Shown here in pieces: positions 1 through 64,000 of a DNA stretch of 64,000 nucleotides. The position numbers were made by a program, and so were the translations under genes. Position 1 is the first letter of the stretch; each line of letters begins with the position of its first letter. The stretch comes from an uncultured delta proteobacterium. GTDB taxonomy: Bacteria > Desulfobacterota > Binatia > UBA9968. Under the pieces are notes generated by a model. The model was not told the origin of the DNA. It was given only the letters and a program-made list of their open reading frames with translations, and did no database searches. Location of the stretch: assembly GCA_963811315.1 (NCBI GenBank), contig CAWERH010000002.1, positions 247 through 64,246 on the forward strand. Reading direction: 5' to 3'.

Positions 1-627
1 TCCATACGCTTTCCAGCAAAGGCACGTCGCAGCTACTCTTGCTGTTCGGCGGTATCATTGGGTTGACGGAGTTGATGGAAGACCCGGTGGGTGGCATTTG
101 GCCGCGCGACTGGCCGATGGCGGCGCAGGTCGTGCTCGGGGTCGTCATGGCTGAATTCGGCCTCTACTGGGCGCACCGGATGGCGCATAAATGGCCGTTT
201 CTGTGGCGTTTCCATGCCGTCCATCACAGCGTCAACAAGCTCTAGGTCGTAAATACCGGCCGATTCCATTTTGTCGACTCGCTCTAAAAGATCGTCCCGG
301 GTATCGGCCTCTTATTTGTCCTGGGCGCGCCGCAAGTGGTGACATGTGGTTTCGCGCGTTCACCGCCTACATCGGCATCCTGACCCACTGCAACGTCGAA
401 ATGCGCTTCGGCTCGGCTGTCCTGGTTCTTCAACACGCCCGAGCTGCACCGCTGGCACCACAGCAAGGACTTGCGCGAGGCGAACAAGAATTACTGCGAG
501 AACATCATGCTGTGGGACTGATGTTCGGCACGTGTTTCAGCGAAAGCGCCGCCGCCCGCCGGCCAATATCGGCATTCGGAATCATGCCGCCGCGTTTTCG
601 TTGATCAAATCATGTGGCCGTTTTTGA
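1..627 (+). CDS. Sterol desaturase / fatty acid hydroxylase family protein (5' end outside window; frameshifted)
   Basis: His-box motifs YWAHRMAH and FHAVHHS in ORF 39..245, ILTHCNV in 191..604, and ELHRWHH readable at ~441-461; split over several frames; 3' end approximate. Confidence 0.8.
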
Positions 628-1065
628 GCCAGGAAGGCAAGCAACAGATCGAGGTGGGGTGTCATTTGGATCTCCTAAGGCATACAACGCACCGGCGAGC
701 ACAAGAAGCCTCAAGGCCGACCCAGGTCCGGCGGGGCGCGAAACGGTGCGAAAAAGATTGCAGGACTTGCTGATGAACGACGATTTCGAAATTTTACTCT
801 ATCAAGGACCCGGAGTTAGGCTTCCAGAACCGCGCCATCCACTCCATCGCCTACCCCGCCGGCGGGCGGTTTATCCGCGTCACCGGTACAAATCTAGAGA
901 ACATCGCGGGCGGCCGCTACAACAGCGAAGCGGGTACCATGGTGATAGAGAAACGGCCCAACTTTCGCGGTGCCGCGTGAATGACTAAAGTCAAAGATTT
1001 GACTCCACTCTTCATAGGCTATATCTCCGCTCGGAAAAAGATGGTTTAAATGTTCTATCCCGTCC

Positions 1066-1079
1066 CAAGTTATAACTTG
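1066..1079. promoter_or_regulatory. Perfect 14-bp palindrome CAAGTTATAACTTG, possible operator of the SBP gene
   Basis: Perfect inverted repeat 7 bp upstream of ATG 1087. Confidence 0.35.
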
Positions 1080-1086
1080 AGAACCA

Positions 1087-2105
1087 TGGCTATGCGCCGC
1101 CTATTGCTCATCGCGATTTTTTCGCTCGCGTTAAATTCTCTGTGCTCCAATTTTGCTCTCGGCGGCTGCCGCCAACAAAATCATTCTCGGCTACGCCAGC
1201 CCGGGCCGCGCCCTGCCGTTTTGGGTGGCGCAGGATATGGGACTTTTCAACAAGTATGGCGTTGATGTCGAATCGGTGTTTATTCGCGGCGCGCCAATTC
1301 TCGTCGCCGGCTTGGCAGCGGGCGACATCCAAGTCGGCAGCACCGGCGGCAGCGCGACGTTGGCCGCCGTCGCCGGCGGGCAGGACTTAAAAATCATCGC
1401 CACCTTTGGCAGCCGCAACAACTTCGACTTAATGGCTCAACCCAACATCAAAAAGCCAGGGACCTGCGCGGCAAGCGCATCGGTGTCACCAGCATCGGCG
1501 GCACGACCTGGATGGCATTGTTGCTTTGGCTCGAGCACTTCGGGCTCGATGTTCAGCGCGATAAGATGCAGCTCCAGGCACTCGGCGAACAGGCGGTGAC
1601 GGTGCAGGCCCTTGAGGCCGGTATAATCAATGCGGCGGTCCTGGACGGCATCAACTCGAGCCGAATCAAACCCAAGGGATTCACGGTTATCGGCGAATAC
1701 TCCGACCTCAAGCATCAATTCCTCAGCCAGGCTTTGGTGGTGCAACGAAGTTTTTTGCAGCAGCGCAGCGACACATTGGAGGCCTTGCTCAAGGCCGAAA
1801 TCGAAGCGGTAGCCTACATCTTGGCACCCAAGAACAAGACGGCGGCAATCAAAACATTGATGCGACGCATGAAAATCAATGCCGCGGGGGCCGAAGAGGG
1901 CTACCTTGACCTATTGCGCGTCTTGGAGCGCAAGCCGCTTCCGTCGGTCGAAAGCATGGTCCATGTGCAGCGCTTGATGAAAGCGCAGAATCCGAAAATC
2001 GGCGCTGTGAACCTCGATGAGCTCAACGACGCGCGCCTGATCAAGAAACTCGATGATAGCGGCTTTATCGATAAGGCATTCGCGGCACAGGGAATGAAAC
2101 CGTAA
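1087..2105 (+). CDS. ABC-type substrate-binding protein, NMT1/THI5/SsuA-like (frameshifted)
   Basis: Signal-like MRRLLLIAIFSLAL, then LPFWVAQDMGLFNKYGVDVE (1153..1599) and C-terminal DARLIKKLDDSGFIDK (1512..2105); indels near 1140 and 1460. Confidence 0.85.
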
Positions 2106-2192
2106 AGATCTGTATGCTGCGAGCGAAGAATAAACAGTTCGCGCGTTTCGGATGAACTCGGGTTGAAAACATCAAGATTCAAGACTTGACCC
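2066..2192 (+). repeat. Direct repeat copy 1 (~127 bp; 3' end of SBP gene plus downstream sequence ending TCAAGACTTGACCC)
   Basis: Matches 7168..7293; first 40 bp identical, about 11 differences overall by manual alignment. Confidence 0.95.
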
Positions 2193-2255
2193 TGCGTCCT
2201 GACACGGAATGCACACCTGAACCGTTTCCGCCGCGTTCCACGTCCTGCACATGAC

Positions 2256-5200
2256 CTACTCGAAGCGCTCATTTCGTTCACGACTGTGTCGTCTTTCCCT
2301 CTCCCGCTCGGCTCTTATCGATTCCTGAAGTTCCGAACACTCGGCTTTAGCCCACGCTCGGATCTGAGAGTTTTCATGGTTCTCAAGACTCTGAAACAGA
2401 ATTAACCGCTTCTGCAGAATTTCCGCGAGTGATCCGCTCCATGACCGTGGTCTTATTCCTGCTGCGATATGTTTGAGAACAGGTTCCAAATTTGGTGCCC
2501 TCTTGAAGATCTCAAATACGATATTTTTCCATTCGAGGTTGTCTGTTTCAGCGGCTTTCGTGAAGGGAGAAATCGCGGATGTAATTGTTGGATACCGTAC
2601 GTTGGATCGGCCTCACACCAGGAAAGAAGCTCATCGTCTGAAATCTGAGCCAAAGGATCGCCGTATCTCTCCAACTGATAGCCAAACCTTCGACGTCGTT
2701 GTCTTGAGTCGATCGTATCTCCCCCTAAAAAGACATCCAGAAAAACTCTCGGCTGAGTTTTAGCAATACTGTCCAACAGTCTAGGGTAATCCGATGCCAA
2801 CACTTGTTTTTTCATAATTGCCCTAGCGAGTTTTCGGCTAATTTGTGTTGCAGTAGCTATCCCTTCCTCACCGGTCAGACAGATGCGAGTTAACTCCGCC
2901 AAATTCAGATCATGATTGTCTTGCCTCCTTAATTTTTCATCGAAGGCATGTTCCACGAGCAAGTCTCGCGAGATAGCTATCAAACTCGCGGAAATTTTGG
3001 GGGACTGTTTGTTCCTACCATGAAATCTCATTTGGAGAATCTCCATGGCCACGTCAGCACCTCTTTGCTTCGAGAGAATTTTACTTAGTAGCTCAGCTAA
3101 ATCATCATCACTTATAGATTTATGTGCCCGACCCCAGGCAAGATATTTGAACACTTCAACCTGAGCTTTCCCCAAATTCAGCGCAGCATGCAGTCGTTCG
3201 ATACCGCGGCGGTCTATTGTTCCGGTTGTCTGGAAAATCGGAAACCATTCACCGAGAACATCGTCGTTAATAAGAAATCAAGTGCGGCGTTGTAAAAGAC
3301 TGGGTCATTCTGAGCGGACGTACAAAGAAATCCTAAAAGAACGCTGAGGTTCCGCTCCTCCCGAGATGTCTTTTTGGTCTCAGCACATATCATTTGGAAC
3401 ATCTCGTTCCGGTCTTTGCATCCATCCGAGAGTCCAGAACCAAACGCGGGTAGTCTCGAACCACGCGATGAAACAAGCTCGGGCAATAACGTGTTCAACA
3501 TTTCAGGGTTTTGCGCGACTTCTGCTCCTATTTTGCGAGTCGTCTCTTCCGCTTTATGGTAAATCGCAGATCCGTCACTATCGTCGGGAAGATCATCCGC
3601 GAGATCAATGTCCCGGTATCCGTCTGAGAGAGCAAATACGCGTGCTTGTTGCAGTAGGTCGATTGGCTAAAAGCTTGCCAAGCTGAATAAGTCTTTGCCG
3701 GAGTGCATCGACCATACGCTGGCCGTCGTATCGAAGAGCCTCTCGAACAGCGATCCAACCGTCATTCCATCCCCCTTTTCTAATTTGTCTTGCTGAATTC
3801 TCCAGCACGTTGAACATGCCGGCTCTCGTCCACAATCCGCGGAAATTGTTCGCCAATAATTTTCGGACTTCTCCTGCCAGCGGGTGCTCAGAAACTGCAA
3901 CACGCGTACAAATGTTGATGAAAGACTCAGTACCAAGCAGCGATCTCTTCTGGCGTGTTTGGTTCGTAACCGTAGTCTCTTGGTCTGGCGCCAAATTCAA
4001 ACTGGTGATGGGAACTAAAATGCCACGCTTCCAGCGCGCCGTCGAGAAGGGTTGCCCTAGGGACTGCCTGTCCTGATTCTGTGAATCCAAGAGCTCTTCG
4101 ATGATTTTGACCCGTGCTTCCAGTGGGGCATGTGTACCTGACAAATAGATGTAGAACAGAGATTTTAAAACCTCCCGAATTGAGTTGTTATTTTCGTCTC
4201 TGTCCTCCGAAAATGCGAAACGGCAGATCAACTTAACACTTCTATCGAACAACGCCGCATCATAAGCCAAATGCCGCAGAAGGCGAACGAATTCAGCGTG
4301 ATGAAGAATTTTCTCGTGAGGTAAACAACGCTCCGTCAGGACCGTTAGCAACGCGCTCTAAGGCATCTAACGTTTCCTCAGTTGCAACCGGTGCAACGTT
4401 TCTCAGAACCGTATTTTCAAGATCACTGAGATTCTTTAATGATTGCCCGATCCATCCAGCATCTTTAAGCCAGTCCCTAACAATCTCCTTCGCAACGTCA
4501 GAATCGTGTAGAAAGCTCAGCCGGCGCGTAAAAGATTTTATTAGACGATCAGAGCCGCTGGTTAGAATTTTGGTAACGACTGTCGTTTTCGGTATTGACT
4601 CCAGCGCGCGTTTGGCAAGTCTGTTAGCGACAGCATGAGGCAGTACGGCTCTCCAAATTCCTCGGGCTTGAACGAGATCACGGTTCTTCAGCTCGGCCAC
4701 GTCGCTATAAAGCTCGGCGGCAGACTTACCCGGAAGCGATGCCAAAACCTGGAGCTCCGAATCGTCAGAAACGTTAACACCGTCGAGCGAATAAAGGAGA
4801 GAAAGGACTTCCGCAGACTTGAGCAAGCTTTGAGTGGGATCATGCCTTTGCCAAAATAGCCGTTTGAAAAGCTCCTCATCACGTAACCCCGATACCGTTT
4901 CGCCGTGTTGTACAGTATTCGCGAGGGCAATAGCCAGACGCGCATTCCCGCCAGAAAATTCTGCGATGCTGCGAGCATCGACTTGGCCGATGTGCGGGTA
5001 TCGTTTGCTTATCAGTCTCTCAATAATCTGTTCGCTAGCGGGTTCTAACCTAAATACGTTTGTTTCCTCCGGAAGATCGTCCCAAACATCATATTCAATG
5101 GTTAACAAACTAACGGTGCTTTCCGGTTTACTACAGATGACTGTTAGCTGACGGTGTAACTCAGGCGGACAGTTGTCGACAATTAGAAATGCTTTTGTTC

Positions 5201-6080
5201 TGGCGGCGATGAGTTGGTTAGCAAAGTTGCACGGGTCGGGGACGGGTCTAATGCAGCGTCCGTATAAAAAACTTCAGTAGGGTTAGTGCGTGCTCTCCCA
5301 CACGTTGATCGAACAACGCCTGAGCCAAACGTGTCTTTCCTACGCCAGACAAACCGGTCAACCGCACAGACGGTCCCGACGTCTGTAGAGTGGTCCTAAG
5401 CTTCAACAGACCATCTACGATAGAAAGACCTTGATCTTGGTCTCCTGTGCTGTCGTGCAAGCGCAGCCCGTCATCCAAAAGGTATTCTTCGTCTACTCCT
5501 CCCTGAACGTTCGCCCAATTCTCATATGGACGCCAGCCAGTTAACGGTCGTCCGATCTTACTCCGCACCCACAATATCAAAGATCCATGTGAGCGGACCC
5601 ATGTAGCAATCCTTCCTCGATCGTAGAAGTCCAAATGAAGACTCTCATGGCCCGGTTCGCCCCCTCACCGCCTCCTTCATCGCATCAATACGACTCTTTA
5701 ACGCAGCATCTGAAGTCGAGCCGGAAGCACTACATAATGTACGCTCCTTCTGTATTGATGAGTCTCTTTTTATTTCATCCCGCAGGGCGCCTTTCTTACG
5801 CATCTCATCGAGAATTTTAGCTTTTGGCATATCGGGCTTTTTGACTTGAAAGCCGGTAATGCTCCTGGGGACAAAACTGTTAGCTGGCGGTGGCAAATCA
5901 TCGCGAACAACAACATCTAACCCCCATCACCCGCATCCTGATTGCCGCCCAAGTGATACCGCGCGTTGATCTTCCCGCCCGTCGATAATCGGCCTCACAC
6001 AGCTGTCCTATTAATGTGCGAAGATCTGTATCATTGAGCCGGGCGATATCATCACCGAGAATTTCGAGCAGTTCCGCCAT
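2256..6080 (-). CDS. Large (~1270 aa) protein: N-terminal PD-(D/E)XK/Mrr-like nuclease domain, STAND-like P-loop ATPase, long helical C-terminus (frameshifted; candidate defence gene)
   Basis: Chain of abutting or overlapping minus-strand ORFs from 5898..6080 to 2256..2489; motifs DGGLDV...GFQVK (across an indel), Walker A GLSGVGKT, Walker B FLIVDNC (~5170-5190), LLTIEYD, FSGGNARLA; visibly more AT-rich than the flanks. Confidence 0.8.
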
Positions 6081-6105
6081 CTAAGACCTCATATTAGTAC
6101 GGAAA

Positions 6106-6420
6106 CTAATCGTGACAGACTTGCCTAAGTCTATTAACTTCTGCAAGCGCCCTAGCGACATTGAACGGATGACAAGCAAGAAAGTTCGTCACCTGCGAAG
6201 CGAGATAGCCCTGCTTCCAACCACGGCTTACGCGGATGAAGCGGTCCCGGGCTTTTACGACGTTTGCCAGCCGACTTTGCGGAGCAATATCTCGGCTGGA
6301 ACTCCCCGACTTCGCCTTCACTCTGTTGACTAGATCCTTCAGCGACACCCGTCGGGAGATAGGAGACAGGAGTGGTCTTTCCTGAGATCTTCTTCACAAA
6401 ACCCTTGGGTTTTAAAAATG
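6106..6420 (-). pseudogene. Probable C-terminal relic of a REP-associated (Y1/RAYT-like) transposase with DnaA-C-like HTH
   Basis: KGFVKKI...SLKDLVNRVKAKSG...SRLANVVKARDRFIRV...GYLASQVTNFLACHPFNVARAL resembles the Bac_DnaA_C-like tail of some Y1 transposases; no HUH domain seen. Confidence 0.45.
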
Positions 6421-6526
6421 GCGGCCCATTTCCGGGATGCAATTCGGCTCGGTAATTGACATTTCGCTCCTTCCCGGATGAACGCTACATAACGAGTTTA
6501 TAATTCTGCTGTATTGTCTAGGTCCA

Positions 6527-6571
6527 ATACAAAATACTTATATCACTGTCATAATTTTTGCTTATATCACT
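6527..6571. promoter_or_regulatory. Tandem LysR-type boxes (ATA-N9-TAT twice; CTTATATCACT direct repeat)
   Basis: ATACAAAATACTTAT and ATAATTTTTGCTTAT, 24 bp apart in an AT-rich intergenic stretch. Confidence 0.35.
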
Positions 6572-6780
6572 TGATCTTCGGCTGCCGGTTTAGGGCACGA
6601 TCTTCTGATCGTGGGCAGGGAAATACTTGAAAGAGAGTGATCGAGTAATCGACGACCAATCATGTCAGACTTACTCAATCTTCTAAGGGCCCCCCCGGAC
6701 TGATATTTGAACAATGGCGAGCGCCACCTCGATCATCGACTCGTCGGTCTGACGCCGGCGTAGCTGGCCGGGCGCGCTGT

Positions 6781-7167
6781 TCAGTCGACCACCGATCGAT
6801 CGGGAACGAGCGACCGCTGGACCCACTGGAACATCCGCCATCCGACGGGGTCAGGGGCGAGTGTCGACGCTGCAAGGGCAGCGGCCGCGTCAGAGATCGG
6901 TCGCCCGTTCGGCGCTTTCACGTGGACCTCAGCCACCCGTTCGGCCATGACAAACCATCCGATCGATTCCTCCACCGACCGGCCGACCGTGAGCAGGCCG
7001 TGGTTGCGCAGGATGCAGAACTTCCTGTTGCCGAGCGCCGCGGCGATGCGCTTGCCGCCATCGATCGAAAGCACCTCCACCTCCTCATCGTCGAAGAGGG
7101 CCTGGTCGAACACGAAGGCGCACGCCTCCTGACTGAGCGCACGAAACGGCTCGACGTTGGCCGACCA
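6781..7167 (-). pseudogene. Class II aldolase/adducin family, 3' half only
   Basis: ILRNHGLLTVGRSVEESIGWF motif; homology-like sequence begins abruptly at the border of repeat copy 2; markedly GC-richer than its neighbours. Confidence 0.8.
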
Positions 7168-7293
7168 TATCGATAAGGCATTCGCGGCACAGGGAATGAA
7201 ACCGTAAGATCTATATGCTGCGAGGGAAGGAAACACAGCTCGTGCGTTTCGGATGACCTCGGGTTGAAAACATCAAGATTCAAGATTTCACCC
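7168..7293 (+). repeat. Direct repeat copy 2 (ends TCAAGATTTCACCC)
   Basis: Matches 2066..2192. Confidence 0.95.
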
Positions 7294-7359
7294 CGGTATC
7301 AAATTTGCCCAAAGAATCTCTGATAAAAGAACGCGGGATCAACTATTCCTGGATGAGGC

Positions 7360-7971
7360 TCACCCACATGCATCAAACTTACTGCCTCTTTTGGTCTCAA
7401 CGGTAAACTCTCCACCCGCAACACCTCCGTGTATGGTGACAGATGTGAATAGAGCTTGGAGTAGAGTTCCGTAGTGGCTCGCCTCGCGTGGGTGCTGGAT
7501 CCTAGCTAGACTGACTACTTGGTTCTTCCACGCCGTAAATGCTTCATTGTCAGCGAAGCTGGGATCGGCGAGATGAAGGGTGCTGCCTTCCCGCAAAACG
7601 ATTGTTTCTGTCGATATCGATAGCTCTGGCGAGGTAATCGACTGACTCAGCTTCACGAACTCATCTCGGATTCGGTCGCAATCAAAGGTCAAGCCTGCCG
7701 CAGAATGCTCATCGTAAAAGCGGTTTGGATCTCGCTTGTATCGGACATAGTCCCCGAGTGTAACAACGTGATACTTATAAACACCGATCAACTTGGCAAA
7801 TGGATGGCTCCACCCAATGAATCTGAAGTAAAAGTAGGTCGCTGGTAACGCAATGATCACGAGCATCGCGGCGATCTGCCTCGTTCGGGGGAGCAGAGAG
7901 TTCTTATGCGAGCCGGTTAATCGTTTCGTCTTTGCGAGACCAAGGGTCCGTGACCCCTTTGCTTCCTTCAT
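7360..7971 (-). CDS. Hypothetical protein with one N-terminal transmembrane segment
   Basis: 203-aa ORF; hydrophobic IAAMLVIIALPATYFYF; no recognised family. Confidence 0.55.
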   Translation of the reverse strand: MKEAKGSRTLGLAKTKRLTGSHKNSLLPRTRQIAAMLVIIALPATYFYFRFIGWSHPFAKLIGVYKYHVVTLGDYVRYKRDPNRFYDEHSAAGLTFDCDRIRDEFVKLSQSITSPELSISTETIVLREGSTLHLADPSFADNEAFTAWKNQVVSLARIQHPREASHYGTLLQALFTSVTIHGGVAGGEFTVETKRGSKFDACG

Positions 7972-8086
7972 GGCCTTGAATATGGAGAAACCGACGATCC
8001 GGATGGTTCCATGATCAGATCGATTTGCGATGTTTTCCGATTAGCTACTTCGCTGCCGTCTACTTATCGGCAAGAGCAAGACGCGG

Positions 8087-9079
8087 TTAGCGATTCAATT
8101 GCAACCTTGGGCGCGAAACTTTGAGCGCGTCCGGGTTGGCGACATGGCTGGGTTGGCCGCGAAAATAATTCAAAATGTTCTCCACTGACATGGTGGCGGC
8201 GCGGCGAAATGTTTCCCTGGTTTGCCATGCCATATGCGGTGTCAGAACAGTTCGCGGTGCGTCGAGCATTGGATCGTTCATCGACACAGGCAAGGGATCG
8301 CACAAATCCATCGCGGCTCCGGCCAATCGCCCCGCCTTAAGGGCGTCGGCTAGATTTTGGCGATTGACGATGCCGGCGCGCGAAATATCGACCAGCAGGG
8401 CGGTCGGTTTCATCAGGGCCAAGCGCGCTGCGTTGACAAAATTATCCGATAACGCGCTGTAACGCAGGTGGACCGACAGAATATCGGAGCTCCGAAAGAG
8501 CTCTTCTTCACTGACGAGTCGAGCATGCGCTGCGGCGGCGCGCTCGGGTGTGAGGGTGGGTCCCCACGCGATCAAATTCACGTCGAAAGCCGCCATCCGC
8601 GCGGCCACACCGCTGCCGATGCGGCCCAAGCCTAAAATTCCAAAATTGTTTCCGGCGAGATTGAACGCGGTCACCGGCTCCCAGATCCGCCGGCGCAACG
8701 CGCTGTCCGCGCTGACGATATGACGCGCCAGGGTAAGCACGAGCGCGCAAACGTGATCGGCTACCGCCGAGGTCGAGCCCCCGGGAGTATTCGCAACGAT
8801 GATGCCCAATCGGGTCGCCGCTTCGATATCGATGCGATGAGGCCCCGTTGTCGCGATCATCTCCAGATCGGGCAACTGGCTCAGAGTCTCTTCATCGAGG
8901 GCAGCTCTGCCGCGAAATTCTAAAACCGCGCGGGCGCCGCGCAATCGGCGGATGAGGATTTCTCGGGGCGGATCCAACTCGTTGAATATTTCGATCGAGC
9001 CGAGAGCTTCCAACTTCTTCAACTCGCCGCTTCTTTCGATCTCGCCTTCGAGATCACCGCAAACTACAATATCGGCCAT
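8087..9079 (-). CDS. D-isomer-specific 2-hydroxyacid dehydrogenase (SerA-like family)
   Basis: GILGLGRIG NAD-binding motif, MKPTALLVDISRAGIV, LTPHMAW. Confidence 0.92.
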   Translation of the reverse strand: MADIVVCGDLEGEIERSGELKKLEALGSIEIFNELDPPREILIRRLRGARAVLEFRGRAALDEETLSQLPDLEMIATTGPHRIDIEAATRLGIIVANTPGGSTSAVADHVCALVLTLARHIVSADSALRRRIWEPVTAFNLAGNNFGILGLGRIGSGVAARMAAFDVNLIAWGPTLTPERAAAAHARLVSEEELFRSSDILSVHLRYSALSDNFVNAARLALMKPTALLVDISRAGIVNRQNLADALKAGRLAGAAMDLCDPLPVSMNDPMLDAPRTVLTPHMAWQTRETFRRAATMSVENILNYFRGQPSHVANPDALKVSRPRLQLNR

Positions 9080-9099
9080 GTCGTTTCTTACAGTGATTC

Positions 9100-9135
9100 G
9101 TTCGAACGGTTCAAGCCGTTGCAATGGTTCAGCAG
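9100..9135. repeat. Degenerate GTTCAA-type 9-mer tandem repeat
   Basis: GTTCGAACG GTTCAAGCC GTTGCAATG GTTCAGCAG. Confidence 0.55.
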
Positions 9136-9177
9136 GCTAAGTTCCGAAGCGTTATTGCCAACCTAGCAAAATCAACT

Positions 9178-10188
9178 TCACTTCCCGCCAAAAATTTCGC
9201 GGAAAAGTTTCTGATAGTCGCTAACCTTCTCACCGATCTCCGGATCGGTGACCTGTAGTTTCACGTTCGTTGGCGCCCATGGCACCGTGATGCCTTTGCG
9301 GGTCGGTTGGAGGTTGTTCATTTGGTAGATGCGTTGGCCTTCTTCCGATAAGAGAAAATCCATGAACAGCCGCGCGGCATTGGGGTGCGGCGCGTTCTTG
9401 TTGATCGCTCCGGCGATGGTATGGACGATAGTCGGATCGAAAGCGATCCATTCGATCGGCGCGCCGGCTTTCTTGGACCGCTCGATATCGTCGGCATAAA
9501 GATCGATGGCCAGCGGGATCTCCCCCGCCGTTACCAGATTGGAAAGCAGCGTCGTGCTGGCGCGCAAGCTTACCTCTTGGCGCGCCAAACGGCGCATGAA
9601 TTCCATGCCCTGTTTTTCTCCCTTGATCTTGAGCACGTTAACAAACCACACGTAGGCGGCGTCTTCCAGTCCGAGTTTGCCTCTCCATTTGGGATCGAGC
9701 AGATCGTCGTAACTGTGAGGCAAATCGCTCTTAGCAACGAGGCGAGTATTGTAAGCTGGCGCGTGTACGGCAGTGTAAAGAGAGGTGTAGAAGCCGTCGC
9801 GATCTTTGAATTCGTTGGGAATCTGATTTCGCTCCGGCGGCTCGTATTTCGCCAATAGCCCCTTTTTCTTGAAGATATCGATGTACCAGTCCGTCGTGCG
9901 CACGATGTCGAAGGTGTGCTTGCCGGCGCGGCTTTCAGTCTCGAAGCGCACCAGCAAGCGCTGGCTTTGCACGCGAGTTTTTTTCGCCTGAATGAAAGGA
10001 TACTTTTTCATGAAGGCGCGGTTCATGCTCTCGTCGATCTCGGCCGAACCGCCGCCGGCCCAGATTATTTCGCCTTCGGCTTTTGCCGTGTCGACGACAC
10101 TCGGCGCAGCCGCCGATGCGCGGTTAGCAACAAATAAGGCGCACAACAGACCAAGGGTCGCGAAGCGCAGGAGATGGCCGATCGTCAT
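9178..10188 (-). CDS. Extracellular solute-binding protein (Fe3+/thiamine/AfuA-like family)
   Basis: Signal peptide, AYNTRLV..P.SYDDLLDPKWRGK, NAPHPNAARLFMDFLLSEEGQ; AGGAG upstream of ATG 10188. Confidence 0.9.
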   Translation of the reverse strand: MTIGHLLRFATLGLLCALFVANRASAAAPSVVDTAKAEGEIIWAGGGSAEIDESMNRAFMKKYPFIQAKKTRVQSQRLLVRFETESRAGKHTFDIVRTTDWYIDIFKKKGLLAKYEPPERNQIPNEFKDRDGFYTSLYTAVHAPAYNTRLVAKSDLPHSYDDLLDPKWRGKLGLEDAAYVWFVNVLKIKGEKQGMEFMRRLARQEVSLRASTTLLSNLVTAGEIPLAIDLYADDIERSKKAGAPIEWIAFDPTIVHTIAGAINKNAPHPNAARLFMDFLLSEEGQRIYQMNNLQPTRKGITVPWAPTNVKLQVTDPEIGEKVSDYQKLFREIFGGK

Positions 10189-10234
10189 AAATGCTCCTAG
10201 AACACTCCCGACCGGAGTGTCGGGGTGAAGTGTC

Positions 10235-10570
10235 GTTTCCTGCAGGCTGCGCCGGCGTGTCCAACACATTGCCGTCCACGTCATATTTCCAACCGTGGTA
10301 AATACATCTTAGCCCGCATGCCTCATTGCGGCCGAAAAATAGTGAGGTGCCGCGATGCAAGCAGTGTTCTTCTAGTAGGCCGATTTTTCCCGCGCTATCA
10401 CGGAAAGCCACCAGCGCCTCGCCAAGAATTCGCACCCGCGCCGGTGGGCAATCGGGCGCCGGAATCTCTTCGGACAACAGCGCGGGAATCCAGTAGCGCC
10501 GGATCAGCTCGCCCATCGGCGTCTCTGGAACGGTTCTGGTCAATAGTTCGTTGTGCTCTTTCGATAACAT
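10235..10570 (-). pseudogene. Rieske oxygenase (phthalate 4,5-dioxygenase-like), N-terminal Rieske domain only
   Basis: MGELIRRYWIP, CLHRG and CIYHGWKYD ligands; catalytic domain absent after PAQPAG. Confidence 0.8.
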
Positions 10571-10601
10571 TGCGGCATTACCACTCCGGTGGATCTTATT
10601 C

Positions 10602-10631
10602 GTTCAAAGTTCAAGGTTCAAATGTTCAACG
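10602..10631. repeat. GTTCAA(A/G) heptamer tandem repeat
   Basis: GTTCAAA GTTCAAG GTTCAAAT GTTCAAC; first 21 bp identical to 20267..20287. Confidence 0.75.
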
Positions 10632-10686
10632 TCGGTCAAGGCTTCTTGATCCGTCGTGCCTCTAGAACGCGCACTTAGTGCGCGTT

Positions 10687-12049
10687 CTAGAAAAGCAACT
10701 TCCAGCATTCGGCGAGCGAGCCGACGCCGGCGAGTTGCGGATGCTTGATGTGCTTCAATTGCACGGCGTTGCTCGACGGCAGGATGCAGCGTTCGAAGCC
10801 GAGCTTGCCGGATTCCTTGACCCGCGCTTCGGCTTGGGAGATGCCGCGGATTTCTCCGGCCAAACCGACTTCGCCGAAGAAAACCGTTTTGGGATCGAGA
10901 ACGCTTTCGCGACTGCTGGAAGCGATGGTGGTGACAATCCCTAAGTCGACCGCCGGTTCATCGACGTGGACGCCGCCGGCGACGTTGACGAAGATATCTT
11001 GATCGAAGAGTTTGGCGCCGAGCTTTTTTTCCAGCACCGCGACGAGGAGCGCTACGCGGTTGTGATCGACGCCGATGGTGGTGCGGCGCGGCACCGCCAA
11101 AAATGACCGGGTGACCAGTGACTGCAACTCCACCAAGATCGGCCGGGTGCCTTCCATGCTGCAGACGACGGCGGAGCCGGGAACTTGCAGCGGACGCTCC
11201 ATCAGAAAAATCTCCGAGGGATTGCTAACCTCTTTCAGACCAGCTTCCTTCATCTCGAACACGCCGATCTCATTGGTCGAGCCGAAGCGATTTTTCACCG
11301 CGCGGAGAATGCGAAAGCTATGGCCGCGCTCGCCTTCGAAGTAGAGCACGGTGTCGACCATGTGCTCCAACAATCTCGGCCCGGCGATGGCGCCGTCTTT
11401 GGTGACGTGGCCGATTAAAAACGTCGTCAAGCCGGTTTTTTTGGCAAGCACAATGATCGCGCCCGAAGCTTCCCTCACCTGAGAGATACTGCCGGGCGCC
11501 GAAGGGATCGCCGAGGAAAAAATCGTTTGCACGGAATCGATCACGAGCAGGCCGGGCTTGATCTTTTTGACATGATCGAGAATTCGCTCCAGCGAAGTCT
11601 CGCTCAAGACGAGCAAATTGGGCGCCTGGATGCCGAGGCGTTCGGCGCGCATCTTGATCTGCCGCGGCGATTCTTCGCCGGAGACATAAAGGCAGGTGAG
11701 TCCTTTCTGACTCACGGCGGCGAACGCTTGCAGCAGCAAAGTCGATTTGCCGATGCCCGGGTCGCCGCCGATCAAGTATGACCGATCCGGGAACCAGACC
11801 GCCGCCGAGGACGCGGTCGAATTCGCCGATGCCGGAGAGCACCCGGCCTTCTTCGGTGGTATCGATCTCATGAATTGGCGCCGGGTCCTCTTTGGTCCCG
11901 AGGCTCAATTCGCCGCGCGGCGTCGAAGCTTTCTCGAAGCGTTCTTCGGCGAAAGTGTTCCACTGATTGCAGTCGGGGCATTTGCCGAGCCACTTGGACG
12001 ACTGAAAGCCGCAGCTTTGGCATGCGAAGATGGTTTTGGCTTTGGCCAT
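10687..12049 (-). CDS. radA: DNA repair protein RadA/Sms (frameshifted near 11780)
   Basis: N-terminal CQSC..CPDC zinc finger, GGDPGIGKSTLLLQ, KNRFG motif. Confidence 0.97.
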
Positions 12050-12137
12050 GGTTCAGGTTTTATAGCAGGAAAATTTGTCGAAGAGTAAGAATCGCTGCCG
12101 GTTGATAATTGCTTCGTTGGTGCAATAATCCGGGACC

Positions 12138-13302
12138 ATGCCGGCAGGGTTTATCGAAACCGAGTTGACAAAGATCAAGGCCGCAGGACTGTACCGTCGT
12201 TTGCGCCGCGTGGACGGTGATCAGGGAGCGACGTTATCGATTGACGGCCGCGAGGTCGTCAATTTTTCCTCGAACAATTATCTTGGCATCGCCAATCATC
12301 CTGAGCTGGCCGCTGCAGCCAAAGCAGCGATTGATCGTTACGGTTGCGGCTCGGGCGCGTCGCGGTTGATTTCCGGCAACATGACGCTGCACGAAGAGTT
12401 GGAAAATCGACTCGCTCGAGTTCAAAGGCACCGAAGCGGCGTTGGTATTCAATTCCGGTTTCCAAGCCAACACAGGCGTGATCTCGACCTTGGCCGGCGA
12501 GAGCGACGCGATCTTCAGCGATGCGCTCAATCACGCCAGCATTATCGACGGCAGCCGCTTGGCGCGCGCCAAGATTTTTGTTTATGCACACAACGATCTC
12601 GATCAGCTCGAAACCGAGCTTAGTCACGCAGCAAGTTTTCGCCGTAGGCTTATCGTTACCGAATCGATTTTCAGTATGGACGGCGACGAAGCGCCCTTGA
12701 CGGCGATCGTCGAACTGGCGGAAAAGTACGGTGCAATGGTGATGGTCGACGAAGCCCATGCCACGGGCATATTCGGCGCGGGCGGAGCGGGTGTGGTGCA
12801 AAAGCTCGGACTCGGCAATCGCGTGCTGGTCCAGATGGGCACCTTGGGCAAGGCGCTTGGCGGTTTCGGCGCTTATATCGCCGGCAGTCGCGGCTTGTGC
12901 GATTTGTTGATCAACCGCTGCCGCAGTTTTATTTTCACAACATCGTTGCCGCCCGCGGTCATGGCTATGGCGATGGCCGCGCTCGATTTGGTGAAGCGCG
13001 AGCCGGAGCGGCGTCAAGCGCTGTGGGACAACTGCCGCAGTTTGAAAGAAGGATTGCGCAGTCTTGGATTCGAACTCGGCGCGAGCGAGAGTCCGATCCT
13101 GCCGCTGATCATCGGCGACGCAACCGAGTGCATGCGATTTTCCGAAAAATTACTTGAAAGTGGCGTCTTTGCTCAAGGTATCCGTCCACCGACGATACCG
13201 CCGGGAACTTCGCGCCTGCGTATCACGCTGATGGCGACCCACACGCGCGAGCAGATCGAGCGCGCATTAGCGGCATTCAAAGCCGTTAAAGAATCACGAT
13301 GA
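12138..13302 (+). CDS. bioF: 8-amino-7-oxononanoate synthase (frameshifted near 12420)
   Basis: NFSSNNYLG, GSGASRLISG, SDALNHASIIDG, DEAHATG, GTLGKALG. Confidence 0.96.
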
Positions 13303-14657
13303 CGACCTATCACGATGAGCTAAAACAGTTGGACCACACGTACCTGTGGCATCCTTTCACGCAGATGCAGGAATGGATGGGCGAGGAGCCCTGCATCATT
13401 AGCCGCGGCGACGGCAATTACCTGATCGACGTGCATGGACGAAAATATCTCGACGGGGTTTCCTCGCTGTGGTGCAACGTGCACGGTCACCGCAAGAAGG
13501 AACTCGACGACGCGATCCGCGAGCAGCTCGAAAAAATCGCCCACTCGACGTTGTTGGGATTGAGCCACGTTCCGGGGATTCAATTGGCGCAAAAACTAAT
13601 CGAGATCGCGCCCAAAGGTTTGAAACGTGTTTTCTATTCCGATAGCGGCGCCACGGCAGTCGAAATCGCCCTGAAGATGGCCGTGCAATATTGGCAGCTC
13701 AAGGGCGAATCGAAGCGCACCCAGATTGCATCGCTCGCCGAGTCCTACCACGGCGACACCGTCGGTTCGATGAGTCTGGGCTATTCGGAGACTTTTCACC
13801 GATTCCACAAAAGCCTGCTCTTCCCGGTGCTGCGCATCACGCCGCCGCATGTGTTTCGTTACTATCAGCGCTTGAATGAAACGGCGGCGCTCGACGCAGC
13901 GATCCAAGAGGCGGAGCAGAAGCTTGACGAGAACAAAAGCACGTTAGCGGCGCTGGTGATGGAGCCGCTCATGCAGGGCGCCGCGGGCATGTGGGCGCAG
14001 CCGGTGGGCTACCTTCATGCGCTCAGCGATATTTGCCGGCGACACGGAATTCTCTTTATCCTGGACGAAGTCGCGACGGGTTTCGGCCGCACGGGGAAAA
14101 TGTTTGCGAGCGAGCACGCCGCGATAACGCCGGACATTCTCTGCCTTGCGAAGGGCATCACCGGCGGTTATCTACCGCTGGCGGCGACATTGAGCACTGA
14201 AGAAATATTTTCGGCATTTCTGGGCGAGTACAACGAGTATAAAACGTTTTTTCATGGCCACACTTATACGGGTAACCCGCTCGGCTGCGCCGTCGCCATC
14301 GCAAACCTCGACTTGTTCAAACAAGAAAGCTTGCTGGAAAAGATGCAGCCACGAATTGCTTATCTGGCGAGACGCTTGCGCGAAGATTTTCTGCCTTTGG
14401 CGCATGTCAGCGACGTGCGCCAATGGGGCTACATGATTGGCATCGAGCTGGTCCAGGACAAGGCAAACCGGAAAAACTACGCTCCGGAACAGAGAATCGG
14501 CCACAAGGTTATCCTCGAAGCGCGTAAGCACAGCGTGCTGATTCGCCCGCTCGGCGATATCATCATCTTGATGCCGCCATTGGGCATCGGCGACGGCGAG
14601 CTGGCCACGCTGCTCGATGTGACTTATGACTGCATCCGCGCGGTAACGGGCGACTGA
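13299..14657 (+). CDS. bioA: Adenosylmethionine-8-amino-7-oxononanoate aminotransferase
   Basis: LWHPFTQM, SGATAVEIALKMA, DEVATGFGRTG, KGITGGYLPL, FFHGHTYTGNPL. Confidence 0.97.
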   Translation: MTTYHDELKQLDHTYLWHPFTQMQEWMGEEPCIISRGDGNYLIDVHGRKYLDGVSSLWCNVHGHRKKELDDAIREQLEKIAHSTLLGLSHVPGIQLAQKLIEIAPKGLKRVFYSDSGATAVEIALKMAVQYWQLKGESKRTQIASLAESYHGDTVGSMSLGYSETFHRFHKSLLFPVLRITPPHVFRYYQRLNETAALDAAIQEAEQKLDENKSTLAALVMEPLMQGAAGMWAQPVGYLHALSDICRRHGILFILDEVATGFGRTGKMFASEHAAITPDILCLAKGITGGYLPLAATLSTEEIFSAFLGEYNEYKTFFHGHTYTGNPLGCAVAIANLDLFKQESLLEKMQPRIAYLARRLREDFLPLAHVSDVRQWGYMIGIELVQDKANRKNYAPEQRIGHKVILEARKHSVLIRPLGDIIILMPPLGIGDGELATLLDVTYDCIRAVTGD

Positions 14658-14678
14658 GAGATGAACGAACCGCTTTTC

Positions 14679-14734
14679 GAAGATGGAGGATTGAGGATGG
14701 AGGATCGATCCTCGATTCTCGATCTTCTATCCTC
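14679..14734. repeat. Palindromic heptamer array (4 GAGGATN-like units followed by 4 inverted units)
   Basis: GAAGATG GAGGATT GAGGATG GAGGATC | GATCCTC GATTCTC GATCTTC TATCCTC, between bioA and bioD. Confidence 0.8.
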
Positions 14735-14748
14735 AACCCTGGGTCGCA

Positions 14749-15465
14749 ATGGGTAAAGGTCTTTTCATCACCGGGACGGATACCGCCGTCGGCAAGACTT
14801 TCGTGGCCTGCAGCTTGGCTGCCTACTTGCGCGAGCTTGGCTACCGCGTGGGGGTCATGAAGCCGGTGGAAACCGGCTGCGTGGAAAGGGACGGTGAACT
14901 GTTTCCCGAAGACGCAGTGCAACTAAAGAACGCCGCTGGCGCGTCGGAACCTATCGAAAAAATCTGCCCGTATCGATTGCCTGAGCCGTTGGCGCCGAGC
15001 ATCGCTGCGGAACGTGCCGGCGTGAAAATTGACATCGATCATCTGCTGGCGATCTACGATGAAATTCGCGACCAGCACGATATCACATTGGTCGAGGGCG
15101 CCGGCGGTCTGATGGTGCCGCTTTTGCCGAGTTACACTTATGCCGACTTTGCCCGCGTAGCAAAATTACCGCTTATCGTGGTGGCGGCGAATCGGCTCGG
15201 CATGATCAACCATCTCCTGCTCACCCTGGAACACGCGAGTTGCAAGGATTTGACAATCTTCGGTTACGTCCTGAATCGAACATCCGGCGAAGCTTCGCTC
15301 GCAGCGGACACCAATCGTGAGGTGCTGGCGGGTTTGACCGGAGTACCTTGTCTCGGTGAATTGCCGTTCGTTGATATTGGCCAGCGTCAAGATCACTTTT
15401 CGGTCGAGGCGTTTGAGCAGGAGTTCGACATTCGGGTGATTGAGCCGTTGTTGGCTCGCGGGTAA
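14749..15465 (+). CDS. bioD: Dethiobiotin synthase
   Basis: FITGTDTAVGKT, MKPVETG, VEGAGGL, LGMINH. Confidence 0.97.
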   Translation: MGKGLFITGTDTAVGKTFVACSLAAYLRELGYRVGVMKPVETGCVERDGELFPEDAVQLKNAAGASEPIEKICPYRLPEPLAPSIAAERAGVKIDIDHLLAIYDEIRDQHDITLVEGAGGLMVPLLPSYTYADFARVAKLPLIVVAANRLGMINHLLLTLEHASCKDLTIFGYVLNRTSGEASLAADTNREVLAGLTGVPCLGELPFVDIGQRQDHFSVEAFEQEFDIRVIEPLLARG

Positions 15466-15492
15466 AAGTAACGTGGTCTAGAGTTAAGAAAA

Positions 15493-16457
15493 ATGAAAAC
15501 AGCACAATTTGTTGCGGCGCTGATCCTGGTTTGCGGCATGGCGGCGACCCTCGTCCACGCCGCTGATAAGGTCGTCATTTCTTACAGCAGCCGGAGCTAC
15601 GCGTTTTTACCCGCGCAAGTGGCGGTGGCGAAGGGATTTTTCAAAGACGAGAATCTCGATCCGCTTTTGATCCAGATGCGCAGCCAGGTCACCGTGCCGG
15701 CGTTGATGAGCGGGGAAGTGCACTACACGTTGAGCTTCGGCAATATTATCGGCAGCGCGATGCAGGGCATGCCGTTCAAGATTCTCGCCGTTTTGACGGA
15801 CAAGCCACTGCACAACATCGTCGCTCGCGCCGACATCAAAACGATCGGCGATTTGCGCGGCAAGAAGATCGGCACGCAGCGAATCGGCGGTTCTGATCAT
15901 CTTGCGGCGGAGGCCATTCTTCAAGCTAAGGGTTTGGACTTGAAGGAAGTGCAATTCGTCACTCTGGGCGGTGACGAGCCGGTGCGCGTGGAAATGTTGC
16001 GCAAGGGTCTGGTGGATGCCGTTTGCACCGTGCCGCCTGGTCCGGTTCGCTTGGCCCGCGAGGGATACAACATTCTCGGCGGCCCGAAGGATTTAAAAAT
16101 CGGCAGCCCGATTTCCGCGGTGGCCGTGACCGACATGCGCCTGAAGAGTAATCGTGACGAAACCAAACGGGTATTGCGCGCGAACTTGCGCGGTTTGCGA
16201 TTCATGCACGAGCGCAAAGAAGAAGTGATTCCGATCATGATGCGTTGGTTGAACCAGACTCCTGAGGTGGCGCGGGACTCCTACGATTCCATCCTGCCAT
16301 CATTCAGTCTGGACGGCGGCACGGTCGACAAAACCTACGAATTCGCCATCGAGTCGCGCAAGGCGACGGTGCGAACGGATAAGCCGATTCCGCTGTCTCA
16401 GGTGCGGGACCTGACTTTGTTGAGAGAAGTGCAGAAGGAACTGAAACGCTACAATAA
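15493..16457 (+). CDS. ABC-type substrate-binding protein, NMT1/THI5-like
   Basis: Signal peptide, VAVAKGFFKDENL, DLRGKKIG, DLTLLREVQKELK; probable true stop TAA 16455-16457 (ORF track runs to 16521). Confidence 0.88.
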
Positions 16458-16476
16458 TGCGACAGCGAGTCACTCG

Positions 16477-17757
16477 CTAACGCGCCTCCGAATCCTCGAT
16501 GGTCCATCCAAATTGTCGTAGCCCCGGCATCGCCAGCCCAACATCCCAACGTCAGCAAGCCCCCGACAGCGCAGCCGAAGAGTAGCGAACCCGGCGCGCC
16601 GAGAGCGCGGCCATAAAGCCGACCTCTGCGCCGCCGACGGCGTTGGCGCCTTGGGAAAACATATTGAAAACGGAGAACGCGCGGCCGCGCACATGATCGG
16701 GCGTCAAGAGATGAAAGCTGGTCTGGCGCATGACGGCCTGGAGCGAATTAGCCAGACCCATGACGCCAAGCAATAAAAGCGATAAGCCCGAAATGTGGTC
16801 GAGAGCGCAAAAACTCCCAATGCCGACCGCGTAAGCGAGAAAAGACCAAAGCGCGAGCAGGCCTTTGCTCTTCACGTCGCCGATCGCAAGCAGCGCGAAC
16901 GTGCCGAGGACGCCGCCGATAGCCGGCGCGGAAGAGAGCATGCCAAAGCCGGCGGGTCCGACGAAAAGAATGTCTTTGGCAAAGATCGGCAGCAGCGGCC
17001 GATAATAGCCAAATCCGATGACGATGAAATCGAGCATCACGAGGGTGAGAATGATCGGCTCGGAGAAAAGAAATTTAACACCGCCCAAGAAACTCGCCAT
17101 AGGAAAATTTCTCTCGCATCGTCTTGTCGATGGCAGGAGTTTTGAGCAGAACGACAGCGATGGCCGCCGGAATATAAAACAACGCGTTGAACAGATACGC
17201 ATTTCCCGTGCTCATCCACGCCAGGCTCAGACCCGCCGCAACATGGGCCCGATGAAGTGCGATGCTCTGGGAAACACTGGAGTTTAGCGCCACGGCGTTG
17301 GTCAAGATGCGAGCGCGGCACCAGGTGGGAAATCAATGCCATGCGCGTTGGATTGAGCACGATGTTGAGCGCGGAAGTGATCGCCGTGCCGGCGAGAATA
17401 TGCCAGACCTGAATCAGGCCGGTGAGCGTCAAAACACCGAGCGCGATGCGCGACGAGAGATTTCCGAAGGTCGTGATCAGGAGGATTTTCTTTCGATCGA
17501 GAAAATCCGCCAGCGTTCCGCCGAACAAGCCGAGAGCGAAAATCGGCACCCCTTGGGCGAGCCCCGTCATGCCCAACTAGAAACGCCGATCCGGAAATTT
17601 CATAGACCTGATAGAGGTTTTGCGTTAGGCGCATCTGCTGCGCGCGTGACGGCGAAAAGCGCGAGCAGAAACAAGAAGCTGTAGTCGCGATAGCGCAGCG
17701 ATGCCCAAGGCGGTAGCGAGGCGGGCTGGGCGTCGCTGTCGGCGCGTCGTCGGGCAT
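16477..17757 (-). CDS. MFS transporter (EntS/H+ antiporter-like; frameshifted)
   Basis: LFGGTLADFLDRKKIL motif A, TPDHVRGRAFS, many TM segments across overlapping ORFs. Confidence 0.88.
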
Positions 17758-17773
17758 TGGCGAGAACGTCGGG

Positions 17774-18941
17774 TTACCTACCGAGCGACTGCGCATGACT
17801 TCGTCGTAAATCAGCTTGAGCGGCAGTTTCTTTGCTTTGGCAAGGCGTTTGAGTTCGTCGTATTCGGGCGTAAACCGCTTGCTCCCGTCCGGTTGTCCGA
17901 TGACTTTGACGGTTACTTCGCCAAAGCGGAGTTTTTACCTTCTTCGATTCACGCTTCAAGATCATGCGGCTCACCGGGTAGTAGCGAATGCCGATGGTCG
18001 AGGTTTCCTGAAAAATGATCCTGACCAGCTTTTCTCGATCGCGCGGTTCGGCAATGACGCTGAGCAGAGTCGCGGGACGGTTTTTTTTCATCTGGATCGG
18101 CGTCAGAAAGACATCGCGCGCGCCGGCGGCGAATAGACGATCCATCGCGTGATCGTAAAACTGTGGATTCATGTCATCGATATTGGTTTCGATCACCAGC
18201 ATCTCTTCCGTTTGCAAGAAGGAGTCGGGAGCGCCAAGTATCACGCGAAATAGATTGGGGCGATTGATAAACTCCTTTTGGCCGGCGCCATAGCCGATGT
18301 TTTCAATGGTCATGGCGGGCTGATCGCCGAAATTTTTCCCCAGCGTCCGGACAATCGCGGCACCGGTGGGTGTGACCGTTTCGCTTTCCATGTCGACGCC
18401 GACGACCGGCAATCCCTTCAGAAGCTCAAGAGTTGCGGGCCCGGGCGCGGGCAGCGGTCCATGCGCGGAACGAACGATGCCGCGCCCCAACGGAATTCGC
18501 GAGAAGGTGAAGGACTCGATCCCGAATTCATGAATGCCGATCGCTGCTGCCATGATGTCGACGATGGAATCGGTGGCGCCGACTTCATGGAAATGGACAC
18601 GGTCGACGGCGACGCCGTGGATCTTGGCTTCGGCCTGCGCCAAGCGCGTGAAAATCTCGATACCCGTTGTCTTTGACGGCGTGCTTAAGTTTGCTGCGCT
18701 CGATCAGCTCGCGAATCTGTTTCCATGAGCGTGGCTGTTCGTGCTCGCGGCAAATTACCTGAAACTGAGTGGCGCGGATGGAGTGGACGGATTTTTTTGA
18801 CGCTTTGAGCTCGAACTTAAGCGTCGGGATTTTCGCCAGTTCGGCCTTGAGCTTACTGAGCGGCAAACCGAGATCGAGCAGCGCGGCGACGAACATGTCG
18901 CCGCTTATTCCGCCGATCAGATCGCCGTAGGCGATCCGCAT
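17774..18941 (-). CDS. larC: Nickel-pincer cofactor nickel insertase LarC (frameshifted)
   Basis: GISGDMFVAALLDLG, VHFHEVGATDSIVD, HGPLPAPGPAT, TPTGAA, ETNIDDMNP, MKKNRP. Confidence 0.95.
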
Positions 18942-19038
18942 CAACTTCACCTCAGCCGAACCGGTCGTGTTCGTGATCGTGGCTCGATGATGAGATTGTC
19001 GATCTGACCACGACCTATCACGCTCACGAGCACGGCTT

Positions 19039-20251
19039 TTACCAATTTGCGGTGCGTTTCCTTGCCGCTGGTCTCGACGCGGATGATTTCCGATTTAAAT
19101 GGCTTGCCGAGCAGGGTGTCGATGAGCCAGTGGACGACTAGCGGACGTGCCTTCGGATTGCGGATCGAGTGGCGCTCGCCTTCGAAAACGTAGAGCAGTT
19201 TTGGCGCGGGGATTTCGCCCATCAGCTCGTAGACGAATTTCATGTCGCAATGCTCGTCGTCTTCGCCGGCAACGACCATGTACGGACAAGTTATCTTGGA
19301 TGTAACGCCTTTGAGCGAAAGCGTTTTGGTGAATTCGTCAAAAGCCGCTTCGTCGTCGTAGCCGGACATGTACATGTAGTTCAATTTAAATGTCGGCGAC
19401 GACATGTTGAAGATTGCGTGCTGGCCCGGCTCCATGCACACGCCGCTCACCGCGCAGGCTTTGAAGCGATGTTCTTCCGCGACCACGCGCGGCGCCCAGT
19501 ACGAACCCATGCTCGACGCCATGACGCCGAGGCGTTCGGCATCGATTTCCGGACGCCTGACCAAATAATCCACGGCGAGCTTGCCGGCATCCGCATAGTT
19601 CGACGCAGTACAGCAAATGCCGCCTTCGCGAGTTTCGCCCTGGCCGGGGCCGTCGATCGACAATAAGGCAAAGCCGTGCTCGATAATCGGATCGCCGGTC
19701 GCGGGATGATCTTCTTTGACGCCATCCATGCCGGGGATGTACATGATGCAGGGGACTTTTTCGTTGGCTTGGCGCTTGGGCGGGAGATGCAAAAGCGCCT
19801 GGATCTTTTTCCCCTGGTAGGGCAGCTCGACGCGTTCGATGGGACGGCCGGCGTATTGAATGAACTTGTCGTAGCAGGCGCGCTTGCGTTCCTGCCATGC
19901 CATGCGCTGGGGATTGCCATCCTCATAAATCGCCCACATGGCGTTGGTGTAGAAACAAGCGGCGATATAATAGTGATCGCGCGCTTCGGCGAGTTTGCCG
20001 GCGGCTTCGGCTTGCTGCCCCTGTTCCTCGCGGCGCGCTGCGGCCTGGGAAAATTCGCGCGGAATATCGACGAATTTTTTGATGCGGCGGCAGACTTCCT
20101 GCAGATCTGGTTCGACGCCGGGGCCGCAATTACGAATAATTTTGCCGGTCCGGCCCTGGTCCCAGTCAATTCCGCGGGTTTGGATGACTTGATCCAAGAT
20201 CCAGCGCTGTTCGCGCCAACGTTTCATTTTGCGTTCGGTTTCGAGTCGCAT
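19039..20251 (-). CDS. Alpha/beta hydrolase, 2,6-dihydroxy-pseudo-oxynicotine hydrolase/FrsA-like
   Basis: PGMDGVKE, IDGPGQGE, nucleophile SSMGSYW, GEDD and ERHS; probable true stop at 19039. Confidence 0.85.
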
Positions 20252-20266
20252 GGGACCTCCGAGGCT

Positions 20267-20296
20267 GTTCAAAGTTCAAGGTTCAAAGGTTCAAGG
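20267..20296. repeat. GTTCAA(A/G) heptamer tandem repeat
   Basis: GTTCAAA GTTCAAG GTTCAAAG GTTCAAG. Confidence 0.75.
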
Positions 20297-20322
20297 TCGA
20301 TCAATGTGATTCGGCAACGCGA

Positions 20323-21289
20323 CTATTTGGCCTTGACGAAGCGATCGTCGACGAATTTTCGCAAGTCTACGTTCTTTGAGTTGAGGCGTGGAATCCAGCA
20401 GGCTGTCGCGTACCGCTTCAAGACCTTTCAGCCCGGGATAGGGCGGACTGGAAATAGCTTTATCGTATTCTTTGTAGCCGCTTTCCAGGATTCGATCTTC
20501 CGCGCGCATGTACTTGCGCAGCACTCGAAGCGCTGCCCGGCTATCTTCTTTGTAGATCTTGGCGCCATCGGTGAGGGAAGCCATATAGGCGCGGGCGATC
20601 TCCGGCTGGCTCTGGACGAAGGAGCGTTTGGCGGCAATCCCGGAGAAAGTAAATTCCCTGCCTAAATCCGGGATATGCAGCAACGGCCGGTAGCCGAGAT
20701 CGCGCGCCGCCGTGGAAGTCGGTGGCGACAGGATGCCGCCGTCGATCGCGCCGGCACGCATGGCGATGAGAATGTCAGGGATACCGCCCAGAGAGATCAT
20801 GGTTACGTCCTTTGGGCTCAGACCAAATTGCTCGAGCGCGGTGCGCAGGGCGAGGTCACTGGCCGAGCCCAAGCGTGTGATACCGATCTTTTTGCCTTTG
20901 AGGTCAGCGCCTTTGGTAATCCGCGCATCGGCAATGAGCGTGAAAACCATTTGATGCGTGGTCGTGCCGATCCAAACAAAGTCGGCGCCTTGAGCCCAGG
21001 CAGTCATCATCGGCGCCGGTGACAAATGGCCGAATTGGATTTCTCCTGCCAAAAGCGCCTGCACCGCGGTGGTGCCGCCGCGGATGTAAATCAGATTCGA
21101 GTCGAGGCCATGTTTCTTGAAATGGCCTTCTTCATGGGTCAACCAAAGAGTGCCGATCCCCGCCGACAAGGCGCTGTAAGCTGTGCGCACCGGTGTAAGC
21201 CGGGTTTGGCTGTTGGCGGGCGAAGCGGTCAGGCCTAGTAACGCGACGACGAAGGCCCCAAGGGACAATATTTTCGCTGCACCGGTCAT
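20323..21289 (-). CDS. ABC-type substrate-binding protein, NMT1/THI5-like
   Basis: Signal peptide, GHFKKHGLD, DLKGKKIGITRLGSASD; C-terminus KFVDDRFVKAK* in a shifted frame. Confidence 0.88.
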
Positions 21290-21501
21290 AAATTGGCTAT
21301 AAGTGTTTCGGCACCTGGATGTGGAGGCCAGCTCGCGTCCACTGAGTGCAAGATTGAGAATCGGCGCTGACTGTAGTTAAAATTCTGCTGGATCGCAAAC
21401 TTAGAACCGCTGACTGTTGGTGCACTCGCGGTTGATTCTCCAGGACTTTTGTGATTATAAGAAATCGTAACCTATTTCTAGCGTAATTACGGAATTTTAC
21501 G

Positions 21502-21891
21502 ATGTTATTTGATTTCGCGAATGTCCTCGTGTTTACCGCATTAGGACTCGGCTTTGTCGGCGTCAATCTGCTGATCGGTAAGCTGCTCCGACCGGCCAAT
21601 CCACAGACTCGAAAGCTTTCGACTTACGAATGCGGCGAGCCTTCGACCGGCAGTGCCTGGGTGAATTTTAATATCCGATTCTACCTGGTCGCACTGATTT
21701 TTATAATTTTCGAGGTCGAAATCGCCTTCATGTTTCCCGTGGCGACGGTTTTTCGCCGTTGGGTCGAAGGCGGCGTCGGGGTTATTCGCGTTGGTAGAAA
21801 TACTGCTTTTCGTCGGAATTCTCTTTCTCGGGCTGATTTACGCTTGGACAAAGGGAGACCTGGACTGGGTGAAAAAGGTGAAAACCTGATA
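21502..21891 (+). CDS. nuoA: NADH-quinone oxidoreductase subunit A (frameshift near 21780)
   Basis: [24 protein letters not shown]; [10 protein letters not shown] in the shifted frame. Confidence 0.95.
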
Positions 21892-21914
21892 GACTGGTCC
21901 TAGGGAGATATCGG

Positions 21915-22433
21915 ATGAAACCATTAATTAATTCGTTACCTGAGACAGTTTTTACCACCAAGGTCGATGACTTGCTTAACTGGGGTAGGGCTTCCTCGCA
22001 ATGGTACATGCTCTTCGGCCTAGCTTGCTGCGCCATCGAGCTGATGCAAACTGGCGGGCCACGCGCGGATCTGGACCGTTTCGGCGCCGTGCCGCGCGCT
22101 ACGCCGCGGCAGTCGGATCTCATGATTGTCGCCGGGACTTTAACTTATAAAATGGCCAAGCGGACCAAGCTGCTCTACGATCAAATGCCCGATCCGAAGT
22201 ATGTGATCTCGATGGGCAGCTGTTCGAACTGCGGCGGGCTGTTTCAACTTGCCTATTCTGTATGCAAAGGCGTCGATAAGATTGTCCCGGTGGACGTCTA
22301 TGTTCCCGGCTGTCCGCCGCGTCCTGAGGCGCTCACCGAAGGGTTGCTGAGAATTCAAGACAAGATGATGAACGAGCGCTGGTTGGTGCGAGCACCGCGC
22401 CCGTCGGGCGAAGCTGCCGAGGCGCACGAGTAA
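21915..22433 (+). CDS. nuoB: NADH-quinone oxidoreductase subunit B
   Basis: [33 protein letters not shown]. Confidence 0.97.
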
Positions 22434-22435
22434 GA

Positions 22436-22942
22436 ATGGACTCGAAGGAAATCTACGCCTCGCTGGAAAAGCTGTTCCCCGGCAAAGTCAGTGATTTTAA
22501 GGGCGACGTGATGGAGCCCTATTTGACGGTCGATAGCGCCGCAATCGTCGAAATCTGCCGGTTTTTGCGTAACTCACCCGGTTACCGGTTTGAGGTGCTG
22601 TCCGACTTGACCGCGCTGGATTGGCCGAAGGAAGAAAAAATCCAGATCGTCTATCACCTTTTTTCCTATTCGCAAAATCATCAGATCGTCCTCAAAGTCG
22701 ATTTGCCGCGCGACAATCCCAAGATCGCGACTCTCGAAGAGGTTTGGAAAGTGGCGAATTGGTTCGAGCGCGAGGTTTACGATCTGTTCGGCGTGATTTT
22801 CGAAGGCCACAGCGATTTGCGACGAATTATGCTGCCCGAAGATTGGGTCGGCCATCCGCTGCGCAAGGACTACGTCGAGCAGGAAGAGTACGACGGCATC
22901 AGCACGCAGCGCGCGCCGCTGGTCGAAAAACTGTTGCGATAG
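22436..22942 (+). CDS. nuoC: NADH-quinone oxidoreductase subunit C
   Basis: ANWFEREVYDLFG, GHPLRKDY. Confidence 0.96.
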   Translation: MDSKEIYASLEKLFPGKVSDFKGDVMEPYLTVDSAAIVEICRFLRNSPGYRFEVLSDLTALDWPKEEKIQIVYHLFSYSQNHQIVLKVDLPRDNPKIATLEEVWKVANWFEREVYDLFGVIFEGHSDLRRIMLPEDWVGHPLRKDYVEQEEYDGISTQRAPLVEKLLR

Positions 22943-22949
22943 GAGCACG

Positions 22950-24089
22950 ATGAACGAAACGGCTCAAGAACAGGGCGGCTTCTACACCGAGGACATGACG
23001 ATCAGCGTCGGGCCGCAGCATCCGAGCACCCACGGCGTGCTTCGCTTCGTGGTGAAAACCGACGGCGAAGTGATCAGCGAAGCGATCCCCGACGTCGGCT
23101 ACTTGCATCGCTCCATCGAAAAAATCGGCGAGAAAGTAACCTACCACGGTTATGTGCCCTACACCGACCGCGCCGATTACTTGGCCGCCATGTTTGCCAA
23201 TCAGGCTTTTTGCATGGCGGCGGAGAAATTGGCGGGCACGGAAGTTACCCGCAGAGGCGAATTTTGCCGCGTGATCGCCTGCGAGCTTAACCGGATCGCC
23301 AGCCATCTGATTTCCGTCGGCACCTTCGGCCAGGATATCGGCGCCATGACGCCGTTCGTTCATGCGCTGCGCGAACGTGAGACGATCAATAATTTAATGG
23401 AAGAGATCTGCGGCGCGCGCTTGACCTACAACTATATCCGCATCGGCGGTGTGGGCTACGATATTTTGCCGGAAACCTGCGCCAAGATCACCGATTTTAT
23501 CGATCACTTCGAGCCGATCGTCAGCGAATTCAACCGGCTGCTTTCGGGCAATAAAATTTTCATCGAACGGCTTGCCGGCGTTGCGGTAGTAAGCAAGGAA
23601 GACGCGCTGTCTTACAATTTGGTCGGGCCGAATCTGCGCGGCTCGGGAATTAAATGGGACATTCGCCGCGATATTCCCTATTCGATTTATCCGGAATTAG
23701 ACTTCGAAGTGCCGATAGGCACGGCCCATGTGGGCGCGTTGGGTGACAGCTTCGATCGTTACTGGGTGCGCATCCGCGAGATGCAAGAGAGCGTCAATAT
23801 CCTGCGCCAGTGTCTCAAGATGATGCCCAAGGGCCCGGCGATTTCCAAAGTGCCGCGCAAATTCAGGCCGCCAGTCGGGGAATGTTATGCCCGCGTCGAA
23901 GCGCCGCGCGGCGACATGGGATTTTATGTCGTCAGCGACGGCAGCGAATATCCCTACCGCGTGCGGATTCGCACCGGTTCGTACACGGCGATGAGCATCA
24001 TCGACAAACTCAGCAAAGGCATCATGTTGGCCGATCTGATCGCTTTGATCGGCAGTCTCGACGTCGACGCACCAGAAATCGACCGATAA
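22950..24089 (+). CDS. nuoD: NADH-quinone oxidoreductase subunit D
   Basis: GPQHPSTHGVLR, GYLHRSIEK, C-terminal EIDR; no NiFe CxxC pairs. Confidence 0.97.
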   Translation: MNETAQEQGGFYTEDMTISVGPQHPSTHGVLRFVVKTDGEVISEAIPDVGYLHRSIEKIGEKVTYHGYVPYTDRADYLAAMFANQAFCMAAEKLAGTEVTRRGEFCRVIACELNRIASHLISVGTFGQDIGAMTPFVHALRERETINNLMEEICGARLTYNYIRIGGVGYDILPETCAKITDFIDHFEPIVSEFNRLLSGNKIFIERLAGVAVVSKEDALSYNLVGPNLRGSGIKWDIRRDIPYSIYPELDFEVPIGTAHVGALGDSFDRYWVRIREMQESVNILRQCLKMMPKGPAISKVPRKFRPPVGECYARVEAPRGDMGFYVVSDGSEYPYRVRIRTGSYTAMSIIDKLSKGIMLADLIALIGSLDVDAPEIDR

Positions 24090-24109
24090 GCGAAAGTCAC
24101 GGGTCCATC

Positions 24110-25306
24110 ATGCAGGCATTTATTGATCAATTGATTAAAGACGGCGCCTTCGCCGGTGTTCCCAAGGAAGTCGTCTACGCGATTGCGATGGTTGTGGTGG
24201 CGTTGGTGGTGCTTTCCGCCTTCGTCGCGCCGCTCGCCGGGGTTACTAGCTGGCTCGAACGGCGCGTGTGGGCACGCATGCAGTCGCGCGTCGGTCCCAA
24301 TCGAGTCGGTCCGCAAGGGATTCTTCAATGGCTGGCGGACGGGATCAAAAATCTGCTCAAGGAAGATTTAATCCCCTCGGCTTCCGACGCCAAACTGTTT
24401 TCGCTGGCGCCGTACATCGTTTTCATGGGGTTTCTTTGCACTTTCGTGGTGATTCCGTTCGGTGCGAATCTGATCGTCGCGGATCTGAATATCGGCATTC
24501 TCTACATTTTAGCCGTAACCTCGCTGGTCGTCGTCGGTATTCTCATGGCGGGGTGGGCATCCAACAATAAATGGTCCTTGCTCGGCGGCATGCGTTCGGC
24601 GGCGCAGATCGTCAGCTATGAGATCCCGGCAGGCTTGTCGATTCTTACGATAATTTTTCTTGCCGGCACGATGAGCATGCAGGGCATTATTAAGGCCCAA
24701 GGCTGGGCGCCGTGGGACTGGTTCCTGTTCGATAATCCGTTCACCTTCGCGGCGTTTTTTCTCTACTTTACAGCGGCCCTCGCGGAAGGTAACCGGACGC
24801 CCTTCGATATTCCCGAAGCGGAATCGGAACTGGTCGCAGGTTATGTCACCGAATATAGCGGCATGCGTTTCCTGTTTTTCTTCTTCGCCGAGTGGGGCAA
24901 CCTCTACGTAATCGGCGCGGTGGCTACGACTTTGTTTTTGGGCGGCTGGCAAGTGCCGCCGCTGCCGATCTTCGACAATAGTCCGGTGCTTTTGGGGATT
25001 GCCCAGTTCGTTACGTTTTTCCTAAAAGCTTATGCCTGGGTATTCATCGCCATGTGGGTGCGCGCGACGCTGCCGCGGGTGCGTGTCGATCAGCTGATGG
25101 GACTGTGCTGGAAATATATGGTGCCGCTGTCGTTCGTATGCCTGTTGGGAACTATCGGTTTCATGTTCGTGCCAGCTGACGGCCGGCGGATCTTCGGCAT
25201 CATAACGTTCGGCTTTGCGCTTGCGACGATGATAAATTTTTTCCGCCGCGTGGTGTTCCAGATCCGCGCGGCCAAACCGGAGCTTTATTTTAAACCGCAA
25301 ATTTGA
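24110..25306 (+). CDS. nuoH: NADH-quinone oxidoreductase subunit H
   Basis: ERRVWARMQSRVGPNRVGP, NRTPFDIPEAESELVAGY. Confidence 0.97.
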   Translation: MQAFIDQLIKDGAFAGVPKEVVYAIAMVVVALVVLSAFVAPLAGVTSWLERRVWARMQSRVGPNRVGPQGILQWLADGIKNLLKEDLIPSASDAKLFSLAPYIVFMGFLCTFVVIPFGANLIVADLNIGILYILAVTSLVVVGILMAGWASNNKWSLLGGMRSAAQIVSYEIPAGLSILTIIFLAGTMSMQGIIKAQGWAPWDWFLFDNPFTFAAFFLYFTAALAEGNRTPFDIPEAESELVAGYVTEYSGMRFLFFFFAEWGNLYVIGAVATTLFLGGWQVPPLPIFDNSPVLLGIAQFVTFFLKAYAWVFIAMWVRATLPRVRVDQLMGLCWKYMVPLSFVCLLGTIGFMFVPADGRRIFGIITFGFALATMINFFRRVVFQIRAAKPELYFKPQI

Positions 25307-25318
25307 TCGCGAGGACTT

Positions 25319-25876
25319 ATGCGTGCCGTAGTAAATTACGCGAAGGATATCTGGGCCGTGGTGGCATCGACTTTCGAAGGCATGTCGATCACCTTTTCGC
25401 ATTTGATGCGCCGGCCGATGACGATCCAATATCCGGACAAGATTCCGGTGCCCATCCAAGAAACTCTGCCGCTTCGCTATCGCGGCATACTCGAAGTCGA
25501 TCTCGATATCTGCACCGGCTGCTTGGCTTGTGAGCGGGACTGCCCGATCACTTGTATCACCATCGGCATTGAGATGGACAAAGAGACGAAACAGCGCCAG
25601 TTCAAACACTTCGATATCGACGTTTGCAAGTGCATGTATTGCGGCCTGTGCTCCGAGGCTTGTCCGACCGGGGCGATCCGTCACTCACAGGAATTCGAGG
25701 GCGCCAGTTATAATCCGGCAGGCTTGGTGCGCCACTTCGCGCCGCAGCCGGCAAATCTGTACAAACCGAAAAAGGGCGGCGAGACCGAACCTAAACTGAT
25801 CACGAAAGTCGATATTGGGCTAAAATATCTCGATGAGTTTGCTACCCCGGATGGTGGAGGAGCGGGGGAAGAGTAG
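25319..25876 (+). CDS. nuoI: NADH-quinone oxidoreductase subunit I
   Basis: TIQYP; CTGCLACERDCP and CMYCGLCSEACP. Confidence 0.95.
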   Translation: MRAVVNYAKDIWAVVASTFEGMSITFSHLMRRPMTIQYPDKIPVPIQETLPLRYRGILEVDLDICTGCLACERDCPITCITIGIEMDKETKQRQFKHFDIDVCKCMYCGLCSEACPTGAIRHSQEFEGASYNPAGLVRHFAPQPANLYKPKKGGETEPKLITKVDIGLKYLDEFATPDGGGAGEE

Positions 25877-25995
25877 CTGTTGAGCCGGGGTAGCGAACGA
25901 AATCAATTTCTGCGCCCCTTGATCCCAGCCTGATCTTCCGGTATTTGAGCGAGAAAGTTTTCAACTTTCTCAGCTCTTCAAAAGCCAACAACGCT

Positions 25996-26496
25996 ATGGA
26001 CGTTTCGACGGCGGTTTTTTATCTAATCGCGCTTATCACGGTGGTTTCCGCCGCGATGGTGGCGTTCTCTCGCAACATTATCTATTCGGCGTTCTCGTTA
26101 TTGGGGACGTTTATGGGCGTCGCCGGTCTGTACGTTTTTCTCGCCGCCGACTTCGTCGCGGCAGTTCAGGTGTTGATCTACGTCGGCGGTATCCTGGTGC
26201 TGATTCTTTTCGCGGTCATGCTGACCCATCGGATAACCGATGTCGCGATCACCAATCGTTCAGCCGGGAGAATTCCAGCGCTCATCATCGTCGGTGTGTT
26301 CGTTTATTTTTTGATCAAGACGATCCTGGAAACGCCGTGGGTCAAGGCCAAGGAAATCGTCTATGCCCCCACAACTGCGAAGATCGGCGATCTCTTTCTA
26401 GATACGTATTTGCTGCCTTTTGAGCTGGCTTCAATCGTGTTGCTCGCCGCGATGATCGGTGCCGTGGTTATTTCGCGCAAGGAGATCAAAGAGTAA
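25996..26496 (+). CDS. nuoJ: NADH-quinone oxidoreductase subunit J
   Basis: QVLIYVGGILVLILFAVML, LPFELAS. Confidence 0.95.
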   Translation: MDVSTAVFYLIALITVVSAAMVAFSRNIIYSAFSLLGTFMGVAGLYVFLAADFVAAVQVLIYVGGILVLILFAVMLTHRITDVAITNRSAGRIPALIIVGVFVYFLIKTILETPWVKAKEIVYAPTTAKIGDLFLDTYLLPFELASIVLLAAMIGAVVISRKEIKE

Positions 26497-26498
26497 CC

Positions 26499-26810
26499 AT
26501 GTCGCCCACCGAGCTGTCTTCCTACCTCATCATCGGTGCGATTCTTTTTGCTCTCGGACTTTTTACCGTGCTCACGCGCCGCAATGCCATCAGCGTGCTC
26601 ATGGGCGTCGAACTCATCCTTAACAGCGCCAACATCAATTACGTCGCGTTCTCGCACTTCGGTAGCGGCAATGTCGACGGCCAGATTTACGCTATCTTCG
26701 TGATCATGCTGGCCGCCGCCGAGGCTGCCGTAGGCCTGGCTATCGTCTTGGCGATTTTCCAGCTCTTCCACACTATCGATCTCGAGGCGGCGGAAACGCT
26801 GAAAGAATAG
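26499..26810 (+). CDS. nuoK: NADH-quinone oxidoreductase subunit K
   Basis: RRNAISVLMGVELILN, AAAEAAVGLAI. Confidence 0.96.
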   Translation: MSPTELSSYLIIGAILFALGLFTVLTRRNAISVLMGVELILNSANINYVAFSHFGSGNVDGQIYAIFVIMLAAAEAAVGLAIVLAIFQLFHTIDLEAAETLKE

Positions 26811-26856
26811 TTCGAAGGGCCAATCGTTTAAGCGTTCAATAGGGTCAAAGAAGTCG

Positions 26857-28893
26857 ATGGATCAACCGATACAGACAGATTTTATTCGTTGGATCGTTTT
26901 CCTGCCGCTGATCGGCGCGATCATCAACGGTTTGTTAGGCGCAAAAATTCAAAAGAGCCTGGGTAAAGGGGCGATCGCGGTGATTGCCTGCGCTCCGGTT
27001 GTGGTTGCCTTTGGCCTCGCCGTAACTGCTCTTTTCACGCTCAAAGGACTTGAGCCCGAAAAACGTTTTCTCATCGATAATCTTTACCCGTGGATCCAAC
27101 TCGGCTCTTTGAAAGTTGACATGGCTTTCATGATCGACCCGCTTTCCGCTGTGATGATTCTCGTCGTCACCGGCATCGGCGGGCTCATTCATATTTACGC
27201 GACCGGCTACATGCACGACGATAACGCGTTTTGGCGTTTCTTCGCGTATCTCAATCTTTTCACCGCGGCGATGCTCATCCTGGTTTTGGGCGACAGCTTA
27301 TTGTTGCTCTTTGTCGGATGGGAGGGCGTGGGCTTGTGTTCTTACGCGCTGATCGGTTTTTGGTACCAAGATCACGCCAATGCACGGGCCGGCAACAAAG
27401 CTTTTATCGTCAACCGGATCGGCGACTTCGGTTTTGTCCTCGGCATGTTTTTGCTTTTCTGGTCGCTCGATGCCCAGGGCCATGGCACGCTGACTTTCCG
27501 CGAAATGGTCAAATGGGCTTCGACGCTGCAAAGCCAGATGATCTGGGGTGTTCCCGTGGTCACCCTCGCTACCCTATTACTTTTCGTCGGCGCGACCGGC
27601 AAGTCGGCGCAGATTCCGCTATTCGTCTGGCTGCCGGACGCGATGGCAGGTCCGACGCCGGTGAGCGCGTTGATCCACGCCGCGACGATGGTCACCGCCG
27701 GCGTTTACATGACGGCGCGCATGAATGTGTTTTTCTCGATGGCGCCGCTGACTCTCAACGTGATTGCCGTGATCGGCGTCGCCACGGCACTGGTCGCCGC
27801 CACCATCGCGCTGACGCAATACGACATTAAGAAAGTTCTCGCCTATTCCACCGTCAGCCAGCTGGGTTACATGTTTATCGGCATCGGCGTCGGCGGCTAT
27901 GCCGCGGCGGTTTTCCATTTGATGACCCATGCGTTTTTCAAGGCCTGTCTATTCCTCGGCGCTGGCAGCGTGATCCACGCCATGCATCACGAGCAGGACA
28001 TGCGCAAGATGGGCGGGCTCAAGCAATGGATGCCGCTGACGTTCATCACATTTTTTATTTCGGTGCTGGCGATCGCCGGCTTTCCGCCTTTTGCCGGATT
28101 TTTCTCGAAAGACGAAATCCTCTGGCTGGCGGCCTCGAACGAGCACTGGGGCATCTGGTTTTTCGCCGTTTGCGGCGCCGGCATGACCGCTTTTTATATG
28201 TTCCGCCAGCTGTTCATGACGTTCTACGGCAAGTTCCGCGGCGATCATCACACCCGGGATCATCTGCACGAATCACCCGGCGTTATGACCATGCCGCTGG
28301 TGATTTTGGCGATCGGCGCGGTATTCGCCGGATTTATCGGCTTGCCGGGGGTGTTGGGCGGGAGCCAATTTGCTCAATGGCTCGAACCGGTGATCCATGC
28401 CCACGAAGCGGAGCACGCATCCCACGCTCTCGAATGGGGACTGATGGCGCTGTCGGTATCGGTGGCGGGCGCGGGTTGTTTCTTGGCTTATCTCATGTAC
28501 CGCAAGGAAGTGCTGTCGCCGGATATTTTTGCCAACTTGGCCGGCGGAGGGTTTTACCGCTTGTTTAACAACAAATGGTATCTTGACGAAATTTACCAGG
28601 TGCTCTTCGTCAACGGCACGTTGCTATTGGCGAATATTCTTTCCGCCTTCGACAAATACGTCGTCGACGGCATCGTCAATGGTTCCGCGACGTTAGTGCG
28701 GTTTCTTTCCTGGCTCAACGGCTTGTTCGATCAATACGTCATCGATGGGATCGTCAACGCCGTCGCCGATATCACATTCTGGATCGGCAACAAGCTTCGC
28801 CGCGTGCAAACCGGCAGCATCAATAGCTACCTCTACGGCATTCTGATCGCGATCGCGATCGCGGTCATCGTCAAGTTCCGCTACTGGAGCTGA
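26857..28893 (+). CDS. nuoL: NADH-quinone oxidoreductase subunit L
   Basis: GKSAQIPLFVWLPDAMAGPTPVSALIHAATMV, HAFFKA. Confidence 0.97.
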   Translation: MDQPIQTDFIRWIVFLPLIGAIINGLLGAKIQKSLGKGAIAVIACAPVVVAFGLAVTALFTLKGLEPEKRFLIDNLYPWIQLGSLKVDMAFMIDPLSAVMILVVTGIGGLIHIYATGYMHDDNAFWRFFAYLNLFTAAMLILVLGDSLLLLFVGWEGVGLCSYALIGFWYQDHANARAGNKAFIVNRIGDFGFVLGMFLLFWSLDAQGHGTLTFREMVKWASTLQSQMIWGVPVVTLATLLLFVGATGKSAQIPLFVWLPDAMAGPTPVSALIHAATMVTAGVYMTARMNVFFSMAPLTLNVIAVIGVATALVAATIALTQYDIKKVLAYSTVSQLGYMFIGIGVGGYAAAVFHLMTHAFFKACLFLGAGSVIHAMHHEQDMRKMGGLKQWMPLTFITFFISVLAIAGFPPFAGFFSKDEILWLAASNEHWGIWFFAVCGAGMTAFYMFRQLFMTFYGKFRGDHHTRDHLHESPGVMTMPLVILAIGAVFAGFIGLPGVLGGSQFAQWLEPVIHAHEAEHASHALEWGLMALSVSVAGAGCFLAYLMYRKEVLSPDIFANLAGGGFYRLFNNKWYLDEIYQVLFVNGTLLLANILSAFDKYVVDGIVNGSATLVRFLSWLNGLFDQYVIDGIVNAVADITFWIGNKLRRVQTGSINSYLYGILIAIAIAVIVKFRYWS

Positions 28894-28914
28894 TCGTTAG
28901 GGAGACACTGGAAG

Positions 28915-30432
28915 ATGGAAAATGTGCTCACTTATATGACGTTTATCCCGCTCGCGGGGGCCGCCGTTGTGCTGGTGTTGCCCAACAACGCCAAGCTGAT
29001 TCGCTGGGTCGCCGCGGCGGCGACCGTGCCGCCGCTCTACTTGTCGATCTGGTTGTTCAACCATTTCGACCGCACCAAGGCAGGCTTCCAGTTCGTCGAA
29101 AAATATCAGTGGATCCCGACGTACAATATTAGCTACTACATGGGCGCCGACGGCCTCAGTATCTCGATGATCTTGTTAACCGCGCTTTTGAGTTTCCTCT
29201 GCATCTTCGCTTCGTTCGGCATCGATAAAGCAGTCAAGGGTTATTTCGCGCTGTTCCTCATGCTCGATGCCGGTATGATGGGCGTTTTTTGCGCCCTCGA
29301 TTTTTTTCTGTTTTTTGTTTTCTGGGAAGTGATGCTGTTGCCGATGTACTTCTTGATCGGCATCTGGGGCGGTCCGCGGCGTGAGTATGCCGCGATCAAA
29401 TTCTTCCTCTACACGCTGTTCGGCAGTGGTTTCATGCTGATCGCGATTCTCGCGCTCTATTTTACCAGCGAACCGCATACCTTCGACATGACCGTACTCA
29501 TGGCCCAGGCCAGCAAGTTCGGCACCGAGGTGTTGCCGATGTGGCCTTTCAAGCAGCTCGGCTGGGGCTTTCAACACGCGATCTGGATGGCGCTGTTCAT
29601 CGGCTTCGCGATCAAGATTCCCGCGTTTCCGTTTCACACCTGGCTTCCCGATGCTCACGTCGAAGCGCCAACGGCGATCTCGGTGATTCTTGCCGGGGTT
29701 CTGTTGAAAATGGGTACCTACGGAATCCTCCGCATCAACTTTCCGATGCTGCCCGTCGCCACCGCGGATCTGGCCTTCTGGTTTCTCGGCGCGCTCGGTG
29801 CATTTAACATCATTTACGGCGCGCTTTGTGCCATGGCGCAAAAAGATCTCAAAAAATTGGTCGCCTATTCGAGCGTCAGCCACATGGGCTACGTGATGCT
29901 CGGCATGGCGAGCATGACGACCCAGGGAATCAACGGCGCGGTGCTGCAGATGTTCAACCACGGCACGATCACCGGTATGCTGTTCCTTTTGGTCGGCGTG
30001 GTCTATGACCGCGCGCACCACCGCGAGATCGAGGGCTTCGGCGGCTTGGCCGCAGTCATGCCGGTTTACACCGGAATTACCGCTTTAGCCTTTTTTGCTT
30101 CGATGGGTCTTCCCGGTCTTTCCGGATTCATCTCTGAAATCCTGGTGTTGCTTGGCACCTGGCAAAAATATCCGGTGCTGACGATTCTCGGCGCCAGCGG
30201 CGTTATTCTAACTGCGGGCTATTTGCTGTGGACGATTCAGCGGGTTTACCTGGGCCCAACCAATGAAAAATATCTTAAGATACCGGAGATCAACGGGCGG
30301 GAAATTTTTACTCTGGTGCCGTTGGGCGTGATCGTCATCATTGTCGGTATCTATCCGGCCGTGGTGCTGGATATGTTGCGCGCGACCTTGGATCAAATCA
30401 ACCAGATTGTTTTGCCGCATCTTCACAGCTAG
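28915..30432 (+). CDS. nuoM: NADH-quinone oxidoreductase subunit M
   Basis: FPFHTWLPDAHVEAP, AYSSVSHMG. Confidence 0.97.
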   Translation: MENVLTYMTFIPLAGAAVVLVLPNNAKLIRWVAAAATVPPLYLSIWLFNHFDRTKAGFQFVEKYQWIPTYNISYYMGADGLSISMILLTALLSFLCIFASFGIDKAVKGYFALFLMLDAGMMGVFCALDFFLFFVFWEVMLLPMYFLIGIWGGPRREYAAIKFFLYTLFGSGFMLIAILALYFTSEPHTFDMTVLMAQASKFGTEVLPMWPFKQLGWGFQHAIWMALFIGFAIKIPAFPFHTWLPDAHVEAPTAISVILAGVLLKMGTYGILRINFPMLPVATADLAFWFLGALGAFNIIYGALCAMAQKDLKKLVAYSSVSHMGYVMLGMASMTTQGINGAVLQMFNHGTITGMLFLLVGVVYDRAHHREIEGFGGLAAVMPVYTGITALAFFASMGLPGLSGFISEILVLLGTWQKYPVLTILGASGVILTAGYLLWTIQRVYLGPTNEKYLKIPEINGREIFTLVPLGVIVIIVGIYPAVVLDMLRATLDQINQIVLPHLHS

Positions 30433-30435
30433 GCC

Positions 30436-31920
30436 ATGGATCTCAAAAACATCGGCAGCCTGAGTTTTTTTTACCCGGAGATCATCCTCTCGGTAACTAT
30501 TCTCCTCGTCATCGTCTTAGATCTGCTGACCCGGAACCGGCGCATTTTGTCTTTGGTTGCGCTCATCGGCTGCGTCGCTGCGCTGATCGCTACATTCGAT
30601 CTTTACAGCGCTCAGCCCGGCTGGATGTTCCACCGGATGATGGTCCTGGATAACTTCAGTCTTTTTTTCAAAATATTTGCGCTGGCGGCAACGATTCTAT
30701 GCATTTGGATGTCGCTCGGCAGCAACGAAATCAAACAAGTTCACCAGGGCGAATATTACACGCTGTTGTTAACTTGTACGCTCGGCATGTTGTTCATGGC
30801 TTCTTCGAGCAACTTGCTGATGGCGTATTTGTCCTTGGAACTCGTCAGCCTCACCTCCTACGTGCTTACGGGATTTTTACCGCATAACCGCCGTTCCAGC
30901 GAGGCGGCGCTGAAGTATTTGATCTACGGCGGGGTCGCCTCGGGCACGATGATCTACGGCATGAGCTGGATCTTCGGTATGACCGGCAGTTTGGATTACG
31001 GCGCGATTCAGACCAGCCTCGCTCAAATTGCAGTCAACAAGACGGCGTTGTTCATCGCGCTGGTCTTCATCCTGGCAGGGTTTGGCTACAAGATCGTCTT
31101 CGTACCGTTTCATATGTGGTCGCCCGACGTTTATCAGGGCGCGCCGACGCCGTTCACCGCGTTCTTGTCCGTTGCCTCCAATGCAGCGGGTCTGGCGATC
31201 CTGATTCGTTTCTTTTTCCCGGTCATGTCACGGATGGTGCCGGGCGGCGATTGGACGGTCGTTTCAGGAGTCGAATGGCCGCAGGTTTTGCTGTTCCTCA
31301 GCATGATTACGATGACAATCGGCAATCTCTGCGCGTTGAATCAGCGCAATCTCAAACGAATGCTCGCTTACTCGGGGATCGCTCACGCCGGTTATATGAT
31401 GATGGGCTTGGCGGTGTTGAGCAACGACGGGCTGTCGGCGATTCTCTTTTACATCGTGGTTTATTTGATCATGAACCTCGGCGCATTTCTGGTCATCGGT
31501 TTGATCGCCAATGTAACCGGCGACGAGGATATCGAAGACTACCGCGGCCTCGCCTGGCGCGGCGCGGTGATTCCGGCGAGCTGCCTGGCGATTTTTCTGC
31601 TTTCCCTAACCGGCTTGCCGCCGTTTGCGGGATTCATCGGCAAGTTTTTTCTATTTGCGGCGGTGCTCAAGGTCGGCGGAGCATTCGTCATTCTGGCTCT
31701 GGTGGCAGTCATGAACAGCGTGGTTTCACTCTATTATTACGCGAAGATTATCAAGACGATGTTCCTCGACATGCCCAATCCGGAGGCTAAAGCCGTAACG
31801 ATGGCGTCGAATGACTTCACCCTGTTGATTCCGCTTACCGTGCTCACGTTGGTATTCGGTATTTACTTCGCGCCGCTGCTCAAGTTCAGCCAGCAGTCGC
31901 TGAGCTTCTTCATCAAATAG
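30436..31920 (+). CDS. nuoN: NADH-quinone oxidoreductase subunit N
   Basis: EAALKY, PFHMWSPDVYQGAP, KRMLAYSGIAHAG. Confidence 0.97.
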   Translation: MDLKNIGSLSFFYPEIILSVTILLVIVLDLLTRNRRILSLVALIGCVAALIATFDLYSAQPGWMFHRMMVLDNFSLFFKIFALAATILCIWMSLGSNEIKQVHQGEYYTLLLTCTLGMLFMASSSNLLMAYLSLELVSLTSYVLTGFLPHNRRSSEAALKYLIYGGVASGTMIYGMSWIFGMTGSLDYGAIQTSLAQIAVNKTALFIALVFILAGFGYKIVFVPFHMWSPDVYQGAPTPFTAFLSVASNAAGLAILIRFFFPVMSRMVPGGDWTVVSGVEWPQVLLFLSMITMTIGNLCALNQRNLKRMLAYSGIAHAGYMMMGLAVLSNDGLSAILFYIVVYLIMNLGAFLVIGLIANVTGDEDIEDYRGLAWRGAVIPASCLAIFLLSLTGLPPFAGFIGKFFLFAAVLKVGGAFVILALVAVMNSVVSLYYYAKIIKTMFLDMPNPEAKAVTMASNDFTLLIPLTVLTLVFGIYFAPLLKFSQQSLSFFIK

Positions 31921-32036
31921 ACCCGCGCTCCTGACCGGTTAGCAGGATTTCGAAGTAGAGCATGTTGTGTCGGTACTGGCACGCTTATCGCGCTCGAAAT
32001 CAATCGCGACGCTTCTGCCAAATTCTGCTGTCTGCC

Positions 32037-32065
32037 TTGACAAGTCGGGGCGGTCCAACTAACTA
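32037..32065 (+). promoter_or_regulatory. Possible sigma70 promoter (TTGACA-N17-TAACTA) for the E1 genes
   Basis: Perfect -35, imperfect -10, ~50 bp upstream of ATG 32117. Confidence 0.35.
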
Positions 32066-32116
32066 AAAAGTGAGACCCAACACGAAATTTTTGATTGCGA
32101 TCTCGAAGGAGGCCCG

Positions 32117-33097
32117 ATGCTGGATACCGCAAAAAGAAAAGAGATGTTGCGCCAGATGGTTTTGGTGCGTGCTTTCGAAGAAAAACTCGAAGAGCTCTAC
32201 CAGCGCAAAGCGATGTTTGGCAGCACGCACTCTTATCGCGGTCAAGAAGCGATTGCCGTGGGCGTCTGCTCGGCTTTGCAACCGAAGGATTTGATCGCCA
32301 GCTATCATCGCGGCACGGGCCATTTGATCGCCAAGGGCGCCGACCTTTATACGCTCTTGTGTGAATGCATGGGACGCGAGGACGGCTACTCCAAAGGGCG
32401 CGGCGGCAAGATGCATATGGGCGATATGGGCTTCGGCTTTATCGGCAACACCGGTACCGTCGGTGGCACCGTGCCCACGGCCACGGGCGCGGCGCTTGCG
32501 GCGAAGATCCGCGGCTCCAAGGAAGTCGTGGTGAGTTTTTTCGGCGACGGCGCGGCCAATCAGGGAGTTGTCCACGAGTCGATGAATCTTGCCGGGGTGT
32601 GGAAACTGCCCGTGATCTATGTTTGTGAAAACAATCAATATGCGATGACCGTTAGTTTGGCGAAGAGCGTTGCGATCAAACATTTGTCCGAGCGCGGCGC
32701 AGCGTATGGTTTCGAAGGAAAGACGATTGATGGCAACGATGTCGAAGCGGTCTATGAAGCCGCCGAGCAAGCCGCTGCAAAAGGGCGGAGTGATGGCGGC
32801 GCGACCTTTCTTGAATGCGTCACTTACCGCTGGGACGGCCACTTTGGCGGTGATCCGGGCACCGGTTATCGGCCGAAAGAAGAAATCGAGGCGTGGAAAC
32901 AGAAATGTCCGATCAAGCGGCTCAAAGAAAACCTTATTCGAGAAGGCCAGCTAAGTGAGCCGGAGTTTCAGAAAATGTCCGACACGGTCTATGCCGAGCT
33001 CGACGAAGTGGCGAAACGTGCGGAGGCGGCGCCGCTGCCAAAAAAGGCGGTGGACTTGAGCAGTATCTATGCGCCAACGGAGGTGAGCCATGGTTAA
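32117..33097 (+). CDS. TPP-dependent dehydrogenase E1 alpha subunit (AcoA/PdhA-like)
   Basis: GQEAIAVG, GRGGKMH, TPP motif FGDGAANQG...ENN. Confidence 0.93.
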   Translation: MLDTAKRKEMLRQMVLVRAFEEKLEELYQRKAMFGSTHSYRGQEAIAVGVCSALQPKDLIASYHRGTGHLIAKGADLYTLLCECMGREDGYSKGRGGKMHMGDMGFGFIGNTGTVGGTVPTATGAALAAKIRGSKEVVVSFFGDGAANQGVVHESMNLAGVWKLPVIYVCENNQYAMTVSLAKSVAIKHLSERGAAYGFEGKTIDGNDVEAVYEAAEQAAAKGRSDGGATFLECVTYRWDGHFGGDPGTGYRPKEEIEAWKQKCPIKRLKENLIREGQLSEPEFQKMSDTVYAELDEVAKRAEAAPLPKKAVDLSSIYAPTEVSHG

Positions 33098-34112
33098 TTC
33101 CGCTGCCGCAACGCAAAGTCCGACCAAGGAAATGCGCGTTCAAGAGGCGTTGCGCGAAGCCCTGCGCTATGAGATGGCGCGCGATGAACGGGTTTTCGTC
33201 ATGGGCGAGGACGTGGCGCTTTTTGGCGGCGCCTACGGAGTGACGCGTGGTCTGATGCAAGAATTCGGAGAGCGGCGAGTGTTGGATACCCCGATCTCGG
33301 AATCAGCTTTGGTCGGTCTTGCCGTCGGAGCCGCGATCAACGGCATGCGCCCGGTGGTCGAAATTCAATTTTCCGATCTATTGCCGCTAGCGATGGACCA
33401 ACTCGCCAGTCACGCGGCGCGCTATCATTATATGACCGGCGGGCGGGTCAATGTTCCGATGGTCGTGCGCAACAAGTTTGCGACGCGCGCCGGCGGCGGG
33501 CCGAGCCATTCGAGCTGCAATCACGGCGCCTTCATTCACTTTCCGGGATTGAAAATTATCATGCCGACGACGCCGGCCGACGCCAAAGGGCTCTTGTTGG
33601 CGGCGATCCGCGATCCCAATCCGGTGCTGTGCTTTGAAAGTCATCATCTTTACGGCATCCGCGGCCCAGTGCCTGAAGGCGACCATACGGTGCCAATTGG
33701 CAAAGCGACAGTCCGGCGCGAAGGCAAGGACCTAACCATCGTCACGTGCGGCGGCATGGTGCTGAAAGCGGACGCCGCGGCCGACCAACTCAAAGAAAAA
33801 GGCATTGCCATTGAAATCGTCGATCTCCGCTCTCTGGCTCCGTTGGATAAAGAAACCATTCTCAATTCCGTGAGCAAAACCAAACGCGCAATTGTTCTCG
33901 ACGAAGGACCGATGATCGGCGGCATCTCGGCCGAAATTGCGGCAATGATCCAAGAAAATTTATTTTCCGACTTAAAAGGCCCCGTGGTGCGTATCGCGGC
34001 GCAACCGATCCCGCCGCCGCATAGCCCGCCGCTGGTGGATGCGATGATTCCCGACGTCGATCAAGTCGTCGAAGCGGTGATGCGGTTGGCGGAAGGCGGA
34101 AAGATTGCATAA
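33090..34112 (+). CDS. TPP-dependent dehydrogenase E1 beta subunit (AcoB/PdhB-like)
   Basis: VFVMGEDV, DTPISESA, DAKGLLLAAIRDPNPV, IVDLRSLAPLD. Confidence 0.93.
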   Translation: MVNSAAATQSPTKEMRVQEALREALRYEMARDERVFVMGEDVALFGGAYGVTRGLMQEFGERRVLDTPISESALVGLAVGAAINGMRPVVEIQFSDLLPLAMDQLASHAARYHYMTGGRVNVPMVVRNKFATRAGGGPSHSSCNHGAFIHFPGLKIIMPTTPADAKGLLLAAIRDPNPVLCFESHHLYGIRGPVPEGDHTVPIGKATVRREGKDLTIVTCGGMVLKADAAADQLKEKGIAIEIVDLRSLAPLDKETILNSVSKTKRAIVLDEGPMIGGISAEIAAMIQENLFSDLKGPVVRIAAQPIPPPHSPPLVDAMIPDVDQVVEAVMRLAEGGKIA

Positions 34113-34308
34113 AAATATTTGACTTGGACCAACTGACGGAACTCATCCATACGAAGCTCGTGTCGGTACGTGTGCTGGTTGCGACCTTCGTCGTTTAGCG
34201 GATATAAAGTTCACTCCTGCGAATCTGCTCTGATGTGCCGTGGCCTAGGATTGACCGCCGCTCGGGTGTGGTGCTAGCGTGACGCCGAAATTGATCGTTG
34301 GATGATCT

Positions 34309-35799
34309 ATGAAGATCGTAAATCCACCCGTCGCGGGCGCGCTCGCCTCCGCGAGTCTTACCACCCGTTTCGCGCTTTATAGCTTCCTTTGTATTGGCGC
34401 CATGACGGTGGCGCTTTGGTTTCTCGTTTCCAACTACCTCATCAACCAAATTCTCGAACACGAATGGCAGTCGACTGCGCAGATCGTGCGCGCCGACGTC
34501 AGAAAATTTCTCGAGGCTTATGACTTCCAGGCGCAGGACCGCAAGTCAGTCGGCCCCAAATTTGCCGCCCTCTCGGAGCACATGCGCCTAGCGCCTGATA
34601 TCGTTCGGTTCAAGGTGTACAGTCCGACAGCGGTCGTCCTGTGGGCGGACGACAAACGGCTGGTGGGAAAATCTTTCGGCGAGAATCCCCAACTCAAGGA
34701 GGCATTGCGGGGTAAAGTCGTCGCGGACAGAAGTGCTTCGACTGAGCCAGACTCGCAGTCTGCCGGAGCGAAAAGTTCCGGCGACGTGATTGAAGTTTAC
34801 GTGCCGATTTTCGCCAAAGATGGACGCAACCTTTTGGGTGTGTTTGAAACCTTTAAGCGCGCCGACGCCATCCAGCGCGACGTGCGGGACGCCCGCTTGG
34901 TCGTTCTTGCGGGCGCGCTCGGCGGCGGCTTGCTTCTGTACTTGTCGCTGTTTGTCATCGTGCGCCAGGCGGCGCGAAAACTTGACGAACAACAACTCAA
35001 TCTTCTCAAGATGCAGTCGGAGCTGATCGCCTCACAGCGCATGGCGGCGGTGGGCGAAATGGCGGCAGCAGTGGCGCATGGCATTGGTAACCCGCTGTCG
35101 TCCATCCGCGCTGCCGCCCAGGTGGCGATGTTGGATACCGATACGGAAACAGGTGCCTCAGCTGACGGCAGGATGCAGAAAAATTTACAAAGCATCATGC
35201 AGCAGGTCGATCGCGTTCAAAAGCGCATGCAAGGCCTTTTGAACTTTGCCAGACCCATGGAGCCCCACGCTACACCGGTTGAAATCAATGCGTTGGTGCG
35301 CGACGTAGTTGAAACGCTACATCCACGCTTTAGCAATGCTGAAGTGAGCCCTATCTTGGAGCTTGAGGAGAACTTGCCCAAGCTTAACCTGGATACCAAT
35401 CAAATGGAGCAAGTTTTCATGGGACTGATTACCAATGCGCTCGAAGCGACTTCTCGAGGTGGACGGGTTACGGTACGCACCCAAGCACTCGGCAATAATG
35501 GCAACATTCACGCAGTGGGAATTTCAATCGAAGACACGGGAGAAGGAATCCCGGCTGAAAATCGCGAGCGAGTTTTTGAACCGTTTTTCACCACAAAGCC
35601 GCATGGCACCGGGATCGGCCTGCCGCTGGCGAAAAAATTTGTCGAGAGAAATGGCGGAACTATTGCCCTTTCCGAGACCGCAACCGTGGGTACCACAATC
35701 AATCTTACGCTGCCTTGCGCAAAGTCGGATGCGATATGCGATACGCCGCGAGTGAGCGACTCATCCGATGGCGCTACGTCGATGGATCGACAGATGTAA
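34309..35799 (+). CDS. Membrane sensor histidine kinase
   Basis: Two TM segments; H box AHGIGNPL, NALEA, DTGEGI, FEPFFTTK, GTGIGL. Confidence 0.93.
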   Translation: MKIVNPPVAGALASASLTTRFALYSFLCIGAMTVALWFLVSNYLINQILEHEWQSTAQIVRADVRKFLEAYDFQAQDRKSVGPKFAALSEHMRLAPDIVRFKVYSPTAVVLWADDKRLVGKSFGENPQLKEALRGKVVADRSASTEPDSQSAGAKSSGDVIEVYVPIFAKDGRNLLGVFETFKRADAIQRDVRDARLVVLAGALGGGLLLYLSLFVIVRQAARKLDEQQLNLLKMQSELIASQRMAAVGEMAAAVAHGIGNPLSSIRAAAQVAMLDTDTETGASADGRMQKNLQSIMQQVDRVQKRMQGLLNFARPMEPHATPVEINALVRDVVETLHPRFSNAEVSPILELEENLPKLNLDTNQMEQVFMGLITNALEATSRGGRVTVRTQALGNNGNIHAVGISIEDTGEGIPAENRERVFEPFFTTKPHGTGIGLPLAKKFVERNGGTIALSETATVGTTINLTLPCAKSDAICDTPRVSDSSDGATSMDRQM

Positions 35800-35867
35800 G
35801 TCTGCCGCTGCTGTTGCTAAACCTGGCATCAGTATACGAACTATTTTTGCCGCGCTACGCTCGGCAT

Positions 35868-36488
35868 TTACGTTACCGGGATCATGATGTGAGTCTGGTA
35901 GGGTTTGCGTGGTTTCAGTTTCTCATACCAATTCTCAATGTTCGGTAGCTTAGGCCGTTGAATCGGCAGATTGAACCACCGATAAGCCCAGACTCCCAAC
36001 GGAATATCGCCGAGCGAAAATTCCTGGCCGCCCAGATAGGGTTCCTTCGCCAAGTGGTCTTCGACGGTTTGCCATGCTTTCGCGGCCTTCTCGAGCGCGG
36101 CTTGGATTGCTTGCGGATCGCGTTTTTCCGGCGGCGTTCGCACGGTGGCAAAAAACAGCGGCACGATGTTGCCGTTAAAAACAGACAGCTGCCAATCCAT
36201 CCAACGATTGGCGCTGGCCATACCTTCGGGGCTCATCGGCAGGAGTTTGCCGTTGCCATATTTGGCGTTCAAATAGCGCATGATGCTATTCGATTCCCAC
36301 AGAATAAAATCGCCGTCTTTGATCGTCGGCACCAAGCCATTGGGATTTATCGCGAGATATTCCGGGTTTTTGTTGCCACCGAATTTGCCACCCCAGTCGA
36401 GCCGTTCGAATTCCAGGCCGAGCTCGCCTAAACACCAGAGCACTTTTTGCACATTGGATGAATCGGTTCTGCCCCAAATCTTGATCAT
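35868..36488 (-). CDS. Glutathione S-transferase (GstB/YliJ-like)
   Basis: WGRTDSSNVQKVLW, INPNGLVPT, LWESNSIMRYL. Confidence 0.93.
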   Translation of the reverse strand: MIKIWGRTDSSNVQKVLWCLGELGLEFERLDWGGKFGGNKNPEYLAINPNGLVPTIKDGDFILWESNSIMRYLNAKYGNGKLLPMSPEGMASANRWMDWQLSVFNGNIVPLFFATVRTPPEKRDPQAIQAALEKAAKAWQTVEDHLAKEPYLGGQEFSLGDIPLGVWAYRWFNLPIQRPKLPNIENWYEKLKPRKPYQTHIMIPVT

Positions 36489-36646
36489 TTTCGCCCCCAA
36501 TGGTTCATTTTCAGTTAGCCGGACTACTTATCATCCTTTCATGCGGTTGGGTAGCATTTTACGGACCGGTTTGCCTCTTCCTCTGTTGTTTTCGCGGAGA
36601 ATCTGCTAGGCAAGGAGATCATCAAGATAGGGAGACGACTACGTTG

Positions 36647-37036
36647 ATGAAAATCTCAGCAGGTTGTTTGATGCTTGTGGCAATTGGCGTTTTTTCGGCT
36701 CAGGGGACGAGCTGGGCGCAAAATGCGGCAGAGGGCCGAAAACTTTACCAGGGCAATTGTGCGAGCTGTCACGGCGAAAACGGCAAGGGCGATGGGGTGG
36801 CGGCGCAATCGCTGCCGGCTAAACCCGCCGACCACACCAATGGCGCCGTCATGAATGCGCTGACGGACAAGTGGCTAGTCGATATCATTTCCAAGGGTGG
36901 TGGGGCAGTCGGCAAATCGAGCTTCATGCCGGCATGGGGCGGTGCGCTCGACGAAAAGCAGGTTCGGGATATCGTTGGCTACATTCGCACGATCGCGGTT
37001 CCGCCCTACAAGCCGGCCGCGGCGCCGAGTAAGTAA
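36647..37036 (+). CDS. Monoheme c-type cytochrome, exported
   Basis: Signal peptide, CASCH, distal ligand in MPAWG. Confidence 0.92.
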   Translation: MKISAGCLMLVAIGVFSAQGTSWAQNAAEGRKLYQGNCASCHGENGKGDGVAAQSLPAKPADHTNGAVMNALTDKWLVDIISKGGGAVGKSSFMPAWGGALDEKQVRDIVGYIRTIAVPPYKPAAAPSK

Positions 37037-37062
37037 ATTTGTAAAATTTTGTCTGCGCCCCC

Positions 37063-37090
37063 TTGACGATTGATCAAGTAGGATTACATT
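37063..37090 (+). promoter_or_regulatory. Probable promoter of groES-groEL (TTGACG-N16-TACATT)
   Basis: Near-consensus hexamers 60 bp upstream of groES; no CIRCE element seen. Confidence 0.45.
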
Positions 37091-37150
37091 TGGCGCATCC
37101 AACCTGTTTTTGCAGGAATCTAAATCTACGTTTTATTTCAGGAGGGTGTT

Positions 37151-37441
37151 ATGGCGACTAAGATTCGTCCCCTACATGATAGGGTGATCGTTAAACGCAT
37201 CGAGGAAGAGGAGAAGACCAAGGGTGGTATTTTCATCCCCGACACGGCCAAAGAAAAGCCCCAAGAAGGCAAGGTGGTCGCGGTCGGACCCGGCAAGTAT
37301 GAGGACGGGAAGCTAATACCCCTCGGGGTGAAGGCTGGGGACAAGATTCTCTTTGGTAAATACTCGGGCTCGGAAATCAAACTGGACGGCGAGGAGCATC
37401 TGATCATGCGCGAAGATGACATCCTCGGTGTCATCGAATAG
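37151..37441 (+). CDS. groES: Co-chaperonin GroES
   Basis: [23 protein letters not shown]. Confidence 0.98.
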
Positions 37442-37449
37442 GGAGGTAA

Positions 37450-39078
<1,629 letters not shown>

Positions 39079-39101
39079 TCGATTCGGCAGCGTCAAATTT
39101 G

Positions 39102-39139
39102 AACAAAGGGGCGCCGGAGTGATCCGGTGCCCTTTTGTT
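39102..39139 (+). terminator. Rho-independent terminator after groEL
   Basis: AAAGGGGCGCCGGA-GTGA-TCCGGTGCCCTTTTGTT hairpin with T tract. Confidence 0.85.
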
Positions 39140-39496
39140 ATTTCGGAGCGATCAAGGCTAAGAGGAATTCTACGACCGTGTTTGTCACGGTTGTCGGTTT
39201 CAAGCATCGGTTTGGCGCCTTTGAAAAGCTGCTTTGCCCCGGATTTTTTTCTCAAGTAGTATCTTTCCGATTCATGCCCATCTTTATGCCATCGTGATGA
39301 CAAAAAATTAAATGTATGTCGTTTTTCTGTCAAGGCACTCTGAACTTCCTTGTGGTCGAAGCTGCGAAATCGGTTGCGGACATGAAATGAAATCTCTAAG
39401 ATCTGGCCCGAGCAGCAGTTGCTAGGTTCGCATCGGTCGCTCCTTCCGATCGCAGGATCGGCGCCGGCGAATTCCTAAAGCAACCGAGGTTTGTCC

Positions 39497-40633
39497 ATGC
39501 TAAACGAAGAACAAGGCCAGACGCGCAAGTCCTACGGGACCTCCATTGCTGTCGTCATTGCACTCTGTTTGCTGGCAGCACTCTTGACCAAGCAATCTTG
39601 GGTTGGCAGCGCGGTCTTGACCGATCCGCGCGCGGCGCCGCGCCAGATTGCGGCGCGCGGCGATTTGGCGCCGCAAGAAAAGTCGACCATCGCGCTCTTT
39701 CGCCAGGCTTCGCCTTCAGTGGTGCACATCACGGCGATCGCCGTGCAAAGAGATCTGTTTACGCTCAAACCTTATCAGATCCCGGAGGGCACGGGTTCAG
39801 GTTTTATCTGGGATACCAGCGGCAACGTCATTACGAACTTTCACGTCATCCAGAACGCCGATGCCGCGCAAGTAACCTTGTCCGATCAGTCCAACTGGAA
39901 GGCAAAGCTTGTCGGTGCGGCGCCGGATAAGGACCTGGCGGTTTTAAAAATCGATGCGCCTGCGAATCGCCTGCCGGCGATCCCGGTAGGAACATCCAAG
40001 GATCTTCAAGTCGGCCAGAGTGTTTTTGCTATCGGCAATCCGTTTGGTCTCGATCAATCGCTTACCACGGGTGTCATCAGCGCGCTCGGGCGCGAAATCG
40101 AATCGGTCACGCGCCGGCCGATTCAAGGGGTGATTCAGACCGATGCTGCGATCAATCCGGGAAACTCCGGTGGACCGTTGCTCGATAGTGCGGGCCGTTT
40201 GATCGGTGTCAACACTGCGATTTACAGCCCATCGGGAGCGTCGGCGGGAATTGGCTTTGCCATCCCGGTAGACACCGTGAACCGTATCGTGCCGGAAGTC
40301 ATTCGTTACGGTAAAGTGACACGGCCAGGAATAGGTATACAGATCGCCGAGGATCAAATCGCCGAGAGGCTCGGTGTCAATGGCGTGCTGGTGGTTGATG
40401 TCGTAGCGGGAAGTGCCGCGGCTAAGGCAGGATTGCGACCCACGCGAAGAGAAGCTTCCGGAAGGGTGAGATTGGGCGATGTGATTACTGCCATCAACGG
40501 ACAAAAAGTTGCGTCCCCTAACGAATTGTTTCTATTGCTTGAGAAATACAAGGTCGGCGATGCGGTCAATGTCACGGTTTTACGCGATGAAAAATCCGTA
40601 CAAATCAAAATGACTCTCGACGCCGTGCAATAA
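39497..40633 (+). CDS. HtrA/Deg-family serine protease with one PDZ domain
   Basis: TNFHV, DLAVLK, QTDAAINPGNSGGPL, C-terminal PDZ. Confidence 0.95.
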   Translation: MLNEEQGQTRKSYGTSIAVVIALCLLAALLTKQSWVGSAVLTDPRAAPRQIAARGDLAPQEKSTIALFRQASPSVVHITAIAVQRDLFTLKPYQIPEGTGSGFIWDTSGNVITNFHVIQNADAAQVTLSDQSNWKAKLVGAAPDKDLAVLKIDAPANRLPAIPVGTSKDLQVGQSVFAIGNPFGLDQSLTTGVISALGREIESVTRRPIQGVIQTDAAINPGNSGGPLLDSAGRLIGVNTAIYSPSGASAGIGFAIPVDTVNRIVPEVIRYGKVTRPGIGIQIAEDQIAERLGVNGVLVVDVVAGSAAAKAGLRPTRREASGRVRLGDVITAINGQKVASPNELFLLLEKYKVGDAVNVTVLRDEKSVQIKMTLDAVQ

Positions 40634-40682
40634 GACCAAGCTAACGTTGCGCCCGCGCAGATTGCCGCACCCTCGGTATTAT

Positions 40683-41708
40683 TCAGTTGATTTTTTCGAA
40701 GGGGTGCTCCGGCGCGCGATTTTCATCGCGTTCGTAAGCCGAGATAATTTCCTGCACGAGATGATGGCGCGCAACGTCTTTTTCGGTGAACGTAATAAAA
40801 CGAATTCCGTGGACGTTTTTCAATATGCGTGAAGCTTCCTTCAGCCCGGATGGTTTTCCCGCCGGTAAGTCGATCTGTGTGGCATCGCCTGTGATCACCG
40901 CTTTCGAACCGTAGCCTAGACGGGTCAAGAACATTTTCATTTGTTCTGGTGTGGTGTTCTGCGCCTCGTCGAGAATCACGAAGGAATCGTTCAAAGTGCG
41001 GCCGCGCATGAAAGCCAATGGCGCGACTTCGATGGTGCCGCGCTCGACGAGCTTGCGCGCGCGATCGAAATCGACCATGTCGTGCAAAGCATCGTAGAGC
41101 GGACGCAAGTAGGGATTGACCTTCTCCGCGAGGTCACCTGGCAGAAAACCGAGTTTTTCGCCGGCTTCCACCGCCGGGCGCGTGAGGATGATGCGCACGT
41201 AATTATTTTTCATCAATTCCGACACGGCCATGGCCATCGCCAAGTAGGTTTTGCCGGTGCCGGCGGGACCGATGCCGAAGACGATATCGTAACGACGGAT
41301 GGCGTCGATATAAGCTTTTTGGGCGATGCTTTTCGGCGTGATTGTGCGTTTGTGCGCCGAGATGTAGATCGTGTCGAGGAAAATATCTTGCAACCGGGCG
41401 CGGTTATCGCCGCTGAGGATTCGAATCGCGTAATCGACGTCGCTGGCATAGACCGGATAACCCTTTTCCAACAAACTATAGAGTTGCTGGAGGATCTGGC
41501 TTGCGAGCTCGACTGGCAACGGATCGCCCTCGATTTCCAGAGCGGAGCCGCGCACCCGGATTTTTACCTGAAGATTGCTTTGCAGAATTTTAATGTGCTG
41601 ATCATGTTGGCCGAGAAGGTCGCGGAAGATGCGGGGATCGTGAAACTCCAATTGATTGACGCCAATCTCGGTCAGCGCTCCGGCCAGCAATGTTTTTTCG
41701 TCTTTCAC
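40683..41708 (-). CDS. phoH: PhoH-like ATPase (YbeZ)
   Basis: GPAGTGKTYLA, LGFLPGD, PLAFMRGRT, LDEAQN. Confidence 0.95.
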   Translation of the reverse strand: MKDEKTLLAGALTEIGVNQLEFHDPRIFRDLLGQHDQHIKILQSNLQVKIRVRGSALEIEGDPLPVELASQILQQLYSLLEKGYPVYASDVDYAIRILSGDNRARLQDIFLDTIYISAHKRTITPKSIAQKAYIDAIRRYDIVFGIGPAGTGKTYLAMAMAVSELMKNNYVRIILTRPAVEAGEKLGFLPGDLAEKVNPYLRPLYDALHDMVDFDRARKLVERGTIEVAPLAFMRGRTLNDSFVILDEAQNTTPEQMKMFLTRLGYGSKAVITGDATQIDLPAGKPSGLKEASRILKNVHGIRFITFTEKDVARHHLVQEIISAYERDENRAPEHPFEKIN

Positions 41709-42130
41709 TCAGTTTCTCCTATGAGTTGGACGATAATTTCACGTGTGCGAGGGCGATTGTCGAAGTCGAGCAGGACCACCTGCTGCCAGGTTCCTAAGGA
41801 GAGTTGATGATTGTTGACAGGAATCGTCAATGACGGTCCGAACAGTGAGGCGCGGAGATGGGAAAATCCGTTGTCGTCGCCCCAGCGGTCGTCATGATGA
41901 TAGCGACGGTTCGATGGAATGTATTTTTCGACGAATTCCTTGAGGTCTTCGAGCAGTCCCGATTCATACTCGATGGTTGTCAATCCGGCGGTGGAGCCAT
42001 TCACGAACAGCGACGCCAGACCGCTCTGAACGTTCTCGCGCTCGAGAAATTCTTTCACTTTGGCGGTGATATCGATAATATCGCAAAAGCCCGTGGTCGT
42101 CTCGGTGATCGTTGTGGTGCGGATGATCAT
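41705..42130 (-). CDS. yjbQ: YjbQ/UPF0047 secondary thiamine-phosphate synthase family
   Basis: GSTAGLTTIE, NGFSHLRASL, LGTWQ. Confidence 0.9.
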   Translation of the reverse strand: MIIRTTTITETTTGFCDIIDITAKVKEFLERENVQSGLASLFVNGSTAGLTTIEYESGLLEDLKEFVEKYIPSNRRYHHDDRWGDDNGFSHLRASLFGPSLTIPVNNHQLSLGTWQQVVLLDFDNRPRTREIIVQLIGETE

Positions 42131-44823
42131 CACGCTAAATTGTAAATCATCGGGTGCCTGTGCCCATGCAAGCTCCGACATCCATCATGTCGGGCTTTAT
42201 AAATGAGTTCCTCGGCTCGTTTGAGAGCGGCATCGATCTGCGCCGGATCTTTGCCGCCGGCCTGGGCGAAATCCGGTCTTCCGCCACCGCCACCACCGAC
42301 CATGGCAGCGAGTTCCTTGATAATATTTCCGGCCTGGTAACGTTTGGTGAGGTCTTTTGTCACCGCAGCGACGAGGTTGACATTGGCTTCACCGGCGCTG
42401 GCCAACACGACGACCCCGGAGCCTAGTTTTTCCTTGAGTTGATCGGCGATGTCGCGCAGCTGCTTGCCGTCGAGACCGTCGATGCGGCTGATCAGAACCT
42501 GAGCGCCGTTCACCGACTTTTTTTGCTCTAGCAACGCGGGAATCCGGTCCTTTTCGAACTGGCCGCGCAGCTTCTCGATTTCTTTCTCCAACTCCTTTTG
42601 CCGATCAAGTAATTTTTTGACTTTATCGACGGCGTCGTCGGTGCTGCCGCGCACGAGATCGCCGATTTCCTTGAGCCGCTGTTCGTAGTTATGAATAAGA
42701 TCGAGAGCGCCTTCGCCGGTCAATGCCTCGACCCGGCGCACGCCTGCAGCGACGCCGCCTTCGGAGTGGAGTTTGAAAATACCGATCTCGCCTGAGGCGT
42801 GCACATGGGTGCCGCCGCACAGCTCGGTGGAAAAGTCGCCCATCTTGACCACGCGCACACGGTCGCCGTATTTGTCGCCAAAGAAGGCTAGCGCTCCCTG
42901 GCGGATGGCATCGTCGTAACTGAGTTCCTGAATCGATACGCCGGCGTCCTCGCGGATATGCTCGTTTACCTCAGTCTCGATCTGGTCAAGCTTTTCGTCG
43001 GCAATCGCGCCAGTGTGACTGAAGTCGAAGCGCAGTCTCTCCGGCGTCACGAGTGAGCCGGCCTGGCGCACATGCTGCCCCAATTCCCGCCGCAATACCG
43101 CGTGCAGAATATGCGTCGCCGAGTGGTTGAGCTTAATTTTTTGGCGATGTTTCCGGTCGACCAAGAGCTGTACTTTGTCGCCGACCTGCACTCGGCCCTT
43201 TTTCATTCTGCCGCGATGAGCGGTGAGCTGCGGCGTCGGGTGTTGGGTATCGATGACCTCAAAGATATCGCCGCGCGCAGTCGTGATTGTGCCCCGGTCG
43301 CCCACTTGCCCACCGGATTCGCCATAAAAAGGAGTCTCGGCCGTGAGCAGGTCGATTTCTTCACCTTCCACCGCTTCAGATTTGCCGCCGCCGCTGCCGT
43401 AGATCGCAAGAACCGAGGATTCGTCTGCGAGACTGTCGTAGCCGGTGAAACAAACCGGCTGGTCCAGTTGAATCTTGGATTCCATCGTGGTTGTTTCGCG
43501 CGCTTCGCGACCGCGAGTGCGTTGCTCCTCCATGAGCTTCTCGAAACCCGCTTGGTCCACGCTCAGACCCTCGCCGCTCAAAATGTCTTCGGTCAAGTCG
43601 AGGGGAAAGCCGTAGGTGTCGTAGAGGCGAAAGGCAACGTCGCCGGACAGGATTTTACTGTTCTCGGCTTTGAGCTTGGCCGTCGCGTCTTCCAAGAGGA
43701 CTAAGCCTTTTTCCAAAGTCTCATCGAAGCGCTCTTCCTCGATGCGAATCACTTCACGGATGCGCTGTTCTTCCTTGCGCAGCTCCGGATAGGCGTCGCC
43801 CATGACTTGCGCGACGGTTTTCGCGACTTCGTGTAAAAAAGGCTCTTGTAGCCCGATCAACCGGCCGTGGCGCGCGGCGCGGCGGAGCAGCCGGCGCAAG
43901 ACGTAGCCGCGCCCTTCGTTGCTTGGCATTACGCCGTCGGTGATTAGAAAACTGACGGCACGGGCGTGATCGTCGATGACCCTGAAAGAAATGTCCGCGA
44001 GCGGATCGACACCATACTTCTTGCCCGTGAGTCTTTCCGTCGTCGCTGTGAGGGCGCGCATGTAATCGATGTCGTAATTCGACAGCACGTTTTGCAACAC
44101 CGCGGTGATGCGCTCCATGCCCATGCCGGTATCGACGTGCTTGGACGGCAGCTCTTCCAAACTCCGGTCTTCCTTGCGGTTGTATTGGATGAAGACCAAA
44201 TTCCACAGTTCGATGTAGCGGGCGCAGTCGCCGTTAACGCGGCATTCATGGCCGGCGACGCCTGGCTTATCACAGGCTGCCGGACCGCGGTCGAGGTGGA
44301 TCTCGCTGCACGGACCGCAGGGACCGGTCTCGCCCATTTCCCAGAAATTTTCTTTTTCGCCGAACCGGCTGATGCGCTCGGACGGCAAGCCGCTGATCTT
44401 TGCCCACAGGCGCGCCGCGTCGTCGTCATCCAAATAGACGGTGGCGTAGAGTTTGTCTTTTGGCAGGCCCCATTCTTGGGTCAACAGTTGCCAAGCCCAC
44501 TCGATCGCTTCGGCTTTGTAGTAATCGCCGAACGACCAGTTGCCGAGCATTTCGAAAAAAGTGTGGTGGTAGGTATCGCGGCCGACGGCTTCCAAATCGT
44601 TGTGCTTGCCGCTGATGCGCAGGCACTTTTGCGCGCTCGCGGCGCGCACGTAGGGTAGGCGTTCCTGGCCGAGAAAAATGTTCTTGAACTGGACCATGCC
44701 GGCGTTGGTAAAAAGCAGAGTCGGGTCTTTGTCCGGAACCAAAGACGAGCTTTTCACCGCGGTATGGCCGTATCTTACGAAATAATCCAAGAATGATTTG
44801 CGTATGTCGTTTCCGGTTATCAT
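42130..44823 (-). CDS. alaS: Alanine--tRNA ligase (true stop probably near 42198)
   Basis: DPTLLFTNAGMVQFK, HHTFFEMLGN, NHSATH, ELCGGTH, GGGGRPDFAQAGG. Confidence 0.99.
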   Translation of the reverse strand: MITGNDIRKSFLDYFVRYGHTAVKSSSLVPDKDPTLLFTNAGMVQFKNIFLGQERLPYVRAASAQKCLRISGKHNDLEAVGRDTYHHTFFEMLGNWSFGDYYKAEAIEWAWQLLTQEWGLPKDKLYATVYLDDDDAARLWAKISGLPSERISRFGEKENFWEMGETGPCGPCSEIHLDRGPAACDKPGVAGHECRVNGDCARYIELWNLVFIQYNRKEDRSLEELPSKHVDTGMGMERITAVLQNVLSNYDIDYMRALTATTERLTGKKYGVDPLADISFRVIDDHARAVSFLITDGVMPSNEGRGYVLRRLLRRAARHGRLIGLQEPFLHEVAKTVAQVMGDAYPELRKEEQRIREVIRIEEERFDETLEKGLVLLEDATAKLKAENSKILSGDVAFRLYDTYGFPLDLTEDILSGEGLSVDQAGFEKLMEEQRTRGREARETTTMESKIQLDQPVCFTGYDSLADESSVLAIYGSGGGKSEAVEGEEIDLLTAETPFYGESGGQVGDRGTITTARGDIFEVIDTQHPTPQLTAHRGRMKKGRVQVGDKVQLLVDRKHRQKIKLNHSATHILHAVLRRELGQHVRQAGSLVTPERLRFDFSHTGAIADEKLDQIETEVNEHIREDAGVSIQELSYDDAIRQGALAFFGDKYGDRVRVVKMGDFSTELCGGTHVHASGEIGIFKLHSEGGVAAGVRRVEALTGEGALDLIHNYEQRLKEIGDLVRGSTDDAVDKVKKLLDRQKELEKEIEKLRGQFEKDRIPALLEQKKSVNGAQVLISRIDGLDGKQLRDIADQLKEKLGSGVVVLASAGEANVNLVAAVTKDLTKRYQAGNIIKELAAMVGGGGGGRPDFAQAGGKDPAQIDAALKRAEELIYKARHDGCRSLHGHRHPMIYNLA

Positions 44824-44830
44824 AAGTCCG

Positions 44831-45333
44831 TTAGTCTTCGTCGATGGACAATCTCAGCAAGTCAAAAATTACTTTGGAACCGTAGCCGCGCCGTTGCAAG
44901 AAGGCCGCTGCGCGGCGCATGACTTTGGCATCTTTCAAATTCTGCCCCTTGAATCGCCGGGTTAACAGGCGCTTGGCGCAGGTCTCCTCGTCTTCTTCCT
45001 TGAAGGTCTCGCGCACAATCTCGCGGGTCGTAGTTTGGCCGATGCCTTTTGCGCGCAGTTCCTGTTCGATGCGCTTGGGACCGTAACCTTGGTTTTGAGC
45101 TCTCGACAATGCCCAATTGCGGGCGAAGGACTCGTCGTTGAGATAATCGAACGAGCGAAGCTTGACCAGCACGTTCTCCACGGTGTCTGCTGGATAATTG
45201 CGCAGGCGCAAATAATTCCGAACTTCGCTTTCGCTGCGTGGCCGATAAGAAAGATAGCGCACCGCCCGTTGGAGTGCGTCGGGGCGCGGGGTCTCCGGCG
45301 TGGACTTTGGGTTTACTTTTTTCAGAGCTCAGA
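44831..45333 (-). CDS. recX: Regulatory protein RecX (5' part frameshifted, start approximate)
   Basis: YLSYRPRSESE, YLNDESFA, GPKRIEQEL, FLQRRGY; directly downstream of recA. Confidence 0.92.
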
Positions 45334-45347
45334 TGGACCTTCTCAAG

Positions 45348-46412
45348 TTACTTGCCTTTGGTTTTTTCTTTTCGATCCGCCACGGTTATGCTTGCCCCGC
45401 CAGCGGCTTCGGATACCGGCGGTTTGATGCCGGTCTTTTCCATGATTTTGGCCAATAGGTCCGCAGCGGTTTCCGAGTGGTCTTTAAGGAACTGTTTCGC
45501 GGCTTCCCGTCCTTGACCGATGCGCTCGCCGCCGTAGGAGTACCAGGCGCCGCTCTTTTCGATGACCCCCATCTCACTGCCAAGATCGACGATCTCGCCG
45601 TCGCGGGAGATACCGGTGCCGTAGAGCAGATCGAATTCGGCTTCTTTGAACGGCGGCGCCATTTTGTTCTTCACCACTTTGACCCGGGCTCGACCGCCAA
45701 TGATGTTATCGCCGTCTTTAAGCGCGCCGATACGCCGAATATCCATACGCACCGAGGCGTAAAACTTGAGCGCGTTACCGCCGGTGGTGGTCTCCGGATT
45801 GCCGAACATGACGCCGATCTTCATGCGAATTTGATTGATGAAGATTACGACAGTGTGAGAACGGGCAATCGTTGCGGTTAATTTTCTTAGCGCCTGTGAC
45901 ATCAGCCGGGCTTGCAAACCCATATGGGAATCGCCCATTTCGCCTTCGATTTCAGCTTTGGGCACCAGCGCCGCAACCGAGTCGATAACCAAAACATCGA
46001 TGGCGCCGCTACGCACGAGAGTCTCGGCGATTTCCAAGGCCTGTTCGCCGTGGTCCGGTTGCGAGATCAACAGATCGTCGGTCTTGACGCCGAGCTTCTT
46101 GGCATAGCCAAGATCCAGCGCGTGTTCGGCATCTATATATGCGCCCATGCCGCCGACTTTCTGGGCCTCAGCGACGATGTGCAGCGCCAGGGTGGTTTTC
46201 CCGGAGGACTCCGGTCCGTAGATCTCGACGACACGGCCACGCGGCACGCCGCCGATCCCGAGAGCGATATCGAGCCCCAAAGATCCGGTAGAAACCACGA
46301 GCACGTCTTTTGCCACGCCGCCTTCGCCGAGCTTCATGATCGCGCCTTTGCCAAACTGCTTTTCGATCTGGCTTACCGCTAAATCAATCGCTTTCTCTCG
46401 GTTCGCATCCAT
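45348..46412 (-). CDS. recA: Recombinase A
   Basis: [38 protein letters not shown]. Confidence 0.99.
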
Positions 46413-46427
46413 CCCTGCCTCCTTCAG

Positions 46428-47000
46428 TCATTCGCCGGGTTGCTGATTTAGCGACACGACTTTCAACGTTTGATAAGTTGCTCCTGCGGGTCTGAGCACG
46501 CTCTGATAAAGTACCACTTTGTCAATTGTTGTCTCGCCAAATTCGCAATCGCGCCAGTGCGCCAATGCTTCGCTTAGAGCTTGCGGCGGGCGATCAAACT
46601 GGCGCCAGCGGCCGATGGTCAAATGCGGCGTGAAAGGTCTTTTCTCCGCTACGAAACCAAGCGGCTGGAGAGCCGACTCCACTCGCGCCACGAGCGTCAG
46701 CAGTTGGGTTCCCGCCAAGCCGACCCACAATATTCGCGGGCGCCGCAGGTCAGGAAATACTCCTAAACCTTTAGCATTTATGCTGAACCCCGGAAAGGGG
46801 CGCAATTGCTCCTCGAGAACGGCAGCGACGGAGTTGACACGAGCTTCTTCAATGTCGCCTAGAAATTTTATCGTGAGATGAAAATTTGTCGCTGGCACCC
46901 AGCGAACAGCCGGGATTATCGGCCTGAGCTCGGCGATCGCGTGGGAAATACTTTCTGTGACGTGGGGATCGATATCGATGGCAATGAACGAGCGGATCAC
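46428..47000 (-). CDS. thpR: RNA 2',3'-cyclic phosphodiesterase (2H family)
   Basis: HLTIKFLG and PHLTIGR motifs. Confidence 0.93.
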   Translation of the reverse strand: MIRSFIAIDIDPHVTESISHAIAELRPIIPAVRWVPATNFHLTIKFLGDIEEARVNSVAAVLEEQLRPFPGFSINAKGLGVFPDLRRPRILWVGLAGTQLLTLVARVESALQPLGFVAEKRPFTPHLTIGRWRQFDRPPQALSEALAHWRDCEFGETTIDKVVLYQSVLRPAGATYQTLKVVSLNQQPGE

Positions 47001-47004
47001 GCAG

Positions 47005-48243
47005 CTAACCGATCAGAGCCAGACGCAGCCAGTTGAGCGCCGCCTGGGAAGTGGCGAGGATAATCCGTTCGCGGTCGCCGTGAAACTGGTAATGGCGCGC
47101 TTCATGAATCGTATCCGACGCCAGACCGATCCAAACGGTGCCGACAGGCTTTTCGGGACTTCCGCCGGACGGCCCGGCGACACCGGTAACGCTGACAGCG
47201 ATAGTGGCGCCGGTTCGTTGTTTGATGCCGCGCGACATTTCCAGGGCGGTTTGTTGGCTGACGGCGCCGTGCTTTTCCAGAGTTTCCGACTGAACGCCAA
47301 GGAACTGCATCTTGGCGTCATTTGCGTAGGTGACCGCGCCGCCTAAATAATATGCCGAGCTGCCCGCGACGCGGGTAATGCGATGACTGATCAAACCGCC
47401 GGTGCAAGATTCCGCCAGAGCGAGTGTTTGTTTTTTTTCTAGCAGCAGCTTGCCAACTTGTTCTTCAAGTGTGAGGTCGCCTTCCGCATAGATATGCGAG
47501 CCGAGGATGTTGCGAATTTGATCGCAGAGCCGGACGAAATTCGCAGTTTCCGATTTGCCACCGGCGACCGTTAAACGCAGCGTCAAATCTGGAAAATGGA
47601 CACGAAAGGAGAGCTTGGCTTGAGTTCCCAACGTCAAGGGTTTGACCAGATCGTCGAGCTTAGACTCGGTGAGCCCATAAATTTTAAACGTACCGGTGAA
47701 AACCCCGGCGTTCGCTCCTTGCTGTGCCACGACCCAGGGCAGGACGGTCGCGTTGAACATCGCAGTCATTTCCTGCGGCACGCCGGAGAGCCAGATGAGG
47801 CTTTTAGCATCAGCGATCGCCACGCGAAACCCAGGCGCAGTGCCGACCGGGTTCGCTATGATCGTCGCCCCGTCGGGGAATTGTGCCTGTTTGAGGTTGT
47901 TTTCGGTCCAAGCAAAACCGCGCGCAGCGAAGCGCTGCTTCAGACCTGCTAAGACAGCTTCGTCGAGGATTAATTTTTTGCCGAGAAACTCAGCGACCAG
48001 CTCAGTGGTTAAATCGTCCGCAGTCGGTCCCAGACCGCCGGTGCCGATCACCAGGTCACCCAGATCGCGGGCTTGATGAAAAGCCCAAAGAAGCTTGGCG
48101 CGATCATCGCCGATCTTTAGGATCGCGGCAACTCTCACGCCCACAGAAAACAGCCGGTCCGCGATAAAAGTCGAGTTGGTGTCGATGACCTTGCCCGTAG
48201 TCAGTTCGTCGCCAGTGCTGAGAATCACGGCGCTTTCGATCAT
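47005..48243 (-). CDS. cinA: Competence/damage-inducible protein A (with PncC domain)
   Basis: GDELTTG, GGLGPTADD, AESCTGG, HGAVS, TGVAGP. Confidence 0.96.
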   Translation of the reverse strand: MIESAVILSTGDELTTGKVIDTNSTFIADRLFSVGVRVAAILKIGDDRAKLLWAFHQARDLGDLVIGTGGLGPTADDLTTELVAEFLGKKLILDEAVLAGLKQRFAARGFAWTENNLKQAQFPDGATIIANPVGTAPGFRVAIADAKSLIWLSGVPQEMTAMFNATVLPWVVAQQGANAGVFTGTFKIYGLTESKLDDLVKPLTLGTQAKLSFRVHFPDLTLRLTVAGGKSETANFVRLCDQIRNILGSHIYAEGDLTLEEQVGKLLLEKKQTLALAESCTGGLISHRITRVAGSSAYYLGGAVTYANDAKMQFLGVQSETLEKHGAVSQQTALEMSRGIKQRTGATIAVSVTGVAGPSGGSPEKPVGTVWIGLASDTIHEARHYQFHGDRERIILATSQAALNWLRLALIG

Positions 48244-48710
48244 AACCATCCCGACCGTAGCAGCGCTTGAACTATCACAAACGTGTAAACTCCCGCCGCG
48301 ACATCGTCGAGCACGACGCCGGCGCCGCCTGGAAGCCGCTCCAGACGGGACGCCGGGAAAATTTTCGCGATGTCGAAGAAACGGAACAAAATAAAGCTCG
48401 TTAGCAAGACCGACAATTTGCCCAAACTTAAAAAATTCGCCAGCAGAAACCCGACGACTTCATCGATTACGATGACCTGCGGATCCTTTTGCTTGAGAAT
48501 TTCACAGGCTTTGCTGGAAACAGCTATAGCACAACCGATCGCTAGCGCTAAACTAGCAACGGCGAGCCATAGCGAAAACGTCGCTAAATAATTCAGCGCA
48601 AGAGAAATCGGGATCGCGACCAGCGTGCCGAGGGTGCCGGGCATCAGCGGCAAGTATCCGGTGCCGGCGCCAGTGGCCGCGAACAGTATTAGCTTTTGTT
48701 GGATCGTCAT
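48240..48710 (-). CDS. pgpA: Phosphatidylglycerophosphatase A
   Basis: PGTLGT, DPQVIVIDEVVG, FRFFDIAK, DDVAAG. Confidence 0.95.
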   Translation of the reverse strand: MTIQQKLILFAATGAGTGYLPLMPGTLGTLVAIPISLALNYLATFSLWLAVASLALAIGCAIAVSSKACEILKQKDPQVIVIDEVVGFLLANFLSLGKLSVLLTSFILFRFFDIAKIFPASRLERLPGGAGVVLDDVAAGVYTFVIVQALLRSGWL

Positions 48711-48816
48711 GCCCGTCTCGATCGCCGCAAGACCGCCGGCAACCGGACTCGATAGATGATTACAACTAGCGGATCGCGTAGCTAACTTAAACGGCTCGAG
48801 GGGTAAAACTCTGGTT

Positions 48817-50225
48817 CTACGATTGGGGCGCGGAGCTTAGCTCGACCAAGTAGGTCCGCATCTGGCTCTCGAATACTTTTTGCAGGCCGGGTTCGATACT
48901 TTCGTCCGCTGGAAAATCGACGCTCAAGGGATTGACGTACTGCTGGTCTTTGTACAGTTCGAAATGTAGATGCGGCCCGGTCGATCGTCCGGTGGAGCCG
49001 ACGTAACCTATAACCTGGCCTTTGGTTACCGCGACTCCGGGTTGAATGCCATCCTCGAAACGGTCCAGATGGGCGTAGCGGCTCATGTAGGTGGCATCGT
49101 GCTTTAAATCGATTGCCTTGCCGTAGCCGCCATTCCAACCCGCTTCGGTTATAATCCCGTCCCCCACCGCTCGCACGGGCGTGCCTCTTTGCGCGGCAAA
49201 GTCCACACCGGTATGAGGAAGATTGGTTTTCAACAACGGGTGGAACCGGGAATCGGTGAATTGAGATGTGATGGCGCTGAATTCCAGGGGAAAGCGTAGG
49301 AAGGCCCGCGCCAGGCTGCGCCCCTCTTCGTTATAATAGTTGCCCTGACCCTTTTGCTTTTCGAAATAAATCGCGGTCATCTTGTGGCCGGAGTTGATTA
49401 GTTCTGCGGCTAAAATGCGCAGCGCCGACTTGTTTTCCTGACCCCGACGGCTGCGTTGTTCGTAAAGGATCTTAAAGGTGTCGCCTCTTATGCACTTCCT
49501 TTTCGAGATCGATATCCCAGGTAAAAATGTCGGCTAGCTGGGAGAGCAATGCCGGCTGCAAGCCCGCCTTACGGCCGTCTTCAAAAAGCGAAGTGTCGAC
49601 CATGCCACTGACCGTCTTTACATCGACATCGAACGGCTTCTCCCGGCGCTGAAAAAGAATCCCCCGAATCCCTTTTTCCCAGCTCAGTGCCAAAGCTTCA
49701 GTGTCGTCAATTTCGATTGCTTTTAATTGCCCGGTTACCGTTCTGCCGCCGCGTAAATTGGTTTTGGTGAAATAGAAATGAATATCCTTGCCAGCCGGCA
49801 TCGGGCGATTGCCGATGTCTCTGCGAATTGAACGTTCCCACAAAGATCGCTCACCCTGAGGCATGCTCAGCCGGGTCAAAATCGCGCCAAAATTATCGTC
49901 GGCGCGGGATTTGATGATCATATGCTCCCATTTGTCCGAGGCATCGAAGGGAGGCTGAATCGGTTGTCGGAGTAACGCGTTACGGGTTGGTGAATTGGGG
50001 CGGCGGGTCGATAGATTATTCGCACGGCGTCGCTTTCGCGGTCGAAATTTCTTTGCGTGCGCCGTTCTGTTTAGCGGCGTTGGCTTCGTGGGGTCGTAAC
50101 CCAAAGATACAGCCCAGCACCAACAGCCACGTTAGGACGTTGAACAAGGAAGAAAAACCCGAAGTGCCCTGCGGCCTCAAGCAAGCGTTGCAGGTAACTC
50201 CATAAGCTGTAAGCGCTACGCTCAT
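48817..50225 (-). CDS. M23 family peptidoglycan endopeptidase (MepM-like; frameshifted)
   Basis: HTGVDFAA, YAHL, STGPHLHFE in 48817..49380; upstream domain LADIFTWDID; N-terminal TM in 50016..50225. Confidence 0.9.
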
Positions 50226-50340
50226 GGTAAATAAAGATTACATCTTTTAGTCTTTTTAGCGACCCCTGTCAACCCAAAAGTGGCTTTATCCGGCGCCCGG
50301 AAATTTGCCAAAACGTGAGGTTGTCTGAGGACTTCGAAGT

Positions 50341-52902
50341 TTAATCGGGTTCGCCAAAAACGAATCGCCGCAGGGTAATTTCCAAGAGCAATAAAGCGAA
50401 AGCGAGAACGATTAACGGCTGACGCACCGGTTGGTAGTTCTTTGTCAGACTGGTAGTTTTCAACCCTTCGGCTGGTCTTGGGTTGATTTCGCCGCCGGTT
50501 GCCTCGGCCATGCGGGTGAGTAAGCGGGTGTTAAATTCATTCCTCGGTATTTCACTGGTGAGATCGTAGGCGAGTGAATAGCCGAGCGGCGGATAGGTGA
50601 TGCGCCGCCCGCCGCGATCTTCGGTCAGATCAATGCGATAACTTCCGACGGTCGACAGTGGCAGTATAGCTTGGTAGTGGCCGGGCGCCAGCTTGGTCAG
50701 GCTACCCTCGATTTTGCCCGCTTTGCCGGTGGCGGAAAAACGAAATTGGCTGTTGGCACTGGCGTCTTCATAAACCGCCAGGTCTAAGATCGATCGGTTA
50801 TCGGCAAAGCTAACTCTCGCGTCATGGGCAGGGATCTCGACTTCTTCATTGGGACTGAGCCAATCCAGGACCTTACCCCAGAAACTCTGCAGGTTAGTCC
50901 AGGTAATCCAGTTCCGACTCCAGCGTCCCTCCAAGTCGGTGGTCAACGCGATCGCCTTGCCGCGCCCATAATGCCACGAAGCGAGCAGTGGCATCCGGTG
51001 GTCCTCCCGGAGAATCTGCAAATCCAAGTTGGCGCCGCGTTTGAGTTCGGTTTCCATGTAGCCGAGCACTGGCGGGTAGTTTTTCACGCCAAAACCGGCG
51101 AGCAATTCTGAGCCGGCGACGGGCACAGGAACCAGCGGCTTGATTTCTTTAGGCTCTTCGGGCTGCTTGTCTTGGAGCTGTTCCAACACGATCTGCGGTA
51201 AGGACGAGGGATCGACGACGTGGTGAAATAGGCCGCCGCCGTACTGGCTGATCCGTTTCATGATGCGGACGTCGGCTTCGTTGCTGATGGCAACGGCGGA
51301 AACAGTGATCTTAAGGTCGTTTTTCATCACGCCGATCAAATCGACCAACTCGCCTTGACTGCCGCGGGTAACGCCGTCGCTCAGCAGGATGATGTGCTTG
51401 CGCGATGCGTTGACCCGCTCGAGCTGGCGTTTAGCTTCGAGCAGGGCCGGTAGGAAATAGGTTTGGCCGCCCGGTCTCAGGCGGTCGATCTGGGCATCGA
51501 CCACGCCGCGTAGCCGGGACATGGTTTCCAGATAAACCACGACGAACGGGCTGTCGTCGAAGCCCACGACGCCTAGGAGATCGATGTCCCGCAGCTGCCG
51601 GGCGACCGCTTTGGCCGCTTCCTTGGCGTAGAGAATGCGATTGTCGTCGCGCATACTTCCCGACTTGTCGACGACCAGAACTACGGCGCGGTTCGGTTCC
51701 GGGCGCTTGGGCGGTTCCTTCGGTTCGACGGGAAGAATTTTTTCAATCGGCGTCTGTCGATAACTGGCCGGAGCGAAACTGGCATCGGCGCCAAGCATCA
51801 TAAAGGCATTCCCGTCGGCGACATGGCGCTCGACGGCGGCGAGGTAACCGGCCGAGAATTTTTCGCGCTCGGCATTATTAAATATGACCACCTTGTGACC
51901 ACTGGGCGGTGGCGCCGTGTCCGGCGTACGCGCGACGACATCGAAACCCTGGCGTCTGATAATTTCTTCCAAATATCGCCCACCACCCGGTTGCCCGCTG
52001 ATCACCAGAACTTTGGCTTTGGCGCGTATCGAAACCCAAGCCAAAGCGGAATTGTCGATTGGATAGAGGTCCGCTTCCGCGTCGTGGCTCATGAACGTTG
52101 CCTGGTAGGCGGTAAGGCCGCCCTCGACGGGCGTGGTTTGAAAGGAAAAAGTTTGGCTCCCCGGCGAAAGTTTAACGTTGTCGGATTTGACCGGCTGACC
52201 GTTGCGCGTAAGTATCAAGGTGCCGTCGACAGCACGTTCATTCAGATTGTCGATCACGACTTTGAGATTGAGCGTTTCTCCGCCGTTGCCCTGGCTCGGC
52301 GCGAGGATTTTTGTCACCGCCACATTGGCGATGGCCGGCCGACCCGGCGGCAGCATCGGATAGATTTTGATTCCCGCCGCAGCCGCCGCGGGCAATAGCC
52401 GCTCGACGCTTCCCTGAGTTTCCCAGCCGTCGGTAAAGAGAAACAGGCTGCGCGGCGCGGCGGGGAGGGAGAGCAAGGAATTCAGCAGATTTTCCAAGTT
52501 GGTTTTTTCCGGGTGAATCCCCGCTTGCGCATCGGCATTCAATGCCTCTTTCAAGCCGGGAGCCTGAACGCTGTCCCCGCCGAAAATATAGACCCGGTTA
52601 TCCGTCGCCGGGGCCAGAGTCTTGGTGGCTTCCACCATCCAACGCCGCAGGCTGGGTGGAGTGCTCCGCGATAGGTCGTAGGCGAAGATGCGCTCTTCCG
52701 TGTGCGACTGCTGGCTGGTTGTGGTTGTCTGCGGGTCGGCGAGCGCGACGACAATGAGCGCTAATAGGACGGAACGGAAAATCATCACCGCCACGCGCCG
52801 GTCGCGGTAGCGAAACCAGAGCAGGGGCAAAGCCAACAACAGCCAGAAGTACAGCGGCTTGGCAAATTCGAGGGTGGCGAATAGCTGATTCATCAGCGCC
52901 AT
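50341..52902 (-). CDS. Membrane-anchored VWA-domain protein with glutamine-amidotransferase-like domain
   Basis: MIDAS VVDKSGSM and LLSDG; degenerate first VWA YDLSRS and FTDG; N- and C-terminal TMs. Confidence 0.88.
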   Translation of the reverse strand: MALMNQLFATLEFAKPLYFWLLLALPLLWFRYRDRRVAVMIFRSVLLALIVVALADPQTTTTSQQSHTEERIFAYDLSRSTPPSLRRWMVEATKTLAPATDNRVYIFGGDSVQAPGLKEALNADAQAGIHPEKTNLENLLNSLLSLPAAPRSLFLFTDGWETQGSVERLLPAAAAAGIKIYPMLPPGRPAIANVAVTKILAPSQGNGGETLNLKVVIDNLNERAVDGTLILTRNGQPVKSDNVKLSPGSQTFSFQTTPVEGGLTAYQATFMSHDAEADLYPIDNSALAWVSIRAKAKVLVISGQPGGGRYLEEIIRRQGFDVVARTPDTAPPPSGHKVVIFNNAEREKFSAGYLAAVERHVADGNAFMMLGADASFAPASYRQTPIEKILPVEPKEPPKRPEPNRAVVLVVDKSGSMRDDNRILYAKEAAKAVARQLRDIDLLGVVGFDDSPFVVVYLETMSRLRGVVDAQIDRLRPGGQTYFLPALLEAKRQLERVNASRKHIILLSDGVTRGSQGELVDLIGVMKNDLKITVSAVAISNEADVRIMKRISQYGGGLFHHVVDPSSLPQIVLEQLQDKQPEEPKEIKPLVPVPVAGSELLAGFGVKNYPPVLGYMETELKRGANLDLQILREDHRMPLLASWHYGRGKAIALTTDLEGRWSRNWITWTNLQSFWGKVLDWLSPNEEVEIPAHDARVSFADNRSILDLAVYEDASANSQFRFSATGKAGKIEGSLTKLAPGHYQAILPLSTVGSYRIDLTEDRGGRRITYPPLGYSLAYDLTSEIPRNEFNTRLLTRMAEATGGEINPRPAEGLKTTSLTKNYQPVRQPLIVLAFALLLLEITLRRFVFGEPD

Positions 52903-54712
52903 GCCATCCGAGCGGGTTTACGCCTCAGCGCCACGGTTCTCCTGCGCGGATTGACGAACCATTCGATGATTAATAGCGCGAGCGAAGCCAACATCAAGTA
53001 GGGCCAAAACGAAAACAGCACCGATGCGCCGGCGCCATTCGAGGCCGAACCCTGAATCTCGATCGGCGCGGGAGAGCGCAAGTCGGACTCCGCCGCATCG
53101 CCCAGATTGCGTGAAAATATTTGCCGGTCACGCCCGCGGCTCAACTGATAGATGCCTTGGAAGTAGGTGCCTGAGAAATAATTCTGCCCACTCGGCAAGG
53201 GGATTTTCTGCGCTTTCGGCGTGACGATAACGTCATCACCGCGACTGGTACCCAACGGAATCGGCTCGCCGGTCGCTTGGCTTTGGGCGCCGCTGTTTTC
53301 AAAAAACCAGTCGAGCAAATTCAAGGTAAAAATCGACATCGGCAAATTGCCTCGCCCCAAGTAGGGCAGCGGATCGAAACCTAAAGCCAGATAGCGCACG
53401 CCTTGACGCTCGTGCGCGAAGACCAGGGCTCCTTTACCGGATTCCATGACGATTTCGCCGGGCACTTGAGCGGTCAGCGGACGGGCGTAGGGCAACTGAA
53501 ACAAACTAAAATTGATGTAGCGAGTCAACACGTGAGGTTCGCGCCAGCTGGTGAGGTTAGTATTCGTCAACGGAGCGCCGAGCTGGACCAGCGGACTATT
53601 CTCCGGCGGCAGAATGAACAGCGCTGGACTGCGCGGCAACCTGTTGGGTGACGCGAACTGAAAGATTTCCAAACCGTAGCCGGACGCGCTCCGACTTTTC
53701 GTAGTCGGTCGGCGCAATGACATCGACGGTCACCCCGGGAATCGACCTGAGGCTGGCGACGGCTTGAGGCCGGGGCGTAATGGCAAGGACCTTGAGCTCG
53801 CGCGACAGCGGCGCAACCGCATAGCGGCGGTTGTCCAGGGGTAGCGCATCGCGAGCGTCGATCTCGGCTATATAATAAGGATACTCGGGCAGGCCCTCGA
53901 AGGTTGCGCTGGCGGTTTTCCCCATGCCGACGGCGACCTCGCGCTCGGCCGAGCGTTTTGCCGTCGGCTTTGAGAAAGATCCGGATTTTCTCATCCTTGT
54001 TTGAATAGTTGGCAACCTGGGCGCTCGCCTCCAGGCGCGCGTTAGCCAAAGACGAGCGATGGACTTCAAAAGCTGTCACCGCCTGATTGGCTTGCGCTGT
54101 GCCAACCGAGACGCCGCGGACAGTGGAGCCTTGGCCGCTGGTTGGGTGATCGGTGATCAGATAGACCCGTTCGTACTTGCGCTCGCTCGCTAATCGGCTC
54201 AGCGCGGTGTTGTAATCAGCGGGCGGATCGCCGAGATCGAAGGCGTCGAGTGATCTGAGCGCGCCGTTCGCGTCGGCAGCGGACAGCGGCGTCGCGCCGA
54301 GTTTTTCAAGTCGCGGCGCCGTCACATAGAGATCAACCTTGCCCGCTGCGCTGAGCTCGCCGATGACTGCGCTGGCTCTTTCTTTCGCCAGCGCGAATCT
54401 CGTCTTGCCATTTTCCAGCGACTGCATGCTCGCCGAGTTGTCGAGCACGATGGCGATGCTGGTCGGCCGCACCGAGAACACCGGCTCGCTGAGCGCAAGA
54501 ATCAGCAGTGCCAGCAGCAACAGCTGCAGAAAAAAGATCGGCGGCAAATGGAGCCGTCCCCAGGGACGGCTGCTCATCTGTTCGCTGCCGGTCATGAAGA
54601 GCAGCAGGCTGGAAAAGATCACCCGGCGCGGCTTGCGCCGAAGCAAGTAAGGAATCAGCAACAGCGGCAACGCCAAGAGGCCGAAAAGCGCTGTGGGGTT
54701 GAGAAATTCCAT
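52893..54712 (-). CDS. BatA-domain + VWA protein (frameshifted)
   Basis: MEFLNP..LLALPLLLIPYLLRR BatA-type N-terminus, VLDNSASM, C-terminal LLIIEW. Confidence 0.88.
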
Positions 54713-54715
54713 AGG

Positions 54716-55609
54716 CTACTTGAACAGCCCGATGGCCGGGAGCGTCGCGAAGACGAAATCGCTAAGGTCGCGGTCGGTGACGTAGAGCGAATAATTGATC
54801 GCGCTCTGGTGGCAAAAACTGCGCAGCTCAAGATCGTGATGGGCCAGGCGGTCTTGATATTCGCGGCGGGAGTTCTGATCCCAGCGATAGTTGATCTCGA
54901 CTTCGGTCTCGCTGTCGATTAGGGCCAAGCTGCCGTTCGGAAAAGCCGGATCGACTTCGTGGCGCGACAGGACTTGGATCACGGCGATATCGAGATTGAA
55001 AGCCCGCAGCAGATTGAGCCCTTTCTGATATTCCGAAGCGGGCATCAGGAAATCCGAGATCAAGATCGCTTTGCCGGGCCGCCGCATTTTTTTTAGATAA
55101 TCGCCCAACGCCGGCGCGAAATCGAGGGCGCCGCCGGGAGTGACCGAGGTGGCGAAATTGACACAATCCAACATGCGGCGCCGGCCGCGAAAAAACGGCG
55201 ACGCTGCGCGCGCGACGCCATCCTGCAACAAGTGAAGCTTGACGTGGTCGTGGTTCGCCAGGATGACGTAAGACAGCGCCAGGGCGACGTGACACGCCGG
55301 CAAATATTTGACTTGCAGCGACGGGAAGCCCATCGACGCGCTGGCGTCGATAAAAACATAGGCAAATAAGTCGACTTCTTCGCGAAACACCTTGACGTAG
55401 AGCCGGTCGGTACGCGCGTAGATGCCCCAATCGAGGTAGCGCAGGTCATCGCCCGGCGCGTAGCGCCGGTAGTCGGCGAATTCCAAGCTGGTGCCGCGCC
55501 GGGGCGAAGCGTAGCTGCCGGTCTGGCTGCCGAGAACTTCCTTGCGCGTGCGCAAGCGGAGAGTTTCCAGCTGGGTAAGAAATTTCGGTGTGAACGGGTT
55601 AGGCAACAT
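54716..55609 (-). CDS. DUF58 family protein
   Basis: EFADYRRYAPGDDLRYLDW, DASASM, LISDF. Confidence 0.93.
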   Translation of the reverse strand: MLPNPFTPKFLTQLETLRLRTRKEVLGSQTGSYASPRRGTSLEFADYRRYAPGDDLRYLDWGIYARTDRLYVKVFREEVDLFAYVFIDASASMGFPSLQVKYLPACHVALALSYVILANHDHVKLHLLQDGVARAASPFFRGRRRMLDCVNFATSVTPGGALDFAPALGDYLKKMRRPGKAILISDFLMPASEYQKGLNLLRAFNLDIAVIQVLSRHEVDPAFPNGSLALIDSETEVEINYRWDQNSRREYQDRLAHHDLELRSFCHQSAINYSLYVTDRDLSDFVFATLPAIGLFK

Positions 55610-55616
55610 GTCGGGG

Positions 55617-56312
55617 CTACTGAGCGGCGTAGGATATCGGGTCCATAGTTCCGGCTTCAGCAAAACCTTTGAGGCGGAGCTGACAGCTATCGCAACGGCC
55701 GCAAGCCCGGTCATCCGAGCGCGGATCGTAGCAGCTCCAGGTAAGCGCGTAGTCGAGTCCGAGCGCCAGCCCGGTTTTAATGATCGCGGCTTTGCTCATC
55801 TTAAGCAATGGCGTATGGATCGTCAGCCGACTTTTACCTTCGACGCCGGCTTTGGTGGCGAGATTGGCCATCCGCTCAAACGCCTGAATATATTCCTCGC
55901 GGCAATCCGGATAGCCGCTGTAGTCGAGTTGGTTGGCGCCGAAAAAAATATCTTGAGCTTCGATGCGCTCCGCAAGCGCGAGAGCGAAGGACAGAAAGAT
56001 CGTGTTGCGCGCCGGCACGTAGGTCACCGGTATGCCCTTGCCCATCTCCGCCTCGCTGCGGCCTTTAGGCACCGCAATGTCGTCGGTCAGCGCCGAACCG
56101 CCGATAGCGCGTAGGTCGAAACTCAGAATTTGATGGGTCTTGGCCTGGAGGAACGCGGCGACTTGTTGCGCCGACGCCAATTCACGCTCATGGCGCTGGC
56201 CATAGCGAAAACTGAGAGCGTGGAGGTCGAAGCCCTGCTGCTTCGCGATGGCCGCGGCGGTGGCGGAGTCGACGCCGCCGCTCAGAAGAATGACCGCGTT
56301 GGCGCGCGCCAT
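55617..56312 (-). CDS. queC: 7-cyano-7-deazaguanine synthase
   Basis: [32 protein letters not shown]. Confidence 0.97.
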
Positions 56313-56317
56313 GGCCG

Positions 56318-56794
56318 TTACTTGGGCACCTTGGTGCCTTCCATCGGATAACGTTTTTCGTACCAGCCGACGAGGCCTTCGTTAAGCACTTTCATATTGC
56401 GGTAACCGCTCTCGTAAAGTATGCCATAAGCCAAACTGGCCAGGTGGTGGGGGCATGCTCAATAGAGAACCACCGGCCGGTCGCGCGGGATGCTCTTCAA
56501 ATAGTCTTTGAACTCCGCAAGCGGTGCCGACGCCGCGCCGAGAATGTGCACTTCGCGATACTCCTCTTCCGTGCGCACGTCGATGATCAGCGGTTTGATG
56601 CCCGACTTGAGCTCGGCAACGAGGTCTTCGATGTTGATCAACTCCAAAGGGACGTTGTCGGGAAGTGACTGCTGGGCGAACTCCGGGTATTTCGACGGAT
56701 CGGCGTGCGCTCCGCGATATGGAAGCACGAGCGCCGTCAAAATGCCGGCGAGCGCGATGATTCCTTTCTTATAAGACAAACGACAAGATCTCAT
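56318..56794 (-). CDS. Exported rhodanese-like protein with in-frame UGA (probable selenocysteine) at the catalytic position
   Basis: Signal-like N-terminus, [26 protein letters not shown](56459-56461)[41 protein letters not shown]...TAA; 46 in-frame codons after TGA complete the fold. Confidence 0.85.
56421..56458 (-). promoter_or_regulatory. Candidate bacterial SECIS hairpin immediately 3' of UGA
   Basis: GCAUGCC-CCCACCACCU-GGCCA-GUU-UGGCU-UAU-GGCAU: lower stem AUGCC/GGCAU, upper stem GGCCA/UGGCU, G-initiated loop ~22 nt after UGA (manual folding). Confidence 0.55.
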
Positions 56795-57664
56795 GGCTTT
56801 CGCTCCTTGGCCGTCGTACTTGGCGATCTTGGCCAGTTCGTCCAGCGGCAGGACGCCGGTGTAGCGTTGGCCGTTAACGATCCAGGTCGGAAAGCTGGTG
56901 ATATTCTTCTCTTTGCAGATCGGCGCCGACGGCGCCTGCGGTCCGCCCGGGCTGCATTCCACGTAGGGAATCCGTTTGGCCGAACTGCCGAACAATTTTT
57001 TTTGGTCCTGGCAATGCGGGCACCACGAGGCGCCGTAAAACTTAGCGTCGCTGCGCGACAGGGTCTCGGCCAGGCCGCGCACCCAGGGATCTTCCGGTCC
57101 CGGCGCATCGCCCCAGTAGCCGGCATAATGTAAGTGGATCACGAGGACCATAACCAAGCCTGCGCCGACGCTCTTGGCCAGCCAAGGGCCCCAGCTGAAT
57201 TTCGTCAAGTTTTTCGGCCGCTGCAATACCGTAAGAATGAAGATCACCGTCATCAATCCCAACGAGGTGAGACAGTAAGGACAGGTGGCCTTGAGTTCGA
57301 ACCAGGCCACCGACGTGAGATAGATGCTGTAAAGCAAACCGAAGAGCGAGATGACAAAGGTCCAGCGCCATTGATTGGCGGCGTCGCGATTCCACGCGAC
57401 CGCTGCCAGCAGCGCGTAAGTAAGAAAACCCAATAAAGAAGTTGGCACGCCGAACAGCGTCGACCAGCGGCTGTTGAGCACGACGTCGCAGCCCGCGCCG
57501 GCCGTGCAAAACGCCACGCGCTCACTAAATAAAGCAGAATAGGAGAGATAACCGGTGAGGCCCAGGCCGAGGACGGCTAAAACGAACAGCGGCCAATTCG
57601 GCCCAGCGCGCATAACCCTCTTGACCGGAAGTTGTTTGCCTTTTCTATTTCTGGCGTTAGCCAT
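56791..57664 (-). CDS. Vitamin K epoxide reductase (VKOR) with C-terminal thioredoxin-like domain
   Basis: FCTAGAGCDVVLNS, CPYC in a TM segment, FYGASWCPHC, FPTW; as sequenced it reads in frame into the rhodanese. Confidence 0.92.
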
Positions 57665-57680
57665 CGCAGGGGACTCCTTA

Positions 57681-58328
57681 TTATCCTTTCAACAAATCTT
57701 CCACGTCGTTTCTGAGCCGTAACAGCGCTTCCAGATCCCGGCTGTCATAGTACCCGCGAATGCGCGCTTGCTTGTCCATCAAGACAAAGCGCGGACTGTG
57801 AGGGATCATGGCGTTTATGTCGGTGTCGGTCGGGATGGTCGCCACGCTCAGGTGAAAACCTTCTTGAATCAGATTTAACAATTGACTGCGCTGACCGGTG
57901 AGGAAAAACCAGCGCTTGGCGTCGGCATGATAACGCCCCGCATACTCGGTCAAAACCCGAGGCGTGTCGCGCTCCGGATCGACGCTGAAAGAAACCAGCT
58001 GGATTTCCGGGCGCGCGGCAAATTCTTCCTGCAGCTTGGCCATCGTCGCCGTCTGCAGCGGACAGGTGTCCTGGCAATTGGTATAAATAAAATCCGCGAT
58101 CCAGATTTTACCGCGCAGTTGCGCCAGTTGAATCGCCTCGCCATTACGCTCCGTCAAAGCGAACTCCGGCACCGAACCGTACATTTTCAAACGCTCATCG
58201 TCGGCGCTTCCGCCCACACCGAGCCGCGCGCCCGGCGCCAGTTTCAGCCAGAGCGCCGTGCCGAGAACGATGCCGAGGCCGACGACCAGCAGACCGAGCA
58301 CTAAGAAGCGGGTTTTCGATGCATCCAT
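57681..58328 (-). CDS. SCO1/SenC family copper chaperone
   Basis: DFIYTNCQDTCP, SVDPERDTP, IPHS. Confidence 0.93.
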   Translation of the reverse strand: MDASKTRFLVLGLLVVGLGIVLGTALWLKLAPGARLGVGGSADDERLKMYGSVPEFALTERNGEAIQLAQLRGKIWIADFIYTNCQDTCPLQTATMAKLQEEFAARPEIQLVSFSVDPERDTPRVLTEYAGRYHADAKRWFFLTGQRSQLLNLIQEGFHLSVATIPTDTDINAMIPHSPRFVLMDKQARIRGYYDSRDLEALLRLRNDVEDLLKG

Positions 58329-58544
58329 ATATTAATTAAAATCCGAACCGGAGAGATTCTAGCGGTAAATTTAGCGTTTGTGTAGAGATGGGGGCATGTT
58401 GGAAGCGATGCCGCGGCGTGACCTGGGCAAGCCTTAGTCGAACCGGGAGTGAAGTCGCAAAGCGAATTTAGGCGGGAAACCGAGCGGCAGCTTTTTGGCC
58501 TCAAGAAACGACTCAACAAATCTGCTCGGCGATTCGAAATGCGA

Positions 58545-59438
58545 CTACTGAACTGATCTGCGCAATAAACTAAGAAATTCCTGAGCGGCCGCTGAGAGCG
58601 GTTTTTTCTTGGCGTAGAGAATATAACTTTTGACCTGCAAATCGAGCCCGGTAATTTTGAGGATGGAAAACTCCTTTCTTCGAACTTCCTCTTGAATGAG
58701 ATCGTGGTGCAGAATGCCGACACCGGCGCCACTTTTGACCGACGCTTTGACGGCATCGAGCGATTCGTAGCGCATCGCGATATTGGGTTTGACGCCGGCC
58801 TTATTTAGTCTCCCGAGGATTTTCTCGGACCGGCTCGCGTCGTCATTTCTGGTTCTGACCACGAGCGGGAACTTTACAAGGTCTTCAGGTGTCACCTTTC
58901 TCATTGTCGCGAGCGGGTGCCCCGCCGGTACAAACGCGCAGAACTGTTCGATACGAAACCGTTCCAGCTGGAATGCGTCGATACGTTTGGGTTTCGCCGC
59001 GATGGCGATCTCGATCGTGGATTGCGCCAACATCTTCTCGATCGTCTCGCTCGTATCCGTGTAGAGTCTCATCCCTATTGCCGGGTGATTTTGCCTAAAC
59101 TGCCCCATCAGTGCGGGCAACAAAGATGCCGATATGCCGTGGCTGCCGCCCAGATTGAGAATTTCCTCAGCCTGTTTGGCATGCCTGGTCGCGTATTTAG
59201 TTTCTAACGCATTAATCTGACACAAAATTCCCTCGACATCTCTCAGAAACCCTCTTCCTCTTTCGGTCAGCTCGATGCCTTGGCGATTTTTCTTGATTAA
59301 CTTGCCGCCATAATCGCTTTGAAGACGTTGGACATGCTGTGAAACAGCAGGTTGGCTCACCCGCAGCGCGCGGGACGCTTTAGTGATGTTGAGATGATTT
59401 ACCACCGATACGAATACCTGGAGCTGGTGTAGAGTCAC
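58545..59438 (-). CDS. LysR-family transcriptional regulator (CysL/CbbR-like)
   Basis: TLHQLQVF..NITKASRALRVSQPAVSQHV HTH, LTERG; GTG start at 59438. Confidence 0.93.
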   Translation of the reverse strand: MTLHQLQVFVSVVNHLNITKASRALRVSQPAVSQHVQRLQSDYGGKLIKKNRQGIELTERGRGFLRDVEGILCQINALETKYATRHAKQAEEILNLGGSHGISASLLPALMGQFRQNHPAIGMRLYTDTSETIEKMLAQSTIEIAIAAKPKRIDAFQLERFRIEQFCAFVPAGHPLATMRKVTPEDLVKFPLVVRTRNDDASRSEKILGRLNKAGVKPNIAMRYESLDAVKASVKSGAGVGILHHDLIQEEVRRKEFSILKITGLDLQVKSYILYAKKKPLSAAAQEFLSLLRRSVQ

Positions 59439-59769
59439 AGTTGAGTCCTCTCGCAAAGAATAGGCGGCAAATCGCCGATTGTCGCCCTGTAATCCCATAC
59501 TCGCCGGACGCCAAGGAGAATAAGCATGTGTAAACAATGGTTCGCAGTCGCGTAACTTCGTTTATGCATCATGGTTACATGCGTATGTACGGAATTACCT
59601 CGATATTGTCTAGGGCTTCACTCTTGTGACTCGACCACGACGGTGAATCGCGAGCTTATCTGGAATCCACTCGCCACGAGTTCTGCCGGTATCGCGCCAC
59701 TCATTTTTTGACAGCATCGACCCGCGCCATCAACGCAACCCATCCAAAGTAAGAGCGCGATGTGATGGA

Positions 59770-59813
59770 TCATAAGAAAATACTTATGACCGTCATAACA
59801 AAAAATGTATTAG
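59770..59813. promoter_or_regulatory. LysR-type binding site: TCATAAG-N6-CTTATGA plus adjacent weaker site
   Basis: Perfect 7-bp inverted repeat between the divergent LysR and surface-protein genes, followed by TCATAACAAAAAATGTATTAGA. Confidence 0.65.
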
Positions 59814-59912
59814 ACGGATTTCTGCCCGGGAGACTATAAGGCGGACAATTAATTTTGTGTCGAGTTTGGACGAAAAATTACTATTGGCTCAACCCAGCAC
59901 AAGTGAGGGTCT

Positions 59913-62900
59913 ATGACGCGGCGATTACCAGCGGTTCTTTTTAGTCTCGCAACTTTGTTGCTTGGTACTTCGTCGTGGAGCATGGCGGCTATATCGTTCA
60001 TTAAGACGATTGGTGCCACGTCCTCGACGACCACAGGAACGAGCTTGACGATTACGGTGCCGGCATCAGGAGTCGCCGCTGGAAACCGGGTGATAGTCAC
60101 GATCGCGTTGAATCCATCTACCGGAACTGTCGCCTGCAGCGACACGGGCGGAAATAGTTACGCGGTGGATAGAAACGTGGCCAATGGCTCGGGAACAACT
60201 GGCGTCCGAACCGTTATTTTGTCGGCACAAGTTGACTACGGCGTTGGTAAGCGGAAATACCATTACCTGTACGCATCCAAGCGTTACGGCGCGAGCGCTC
60301 TCCGCCACGAATTTTCCGGCTTGGCAACTACCGCAACGGTGGACAAAGTAGCATCTGCTCCTGGGAACAACACCGCACCATCCTCCGGAGCGACAACCAC
60401 TACAGCACAAGCGTCAGAACTGTTGATCGGCGGCATCGGGGTCGAAGGTCCAACGACGGAAACGTTTACCGCAGGCGCAAGCTACACAATCATAGGTCGC
60501 GCCGGCACGAGTGGCGGTGCCGCAGCAAATAACATTACTATCAATCCTGAATATCGAATTGTGAGCGCGACCGGTGCATACTCCGCGAGCGGGACTCTCA
60601 GCGCCAGTCGACAATGGGCAGCGGCTATTGTTACGTATAAAGCCGCGGCCACCGCGATTCCGACCAAACTTTCAATCACATCGATAAATTCTGGAGCTAA
60701 TCCAACCGCTGGAGTTGGATTCCCGGTGGTCGTGCAGGCGCAAGATGCCGGAGGAACTCCGCGCAATGTAACCAATGCGACAGGGGTAAGCCTCACTCTC
60801 AAGACGGGCACTGGCACGCTCGGCGGCACACTCACGGGAACTATAGCCGCCGGGACAAATCAAGTAACGATCAGCGGGGTAACGTATACCAAAGCAGAGA
60901 GCGGTGTTGCCATCACCGCAACCCGAACCAGCGGAGATACTTTGACCGCGGCCGACAGCGCCGCTTTTACAGTTGTTGCTGGGGCTGCAACCCAACTGGT
61001 ATTCACCACCCAGCCAGGGAACACTTCTGCTGGAGGTTCCCTATCGGGACCGCCCACGGTTACCGTTCGAGATGCTCAGGGGAACACCGTCACTTCTTCC
61101 TCCGCTTCCATAACCGTTGCCATTGGCACCAATCCTGGCGGCGGGACTCTCAGTGGTGCGACAAGCAAAAATGCTGTCTCGGGTATTGCTAGCTATTCTG
61201 ATTTGAGCATCAACCAGCCGGGCAATGGATACACGTTGTCAGCGACGTCATCGGGCCTCACGGCTGCAAGTAGCGCTACCTTTAATATTATTGCAACGAC
61301 CGGAACTATCGGCGGTGTAGTTTCACAATCCGGCAGCGGTGCGGCTATCGGTGGCGCACTCGTGGAAGTCCTGCAATCTAGCGTTCTCAAAGGCTCTGTT
61401 ACAACGGCTGCAAATGGAAGCTATTCGATTTCGGCTCTCGCTCCAGGGAGTTACGACGTTAGAGCCTCTGCCGCGGGATATGGGACGCAGACCCAAAACG
61501 GCCAGTCAGTGGCTGCGGGCACAACCACGACAGTAAATTTTAGTCTGGGTTCGGGCCCGAGTATCAGCAGTATCTCGCCCTCTTCCGGCTCAATCGCTGC
61601 GTTAGTTACTGATAAGTGGTTCTAACTTCGGTGCGACCCAAGGAAGTAGCACGGTCACGTTCAACGGCATTGTCGCCACTCCAAACAGTTGGTCGAGTAA
61701 CAGCATCATCGTGCCCATCCCCACCGGTGCAAGCACGGGTTCGGTCGTCGTAACTGTTGGCGGGTTTGCCTCCAACACGGTCAATTTCAGTGTTCAGGCT
61801 AATGCGGCGATAAGCTACGTGTACGACAAACTCGGAAGGCTCCGGGCTGTCACAGATCCAAACAGCGATACCGCTGTTTACAACTATGACGCTGTCGGAA
61901 ACTTGCTTACTATCTCTCGGCAAAGTTCAGTCAACGGTATCTGTTCTTGAATTCATGCCGAAATCAGGACCAGTCGGGACAACCGTGACGATCTATGGTA
62001 CCGCGTTCAGCACTACACCAAGCCAGAACATCATGACATTTAATAGTGTCGCGGCGACCGTAACTTCGTCCATCCAGACTAAAATTGTTGTGACTGTTCC
62101 TAGTGGCGCTACCACTGGGGTGATTGCGATCACCGCACCGGGAGGATCCGCTGCTAGCGGCACGGCTTTTACAGTAACCGCGAGCAGTGCTGTTCCTACG
62201 ATCACAAGCTTTACGCCGAGCATCGGTGCGCCTGGCACCGCGGTGACAATCACGGGGACGAATTTCGATACCACTCCGAGCAGGAACGTCACTCGATTCA
62301 ATGTCGGTCACGCTATCGTCAGTACAGCTACTTCTACATCTATTTCTAGTACGGTGCCGAGTGGGACATCAGGACGTATCTCTGTAACAACCTCCATGGG
62401 GAAAGCAGTAAATAACTCTGACTTTTTTATACCTCCCGCTTCTTACGCAGCGGCCGACATCAGTTTCACGTCGCGAATGACCGTCGGTGGAAGCAGCGTA
62501 ACGGCCGCATTTCCAACTGCTAGCAAAATCGGGCTGGTGGTGTTTGACGGTATCGCGGGAAACCGAATTGGTCTTGGAATCACCGGTGTTACCATTGCAA
62601 GCAGCGATCTCTACGTTTTGAACCCGGACGGCTCAACACTCACCTCTCTTTTGAATTTCAACGGAAGTCGGGATCTAGATTTCGCGTTGCCGACAAGTGG
62701 CACCTATACCATTTTTGTTGATCCGCGCAGTACTTATACCGGAAGTATGACTCTAAACCTTTCCGCGGATCTCGTAGGAACAATCATTCCGGGAGGTCCC
62801 GGTGTGACGGTAAACCTAACCACACCTGGTCAGAGGGCAAAACTCAATCTGAGCGGTACGATAGGGCAGAAGTTCAGTCTTTTGCAGACCGCGATGACGT

Positions 62901-63958
62901 TTAGCTCGTGCGTCGACATTTCTATCTCTAAGCCCGACCAAAGTTACCTGATAGCACCGACCTTCCTGTGCGATAACGGCTCTCTTAGCATAATGACACT
63001 ACCTCAAACCGGAATCTACTCAGTCGTTGTCAACCCTCGGAGCGCCGCTACCGGAAGTACGACGATCTATCTTCCTGTAGACGTAATCGGAACGATTACT
63101 CCGGGAGGGACGGCGGTACCGTTGACGATAGGTACCCCTGGACAGAATGCGCTGCTGACCTTCAGCGGCAATGCGAACGACAAGATAAGCGGGACGTTAA
63201 CGGCCGCCGGAACGCTTCTTTGCTGTGGCAATGGTGGTTAGGCCGGTAATGTCGTTGCGTCGATATTGAAACCTGATGGGACCGTACTGGCAGGCTCGGG
63301 ATTCGGCGGTTATTGGGGCAACGGTTGGCTTGAAACGGTGACTCTCCCGGTAACCGGTAATACGCTTTTTGTCGACCCAGTACCCGAACAGAGGCCTGCA
63401 ACCTCAGTGGCGCAGAACGATGATAAGCGGCGTATGACGCTTTCCAGTGCTTGCTGTGGCGGATGCGAACGATAAGATAGGGATGTGACTGTCACGGCGT
63501 ATAGTTGGGCTGGGATGCGACGAGAACCGGGAGCTGGAGCAGTGACTTCTTGGGGCCAGTGCTTCTACTCTAGGTACCGGACAGCACCTGTACCACCGGG
63601 ACGGCGCAGCTACGATTTGACATCTCCGGGAGGGACGGCGGTACCGTTGACGATAGGTACCCCTGGACAGAATGCGCTGCTGACCTTCAGCGGCAATGCG
63701 AACGACAAGATAAGCGGGACGTTAACGGCCGCCGGAACGCTTCTTTGCTGTGGCAATGGCGGTTACGCCGGTAATGTCGTTGCGTCGATATTGAAACCTG
63801 ATGGGACCGTACTGGCAGGCTCGGGATTCGGCGGTTATTGGGGCAATGGTTCGCTATCAACGGTGACTCTACCAGTGAACGGCACCTACACGCTTTTCGT
63901 GGACCCCGCCGGGCAAAGTACGGGCACGGCGACCATGCAACTATCAATCGTGCCGTAA
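59913..63958 (+). CDS. Large secreted beta-rich surface protein: Ig-like, carboxypeptidase-regulatory-like, IPT/TIG, a YD repeat pair and PPC-like domains (frameshifted)
   Basis: Signal peptide; TTAANGSYSISALAPGSYDVRASAAGY; PTITSFTPSIGAPGTAVTITGTNF; YVYDKLGRLRAVTDPNSDTAVYNYDAVGNL; LPTSGTYTIFVDP; spread over ORFs 59913..61625, 61711..61950, 61886..63241, 63266..63475, 63485..63958. Confidence 0.78.
63099..63906 (+). repeat. Intragenic direct repeat of ~280 bp (63099..63378 and 63624..63906)
   Basis: First ~220 bp nearly identical, last ~60 bp diverged but encoding similar peptide. Confidence 0.92.
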
Positions 63959-64000
63959 TCGCATGACGGAGTAAGTAGAGCAGGTTGAACTGGGACATTT

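Follow-up and report, generated by a model that had tools for sequence, protein, structure and literature searches.

Here, we report a gene that, on strong support, encodes a small, predicted exported enzyme of the sulfur-transfer type with selenocysteine (Sec, U) in place of the catalytic cysteine. The gene lies on the minus strand of the window (the whole 64,000-nucleotide stretch of DNA analyzed) at 56318..56794; it has 158 codons, running from the ATG at 56794 to the TAA stop at 56320..56318, with an in-frame TGA as codon 112. Taken as a whole, our explanation, i.e., an exported 158-residue Sec-rhodanese precursor in which the UGA at codon 112 stands for Sec, together with a gap in the assembly where the genes of the Sec machinery should be, is in our judgment very probably the right one. 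The original prediction for this DNA, an exported U-x-C selenoenzyme, is thus supported in its overall interpretation at the level of sequence comparison.

Reading frame, rhodanese domain, and predicted active site

The minus-strand frame runs up to the TGA (56461..56459) with the residues PRDRPVVLY and continues behind it, as had been predicted, for 46 codons to the TAA, ending 5 nt short of the queC ATG at 56312. A ribosome-binding site, AAGGAG (56803..56808, minus strand), is read directly 8 nt 5' of the rhodanese ATG. It had also been proposed that the listed open reading frame stops at PVVLY; the TGA stop holds, but the frame listed in the window is 401 aa long and merged with the gene upstream, a VKOR-thioredoxin fusion whose frame enters the rhodanese frame without a stop. 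This in-frame join comes from one extra base near 56797-56801, and in relatives the frames of the two genes differ. Because every contig from three soil-metagenome studies that crosses the VKOR/rhodanese junction is without one base at 56797 or 56801, the apparent fusion of the two genes is a single-base difference peculiar to this assembly and probably an assembly error.

Translated through the TGA, the 158-residue protein matches the Pfam Rhodanese family (PF00581) over residues 61-146, with the domain spanning the TGA (E 4e-15, 56.5 bits against a cut-off of 22.2) and covering profile positions 7-101 of 102. Within the rhodanese loop, L-Y-U-A-C-P-H-H, the TGA codon itself (56459..56461, minus strand) is assigned to the catalytic position by the column of its orthologues, by the Cys of distant homologues, and by alignment to solved structures. 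In the HMMER alignment to solved rhodaneses, the TGA column coincides with the active-site Cys of 6pfz (VVVCAIGLRS) and of 6mxv (LYCGSGFR), which we take to be the catalytic Cys in both. The Pfam match across the TGA and this alignment confirm the predicted location of the TGA at the rhodanese catalytic Cys.

We modeled the mature part with AlphaFold2 from 17 sequences; the model (pLDDT 90.8) has the rhodanese fold, and its top structural matches are single-domain rhodaneses (TM 0.7-0.76). Across the site, the model consists of a strand (78-81), a loop, and a helix (87-98), and U82 is the first residue after the central strand. Sulfurtransferases have a six-residue active-site loop of the C-X5-(R/T) type. 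A loop of this type is absent here: the loop reads U-A-C-P-H-H-L, the helix begins at the second His in the model, and the closing position has no Arg or Thr in the genus of the source organism, while position +4 is Arg in two other genera, labeled g3 and g5.

The N-terminus has the features of a Sec-type (export) signal peptide, which we predict by inspection at 56702..56794 (minus strand): 31 residues made up of a basic start of 10 residues, a 14-residue hydrophobic core, and PYRGAHA, with A-H-A ahead of the putative cleavage site before DPSKYP. The same n-h-c layout with A-x-A before (D/N)P is seen by inspection in all orthologues whose N-terminus is present, and the sequence itself varies. 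The signal peptide of the original prediction is therefore retained as a predicted one, for the gene and for these orthologues alike.

Conservation of the TGA column, the tail, and the hairpin

Orthologues are present in 30 of 41 related genomes, each with exactly one in-frame TGA. In all 30, at 42-78% protein identity and across three genera, the TGA occupies the same column within LVLY-U-[A/Q/E]-C-P-[H/R]-H, and this is more than chance would give; leaving out the one unpublished genome among the 30 gives 29 of 29. In 201 genomes drawn from the whole class, four more carriers came to light, from three further genera and with one TGA each (a count only, the column being unaligned); the gene is confined to one order, and no Cys form occurs in this draw at ortholog-level similarity. 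Cys appears at greater distance. Of the full-length homologues from an exhaustive profile-free search of 1.8 billion representatives, eight were aligned (32-48% identity), and the TGA column holds Cys in seven of them and Gly in one. The motifs of the seven are YCACPHH, YCACPHE, YCACPNH, YCSCPHH, YCGCPHH, YCACPHA, and YCATPHY. The Cys/TGA alternation that had been foreseen, YCxCPHH versus YUxCPHH, was therefore found, with TGA in all the orthologues and Cys in most of the distant homologues.

The part after the TGA evolves as a protein. Over the 43 codons behind it, dN/dS is 0.073 (mean dN 0.059, dS 0.81; 231 pairs from 22 sequences of the genus), and the tail is tighter than the 70 codons ahead of the TGA, where dN/dS is 0.134 (200 pairs with finite dS). 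Compared with five relatives, the tail of this genome differs by 3-4 non-synonymous and 11-19 synonymous changes, and 16 residues after U are invariant among 17 sequences. By this pattern of substitution, the part after the TGA is translated. TGA serves as an ordinary stop in the same genomes: 9 of the 30 orthologues terminate at a TGA of their own, and the upstream VKOR gene stops at TGA in relatives. The site is also covered by contigs of 95-99% identity from three soil-metagenome studies; of their 75 differences, 40 are listed, and 56459-56461 is free of these 40.

Public databases appear mostly to hold a shortened version of this protein. Most of the best 120 public homologues are 106-111 aa long, which suggests that they stop at the TGA; the four short entries that we examined (88-111 aa) all end in LY, in keeping with the expectation that standard annotation truncates the protein. 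One public entry of 154 aa prints W at the TGA column.

A G-led-loop hairpin was expected behind the UGA, and we located a SECIS-like mini-hairpin at 56429..56441 (minus strand), i.e., at nt 21-33 counted from the U of UGA, with the sequence GGCCA / GUU / UGGCU and the loop nucleotides G26, U27, and U28 at 56436..56434. The stem of 5 bp is kept as GGCCA-GUY-UGGCY in 29 of the 30 orthologues, and the remaining one has a mismatch. Variation is confined to two positions, U/C in the loop and C/U opposite G21, both of the latter pairing with G. Synonymous sites are frozen here: among 24 genomes of the genus, synonymous entropy is zero at CAC-CUG-GCC-AGU (codons +5 to +8) and at GGC (+12), against 0.7-2.0 bits at the other Leu, Ala, Ser, Pro, Val, and Gly codons of the gene. 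As the hairpin also encodes the conserved peptide H-L-A-S-L-A, its conservation is in part that of the protein, and stem covariation within the family is minimal for this reason.

The support for the hairpin comes from comparison with relatives rather than from the stability of the single sequence, which is modest (76 nt around the UGA, z = -1.35; an equal or better fold in 21 of 200 shuffles). An Rfam search of 56250-56850 at E <= 10 returned two chance-level matches and no SECIS family. We also considered a possible lower stem at 56417..56460 (minus strand), formed by nt 2-10 with nt 37-45 around the mini-hairpin. It is predicted in 23 of 24 sequences of the same genus but in none of the six from g3 and g5, and no pairing constraint shows at its variable positions; we rejected it as part of the element.

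The SECIS of Escherichia coli fdhF is likewise a hairpin shortly after the UGA that exposes G-U in its apical loop. Its loop positions are presumably G23 and U24, with G26 and U27 as the counterparts here. Compared with fdhF, the stem here is shorter (5 bp), the loop has 3-5 nt, and no bulged U is evident.

The Sec machinery and alternative readings of the TGA

The source assembly is 92.7% complete in 88 contigs. The selA gene was not found in it, matches to selB and selD fall below the curated cut-offs, tRNA-Sec was not found, and tblastn of the assembly with the selA, selB, and selD open reading frames of relatives returned an EF-Tu-like gene alone. The original prediction would have been spoken against by a genome without sel genes; the assembly, formally, is such a genome, and we judge this to be a gap in the assembly.

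This lack is what favors the strongest alternative, that the organism has lost the Sec machinery and that the gene is a relic giving a catalytically dead, truncated fragment of 111 residues, a reading that we regard as unlikely. The selA, selB, and selD genes are contiguous in all five relatives examined, whose selD carries one TGA and whose tRNA-Sec scores 73-77 bits in five of five, and the genes that flank the sel operon of two relatives match genes in mid-contig in the source assembly; no contig end beside them indicates a gap, a point for loss, but the matches are paralogue-like (55-65% identity) and in our view uninformative. Only three of the five relatives have the tRNA-Sec gene near the sel operon, at 10-52 kb, so that two gaps may be needed for its absence.

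The state of the gene argues against loss. The gene is intact, with the few non-synonymous tail differences to five relatives given above and an intact hairpin. Its relatives have the machinery: a strong selA match is present in 21 of 25 genomes of the genus and in all 16 other genomes from the order. The four genus genomes without one are 60%, 65%, 92.7% (the source assembly), and 93% complete, and two of the three other than the source assembly still carry the TGA gene. Genes for tRNA-Ile and tRNA-Phe are missing from the source assembly as well, hence gaps in its gene content are to be expected.

The assembly also carries other candidate selenoprotein genes. A scan for in-frame TGA gave 27,614 sites, of which 736 pass a codon-usage filter and 59 have a Cys within four residues; from these 59, eight were chosen by eye and six were submitted to Pfam. 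In five of the six, a Pfam domain spans the TGA: three AhpC-TSA (W/A-U-x-x-C), one CMD (C-P-Y-U), and one of the UGSC family. The sixth candidate, with UPFC on contig C30, has no Pfam domain and was set aside. A further TGA-bearing gene in the assembly is a transporter-rhodanese fusion with F-C-A-U. The number of other genes with a known selenoprotein domain intact across a TGA is therefore at least six, and it is a lower bound, as the printed list of the scan is without the rhodanese gene itself, so that the filter misses true cases. Of the five other candidate selenoprotein genes of the genome, four have a hairpin at +20 to +25 whose loop reads (A/G)GU; three of these hairpins belong to the minimum-energy fold, and the fourth was spotted by eye.

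An organism with seven such genes intact is, as far as gene content tells, a Sec user. The missing selA, selB, selD, and tRNA-Sec are best explained by an assembly gap, because the relatives have the machinery, tRNA-Ile and tRNA-Phe are also gone, and at least six other genes with selenoprotein domains across a TGA are present.

A second alternative keeps the full-length protein but has the UGA decoded otherwise, by near-cognate read-through with Trp or Cys or by local reassignment, to give a W-x-C or C-x-C rhodanese. Read-through of UGA by tRNA-Trp does occur in bacteria, and the W printed at this column in the 154-aa public entry could be counted in favor, although it presumably comes from a table with TGA as W. 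We consider this reading very improbable. TGA is a true stop for the 9 of 30 orthologues and for the neighboring VKOR gene, the clade has a complete Sec machinery, distant homologues have at this column Cys, the usual counterpart of Sec, and a SelB-type hairpin is kept at the right distance. That sequencing or assembly turned a TGC or TGT into this TGA is hardly credible: at least one single-base error is probable in the assembly, 340 nt upstream, but no direct support for an error at the TGA was found, the same TGA recurs in all 30 independently assembled genomes, and the soil contigs of the three studies have none of their listed differences on it. The UGA is thus best read as Sec, and we keep to this reading below.

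Gene neighborhood and relation to known rhodanese selenoproteins

The Sec-rhodanese gene is part of a cluster on the minus strand, in the order SCO1/SenC, VKOR-thioredoxin, Sec-rhodanese, and queC. The first gene, of the SCO1/SenC family (57681..58328; PF02630, 106.9 bits), has a match to a sigma-70-like promoter, TACACA-17-TAGAAT (58356..58384, minus strand), 28 nt upstream of its ATG; this is a consensus match only, with two found where 1.0 was expected. The VKOR-thioredoxin-like fusion gene (56795..57664) has its VKOR domain at residues 24-145 (PF07884, 91 bits) and a C-terminal domain with WCPHC, and the motif WCP[H/A]C is invariant among relatives. The queC gene (55617..56312; PF06508, 251.5 bits) begins 5 nt downstream of the rhodanese stop.

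VKOR-thioredoxin stands 5' of the rhodanese in 35 of 37 related loci and is missing in two loci of genus g5. SCO1/SenC is near the rhodanese in 33 of the 37, g5 included, and the misses reach the end of the locus. The queC gene is next to the rhodanese within the family only and is not adjacent in genera g3 and g5. Beyond what the original prediction contained, SCO1/SenC, VKOR-thioredoxin, and Sec-rhodanese are thus, by gene order among relatives, a conserved cluster. In relatives, the TGA stop of VKOR overlaps the rhodanese ATG (ATGA), and VKOR-thioredoxin and rhodanese are therefore translationally coupled. In one metatranscriptome run, two contigs lie over the VKOR gene and none over the rhodanese, which says nothing on expression.

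Bacterial VKOR proteins and VKOR-thioredoxin fusions are functional equivalents of DsbB, according to the accessible part of an earlier paper (PMC5403849). The neighbor gene resembles these fusions in that a VKOR domain is followed by a thioredoxin-like domain with WCP[H/A]C; it differs from the others in its translational coupling to a Sec-rhodanese and in the presence of SCO1/SenC in its cluster. Our search of the full-text literature returned no paper joining selenocysteine, "vitamin K epoxide reductase," and rhodanese, and a search on Binat* with selenoprotein returned nothing relevant among the matches listed.

Among curated families, the best match is NCBIfam NF041203 (rhodanese_LYCAU), with 58.3 bits where the cut-off is 115. 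We compared the gene with 12 members of this family drawn from the same phylum-level set as the gene. Both are small single-domain rhodaneses of similar length with an L/F-Y-[C/U]-x-[C/U] strand-loop motif, and both have a like-shaped hairpin, in NF041203 with the loop at nt 26-28 after its own UGA. The identity between them is 21-27%. The positions of Cys and Sec are exchanged: in all 12 members of NF041203 the motif is L/F-Y-C-x-U, so that Cys fills the canonical catalytic column and Sec comes at +2, whereas all 30 orthologues here have U-x-C. The loop continues with P-H/R-H in the U-x-C family and with P/L-N/D-E in NF041203. At pair 21-33, the hairpin has G-C or G-U in the U-x-C family and U-A in NF041203; one of these three pairs is found in all 41 distinct sequences of the two families. 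The U-A pair divides the families, a double change that counts as a single evolutionary event.

In the 2026 review (PMC13188914), rhodanese_LYCAU is the rhodanese-like selenoprotein "form 3," CxU, one of five rhodanese selenoprotein forms given in the accessible part of that source: UxxS, UxxG, CxU, UxxG, and UxxxxU/TsoB. A U-x-C rhodanese is not among the five forms in its table (PMC13188914), though the supplements of surveys might list one, and U-x-C occurs in that part of the review in two unrelated families only. By its sequence, and as far as this part of the catalog reaches, the present gene is outside NF041203 and is the mirror form, U-x-C, of the known C-x-U rhodanese type, hitherto uncatalogued. 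The original prediction had placed it in a known but rare class of Sec-rhodaneses, which is correct for Sec-rhodaneses at large, but the review table (PMC13188914) does not list the U-x-C form.

Forms 1, 2, and 4 (UxxS, UxxG) and TsoB (UxxxxU) share with our gene the location of Sec within a rhodanese domain. TsoB is also comparable in that its rhodanese is joined to a membrane thiol-disulfide protein, as the rhodanese here is accompanied by VKOR-thioredoxin. It differs in its match (NF045694, 26.3 bits against a cut-off of 805) and in having two Sec where the single-domain protein here has one; its partner is a fused reductant carrier of the DsbD type, whereas the partner here is an oxidizing VKOR-type protein encoded by a separate gene. 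E. coli PspE is an exported single-domain rhodanese, as the protein here is predicted to be. Going by the title of their 2012 paper, Chng et al. reportedly linked PspE to periplasmic disulfide formation. The match to PspE is weak (30-33 bits against cut-offs of 102-126), and PspE differs in having one Cys, no Sec, and no second Cys at +2; in E. coli, pspE presumably has neither a VKOR nor an SCO neighbor.

We propose the following path for the gene product. SelB with Sec-tRNA(Sec) would, by the standard bacterial mechanism, bind the hairpin (nt 21-33, loop G26 U27) as the ribosome nears the UGA, and the UGA at codon 112 would be decoded as selenocysteine in a single-domain rhodanese precursor. 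The signal peptide would direct the precursor to the periplasm and leave a mature domain of about 127 residues. Sec would sit where the central beta-strand ends, at the catalytic position, and could form a selenenylsulfide with the Cys at +2 (U-A-C-P-H-H). The Sec/Cys pair may then cycle between selenol/thiol and selenenylsulfide, or carry sulfane sulfur, with the thioredoxin domain and possibly SCO1/SenC as partners.

Judged from the gene neighborhood, the most likely role of the protein is in a periplasmic thiol-oxidoreductase relay linked to the quinone pool, as a selenol/thiol redox step or as a carrier of sulfane sulfur. A more specific picture is offered tentatively, and we hold it to be rather doubtful: SCO1/SenC, VKOR-thioredoxin, and the U-x-C rhodanese might form an undescribed selenium-dependent periplasmic relay of soil Binatia-type bacteria, in which the quinone-linked VKOR-thioredoxin and the copper chaperone would exchange electrons, sulfane sulfur, or copper-thiolate ligands by way of the selenenylsulfide. 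In the same picture, the U-x-C and C-x-U sisters would mean that Sec fits either position of the motif, with the hairpin equidistant from its own UGA in each.

Public annotation cuts this protein at its catalytic residue, so that a widespread lineage of uncultured soil bacteria has a conserved selenoenzyme that goes unseen and a selenoproteome that is under-counted. Beside the five forms in the accessible part of the 2026 catalog (PMC13188914), U-x-C would be a sixth type of rhodanese selenoprotein. The U-x-C/C-x-U pair offers a clean comparison of Sec at the attacking versus the resolving position of [C/U]-x-[C/U], and if the reading is true, the two sister families are a natural system for asking which position gains from selenium. 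The fixed linkage of the gene to VKOR-thioredoxin and SCO1/SenC points to a selenium-dependent step that these bacteria may use in periplasmic thiol or copper handling.

Organization around the rhodanese gene

At the junction of the VKOR-thioredoxin and rhodanese genes (56795-56802), the window has an additional base: all of the related contigs with which it was compared, which come from three soil studies, lack one base at 56797 or 56801. In the relatives, the VKOR gene is closed by its own stop, a TGA which overlaps the ATG of the rhodanese gene. The 401-amino acid ORF that fuses VKOR-thioredoxin to rhodanese in the window therefore probably results either from an error in the assembly or from a frameshift specific to this strain. 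Directly upstream of SCO1/SenC, VKOR, rhodanese, and queC, and on the same (minus) strand, lies a gene for a LysR-family regulator (58545-59537), and a sigma-70-like promoter match is located between this gene and SCO1/SenC (58384-58356).

One distant metagenome homologue of the rhodanese (P0136), full-length at 157 amino acids, carries the residues G-N-R (FYGNRPRH) at the site of the U/C-x-C motif; either this form is inactive, or its annotator used an alternative code in which TGA is rendered as Gly.

Candidate selenoproteins elsewhere in the source genome

A membrane protein of about 550 residues (contig C60, 9152-10822, minus strand), which by our reading of its sequence resembles a cation/proton antiporter, ends in a C-terminal rhodanese domain with the motif F-C-A-U. 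This domain is similar to NF041203, the C-x-U selenoprotein family rhodanese_LYCAU, at 79.7 bits, i.e., below the cut-off of 115 bits. With this domain and the U-x-C rhodanese in the window, the source genome thus contains rhodaneses of both types, C-x-U and U-x-C.

Five further genes of this genome have a Pfam domain extending across an in-frame TGA and probably encode selenoproteins, which would be cut short by annotation: C6:3130-3600(-), C61:32221-32730(-), C34:156421-157050(-), C84:31136-31636(-), and C52:129833-130546(+). Three of the domains are AhpC-TSA with U-x-x-C, one is CMD/AhpD-like with C-P-Y-U, and one belongs to the UGSC family with H-U-S-T-C. The tail of the C6 gene appears non-coding, and this gene may be frameshifted. 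Another ORF, C30:38103-38576(+), with the motif P-Y-U-P-F-C, contains an in-frame TGA, and its coding signal is strong both before and after this codon; a Pfam search of it returned no match, and it may be an uncatalogued selenoprotein.

tRNA genes and selD

ARAGORN detected 51 tRNA genes in the whole source assembly, with none for Ile, Phe, or Sec; the tRNA complement of this assembly is visibly incomplete. Among the related genomes, the selD gene in the sel operon contains one in-frame TGA in all five examined (G004, G014, G015, G019, and G037), and therefore the selenophosphate synthetase in the order of these genomes appears to be a selenoprotein itself.
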